A DNA stretch of 17,691 nucleotides from Candidatus Aenigmatarchaeota archaeon (GTDB lineage: Archaea > Aenigmatarchaeota > Aenigmatarchaeia > CG10238-14 > SCSR01), in contig JAWBTW010000015.1 of assembly GCA_039000165.1 (NCBI GenBank), positions 1-17,691 of the forward strand, written 5' to 3'. A program made the translations under genes and the position numbers. Every line of letters begins with the position of its first letter. The stretch's first letter is position 1. Positions 1-17,691 of this stretch are shown here, piece by piece. A model generated the notes under the pieces. That model made no database searches. It was given only the letters and a program-made list of their open reading frames with translations, and was not told the origin of the DNA.

Positions 1-2
1 TA

Positions 3-3000
3 AAGGACAATTTAAACATAACAATAATTTTACCTTTACCTAACTCAATTTATCATGTTAGTGAAACAATTCTTTTGAACTCGACTATAAACGATTCTTG
101 TGGTCTAGCTACTTATAACTATAGCGTGATTTGGTTTGGGGATGGTAAAACAGATCCAGGTTTAAGCACTTGCAGTATGAGCGTTGAAGGAGAAAATTCA
201 TCCTATAACGTGGCAAGCAACTGCATGCCAGGCATATTTTTAATAAAAGCAAACGCCTCTGGTGAACTTTACAACTCAGACCAAAAAAACGTTAGCGTGT
301 GGATTTATGGTTGGAGTCAGGTTAACTTTACCTTTCCTTTAAATGAAACTAGGGTAAACAAGGCAGAAAGAGAAATGCTAGACTTAGTTTGTCAAGTAAA
401 AGACCCAAGCTCGCCTGTTCAAGAGCTTGAGAATTATCCTGTTTACTTCTGGGACTTAACATCAGGAGAAGAGTTTTTAGCTCAAGTTAAAACAAACCTC
501 ACAGGCTATGCAAAATATTCTTGGAACATAACTAACATAACCGATTTAGCTCAAGTTAAATGTAACATAAGTAATACAAACATAACCTTTTATAGGTATT
601 ATAATGCTTCTGTAAAAGAAAGTTACATAACTTTCAATATAATAGAAAACGATACAAAAGCTCCGACAATAGAAAATTTAAAAGCAGAACCTGCAATTCT
701 TGGTGAAAGCGTTAAAATAGAAGCTAATGTTTCAGATAAGTATGGGGTAGATAAGGTTTGGGTAAACGTTAGCTTTCCAAATTCTTCTTTTGTAGTTTAT
801 TACTTGCAAAACAAAACTTCTCAAATTACCAACACAACATGGGAAGTTGTAATTCCAGGATTAAACTTAGGAGATTACGATTTTGTACTTTTTGCTAACG
901 ATACTTCTAATAATATTGCTAACACAACAAGCTGGTTTGAAATTTATCAACCAATTCAAATGTATTTGAACGCAAGCTTTCCAATAGACTTTACTTTCTT
1001 CAGACCAGGAAAAGAAATAATAATCCATAGGTTTTCTTATCCTCCAGGAAATTACAATTTTACTCTGCATAAAAGAACTTATGATTGGTTGATAAAAATT
1101 GGTGAAAACTGGATAAAAATTTTCAATTTCAACACAACAAGAACTTCTGAGCTTCAGTTTAATAGTAGCGATGCAAACTTAACAAATCCGATAAACATTT
1201 CCTTGATTAGCGTAAGCCTAATCGACTTGCCAAAGCCTGAGAAGTATAAGATATCTGCTTTCGAAATAAAAACAAACGCTTCCTACTTAAACTTACTAAT
1301 AACTTTCAACTATTCAAAAGATTTGAACGAAGGAAGAATTTGGTTTGAGCCAGGGATTAAAATTTTCAAGTGTGCTAACTGGAGCTACCCAAATTGCTAT
1401 TCAGGTTGGGTTGAAGTAAGTAGTAATTTAGACCTAACAAATCATCTCATCTCTACACTTCAAACTTCACCCTCAGTTTATACTGCCGCAGAAATTGAGG
1501 TATGTGGAAACGGAAAATGTGGATACGGAGAATCTTGTGTTAATTGTCCAGAAGACTGTGGTTCTTGCGGCCCAACATATACTCCTCCTGCAGGAGGAGG
1601 GGGAGGAGCCGGTGCTCCTTCGTTACCACCTGAAACTATTCCAACAGAAGAAATTAAGTTTAGCATAAGAACAAACCTATCCGAAGCTCAAATAAACATA
1701 AACGAAACAAAGTATTTTGCTCTGTGGATTTTGAACGAGATGAGCTCAAGAATGAACTTTACAGTTTCGATTTCTGGTTCTATCACTGATTTGGTTAAAA
1801 TAGAAAGAGATTTCATCTCAGTTAATCCAAAAACTGAAGGTATGTTACTAATAGAAGCTTACGCTCCTCCAAGAACTGAGTTAGGAACTTATACAGGCAC
1901 AATATACGTTACAACAGCAAGAAAAACTCAAAACTTACCAGTAACTTTAACTGTTTCTCTTAAAGGTTTGGTTGAATTAGACATAATGGCAGAAGCTTTA
2001 ACAAAACAAGTCAATCCTGATAGGGTAGCAAGGTTCAGGATCGTTCTGTATAATTTAGGAGTAAAGAAAAACTTTGACGCAAACTTTACCTTTATAATTC
2101 AAGACCCAGAAACAAAAGAAATAATCTTTTCAACTAGCAAGATTAAATCTCTTCAATCATCTTACGAATCTTTTATTGAGGAATTTTATATTCCTCAAAA
2201 CATTTCCTTAGGCCAATACCTTTTTGTTGTAGAAGCTGAATACGATGGAAAAAAGAAAAGTTCTTCTGATTTGTTCGAAGTAGTTCAACCTTTCTGGACG
2301 CCTGCAAGAATTCAACTAGCAACGATTCTTTTAGTTGCTTTGTTCTCAGTTTTTTCATTCTTCTACGCAAGAAGCTACTATAAAAAATGGAAGCTAAAAA
2401 CAGCACGCTACATAGCTCCTGTTAAACCAGGAAAATTGCCAAAGGGCGAACTTTGGCTTGGAAAAGTTGCTGAAATCAGGGCAAAGGCAACTTTTGCTAT
2501 GGACGATTTAACAACTCACGTTTTAGTTGCAGGAGCTACAGGTTCTGGAAAATCTGTTACTGCAAGCCTGTTTGTTGAAGAATTGCTTGAGAAAAAGATT
2601 CCTGTAGTAGTTTTTGACCCCACAGCTCAGTGGACCGGATTTGTTAGGCCATGCAAAGACCCAAAAGTTCTTAAGTATTACAGAGCTTTTGGTCTTTCTC
2701 CTGAAGAGGCAAAACCTTACAAAGGTTTGATATTTGAAGTTACAAGCCCAAAAGTGGATATAGATTTCAAAAAGCTAATGAACCCAGGAGAAATTACAAT
2801 ATTCACTTTAGATAAACTTAAGCCTGGACAATATGATGAAGCAGTAACTCATATAATAGATACGATATTTGCTCAAGGATGGGAAGAGTCATCAAGCTTA
2901 AGGTTGGTAATAGTTTTCGACGAAGTTCACAGGTTGCTTGAAAAGTACGGGGGAAAAGGAGGTTACATAGCTTTGGAAAGAGCTTGCAGAGAGTTTAGAA

Positions 3001-3509
3001 AATGGGGAATAGGTTTAATAATGGTTTCCCAGGTTTTAAGCGATTTTAAGGAAGCTATAAAGGGTAATGTTTTGACAGAGATTCAAATGCACACTAAAAG
3101 TTTAGCAGATTTGGCAAGAATAGAAAAGAAGTATGGTTTAGAGTATGCTAAAAGGGTTGCAAGACTTGAGGTAGGAGTAGGCTTAATACAAAATCCAAAG
3201 TATAACGAGGGAATTCCTTGGTTCATTTCTTTTAGGCCGCCGTTACACATGCCTCACAAGATTCCAGAAAAAGAGCTTAAGATGTACAAAGACTTTAGCA
3301 AAGCGATAGAGGAAATAGAAAAAGAGCTTGAAATAATAGAAAAGGCAGGGATGGATATATTTGAATTCAAAACAGAATTAAAATTAGCTAAGGATAAGCT
3401 AAAGCAGGGCAGCTTTAGAATGGCTGAAATTTACATAACTTCCTTGAGAAAGAAGCTTGTTGACTTTTGGATAGGTAAGTATGGAGAGGGTAAGTATAGA
3501 AGAAAATGA
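3..3509 (+). CDS. Large cell-surface glycoprotein fused through one TM helix to a C-terminal HerA/VirB4-like (DUF87-type) P-loop ATPase; 5'-partial
   Basis: The frame is open from nt 3 (KDNLNITIILPLPNSIYHVSETIL...), so the TTG at 75 is probably internal and the gene starts upstream. About 35 N-x-S/T sequons (hand count) lie before the TM segment IQLATILLVALFSVFSFFYA (2310-2369) and none after it. A basic stretch RSYYKKWKLK follows the TM. Walker A GATGSGKS at 2532-2555 in the context THVLVAG...VVVFDP; Walker B VIVFDEVH at 2907-2930; REFRKWGIGLIMVSQ matches the arginine-finger/Gln-sensor region of the family. Confidence 0.88.
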   Translation, partial: KDNLNITIILPLPNSIYHVSETILLNSTINDSCGLATYNYSVIWFGDGKTDPGLSTCSMSVEGENSSYNVASNCMPGIFLIKANASGELYNSDQKNVSVWIYGWSQVNFTFPLNETRVNKAEREMLDLVCQVKDPSSPVQELENYPVYFWDLTSGEEFLAQVKTNLTGYAKYSWNITNITDLAQVKCNISNTNITFYRYYNASVKESYITFNIIENDTKAPTIENLKAEPAILGESVKIEANVSDKYGVDKVWVNVSFPNSSFVVYYLQNKTSQITNTTWEVVIPGLNLGDYDFVLFANDTSNNIANTTSWFEIYQPIQMYLNASFPIDFTFFRPGKEIIIHRFSYPPGNYNFTLHKRTYDWLIKIGENWIKIFNFNTTRTSELQFNSSDANLTNPINISLISVSLIDLPKPEKYKISAFEIKTNASYLNLLITFNYSKDLNEGRIWFEPGIKIFKCANWSYPNCYSGWVEVSSNLDLTNHLISTLQTSPSVYTAAEIEVCGNGKCGYGESCVNCPEDCGSCGPTYTPPAGGGGGAGAPSLPPETIPTEEIKFSIRTNLSEAQININETKYFALWILNEMSSRMNFTVSISGSITDLVKIERDFISVNPKTEGMLLIEAYAPPRTELGTYTGTIYVTTARKTQNLPVTLTVSLKGLVELDIMAEALTKQVNPDRVARFRIVLYNLGVKKNFDANFTFIIQDPETKEIIFSTSKIKSLQSSYESFIEEFYIPQNISLGQYLFVVEAEYDGKKKSSSDLFEVVQPFWTPARIQLATILLVALFSVFSFFYARSYYKKWKLKTARYIAPVKPGKLPKGELWLGKVAEIRAKATFAMDDLTTHVLVAGATGSGKSVTASLFVEELLEKKIPVVVFDPTAQWTGFVRPCKDPKVLKYYRAFGLSPEEAKPYKGLIFEVTSPKVDIDFKKLMNPGEITIFTLDKLKPGQYDEAVTHIIDTIFAQGWEESSSLRLVIVFDEVHRLLEKYGGKGGYIALERACREFRKWGIGLIMVSQVLSDFKEAIKGNVLTEIQMHTKSLADLARIEKKYGLEYAKRVARLEVGVGLIQNPKYNEGIPWFISFRPPLHMPHKIPEKELKMYKDFSKAIEEIEKELEIIEKAGMDIFEFKTELKLAKDKLKQGSFRMAEIYITSLRKKLVDFWIGKYGEGKYRRK

Positions 3510-4395
3510 AAAGCTGAAAGAACTGAAGGAAAAATATGGAGTAACAGAGGAAATTCCTGAAAGGAAGTTAGAGGAAGAAGTTAAGAAGAAAAAAGGTTCA
3601 AAAACAGAAATCGAAGAAATAACTTTACCAGAGCTTCTTTTAAGAGTTGAAAAGATTGAGGGTAAAATCGAAATTTTGACAGATTTTAAAAGAAGCATAG
3701 ACGAGAGAGTTGAGGCAATATCAGAAGGTCTTGGTGAACTTAGATCTACGCTTCTGGAAAAAGAAAAACTATTAACAAGAATGGAAAAAGATGTGCAAAC
3801 AGTTTTAGATTCTGTTTCTGAACTTGATTTGGAGAAGATAAAGAAAATGGTTTCAAAAAGAGATGTTGAAATAGAAGAAATAAAGGCTAATTTGGAAAAG
3901 CTTGATGCGATGATAAAGGATGTTCAAAAGCAACTGAAAGACTTCTTTGACGCTATGGAAAAGATAAAAAACATTGAAAGCTTGATTCTTGCGTCCGAAA
4001 AACTTGACAAGAAAATAGATAAGATAGAAGAAGCAAAAATCTACATAACAAAAACTGCTTCAAAGGTAGAATCTATATTTACTGAGCTAAGCGAAAAAGC
4101 GAGCTTGATAGAAAGACAGAAAAACGATATAGAAAAAATAAAAGATTTAAGTATGGAAATTGTCAGAACCTTAGATGAGCTAAGCCTAAAGCTTACTAAG
4201 TTTGTTAAAAAAGAAGAATTGGATGAGTTAAGAAAAGAAATAGAGAGAAGACTGGGAGGGAAGATTGAGATTAAGAAAGAAGCAAAACCAAAAGAAGAAG
4301 AAACTAAACTAAAAGAGGAGAAAAAACCGGAAGAAAGGGAAGAAGATGTCTGGGCTAGCTTAAGAGAAAAGTGGAAGAGGCTTGCCTCTTATTAG
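3481..4395 (+). CDS. Uncharacterised long coiled-coil protein (K/E-rich)
   Basis: 304 aa ORF with heptad-like L/I periodicity over most of its length. It overlaps the upstream gene by 29 nt and ends in DVWASLREKWKRLASY. The exact start is uncertain. Confidence 0.8.
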   Translation: MERVSIEENEKLKELKEKYGVTEEIPERKLEEEVKKKKGSKTEIEEITLPELLLRVEKIEGKIEILTDFKRSIDERVEAISEGLGELRSTLLEKEKLLTRMEKDVQTVLDSVSELDLEKIKKMVSKRDVEIEEIKANLEKLDAMIKDVQKQLKDFFDAMEKIKNIESLILASEKLDKKIDKIEEAKIYITKTASKVESIFTELSEKASLIERQKNDIEKIKDLSMEIVRTLDELSLKLTKFVKKEELDELRKEIERRLGGKIEIKKEAKPKEEETKLKEEKKPEEREEDVWASLREKWKRLASY

Positions 4396-4431
4396 AAAAA
4401 AGATTAAAGATAAGAAAACAAATTAATAATC

Positions 4432-5205
4432 ATGACAAGGATTATAGGTATAATTTCTGGTAAGGGTGGGGTTGGTAAAACAACACTAACTACAAACTTA
4501 TCCTATGCCATAGCTCAACTTGGCCAGGAAGTTATTGCCATAGATGCTAACATAACTACTCCTCACTTAGGCTTATCCTTAGGTTATCAGTTTGTCCCAA
4601 AAGGTTTACAAAATGTTTTGAGAGAAGGAATAAGTTTGGAGGATGTAATTTATTCTCATCCTTTTGGGTTTAAAGTTGTTCCATCAGTTTTAAACGTCCA
4701 TGAACTTAAAGATGTTGACATAGGGAAGCTACCAGAAATAACTTTAAACCTGATAGGAAAAGCTGACTTTGTTTTTCTTGATTGCGCTCCTGGCTTGGGA
4801 AGAGAAGCCACTTCAGCAATTCTCTCTGCTTCTGAGTTTTTACTCGTGGTGAACCCAGAAATGCCAAGCGTGATCGATGCTTTAAGAACTGCTTCCGTAG
4901 TAAAAAGTTCTAATAAGGAAATTTTAGGAGTTGTAGTCAACAGAGTAAGAAAAAAACCTTATGAGCTTAAGAAAGAGGAAATAGAAGAAATTCTTGGACT
5001 TCCTGTGTTGGTAGAGATTCCTGAGGATAAAAACGTGCAAAAAAGTCTTTCGCTCAAAGTTCCTGTTTTAAGCCTTTACCCGGATTCACCAGCAGCTATT
5101 GAAATAAAAAAACTTGCCTACTCGCTTTGCGGTTTTCCTTTCAAAGCTAAAAAACCAAGGCTTAACTTAATCCAAAGACTTGTTAATTGGATGATAAAAG
5201 AATAG
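4432..5205 (+). CDS. minD: Archaeal MinD/ParA-family ATPase
   Basis: Deviant Walker A SGKGGVGKTT, IAIDAN, VFLDCAPG, GVVVNRV, EIPED, and a C-terminal amphipathic segment LIQRLVNWMIKE resembling a membrane-targeting sequence. Confidence 0.9.
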   Translation: MTRIIGIISGKGGVGKTTLTTNLSYAIAQLGQEVIAIDANITTPHLGLSLGYQFVPKGLQNVLREGISLEDVIYSHPFGFKVVPSVLNVHELKDVDIGKLPEITLNLIGKADFVFLDCAPGLGREATSAILSASEFLLVVNPEMPSVIDALRTASVVKSSNKEILGVVVNRVRKKPYELKKEEIEEILGLPVLVEIPEDKNVQKSLSLKVPVLSLYPDSPAAIEIKKLAYSLCGFPFKAKKPRLNLIQRLVNWMIKE

Positions 5206-6861
5206 TCATTTCAAAATTTCAACCTCTAACTCAAAAGCAGCTACAGGCATCTCTAAATTCCAGTTTTCAAGAACTAAAGGATGAAACTCACCAACAAGCC
5301 CTACTTGCTTATCTTTAATAAAAACGCCCGCAACTCTCCCTTGGATAAAACTTTCATGCTTTATTGGCTTAAGTTTATATGGAATTTCAAAGCTAGATAG
5401 CAAAGAATCTAGAACAGAAGAAATGTCTTCGTAGGTTGCTTTTGTGTCAGAAATAGCACAAGCAAGCTTTCTTATTTCTCTAGTTTTTGTTTCCTTTTCT
5501 TCATCTACAACAACGCAAACTCCGATTTCAAAAATTTTTTGTGGGTATTCTATATGCTTGTTGTTAGAAAGGAAGTCGAGCAAGCTTGGTAAAAGCCAAT
5601 TCCTAAAAACACTCCAACTTGAAGAAACTGGATTTTCTATTTCAACTACATTTTCTTCTTTCAAATTCATTTTTTTGAAAAGATTTTCTTTACTTGTTAA
5701 GTTGTAGGATAAAATCTCTTGAAAGCCTAGACCTATCATGATTTCAGCTACTTTGTTTGAGAATTCTTCCATTTCGTCAATTTTTCCTATAGTATGAATT
5801 CTTGGATATTTTGGTTTTATTTTTTCATAGCCGTAAGATATTAGTATATCTTCAACTATATCTCTAGCGTGCATTATATCTTGTCTGTAGGCAGGATAAA
5901 CTACTTCAATTTTATTTCCCTTTATTTTTGCGTCATATCTTGCTTCTTCCAAAAGCTCACAAGCTTCCTTTTCTTTCAAGCTTAAACCAGAAACTTTGTT
6001 TATGTACCCTAGACTAACTTCAAATTTTTTTGGTTCTAAGTTAGGAGTTACCATAATCTTTTCAGGGTAAATTATTTTCACGCTTTCTATTTTTCCTCTT
6101 CTTTCAGCTAAAGCGGTTACCACCGCGTTCAAAGCAGGGATTAAAAAGTTAAAGTTAAAACCGCTACATTCGATAAAAACATTTTTTGTTTTTGTTGTAA
6201 CCTTTCCACTATAATTTGAGTTTATTATTGGTGGAAGCGAAAGAACTTCGTTACTTGAATCAATAAAAATAGGATATTCGCTAAAACCTTGAAGTAAATA
6301 TCCATACTCTTTTCCCTTAGGATGCTTTTCCAGAATTTCTTTTGGGGTTAGTTCCTCTTCAAAATCAAGAGGGACAAATTTTATTTCTTCCGGCTTAACA
6401 GTAGTGTATCTTATAGGAGGTTTAATCCTGTCTAGCTCATAAATTCCAAGAGCAACTTCTTTTCTATTTCTTCCAAAAGTTGTACAAATTTTTTCCTGAA
6501 GCTGAATGATTTGTGACAAAACATTCTCGTCTATTTTCAAATCTCTTACAACTGCGCACACAGTTAAAGGCCTAACTTTTGAAACTTTTTTATCAACCAT
6601 TACTTCTACTCTTGATCTTTCAACCTTATACCTAGGACAGCCTTTTTCCTTTCCTATTCTTCCTTTAATTTCTCTTGCAATCCCTTCTACTGACCAAAGT
6701 TCTGGCCTGTTAGTGTCTTTAACTTCAATTTTAAGCAAATCTCCCTCTACACTTTCAACTTCACTTTTTGCATATCTTACCAATTCCTTAACCTCTTCTA
6801 AGGATAGTTTCTTTCCTACCAAGCTGCACAAATCCTTGAATGAAACTTCTATAGTAGGCAT
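5206..6861 (-). CDS. pheT: Phenylalanine--tRNA ligase beta subunit (archaeal type)
   Basis: MPTIEV start, DTNRPELWSVEGIAR, SLPPIINS, PAYRQDIMHARDIVEDILISYGY, GEFHP; 551 aa; 4 nt downstream of pheS. Confidence 0.97.
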   Translation of the reverse strand: MPTIEVSFKDLCSLVGKKLSLEEVKELVRYAKSEVESVEGDLLKIEVKDTNRPELWSVEGIAREIKGRIGKEKGCPRYKVERSRVEVMVDKKVSKVRPLTVCAVVRDLKIDENVLSQIIQLQEKICTTFGRNRKEVALGIYELDRIKPPIRYTTVKPEEIKFVPLDFEEELTPKEILEKHPKGKEYGYLLQGFSEYPIFIDSSNEVLSLPPIINSNYSGKVTTKTKNVFIECSGFNFNFLIPALNAVVTALAERRGKIESVKIIYPEKIMVTPNLEPKKFEVSLGYINKVSGLSLKEKEACELLEEARYDAKIKGNKIEVVYPAYRQDIMHARDIVEDILISYGYEKIKPKYPRIHTIGKIDEMEEFSNKVAEIMIGLGFQEILSYNLTSKENLFKKMNLKEENVVEIENPVSSSWSVFRNWLLPSLLDFLSNNKHIEYPQKIFEIGVCVVVDEEKETKTREIRKLACAISDTKATYEDISSVLDSLLSSFEIPYKLKPIKHESFIQGRVAGVFIKDKQVGLVGEFHPLVLENWNLEMPVAAFELEVEILK

Positions 6862-6865
6862 GACC

Positions 6866-8104
6866 TTACCTCTTTATGCTAATTTCCCTCAACCATTTCA
6901 AATTTCTCGAAAATAACTCTCTTATATCATTTATCCCAATTTTTACCATAGCTAGCCTATCAACCCCAAAACCCCAGGCAAGCACAGGAAGTCTTATTCC
7001 TAGGGCTTCTGTTAGCTCTTCCCTAAAGATTCCTGCTCCGCAAACCTCACTCCAACCTAAGGTCGGATGTTTAACTAGAACTTCACAAGAAGGTTCTGTG
7101 AAAGGGAAATAAGCTTCTACAAACTTTACCTCATAATTTCCAACTATTTCCTCAACAAATTTTTTGAGTAGCCCAAGTAAATCACTAAAGCTAAGGTTCT
7201 CGTCTATAACTATTCCTCCCATTTGTGTGAATTCTATGCTATGCTTTGCATCAGGGACTTCAGGCCTATAAACCCTTACTATCTGAAAGTATTTACCAGG
7301 AATTTCCAATTCTTTTGAAGCAAGAATCATTGGTGATAAAGCCGTGTCATGAGCAACAGGCATAAGCTGAGAAGCTTTTTTTTCATCCCACTTATATTTC
7401 CAGTATTTCTCATGCACTTCCTTAACTTTTTTTGCTATCTCAGGAAGCTTTCCATACTTTGGGTTCTTTAAGCTAAAGGTCTGGCTCCAGTCCCTTGCAG
7501 GATGGTTTTGCGGTTGAAACAAAGCGTCAAAATTCCAGAATTCTGTTGTTACTACAATGCTTCTTACTTCTTTAAAACCAAGCTCTGCCAGTTTTCTTCT
7601 CATTTCATTTAAAAACTTAACATAAGGATGTCTTTTCCCAGGGTAAATTTTTTTTCCAACAATTTCAACGTTGTAAGGCTTGAAATTAACTTCTCTCCAA
7701 AATCCAGTTTTAATAAGCTCTGGCGTAAGGTAGGTTATTTCTTTTCCTTTTAATTTCTTTACCTCTTCCTCTTCCTTAACAACTTTTCTAACTAACTTTC
7801 TAGAAAGTAAAACTTTTATTACTTCTTCACTTACTTCTTCACTTTTTTCTATCTTTTCTAGAGCTTCTTGAAGCTCAATTCTTTGAGGAGCTTTAACTAA
7901 AATTATTTTATTCCCTTTTTTCTCAACCCACTTATTTTCCATAGCCCATTTCAAAGCTATGGAAAAATTTTTTATTTTGTTGCTTGCCTCTTTAATTTCT
8001 AGAGTTTTTTCTTTTTTTGAAATTAAAAGCTCAACAAGCCTTTTTTCTGGCAAACCTTCTTTTAAATACTCCTTTCCTTCTTCTGTAAGCTCATACTTTG
8101 CCAT
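6866..8104 (-). CDS. pheS: Phenylalanine--tRNA ligase alpha subunit (archaeal type, short N-terminus)
   Basis: FWNFDALFQPQNHPARD, YFPFTEPS, motif 3 AWGFGVDRLAM, DIRELFS; adjacent to pheT. Confidence 0.96.
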   Translation of the reverse strand: MAKYELTEEGKEYLKEGLPEKRLVELLISKKEKTLEIKEASNKIKNFSIALKWAMENKWVEKKGNKIILVKAPQRIELQEALEKIEKSEEVSEEVIKVLLSRKLVRKVVKEEEEVKKLKGKEITYLTPELIKTGFWREVNFKPYNVEIVGKKIYPGKRHPYVKFLNEMRRKLAELGFKEVRSIVVTTEFWNFDALFQPQNHPARDWSQTFSLKNPKYGKLPEIAKKVKEVHEKYWKYKWDEKKASQLMPVAHDTALSPMILASKELEIPGKYFQIVRVYRPEVPDAKHSIEFTQMGGIVIDENLSFSDLLGLLKKFVEEIVGNYEVKFVEAYFPFTEPSCEVLVKHPTLGWSEVCGAGIFREELTEALGIRLPVLAWGFGVDRLAMVKIGINDIRELFSRNLKWLREISIKR

Positions 8105-8140
8105 AATTTTAAAATATCGTTTTAAACAGTTAAAAATTAG

Positions 8141-8851
8141 TTATCTTATTGGTTTGTACTTGCGAAAACCAAGAGCCTTACCCCTTAAGAAATAATTTAA
8201 ATAAGAGGAAATGTAAATCCTTGCCGCTTTAGTTCTTCCCCACTTTTCTAATCTTCTTGGCGAAGTTAAAACTAAAGCGTCATCAATAAAAACTATTTTA
8301 CCATGTTTTCCAATTCTTAAAGATAGGTCCAAATCTTCTTCAGGAATAATATCCTCTTTGAATCCACCAACTTTCTCAAAAACTTCTTTTCTATAGCCAA
8401 AAACTATACTGATTTGTGGTTTTCCTAGTTTAATCGATGACTTAGAAAATTGGTTAAAGAACCAGTAAATTAAAAAGTCCTTCATTTTAGCGTTTAGTGG
8501 CGCAACAGGACAAGTAGCACCTACAACTTTCTTACTTCTAAAAGCTTTTGCAAAAACCGTTAAGGTATTTGGTAAAAGAACACAATCTGCATCTACAAAA
8601 AAAAGTATTTCACCCCTAGCGTGTTTTGCACCTTCATTCAAACCTGCTGGTCTTCCTTTTCTGTTAACTATAATAACTTTATCTGTGTATTTCCTAGCTA
8701 TTTCTACAGTTTTGTCCTTACTTTTTCCGTCTGCTACTATTATTTCATACTTCCCTTTATAGTCCTGATTTTTTATCGACTTTAAACAATTTTCTATCAA
8801 TTTCTCTTCGTTTAAAGTAGGAACTATTACTGAAATGAAAGGTAGTTTCAT
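8141..8851 (-). CDS. Glycosyltransferase family 2 (GT-A fold)
   Basis: ISVIVPTLNEE, IIVADGKSKDKT, DxD motif FFVDAD, FEKVGGF, EDLDLSLR, TSPRR. Confidence 0.93.
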   Translation of the reverse strand: MKLPFISVIVPTLNEEKLIENCLKSIKNQDYKGKYEIIVADGKSKDKTVEIARKYTDKVIIVNRKGRPAGLNEGAKHARGEILFFVDADCVLLPNTLTVFAKAFRSKKVVGATCPVAPLNAKMKDFLIYWFFNQFSKSSIKLGKPQISIVFGYRKEVFEKVGGFKEDIIPEEDLDLSLRIGKHGKIVFIDDALVLTSPRRLEKWGRTKAARIYISSYLNYFLRGKALGFRKYKPIR

Positions 8852-8924
8852 GCTCTTAAATTTTCAATTAAACATTAAAAATTTTTCTTCTCGTTATTTA
8901 AATGAAATCACTTAAGGGTAGTGC

Positions 8925-10040
8925 TTAATCTCTAAGCATAAATTCTTCTATTTTATCCTTCGCTTCTTCTCTTCTTTTTTGGTGCTCTTTTAAAAACTTG
9001 TTTATTACTTCTATAGTAATCTCTTTTAGTTCGCCTGTAAGCATTTTTCCAGATTTATAATCTTCGTAAATTTGCTTAAGTCTTTTTGAATCTTCAAGGT
9101 AAAAAGTCAAGTATTGGTAAGAAACGTCTATTTCTGGAATTCCACCTTTTTTCCTATGCTCTTCTACAGTTGCTCTTCCTCCTGAGAAAGCGTACTTAAT
9201 AATTTTTGTTCTAACTTTTTCTGGTGTGTCAGTAGTAAAAATTGCTGTGTTTTCTACCGAGGTTGACATTTTCCCTCCTTCTGTCAGGCTTGGTAAGAAT
9301 TTACAAAGTATTGTTGAAGGTTTTGGAAACCCAAGTTTTGGTGCTATGTCACGAGTAAGTCTAAAGTGAACATCTTGGTCAACAGCACAAGGAATTAAAC
9401 AAGGAGTTGGCTTATTTTCCCATATAGTTGGCAAAAAAGCAGGAACAGATTGCATGCAAGTATAAAAAATTTCCCCCAAATTATTTGACTCTTTAAAGCC
9501 AAACAAAGCTTTAACAGTAGAAAAAGTTACTTTTTTTGCTACTAAGCACGCATACTTGTATAAATGTCCTGCATATTCTGTATCTAAAAATATTTTTGTC
9601 TTCTTAGGGTCGAAACCTATTGCTATTATATCTAGAATATTATCATAAGCCCATTTTTTTGTTTCTTCTAAGGTTAGATTATCTTTGAAGAAAAATTTTT
9701 CCTCGTCAGGAATTTGGAAGATAAGAGTTGCATCAAACTTGTCTTGTAACCATTTTGCAAAAATCCAAGGAATTAAATGACCAAGATGAACAGGACCAGA
9801 AGGTGCCCTTCCTGTGTAAAGGTAGAATTTATTCCCCTTTTCGTATTCTTTGAGAATCAAATCAAAGTATTTATGAGCAAAGAAAATCTTTCTTTCAAGA
9901 AAGTAGTGAAGCTCATGAGTATGCTGTTTAATTTGGGCCAATATTTTTTCGTCTAAAAGCTCGACACCAAAATTTTTCACAAGTTTTTGGTAATCTATTT
10001 TTCCTTTAACTTCCCATGGAGTTACTACAAAACCCTTCAT
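8925..10040 (-). CDS. trpS: Tryptophan--tRNA ligase (archaeal/eukaryotic type)
   Basis: VTPWEV, YTGRAPSGPVHLGH (HIGH), PCAVDQDVHFR, KMSTS (KMSKS), YAFSGGR, GKMLTGELK. Confidence 0.97.
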   Translation of the reverse strand: MKGFVVTPWEVKGKIDYQKLVKNFGVELLDEKILAQIKQHTHELHYFLERKIFFAHKYFDLILKEYEKGNKFYLYTGRAPSGPVHLGHLIPWIFAKWLQDKFDATLIFQIPDEEKFFFKDNLTLEETKKWAYDNILDIIAIGFDPKKTKIFLDTEYAGHLYKYACLVAKKVTFSTVKALFGFKESNNLGEIFYTCMQSVPAFLPTIWENKPTPCLIPCAVDQDVHFRLTRDIAPKLGFPKPSTILCKFLPSLTEGGKMSTSVENTAIFTTDTPEKVRTKIIKYAFSGGRATVEEHRKKGGIPEIDVSYQYLTFYLEDSKRLKQIYEDYKSGKMLTGELKEITIEVINKFLKEHQKRREEAKDKIEEFMLRD

Positions 10041-10101
10041 AATAATAAATTTGAAAGCTTTTTAAGAATAAATATACATTTATTTTCAATTAAGTGAGAT
10101 T
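10041..10101. promoter_or_regulatory. Divergent promoter region trpS / rps6e
   Basis: 61-bp AT-rich spacer between divergent starts. GAAAGC-TTTTTAAG (TATA-like, 10059-10066) on the + strand and TATATTTA-like sequence on the - strand. Positional inference only. Confidence 0.55.
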
Positions 10102-10524
10102 ATGGCAACGTTTAAGTTTGTTGTTGCTGATCCGGAAACAAGAAAAACTTATCAAGTAGAAGTGGAAAAAAGCAAGGCCATAGGTTTAATAGGAAAGAAA
10201 ATTGGTGATGAATTTAACGGCGAAATTTTAGGTTTAATAGGTTACACTTTAAAAATCACAGGTGGAACAGATAAAGATGGTTTCCCCATGCATCCTAATG
10301 TTCAAGGTATGGGGAGAAAAAAGGTTTTACTCTCTTCACCACCTTGTTTTCATCCAAAGAAAAAAGGCGAAAGAAGGAGAAAAACTGTAAGAGGCAATAC
10401 TATAAGCGAAGATATAGTTCAAATAAATTGTAAGATAGTTAAGAAAGGGGAAAAGCCTTTAGAAGAGCTTATTCCTGTTAAACAAAAGGAAAAGAAGGAA
10501 GGGGGTGGAGAAAGTAAAGGATGA
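10102..10524 (+). CDS. rps6e: 30S ribosomal protein S6e
   Basis: FKFVVADP, LIGKKIGD, LKITGGTDKDGFPM, GERRRKTVRGNTISEDIVQIN. Confidence 0.97.
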   Translation: MATFKFVVADPETRKTYQVEVEKSKAIGLIGKKIGDEFNGEILGLIGYTLKITGGTDKDGFPMHPNVQGMGRKKVLLSSPPCFHPKKKGERRRKTVRGNTISEDIVQINCKIVKKGEKPLEELIPVKQKEKKEGGGESKG

Positions 10525-11728
10525 AAAGCTAATACCAGAGGTTAACATTGGTTTGGTTGGGCATGTAGCTCATGGCAAAACAACTTTAACAGAAGCTTTA
10601 ACTGGAAAGTTAACCTTAACTCATTCTGAAGAATTGAAAAGAGGAATAACAATTCGCTTAGGTTATGCTGATGCAACTTTTTATAGATGTACAAAATGCC
10701 TAAGGTATTGTACAAGCGAAAAATGTCCTTACTGCTTTTCTGATTGCGAGATTTTAAGAACTGTTAGTTTTATAGATGCTCCAGGTCATGAGACTTTAAT
10801 GGCTACAGTTTTAACTGCCACTTCTCTTATGGACGGAGCCTTACTTGTTATAGCAGCTAACGAGAAATGCCCCCAGCCGCAAACAAGAGAGCATTTGGCT
10901 GCTTTGGAAGTTGCAGGAATTAAGAATGTTGTGATAGTTCAGAATAAAATAGATTTAGTTTCAAAAGAAAGGGCCTTAGAAAGCTATCAAGAAATTAAAA
11001 ATTTTATTAGAGGTACAATTCTAGAAGATGCACCGATAATTCCTGCTTCTGCCCAGCAAAGAGCAAACATAGATTTGATAATTCAAGCTATAGAGGAAAG
11101 AATACCCACACCTAAGAGAGAAGAAGGGAAAAATTTAAAAATGCTCGTCGCAAGAAGTTTTGATGTCAATAAACCTGGAACCGAAGCAGAAAAATTGGTT
11201 GGAGGAGTTTTAGGTGGCTCGATAATTCAAGGCAAATTGAAGGTAGGAGAGGAAATAGAAATTAAACCAGGAATAAAAGTTGGAGGGAAATACAAGAGTT
11301 TAATTACAAAAGTTGAAGGTTTACAAAAAGCAAAAAGAAATCTTGAAGAGGCAGGACCAGGAGGTTTGGTAGGAGTATTAACGACTCTTGATCCTACCTT
11401 AACAAAATCCGATTCGCTTGTTGGGAATGTTGTTGGTTTGCCAGGAAAGCTTGAGGAATCAAGAGAAACTCTAGAAATTCAAGTAAAGCTTTTTGAAAGG
11501 TTAGTTGGGGCAAAAGAACTTAAAGAAATAGCTCCGATAAAACTTAAAGAAGACCTTTTGATTAACGTAGGAACTGCAAGAACCCTGGGAACAGTAACTC
11601 AAGTAAAAAAAGATACCATAGAACTTCAGCTTAAAATTCCTGTTTATGCAGAAAAAAATGAGAGAGTAGTAATTTCAAGGCAGTTTTCTGGAAGGTGGAG
11701 ATTGATAGGTTACGGAAATGTGATTTAA
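10505..11728 (+). CDS. eif2g: Translation initiation factor 2 subunit gamma (aIF2-gamma)
   Basis: PEVNIGLVGHVAHGKTT, HSEELKRGITIRLGYAD, Zn-knuckle CxxC...CPxC, DAPGHE, PQPQTREH, QNKID, RSFDVNKPG, RWRLIGYG. GTG start overlaps rps6e by 20 nt. Confidence 0.96.
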   Translation: MEKVKDEKLIPEVNIGLVGHVAHGKTTLTEALTGKLTLTHSEELKRGITIRLGYADATFYRCTKCLRYCTSEKCPYCFSDCEILRTVSFIDAPGHETLMATVLTATSLMDGALLVIAANEKCPQPQTREHLAALEVAGIKNVVIVQNKIDLVSKERALESYQEIKNFIRGTILEDAPIIPASAQQRANIDLIIQAIEERIPTPKREEGKNLKMLVARSFDVNKPGTEAEKLVGGVLGGSIIQGKLKVGEEIEIKPGIKVGGKYKSLITKVEGLQKAKRNLEEAGPGGLVGVLTTLDPTLTKSDSLVGNVVGLPGKLEESRETLEIQVKLFERLVGAKELKEIAPIKLKEDLLINVGTARTLGTVTQVKKDTIELQLKIPVYAEKNERVVISRQFSGRWRLIGYGNVI

Positions 11729-12162
11729 CCAACACAAGGAACTTGTATACCTGTTAAGGGATACCCTCCCATTTTTGGTAAAAAGTCATAAACACAATAC
11801 CTTGATCCTGTACCGCCACAATCATCTTCGAATGTGTAGATTTCAAGAGGTTTTATCCTTATAGTTAGCTTATCCACTTTTACTGGAGGATTTTGTGAAT
11901 AATCGGTAATTTTTTCGCCCGACGGAAGAGTTTGTTTAATTTCTACCTCTTGTTCTACACTACCAAAGTTTCTTATGTAAATTACTACTTTGTCTTCACC
12001 TCCTGTTCCTTGTCCATCCAAGCATTCGGGTTGTCCGATTATTTCTATTCCTTGACTTGCTCTTCCCCACCATCCAAATATAAAACCTGCCGCCATAGCT
12101 ACTAAGGCTAAAGTTATCATTAACAAAAGAATTGTTGCAAGTACGGTGGATATTCCTTTCAT
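11725..12162 (-). CDS. Archaeal type IV pilin-like protein (class III signal peptide)
   Basis: MKG|ISTVLATILLLMITLALVAMAAGFIFGWW is a PibD/FlaK-type cleavage site followed by a hydrophobic helix. The IYIRNFG strand and a 4-Cys small globular domain follow. Confidence 0.85.
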   Translation of the reverse strand: MKGISTVLATILLLMITLALVAMAAGFIFGWWGRASQGIEIIGQPECLDGQGTGGEDKVVIYIRNFGSVEQEVEIKQTLPSGEKITDYSQNPPVKVDKLTIRIKPLEIYTFEDDCGGTGSRYCVYDFLPKMGGYPLTGIQVPCVG

Positions 12163-12218
12163 ACTCTCTTAATCATTTTTTGGAAATCTTTATTTAAATG
12201 CTTTACTTTTAAAAAAAT
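12163..12218. promoter_or_regulatory. Divergent promoter region pilin / PIN gene with a central TATA-like element
   Basis: TTTATTTAAA at 12189-12198 (TTTAAATAAA on the - strand) is flanked by GGAAA on + and GTAAAG on -. It lies 20 nt from the PIN start and 26 nt from the pilin start. Confidence 0.5.
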
Positions 12219-12593
12219 GTGAAGAAAATAGTTTTTGATACGAATTTTTTGTTAGACTGCTTTAGGCTTAAAATAGATTTTTTAAGTGAAATAGAAGAGA
12301 AAATAGAGAAGCCCTACGAGCTCCTTATTCTTACTCCAAATTTGAAAGAAATTGAGAAGATTGCAAGAACAAGAAAAAAGGAAGCAAAATACGCAAAGGT
12401 TGCCCTAGAATTTATCAAAAATAATTGTAAGCTAATAACTACAGAAGAGAAAGATGCAGATAAAGCAATTTTAAAGTTTTCTGATGAAAATACTTTTGTT
12501 GCTACTAACGACAGAAAACTGAGAAAAAGTTTAAAAGCGTTAAAGGTAAAAAATATTTATTTGAAATCCATTAAAAAACTGGAGGTAAGCTAG
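12219..12593 (+). CDS. PIN-domain ribonuclease, Fcf1/Utp24-like (COG1412 type)
   Basis: IVFDTNFL, KEIEK, DADKAIL and VATNDRKLR supply the acidic PIN tetrad; typical position near aIF2-gamma; GTG start. Confidence 0.9.
   Translation: MKKIVFDTNFLLDCFRLKIDFLSEIEEKIEKPYELLILTPNLKEIEKIARTRKKEAKYAKVALEFIKNNCKLITTEEKDADKAILKFSDENTFVATNDRKLRKSLKALKVKNIYLKSIKKLEVS
12581..12586 (+). promoter_or_regulatory. Shine-Dalgarno sequence for hppA inside the 3' end of the PIN gene
   Basis: GGAGGT ends 10 nt before the ATG at 12597; the two genes are 3 nt apart. Confidence 0.6.
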
Positions 12594-12596
12594 AGA

Positions 12597-14633
12597 ATGG
12601 AGCTAATAATTTCAGGAATAGCAGGTTTGCTTTCAATTCTCTTAGCAATCTTCCTTTATTTCTACATTAAAAAGCAAGATGAGGGAAACCCAAGAATGAG
12701 AGAAATAGCTTCAGCTATAAGAGAAGGAGCTAACGCTTACTTGAAAAGGCAAAACATGACGCTTGCTGCTTTTGTAGTTGTAATGGCTTTTATCCTAGGG
12801 GTTCTTTTAGGCTTGCACGTAAGTTTAGCTTATCTTTTTGGTTCTTTTTGTACAACTTTAGCAAGCTACTTTGGAATGAGTGCAGCAGTTAAAACTAACG
12901 TGAGAGTTGCTAATGCCGCAAGAAAAGGTTTGAAAAAAGCTTTTCCCATTGCTTTCTATGGCGGAGCAATAATGGGTTTCTGTATAGTTGGTATGGCTTT
13001 GCTTGGCATAACAGCTGTCTACTATTCCTTTAACAAGTTTTATTCTCATGAAACTGCTTTAGAAGCGGTTCTTGGTTTCAGCTTTGGAGCAAGTGCTCTA
13101 GCACTTTTTGCAAAGGCAGGAGGAGGAATTTACACAAAAACTGCAGACATAAGCGCTGATTTAGTGGGAAAAGTTGAATTAGGAATTCCAGAAGATGACC
13201 CAAGAAATCCAGCAGTTATTGCTGATAATGTTGGTGATAATGTTGGAGATGTGGCAGGAATGGGGGCAGATTTAATAGACTCCTATATAGCAAGTATTGT
13301 TGCTGCTATGGTAATAGGTGCAACTATAAGCCTAAAATTTGCTCTTCTACCTTTGCTAATAGCTGCGGTAGGAATTTTTGCCTCTCTTATAGGAATTCTT
13401 TTTGTAAGAGTGGGAGAAAAAGAAAGTCCTGGAAAAGGTTTGAACAGAGGAACACTTTCAACTTGTATAATGTTTGCAATTTTAACTTTTGCTATTCTCT
13501 ACTTTCTTAACCTTGGAGAAAAAGCTTACGGAATTTTCTTTCCAACTTTAGCAGGCTTGCTAGCAGGAGCGATAATGGGAATAACAACTGACTATTACAC
13601 TTCAATAGACAGAAACCCTGTAAAGAAAACTGCAGAATCAGCAAAAACAGGAGCTGCTACCACAATCCTTTCAGGCTTTTCTTACGGGATAATAAGCATA
13701 GTTCCTTCCATAGTTGGAATTGCTGTAGCAACAATAGCAGCTTGGTACCTTTCCTCTTACTACGGAGTTAACAGCTTTTACGGAATTTCTGTTGCAGCAG
13801 TAGGAATGCTTTCCATAGTAGGAATGATAATTTCTGCAGACGCTTATGGCCCAATAGTTGACAATTCTCGCGGTATAGTTGAGCAATCAAAGCTTGGAGA
13901 AAAAGTTTTGAAAATTACTGATAAATTAGATGCTGCAGGTAACACAGCAAAAGCGATAACAAAAGGTTTTGCCATAGGAGCTGCAGCCTTAACAGTCTTA
14001 GCTTTATTTGGAACTTATGCTGAGGTTGTGGGAATAGAAAAAGATGCTAATGGCATGTATGTAATAAACATAGTTAACCCAAAAGTCATAGCAGGCTTAT
14101 TTATAGGAGCGATGATGCCTCCTTTGCTTTCTGCTCTTCTGATTCTTGCAGTAGGAAAAAATGCTTTTAGGATGATAGAGGAAGTGAGAAGACAGTTTAA
14201 AGAAATTCCTGGTTTAATTAAAGGAAAGGCTAAGCCAGATTATGCTAGATGCGTTGACATAGCAACAAAAGGCGCGCTAAAAGAGCTCATGTTTCCTTGC
14301 TCGCTAGCAATAATAGTTCCTTTAATAGTTGGTTTTGTTCTTGGAAAAGAAGCTTTAGCAGGCTTTTTAGCAGGAAGCATAGTTACAGGAATAATATTTG
14401 CTCTTTTCATGGCAAACTCAGGAGGGGCTTGGGATAATGCTAAGAAATTTATAGAAGAAGGAAACTTTGGAGGAAAAGGTTCAGAAGCTCATAAGGCTGC
14501 AGTTGTTGGTGATACCGTAGGAGATCCTTTCAAGGATACTGCTGGTCCTTCGCTAAACACTATGATAACTGTAATGTCACTAGTTTCTTCTGTCTTTGCT
14601 CCTCTTATAGTTTCTTATGCTTTGGTTTTCTGA
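12597..14633 (+). CDS. hppA: Membrane-integral cation-pumping pyrophosphatase with the K+-independent signature
   Basis: [60 protein letters not shown] (Lys determinant at 13950-13952), [20 protein letters not shown]; many TM helices; 678 aa. Confidence 0.96.
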
Positions 14634-15157
14634 AACTTTTTCTTGTAAAAGTTATTAGCGTAAATAACAATCTCTTTTGCTTCTTTTGAATTTTTCCATT
14701 CTTTAAACCTAGAGAATTTATGAGGCTCCAGCCTTTTATAAGTCTCAAAAAACTCCTGAATTTCCTTTAGCTTGTGAGGATGAACATCTTTTATATCTTT
14801 TATTCCATCAAACCTTGCATCGTTTAAAGGAACACAAAGAATTTTTGGGTCTTCACCTTTTTCATCTTCTATTATCAAAGCTCCTATAACTCTTGCTTTT
14901 ACTATGCAACCAACTTCTAAAGGCTCATAGCTTAAGACTAAAGCGTCTAAAGGATCTTCATCGTTAAACCAAGTTTGGGGAATAAAACCATACTCTACAG
15001 GAAAAACAACAGAAGAAGGAATTATTCTATCAAGAACAAGCTCATCCCACTCTATATTATATTCATACTTGTCTCTCGAACCGCTTATACACTCTATAAC
15101 GACATTAACTATTTCTGGCGGTTTTTCACCTAAGGGAATTTTATGTAAAATGCTCAT
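14615..15157 (-). CDS. ppa: Soluble family I inorganic pyrophosphatase
   Basis: VVIE, KYEY, LDR, YGFIPQT, DEDPLD, EDEKGEDPK, FFETYK: the catalytic residue set appears complete. Confidence 0.96.
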   Translation of the reverse strand: MSILHKIPLGEKPPEIVNVVIECISGSRDKYEYNIEWDELVLDRIIPSSVVFPVEYGFIPQTWFNDEDPLDALVLSYEPLEVGCIVKARVIGALIIEDEKGEDPKILCVPLNDARFDGIKDIKDVHPHKLKEIQEFFETYKRLEPHKFSRFKEWKNSKEAKEIVIYANNFYKKKFQKTKA

Positions 15158-15262
15158 AGCTAATTAATTTCTTCTGATACCTTTAAATTTTTTTTGTTTT
15201 TTTAAGTAAACATTAAATTTTTTATACTATTTGAGTAAGAATATAGTTTATTGAGTGGTTGA
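15158..15262. promoter_or_regulatory. Divergent promoter region ppa / P-type ATPase
   Basis: 105-bp AT-rich spacer. On the - strand an A-run plus TTTAAA (15182-15187) lies about 25-30 nt before the ppa ATG; on the + strand TTTATA is at 15221-15226. Confidence 0.5.
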
Positions 15263-17691
15263 ATGGAAGAAGAGAAGTGGCATGCTTTAGAGCCAAAAGA
15301 AGCGATGGAAAAATTGAAATCAAGTGAAAAAGGTTTAAGCGAGGAAGAAGCTAAAAAAAGGTTGCAAGAGTATGGCTATAATGAGTTAAAGGAAAGGAAA
15401 AAAGTTTCAGCTTTGGAAATTTTTCTCAATCAATTTAAAGATATATTTGTAATAATGCTTTTGGTTGCAATAGCTATTTCTGTTTTGATAGGATGGTACG
15501 AAATAAAAGAAAATCCAGAAAAAAGCTTTTTTGAAGCTTATGCTGATGCTGTAGCGATAGGGGCAATAGTTGTATTAAACGCAATTGTTGGCTTTACTCA
15601 AGAATACAGAGCTGAAAAAGCTTTGGAAGCTATGAAAAAGCTTACTGCTCCTAAGGCTAGGGTTATAAGGGAAGGAAAAGAGGTTTTGATAGATGCAAGG
15701 GAAGTTGTTCCTGGTGATATTCTTCTAATAGAAGCAGGGGATAGAATTGCTGCAGATGGTTTACTTTTGGAAAGCGTTGAGCTTGAGGTTAACGAGGCAG
15801 TTTTAACTGGAGAATCAGCTCCTGTGAGAAAAAAAGTTGGAAAGTTAAAGCCTGATATACCAATAGCTGAAAGAAAGAATTATGTTTTTATGGCAACTTA
15901 TGCTACTTACGGAAGAGGAAAAGTTTTAGTAACAGCTACAGGAATGAAAACAGAATTTGGAAAAATTGCAGAAAAAGTTCAGGAAATAGAGGAGGAAGAA
16001 ACTCCTTTGAAAAGAAAGCTAAACGATTTTGCAAAAAAGCTTGCGAAGTTTGTTGTTGTTATTTGCATAATAATTTTTGCTTTAGAACTTTACGAGATTT
16101 TAGGAATTTTTAAGATAAGAGAATTCGGAGAAATTATAAAAGAGTCTTTAGATGCTTTCATGACTTCTGTTGCCTTAGCAGTTAGTGCAGTTCCTGAAGG
16201 TTTACCTGCAGTTGTTACAATAACTTTAGCCTTAGGTGCAAGAGAACTAGCAAGGAGGAATGCTATAATAAGAAAACTTTCCTCTGCTGAAACTTTGGGA
16301 GCAGTTACTGTTATTTGTTCCGATAAAACTGGAACCTTAACAAAAGGAGAAATGACTGTTAAGAAAGTTTATGCTAACGATAAGATTATAGAAGTTACAG
16401 GCGTTGGTTATGAAGCAAAAGGAGAATTTTTGCTCGAGGGAAAAAGTTTTAACCCTAAGGAAATAGAGCTTTTGCTTAGAATTGCTTGCTTATGCAACAA
16501 TGCAAGTTATGATGGACAAACAATAAAAGGAGACCCAACAGAAGGAGCTTTGATAGTTGCAGCAGCAAAGGCAGGAATGAAAAAAGAAGATTTGGAAAAT
16601 GAGTATCAAAGAATTCATGAAATTCCTTTCAGCTCTGAAAGAAAGAGAATGACTACAATTCACTCATTTGAAAACAAAAAGTTTGCTTATATGAAAGGTG
16701 CTCCTGAAGTTGTTCTTGAGAGATGCGATTTTATTTTAAAAGATGGAAAAATAGAAAAGTTGGATGAAAAAGAAAAGAAGAAGATTCTAAAGGTTAACGA
16801 AGATTTTGCTTCTCAAGCCTTAAGAGTTTTGGGTTTTGCTTTTAAAGAGCTGAAAGAAAAGTTTGACGATGAAAGCGCTGAAAAAGGTTTGGTTTTTGTT
16901 GGCCTAATGGGAATGATAGACCCAGCAAGAGAAGAAGCAAAAGAAGCTAATAAAAAATGTCAGGAAGCAGGAATAAAAACTGTGATGATTACTGGCGACC
17001 ATAAGCTTACCGCAATAGCAATAGCAAAAGAGATTGGTATGCTTGAGAATAATGAAGAAGCTAAAGTTTTAACTGGCGAGGAGCTTGACAAGCTTAGCGA
17101 CGAAGAATTTGAAAAGATTGTTGAAGAAGTTAGAATTTATGCAAGAGTTTCTCCTGAACATAAGTTAAGAATTGTTAAAGCGTTAAAGAAAAAGGGTCAT
17201 ATAGTTGCCATGACAGGCGATGGAGTAAACGATGCTCCAGCTTTAAAGCAAGCAGATATTGGAATAGCAATGGGTATCACTGGTACAGAAGTAACAAAAG
17301 AAGCTTCCGACATGATCTTAGCTGATGATAACTTTGCAACGATAGTTAAAGCAGTTGAAGGGGGAAGAGGAATTTATGAAAACATAAGAAAGTTTGTTTT
17401 CTTTTTATTAAGATGCAATTTTGATGAGTTGGGAATAATAGGTATTTTTGCCTTATTAGGTTTGCCTTTGCCTTTAAATGCTGCCATGATTTTATGGATT
17501 AATTTAGTTACTGATGGTGGACCAGCAATAGCTTTGAGCATGGACCCACCAGAAGAAGATTTGATGAAAAGAAAGCCTCGAGACCCAAAACAAGGAATTT
17601 TGCACGGAAGGTTTGCTCAAATTTTAGCATCTTTCATAACTCAGTTTTTTGGTACTGCTTTTGTTTTCTGTATAGTTTATTATACAAAGTT
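15263..17691 (+). CDS. P2A-type (SERCA/PMR1-like) cation-transporting P-type ATPase; 3'-partial, absent from the ORF track
   Basis: Manual translation from ATG 15263 gives MEEEKWHALEPKEAMEKLKSSEKGLSEEEAKKRLQEYGYNEL. In the same frame: TGES (15806), PEGL (16193), DKTGTLT (16322), KGAPE, MITGDH, GDGVNDAPAL (17216), WINLVTDG. The frame runs off the window end. Confidence 0.95.
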   Translation, partial: MEEEKWHALEPKEAMEKLKSSEKGLSEEEAKKRLQEYGYNELKERKKVSALEIFLNQFKDIFVIMLLVAIAISVLIGWYEIKENPEKSFFEAYADAVAIGAIVVLNAIVGFTQEYRAEKALEAMKKLTAPKARVIREGKEVLIDAREVVPGDILLIEAGDRIAADGLLLESVELEVNEAVLTGESAPVRKKVGKLKPDIPIAERKNYVFMATYATYGRGKVLVTATGMKTEFGKIAEKVQEIEEEETPLKRKLNDFAKKLAKFVVVICIIIFALELYEILGIFKIREFGEIIKESLDAFMTSVALAVSAVPEGLPAVVTITLALGARELARRNAIIRKLSSAETLGAVTVICSDKTGTLTKGEMTVKKVYANDKIIEVTGVGYEAKGEFLLEGKSFNPKEIELLLRIACLCNNASYDGQTIKGDPTEGALIVAAAKAGMKKEDLENEYQRIHEIPFSSERKRMTTIHSFENKKFAYMKGAPEVVLERCDFILKDGKIEKLDEKEKKKILKVNEDFASQALRVLGFAFKELKEKFDDESAEKGLVFVGLMGMIDPAREEAKEANKKCQEAGIKTVMITGDHKLTAIAIAKEIGMLENNEEAKVLTGEELDKLSDEEFEKIVEEVRIYARVSPEHKLRIVKALKKKGHIVAMTGDGVNDAPALKQADIGIAMGITGTEVTKEASDMILADDNFATIVKAVEGGRGIYENIRKFVFFLLRCNFDELGIIGIFALLGLPLPLNAAMILWINLVTDGGPAIALSMDPPEEDLMKRKPRDPKQGILHGRFAQILASFITQFFGTAFVFCIVYYTK

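Follow-up and report, generated by a model that had tools for sequence, protein, structure and literature searches.

The open reading frame at positions 3 to 3509 of the window, meaning the whole 17,691-nucleotide stretch of DNA that was analysed, encodes the last 1168 aa of a SPEARE-family protein of about 2184 aa from Candidatus Aenigmatarchaeota archaeon. An earlier note on this DNA had described a giant surface glycoprotein fused across the membrane to a motor ATPase, and knew of no characterised protein with such an architecture. The fusion is real, and nothing in the architecture is new: it is that of the SPEARE family, which has already been described from small symbiotic relatives (PMC6642349; PMC10266531; PMC8470020), and the claim of novelty thereby falls on a ground that the note itself had named. 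What goes beyond the cited passages of the published SPEARE account is an ATPase nearest to HerA, a core common to all forms and an adjoining coiled-coil gene. In some archaea whose genomes are among the smallest, several percent of the sequence goes to SPEARE-type proteins. These are the leading candidates for the way in which DPANN archaea grip, and exchange material with, other cells. The present survey sharpens the targets for testing, with a minimal conserved unit (Cys motif, two Ig-like domains, TM helix and ATPase), a motor nearest to HerA, DndH and VirB4, and a dedicated coiled-coil partner beside it almost everywhere. All features described below lie on the forward strand.

The full-length protein and its family

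The gene is truncated at its open 5' end because the window begins at the first base of its contig (C15 of its own assembly). That it continues upstream, as the earlier note had assumed, is confirmed by a 1760-aa version of the same protein in a further assembly, its N-terminus still open, and by a complete 2184-aa orthologue (P0122, 98% identical) in a genome of the same genus (G001). The N-terminal ∼1016 aa of the gene, comprising a signal/anchor and a beta-propeller, lie off the contig. The signal peptide that was to be sought upstream has its counterpart, by hydropathy, in P0122, which starts with MQEKVKIFLLFFFSSIFLLIFLKL and carries a hydrophobic segment at aa 2–31 (hydropathy up to 2.46); such an N-terminal segment occurs in 48 of the 82 homologues starting with M. 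The propeller of P0122 matches PF25292 (1.5e-14) and PF13570 within aa 132–355, and all 93 of its sequons lie ahead of the TM helix. The full protein is a type I membrane protein with a signal/anchor, a beta-propeller, a sequon-rich ectodomain, a Cys-rich motif, two Ig-like domains and one TM helix. Named members of the 90% cluster of the window protein are all from Candidatus Aenigmatarchaeota/Aenigmarchaeota MAGs.

In the cited passages of Hamm et al. (2019), SPEARE is mostly extracytoplasmic, with a TM helix on the C-terminal side and a conserved intracellular part whose relatives were reported in Aenigmarchaeota; at least one laminin-G domain is specified, together with a serine protease in the name-giving member, the domains having been assigned with HHpred and I-TASSER, which reach further than Pfam (PMC6642349). 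Versions of 655 and 717 aa are counted as SPEARE in the same source, and these are too small to hold all the named domains. Proteomics indicated that the SPEARE protein is made, and the functional statements there are hypotheses (PMC6642349). According to the cited parts of a 2023 re-reading, the order is signal peptide, propellers, Ig-like domains, TM helix, cytosolic VirB4/TraG-like ATPase and coiled coil, and the protease and endonuclease assignments are rejected (PMC10266531). A Pfam search of P0122 at E ≤ 0.001 returned no Laminin_G, serine-protease or toxin-like family. The window protein has 772 aa before its helix and 378 aa after it, with matches to DUF87 and ResIII in the intracellular part, and is homologous to SPEARE proteins named in the literature. 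Its homologue P0338 (3105 aa; E 5.1e-142, 57% identical over 96% of the query) matches the 3105-aa protein of isolate KA24 that is called SPEARE in the cited part of PMC8470020, the correspondence resting on equal size and the 63,862-bp record (L083) and not on an accession; the nanohaloarchaeal matches P0043, P0058 and P0070 are 51–58% identical.

Matches to the family numbered 670 among proteins of 642–2044 aa and 271 among proteins of 2045–5000 aa. At E ≤ 1e-30 there were 357 representative clusters, 150 of them listed, and in most of these 150 the ATPase lies at the C-terminal end of the protein or close to it. The suggested survey of other genomes for the same fusion covered 612 candidate stretches from species genomes, of which 562 were confirmed. 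A hydrophobic helix stands 55–110 aa ahead of Walker A in 114 of the 120 homologues listed; pooled over these homologues, sequons number 3.90 per 100 aa on the outer side of the membrane and 0.21 on the inner side. Conservation within the family is highest in the ATPase (44–74% identity to the window protein in 70 homologues), and every form has the core made up of the Cys motif, the two Ig-like domains, the TM helix and the ATPase. A paralogue of 11,409 aa is encoded in a genome with a listed size of ∼1 Mb. Members also occur in MAGs of Methanosarcinales and on a Candidatus Hydrothermarchaeum profundi contig of 1.9 Mb, so that a role limited to DPANN host attachment would be too narrow.

Ectodomain, membrane helix and ATPase

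The earlier description of a beta-rich, sequon-dense ectodomain of more than 760 aa holds: the fragment has 772 aa with 37 N-X-S/T sites ahead of the TM helix, and none behind it. From 1000 shuffles per part, 10.9 ± 2.9 sites are expected in the ectodomain and 0.32 ± 0.54 in the 375-aa tail. The enrichment outside is real, while the zero in the tail is due mostly to an Asn content of 1.1%. An STT3/AglB oligosaccharyltransferase is encoded in the window's own genome (74.8 bits), and the sequons could therefore be used. The ectodomain is probably N-glycosylated and adhesin-like, the latter in agreement with the earlier note.

The distal ectodomain (positions 3–1502, aa 1–500 of the fragment) is sequon-dense and beta-rich, and no family was found there in the Pfam search. 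It is followed at positions 1503–1634, as defined from the consensus of alignments A1 and A3, by the Cys-rich motif CGNGxCxxGExxxNCPxDC (aa 501–522) and a Pro/Gly-rich linker (aa 523–544) that is modelled at lower confidence (block pLDDT 56–76). The motif opens the module common to all family members, short forms of 650–730 aa included. Two membrane-proximal Ig-like/FnIII-like beta-sandwich domains are predicted at positions 1659–2282 (aa 553–652 and 659–760; AlphaFold2 model m93d81c1782c2, mean pLDDT 91.4). In a separate Foldseek search this part matched RbmA (2.3e-10), the WxL-interacting protein 9i1y (1.3e-09) and macroglobulin-type domains in the PDB; the A1 profile matches EfmWxLIP1 at 0.0015, and the Pfam match to DUF4625 is weak.

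The single TM helix (aa 770–790) and a basic juxtamembrane stretch (aa 791–813) occupy positions 2310–2441, as judged by hydropathy and alignment. A 19-residue Kyte-Doolittle scan found just one segment at or above 1.6 in the window protein (aa 766–791), with a peak of 2.12 at aa 770–788 (nt ∼2310–2372), and in the model of positions 2280–3506 the helix spans residues 8–41. The one helix of the earlier note, whose absence would have spoken against its reading, is thus recovered. Directly behind it comes the basic stretch SYYKKWKLKTARY, with a conserved R-Y-I-x-P motif whose residues R43, Y44 and P47 hardly vary in A1. These basic residues and the one-sided sequons agree with the proposed N-out/C-in topology.

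The ∼375–378 aa behind the helix contain a RecA-like ATPase core at positions 2442–3266, assigned to the HerA/VirB4 clade by Pfam, model, Foldseek and VIA-align. Walker A (GATGSGKS, aa 844–851, nt 2532–2555) and Walker B (VIVFDE, aa 969–974, nt 2907–2924) are both intact, as had been noted, and a REFRKWG arginine motif and an SQ motif are conserved; columns invariant in 71 sequences include K91, E215, H217, R218, R237, E238, R240, S250 and Q251. Judged by these motifs, the ATPase is catalytically intact. Pfam matches are to the DUF87/HerA central domain (6.2e-12, 46.5 bits, cut-off 23.2), HerA_C (4.4e-07) and ResIII (4.4e-05, 23.9 bits, cut-off 22.5, aa 826–981). The model is confident (pLDDT 94.4, pTM 0.91), and its top Foldseek match is HerA 4d2i (3.8e-14). 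In VIA-align the Z scores are 26.3 for HerA (rmsd 2.8, 250 aligned), 24.2 for DndH-C, 23.1 for VirB4 (4ag5, rmsd 2.8, 236 aligned), 17.7 for TrwB and 17.0 for FtsK. HerA is also best in a profile-to-PDB search (2e-11 and 2.9e-11), and in NCBIfam the DNA translocases CedD (6.8e-15) and HerA (1.8e-11) come first, with scores far short of the cut-off in both cases. By its modelled structure, the ATPase is nearest to HerA, then to DndH and VirB4, and the HerA/VirB4/FtsK-like label given earlier fits the FtsK-HerA superfamily as a whole, represented here in an archaeon of small genome. Scores lie far below every curated cut-off, and function is therefore not transferable by family membership; the high similarity of the modelled core to the VirB4 fold suggests that it may work like the VirB4 clade without belonging to it. 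The protein ends in a predicted three-helix/coiled-coil tail and the stop codon (positions 3267–3509, aa 1089–1167), with model helices at residues 330–355, 361–375 and 379–408. The nanohaloarchaeal giants, too, end in a coiled coil according to the cited part of PMC10266531.

Coiled-coil partner and possible modes of action

The gene is accompanied by a conserved neighbour, which contradicts the earlier idea of a one-gene machine. The coiled-coil gene P0245 (positions 3481–4395, 304 aa) shares its first 29 nt with the 3' end of the ATPase gene, to which it is apparently translationally coupled. Of 78 related loci, 67 have a coiled-coil homologue beside the ATPase gene, and in 66 of these the homologue lies downstream in the same orientation (gaps −29 to +989 nt). 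A homologue is present at 12 of 12 genome loci, the window copy included, as well as at the locus of a giant paralogue (L016). In the genome that the window comes from, the A2 profile matches two ORFs and no others, and a SPEARE-like gene immediately precedes each of them. The partner has the conserved core EKxEGK...IGELRS...KVExIFSE; Pfam and NCBIfam gave sub-threshold coiled-coil matches and no curated family, and no membrane segment was reported. Across the 78 loci it is the only conserved neighbour, and no polytopic membrane protein is kept. A ParA/MinD-type ATPase gene follows at positions 4432–5205 (Pfam CbiA 2.1e-20, ParA 3e-19). Its cluster occurs in 7 of the 78 loci, as a neighbour in close relatives only, and it is probably not part of the SPEARE module.

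The explanation that we consider, on balance, the probable one as a whole is a SPEARE protein with an adhesive ectodomain and a ring motor that moves a macromolecule at a contact site, assisted by a coiled-coil partner. The ectodomain would bind the surface of another cell, and the ATPase domains may ring up under the membrane, as those of their closest structural relatives do. Where the cells touch, ATP hydrolysis would then drive DNA or protein across the membrane of the archaeon, with the partner working on the cytoplasmic face of the ring. Against any translocase reading stands the lack of the HAS-barrel of HerA and of the N-terminal domain of VirB4, and with one TM helix per subunit the ring could form a six-helix bundle at most, too narrow for double-stranded DNA. 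A more specific proposal, which we advance tentatively and hold to be rather doubtful, is a self-contained contact-dependent translocon, unlike type IV secretion and Ced systems, in which a ring of single-pass SPEARE subunits and the cognate coiled-coil protein would suffice. Long and short paralogues would possibly be mixed where they are in tandem, the ectodomains would grip a neighbour, and the motor would import host DNA or deliver proteins, in lineages not confined to DPANN. The missing polytopic neighbour, together with the single helix per subunit, makes a self-sufficient channel doubtful.

A type IV secretion-like 'straw', in which Ig-like domains bind the host and a VirB4/TraG-like ATPase exports effectors into it, has already been proposed in print for nanohaloarchaeal members (PMC10266531, in the part cited). 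It would fit the structural closeness of VirB4 and the Z scores of 16–17 for the secretion ATPases EccC and EssC. Tandem long-plus-short ATPase genes, remarked on in the cited part of the same paper, recur in 9 of the 78 loci. We nevertheless regard it as unlikely here: no other type IV secretion component is kept beside the gene in the 78 loci, PF03135 was not reported at Pfam E ≤ 0.01, the TraC model scores 29.7 bits against a cut-off of 567, the DNA-handling HerA, DndH and CedD score at least as high as VirB4, and no effector candidate is known.

HerA-type rings of anti-phage systems are platforms for effector proteins and are not known to be membrane translocases, which also counts against the translocase reading. 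Such effector-scaffolding rings are among the structural matches of the ATPase model, and they suggest a ring that moves nothing across the membrane and would act in the cytoplasm as a platform on which the coiled-coil partner is assembled or remodelled. Adhesion would in this way be linked to an inner scaffold, for example by clustering or anchoring adhesins at the contact site or by controlling their turnover or shedding. The only conserved neighbour being a long coiled-coil protein, each paralogue having its own cognate copy and each subunit having one TM helix are all consistent with this; in the cited passages of Hamm et al., extracytoplasmic and TM/cytoplasmic parts were in different size fractions, which suggests processing (PMC6642349). 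We think a platform distinctly improbable, since the ATPase keeps its catalytic and arginine-finger columns without variation, in the manner of processive ring motors, and every one of its closest characterised relatives is a translocase or a helicase. Finally, the joining of separate adhesin and ATPase genes by misassembly, a missed stop or a frameshift, to which the truncation of both paralogues at contig ends (the second on contig C16) might point, though it reflects genes that are hard to assemble, has a negligible probability and is ruled out by the recurrence of the TM-ATPase junction across many independent assemblies (114 of the 120 homologues listed and 18 members of the 90% cluster), by uninterrupted frames of 2184 aa in G001 and ∼2200 aa in G012, G021, G026 and G029, and by its description in the cited parts of PMC10266531, PMC6642349 and PMC8470020.

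Comparison with known systems

HerA, the archaeal DNA end-resection translocase that works with NurA and is also known from anti-phage systems, is the best match to the RecA-like core, and both have Walker A, a DE-x-H Walker B and a REGRK-type arginine motif. The window ATPase differs in the absence of a HAS-barrel; in the model its core is preceded by a TM helix and a short hairpin. No NurA or effector gene is a conserved neighbour in the 78 loci. Identity with the HerA helicase was rejected on this basis and on NCBIfam scores (HerA_Thermprot 43.1 bits against 800; helicase_HerA 25 against 970); the window's own genome encodes a separate, ordinary HerA of 501 aa on contig C3.

VirB4, CedB and CedD, of type IV secretion and crenarchaeal DNA import, share one clade of the FtsK-HerA superfamily with the window ATPase, and according to a published abstract on CedD they act at the membrane in passing DNA between cells. 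Unlike the window protein, they have no giant ectodomain. Assignment to VirB4/TraC was rejected with the TraC-F-type score given above, VirB4_plasma at 16.5 bits against 590 and no type IV secretion neighbours in the 78 loci; the Ced equivalogs likewise fell short (CedD 54.7 bits against 600, CedB 18.2 against 700), and no CedA-like or other polytopic channel gene is conserved nearby in these loci. TrwB/VirD4/TcpA, FtsK and EccC/EssC share the order of an N-terminal membrane anchor followed by a cytoplasmic ring-forming ATPase of FtsK-HerA type, and are more remote (Z 16–18) than HerA and VirB4. The anchors of these ATPases are short and are not known to carry a large extracellular domain. FtsK/SpoIIIE was set aside (PF01580 21.9 bits against a cut-off of 24; 2ius Z 17.0, below HerA and VirB4), and Pfam T4SS-DNA_transf and TrwB_AAD_bind were below their cut-offs in the window protein.

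The closest counterparts are the SPEARE proteins of Nanohaloarchaeota and the EX4484-52 lineage. Published descriptions, in the passages cited, make no mention of the partner gene that is conserved here, and the window protein differs from these SPEAREs in its origin from Aenigmatarchaeota and its middle size (∼2184 aa). The domain order is the same, running from signal peptide through a PQQ/WD40-like beta-propeller, many beta-sandwich adhesion domains and one TM helix close to the C terminus to a cytosolic P-loop ATPase with ResIII/DUF87 matches and a terminal coiled coil, and short (∼650 aa), giant and tandem versions occur (PMC6642349; PMC10266531; PMC8470020, in the parts cited). The ATPase part is 51–58% identical to those of nanohaloarchaeal and KA24 members.

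Surface protein and its full-length form

The ORF at 3..3509 (+) has its start beyond the window's 5' end; what remains encodes the last 1168 aa of a large protein of the SPEARE family, published archaeal surface proteins with one transmembrane (TM) helix and a cytoplasmic ATPase. The window opens contig C15 of a 783-kb genome in 25 contigs, estimated to be 91.6% complete. A hydropathy scan of the window protein found a single above-threshold hydrophobic segment (aa 770-790), followed by basic residues. N-X-S/T sequons number 37 N-terminal of this helix, a ∼3.4-fold enrichment over shuffles of that part (10.9 +/- 2.9), and 0 C-terminal of it (0.32 +/- 0.54 expected, each part being shuffled separately), the latter mostly because the tail contains 1.1% Asn. 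The inner part carries a DUF87/HerA central domain (Pfam, 6.2e-12) in which both Walker motifs are intact: A reads GATGSGKS from aa 844 and B reads VIVFDE from aa 969. The earlier note's description of one TM helix, asymmetric sequons, basic residues and an intact ATPase was confirmed, and its reading of topology and domain make-up is correct.

The upstream part of the gene is not assembled in this genome, where tblastn with the first 600 aa of P0002 gave no match. The same protein from another assembly reaches 1760 aa with its N terminus still open, and its 90% cluster, whose named members are all labelled Candidatus Aenigmatarchaeota or Aenigmarchaeota, includes a 2270-aa form on a 938-kb contig. 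As a stand-in for the missing part we took the orthologue from the same-genus genome G001, which is complete at 2184 aa, shares 98% identity with the window protein across the ATPase part and has the same downstream genes as in the window. Its N terminus is a hydrophobic signal/anchor segment. Beta-propeller matches fall within aa 132-355 (PF25292, 1.5e-14; PF13570, 6.3e-13), and 93 of its 93 sequons precede the TM helix. An STT3/AglB oligosaccharyltransferase is encoded by the window's genome, which makes N-glycosylation of the window protein's sequons plausible. Between the genes for PheRS alpha and a class I Trp/Tyr-type tRNA synthetase, the window also encodes a family 2 glycosyltransferase (8141-8851, -; PF00535, 4.8e-30) that could bear on glycosylation of the surface protein.

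Conserved module and ATPase

The window protein's C-terminal 409 aa were aligned with 70 homologues of 583-788 aa. These short forms open with a leader and the motif CGxxxCxxGENxxNCPxDC, which ∼220 aa separate from P-F-W and the TM helix; R-Y-I-x-P, the ATPase and a helical tail follow. The conserved module spans aa 501-1168 of the window protein, and the extra domains of giant members are inserted between leader and Cys motif. The ∼220-aa stretch was modelled by AlphaFold2 as two beta-sandwich domains (pLDDT 91.4), which in Foldseek resemble RbmA, a WxL-interacting protein and macroglobulin-type domains.

The TM helix and ATPase were modelled together (pLDDT 94.4, pTM 0.91): one long helix and a short hairpin come first, then the RecA-like core and, at the C terminus, three helices. 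Assignment of its nearest relatives rests on family models and fold comparison. The top Foldseek match was Sulfolobus HerA (4d2i, 3.8e-14), followed by other HerA complexes and then by the STIV B204 packaging ATPase, TcpA and FtsK. A VIA-align comparison with 48,161 chains ranked HerA 4d2i first (Z 26.3, rmsd 2.8, 250 aligned residues), ahead of the DndH C-domain (Z 24.2, rmsd 2.4, 232 aligned), VirB4 4ag5 (Z 23.1, rmsd 2.8, 236 aligned), further HerAs (Z 19-22), TrwB (Z 17.7), TcpA (Z 17.6), FtsK (Z 17.0) and EccC (Z 16.9). The alignment profile matched HerA chains at 2e-11 and 2.9e-11, and IcmO at only 0.007. CedD (6.8e-15, 54.7 bits) and HerA (1.8e-11) rank highest in NCBIfam; all NCBIfam scores lie far under the curated cut-offs, and membership in any curated family was rejected. 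Taken together, the fold, profile and NCBIfam rankings place the domain in the HerA/VirB4 clade of the FtsK-HerA superfamily, nearest to HerA, although it has neither HerA's nor VirB4's N-terminal domain. The Walker A lysine, the Walker B glutamate with the H-R that comes after it, an R-E-x-R arginine motif and S-Q are among the residues that do not vary across the 71 sequences; the Walker B aspartate is nearly invariant (>=90%). Such columns fit an active enzyme. The genome additionally encodes a regular HerA of 501 aa and three more ATPases of the DUF87 type.

Coiled-coil partner and gene neighbourhood

Directly downstream, overlapping the ATPase gene by 29 nt, lies a gene for a charged coiled-coil protein of 304 aa (P0245; 3481-4395, +). 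It is matched at 12 of 12 genome loci from related genomes, the window's own included, and at the locus of a giant paralogue. BLASTP of the best 78 loci found exactly one matching ORF in 67 and none in 11, several of which have a contig that ends shortly past the ATPase gene. Clustering of the 1544 ORFs from these loci returned the identical 67-member cluster and no other real gene conserved across them, the next-ranked clusters being antisense ORFs that overlap the ATPase and partner genes. In 66 of the 67 loci the partner follows the ATPase gene on the same strand, at a distance of -29 to +989 nt; in the other it is convergent. Its alignment has a conserved core of ∼200 aa with two invariant and eight nearly invariant columns; the similarity therefore exceeds coiled-coil composition. 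In the window's own genome the partner profile finds two ORFs only, one behind each SPEARE-like gene. The ATPase thus has a conserved cognate neighbour, and the earlier note's picture of a one-gene machine is not supported.

Pfam and NCBIfam yield sub-threshold coiled-coil matches alone for the partner (HBM, NPV_P10, DUF1664, Rad50, SMC), and the protein atlas returns unnamed DPANN clusters (0.93-0.94) and generic coiled coils, nothing else. As far as the SPEARE passages of the published accounts go, no such gene is mentioned.

Tandem ATPase-bearing genes occur at nine of the 78 loci (L045, L046, L052, L062, L068, L075, L085, L088 and L089). The long gene comes first; the second encodes 551-1500 aa, a short form of 551-726 aa in seven of the nine. 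A partner match adjoins the second gene in eight of these loci, convergently at L062, and is absent at L045. Such pairing leaves room for rings composed of both long and short subunits.

A ParA/MinD-type ATPase gene directly follows the coiled-coil gene (4432-5205, +), and in G001 the giant paralogue has a ParA-like gene (45% identical) immediately upstream, on the opposite strand (L015:1-384). With its cluster in 7 of 78 loci, the ParA/MinD gene was rejected as part of the module. Further along the window, a membrane H+-pyrophosphatase gene (12597-14633, +; PF03030, 3.9e-251) and a soluble inorganic pyrophosphatase gene (14615-15157, -; PF00719, 8.4e-50) are convergent, their 3' ends overlapping by 19 nt. 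A 145-aa ORF (11725-12162, -) has a weak match to the archaeal type IV pilin N terminus (PF07790, E 0.0055) that is sub-threshold (18 bits against a cut-off of 25.2). A tRNA scan found no tRNA genes in the window.

Distribution, function and published relatives

Relatives listed by word-indexed searches number 670 in the length range 642-2044 aa and 271 in the range 2045-5000 aa. An exhaustive search of 50% representatives gave 1420 matches at E <= 0.001 and 357 at E <= 1e-30, with lengths up to 7878 aa. In most of the 150 matches listed among representatives the ATPase sits at the C-terminal end or close to it, as in the window's group, whereas a minority of distant relatives (e.g. P0182, P0190, P0207 and P0215; ∼43-48% identity) carry it mid-protein with 100-700 aa beyond. 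A survey for the same fusion, suggested in the earlier note, recovered the TM-ATPase junction widely: a hydrophobic segment lies 55-110 aa before Walker A in 114 of the 120 matches listed among the 642-2044-aa relatives, and in the remaining six the hydropathy peak (1.29-1.58) is slightly under the threshold used. Pooled sequon density across these 120 is 3.90 per 100 aa ahead of the helix and 0.21 beyond it.

Among 31 related genomes, the window's own counted, 24 have a match at E <= 0.001 and 19 (counted from the table) at E <= 1e-100; among species-representative genomes, at least 562 were confirmed from 612 candidate stretches. By record title the best 78 loci comprise 35 Aenigmatarchaeota, 22 unspecified archaeon, 6 nanohaloarchaeal, 2 Woesearchaeota, 1 Pacearchaeota, 1 Parvarchaeota, 2 'Nanobdellati' (KA24, KA27), 3 Hydrothermarchaeales-type, 3 Methanosarcinales (MAGs at L041, L075 and L088), 1 Methanobacteriota, 1 Heimdallarchaeota and 1 Halobacteria, a mix that is biased because the loci were selected by similarity to an Aenigmatarchaeota query. 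Some MAG labels may reflect binning errors. One member lies on a 1,917,514-bp contig of Candidatus Hydrothermarchaeum profundi (L042), where contamination is unlikely given the contig's size; the family is therefore not restricted to small-genome symbionts and occurs also in archaea labelled as non-DPANN.

The second SPEARE-like gene of the window's genome (contig C16, about 10353-17350, -) encodes more than 2332 aa, is cut by the contig end and has an ATPase 51% identical to the window's. Its G001 counterpart is one open frame of 11,409 aa (contig C1, L015:2239 to L016:16468), which takes up ∼34 kb in a genome with a listed size of about 1 Mb; a coiled-coil partner of its own, 566 aa long, is encoded after it. 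Other relatives have open frames of 9015 and 11,262 aa.

The most likely function is that of a contact-coupled translocase, in which the ATPase domains would form a ring, the ectodomain would adhere to another cell, and ATP would drive transfer of a macromolecule. This reading is preferred because, to our knowledge, every characterised close relative (HerA, DndH, VirB4, CedB/CedD, TrwB, FtsK, EccC) works as a ring motor on DNA or protein, several of them at membranes. DNA-handling relatives score slightly above secretion ATPases. The main weakness of a translocase is that each subunit has a single TM helix and that no polytopic partner is conserved, which keeps alive a second explanation, that the ring acts on the coiled-coil protein and not on a transported substrate.

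The earlier note knew no characterised protein of this build; the architecture has, however, been published. SPEARE proteins of up to 8553 aa, and versions of 655 and 717 aa, were reported with most of the chain outside the cell, a TM helix near the C-terminal end and, inside the cell, a conserved portion that was interpreted as a type III restriction enzyme (Hamm et al. 2019, PMC6642349). The same account describes relatives in Woesearchaeota, Aenigmarchaeota, Micrarchaeota and Altiarchaeales, and proteomics showing that the protein is produced, its outer and inner portions falling in separate size fractions. A re-analysis, which also covers two giants (9409 and 8880 aa), arranges the domains as Sec signal peptide, one Ig-like domain, two PQQ/WD40-like propellers, ∼75 Ig-like domains, TM helix, cytosolic VirB4/TraG-like ATPase and coiled coil; it rejects the assignment of protease and endonuclease domains and puts forward a secretion 'straw' (PMC10266531). 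Proteins of 12,127, 8146 and 3105 aa from the KA27 and KA24 MAGs have been named SPEARE (PMC8470020). P0338 (3105 aa, on a 63,862-bp contig), which is 57% identical over 96% of the query, agrees in protein length and contig size with the 3105-aa KA24 protein as reported there and with the contig of L083, which is from isolate KA24. Domain order and this match therefore make the window protein a further member of the SPEARE family. Modest additions are the assignment of the motor's nearest relatives, the outline of the smallest conserved module, a coiled-coil partner that is nearly universal, and the occurrence outside DPANN. The 'second ATPase downstream' noted in PMC10266531 matches the tandem genes at nine of our 78 loci, and the window protein carries the same Pfam ResIII match that led the first SPEARE description astray.
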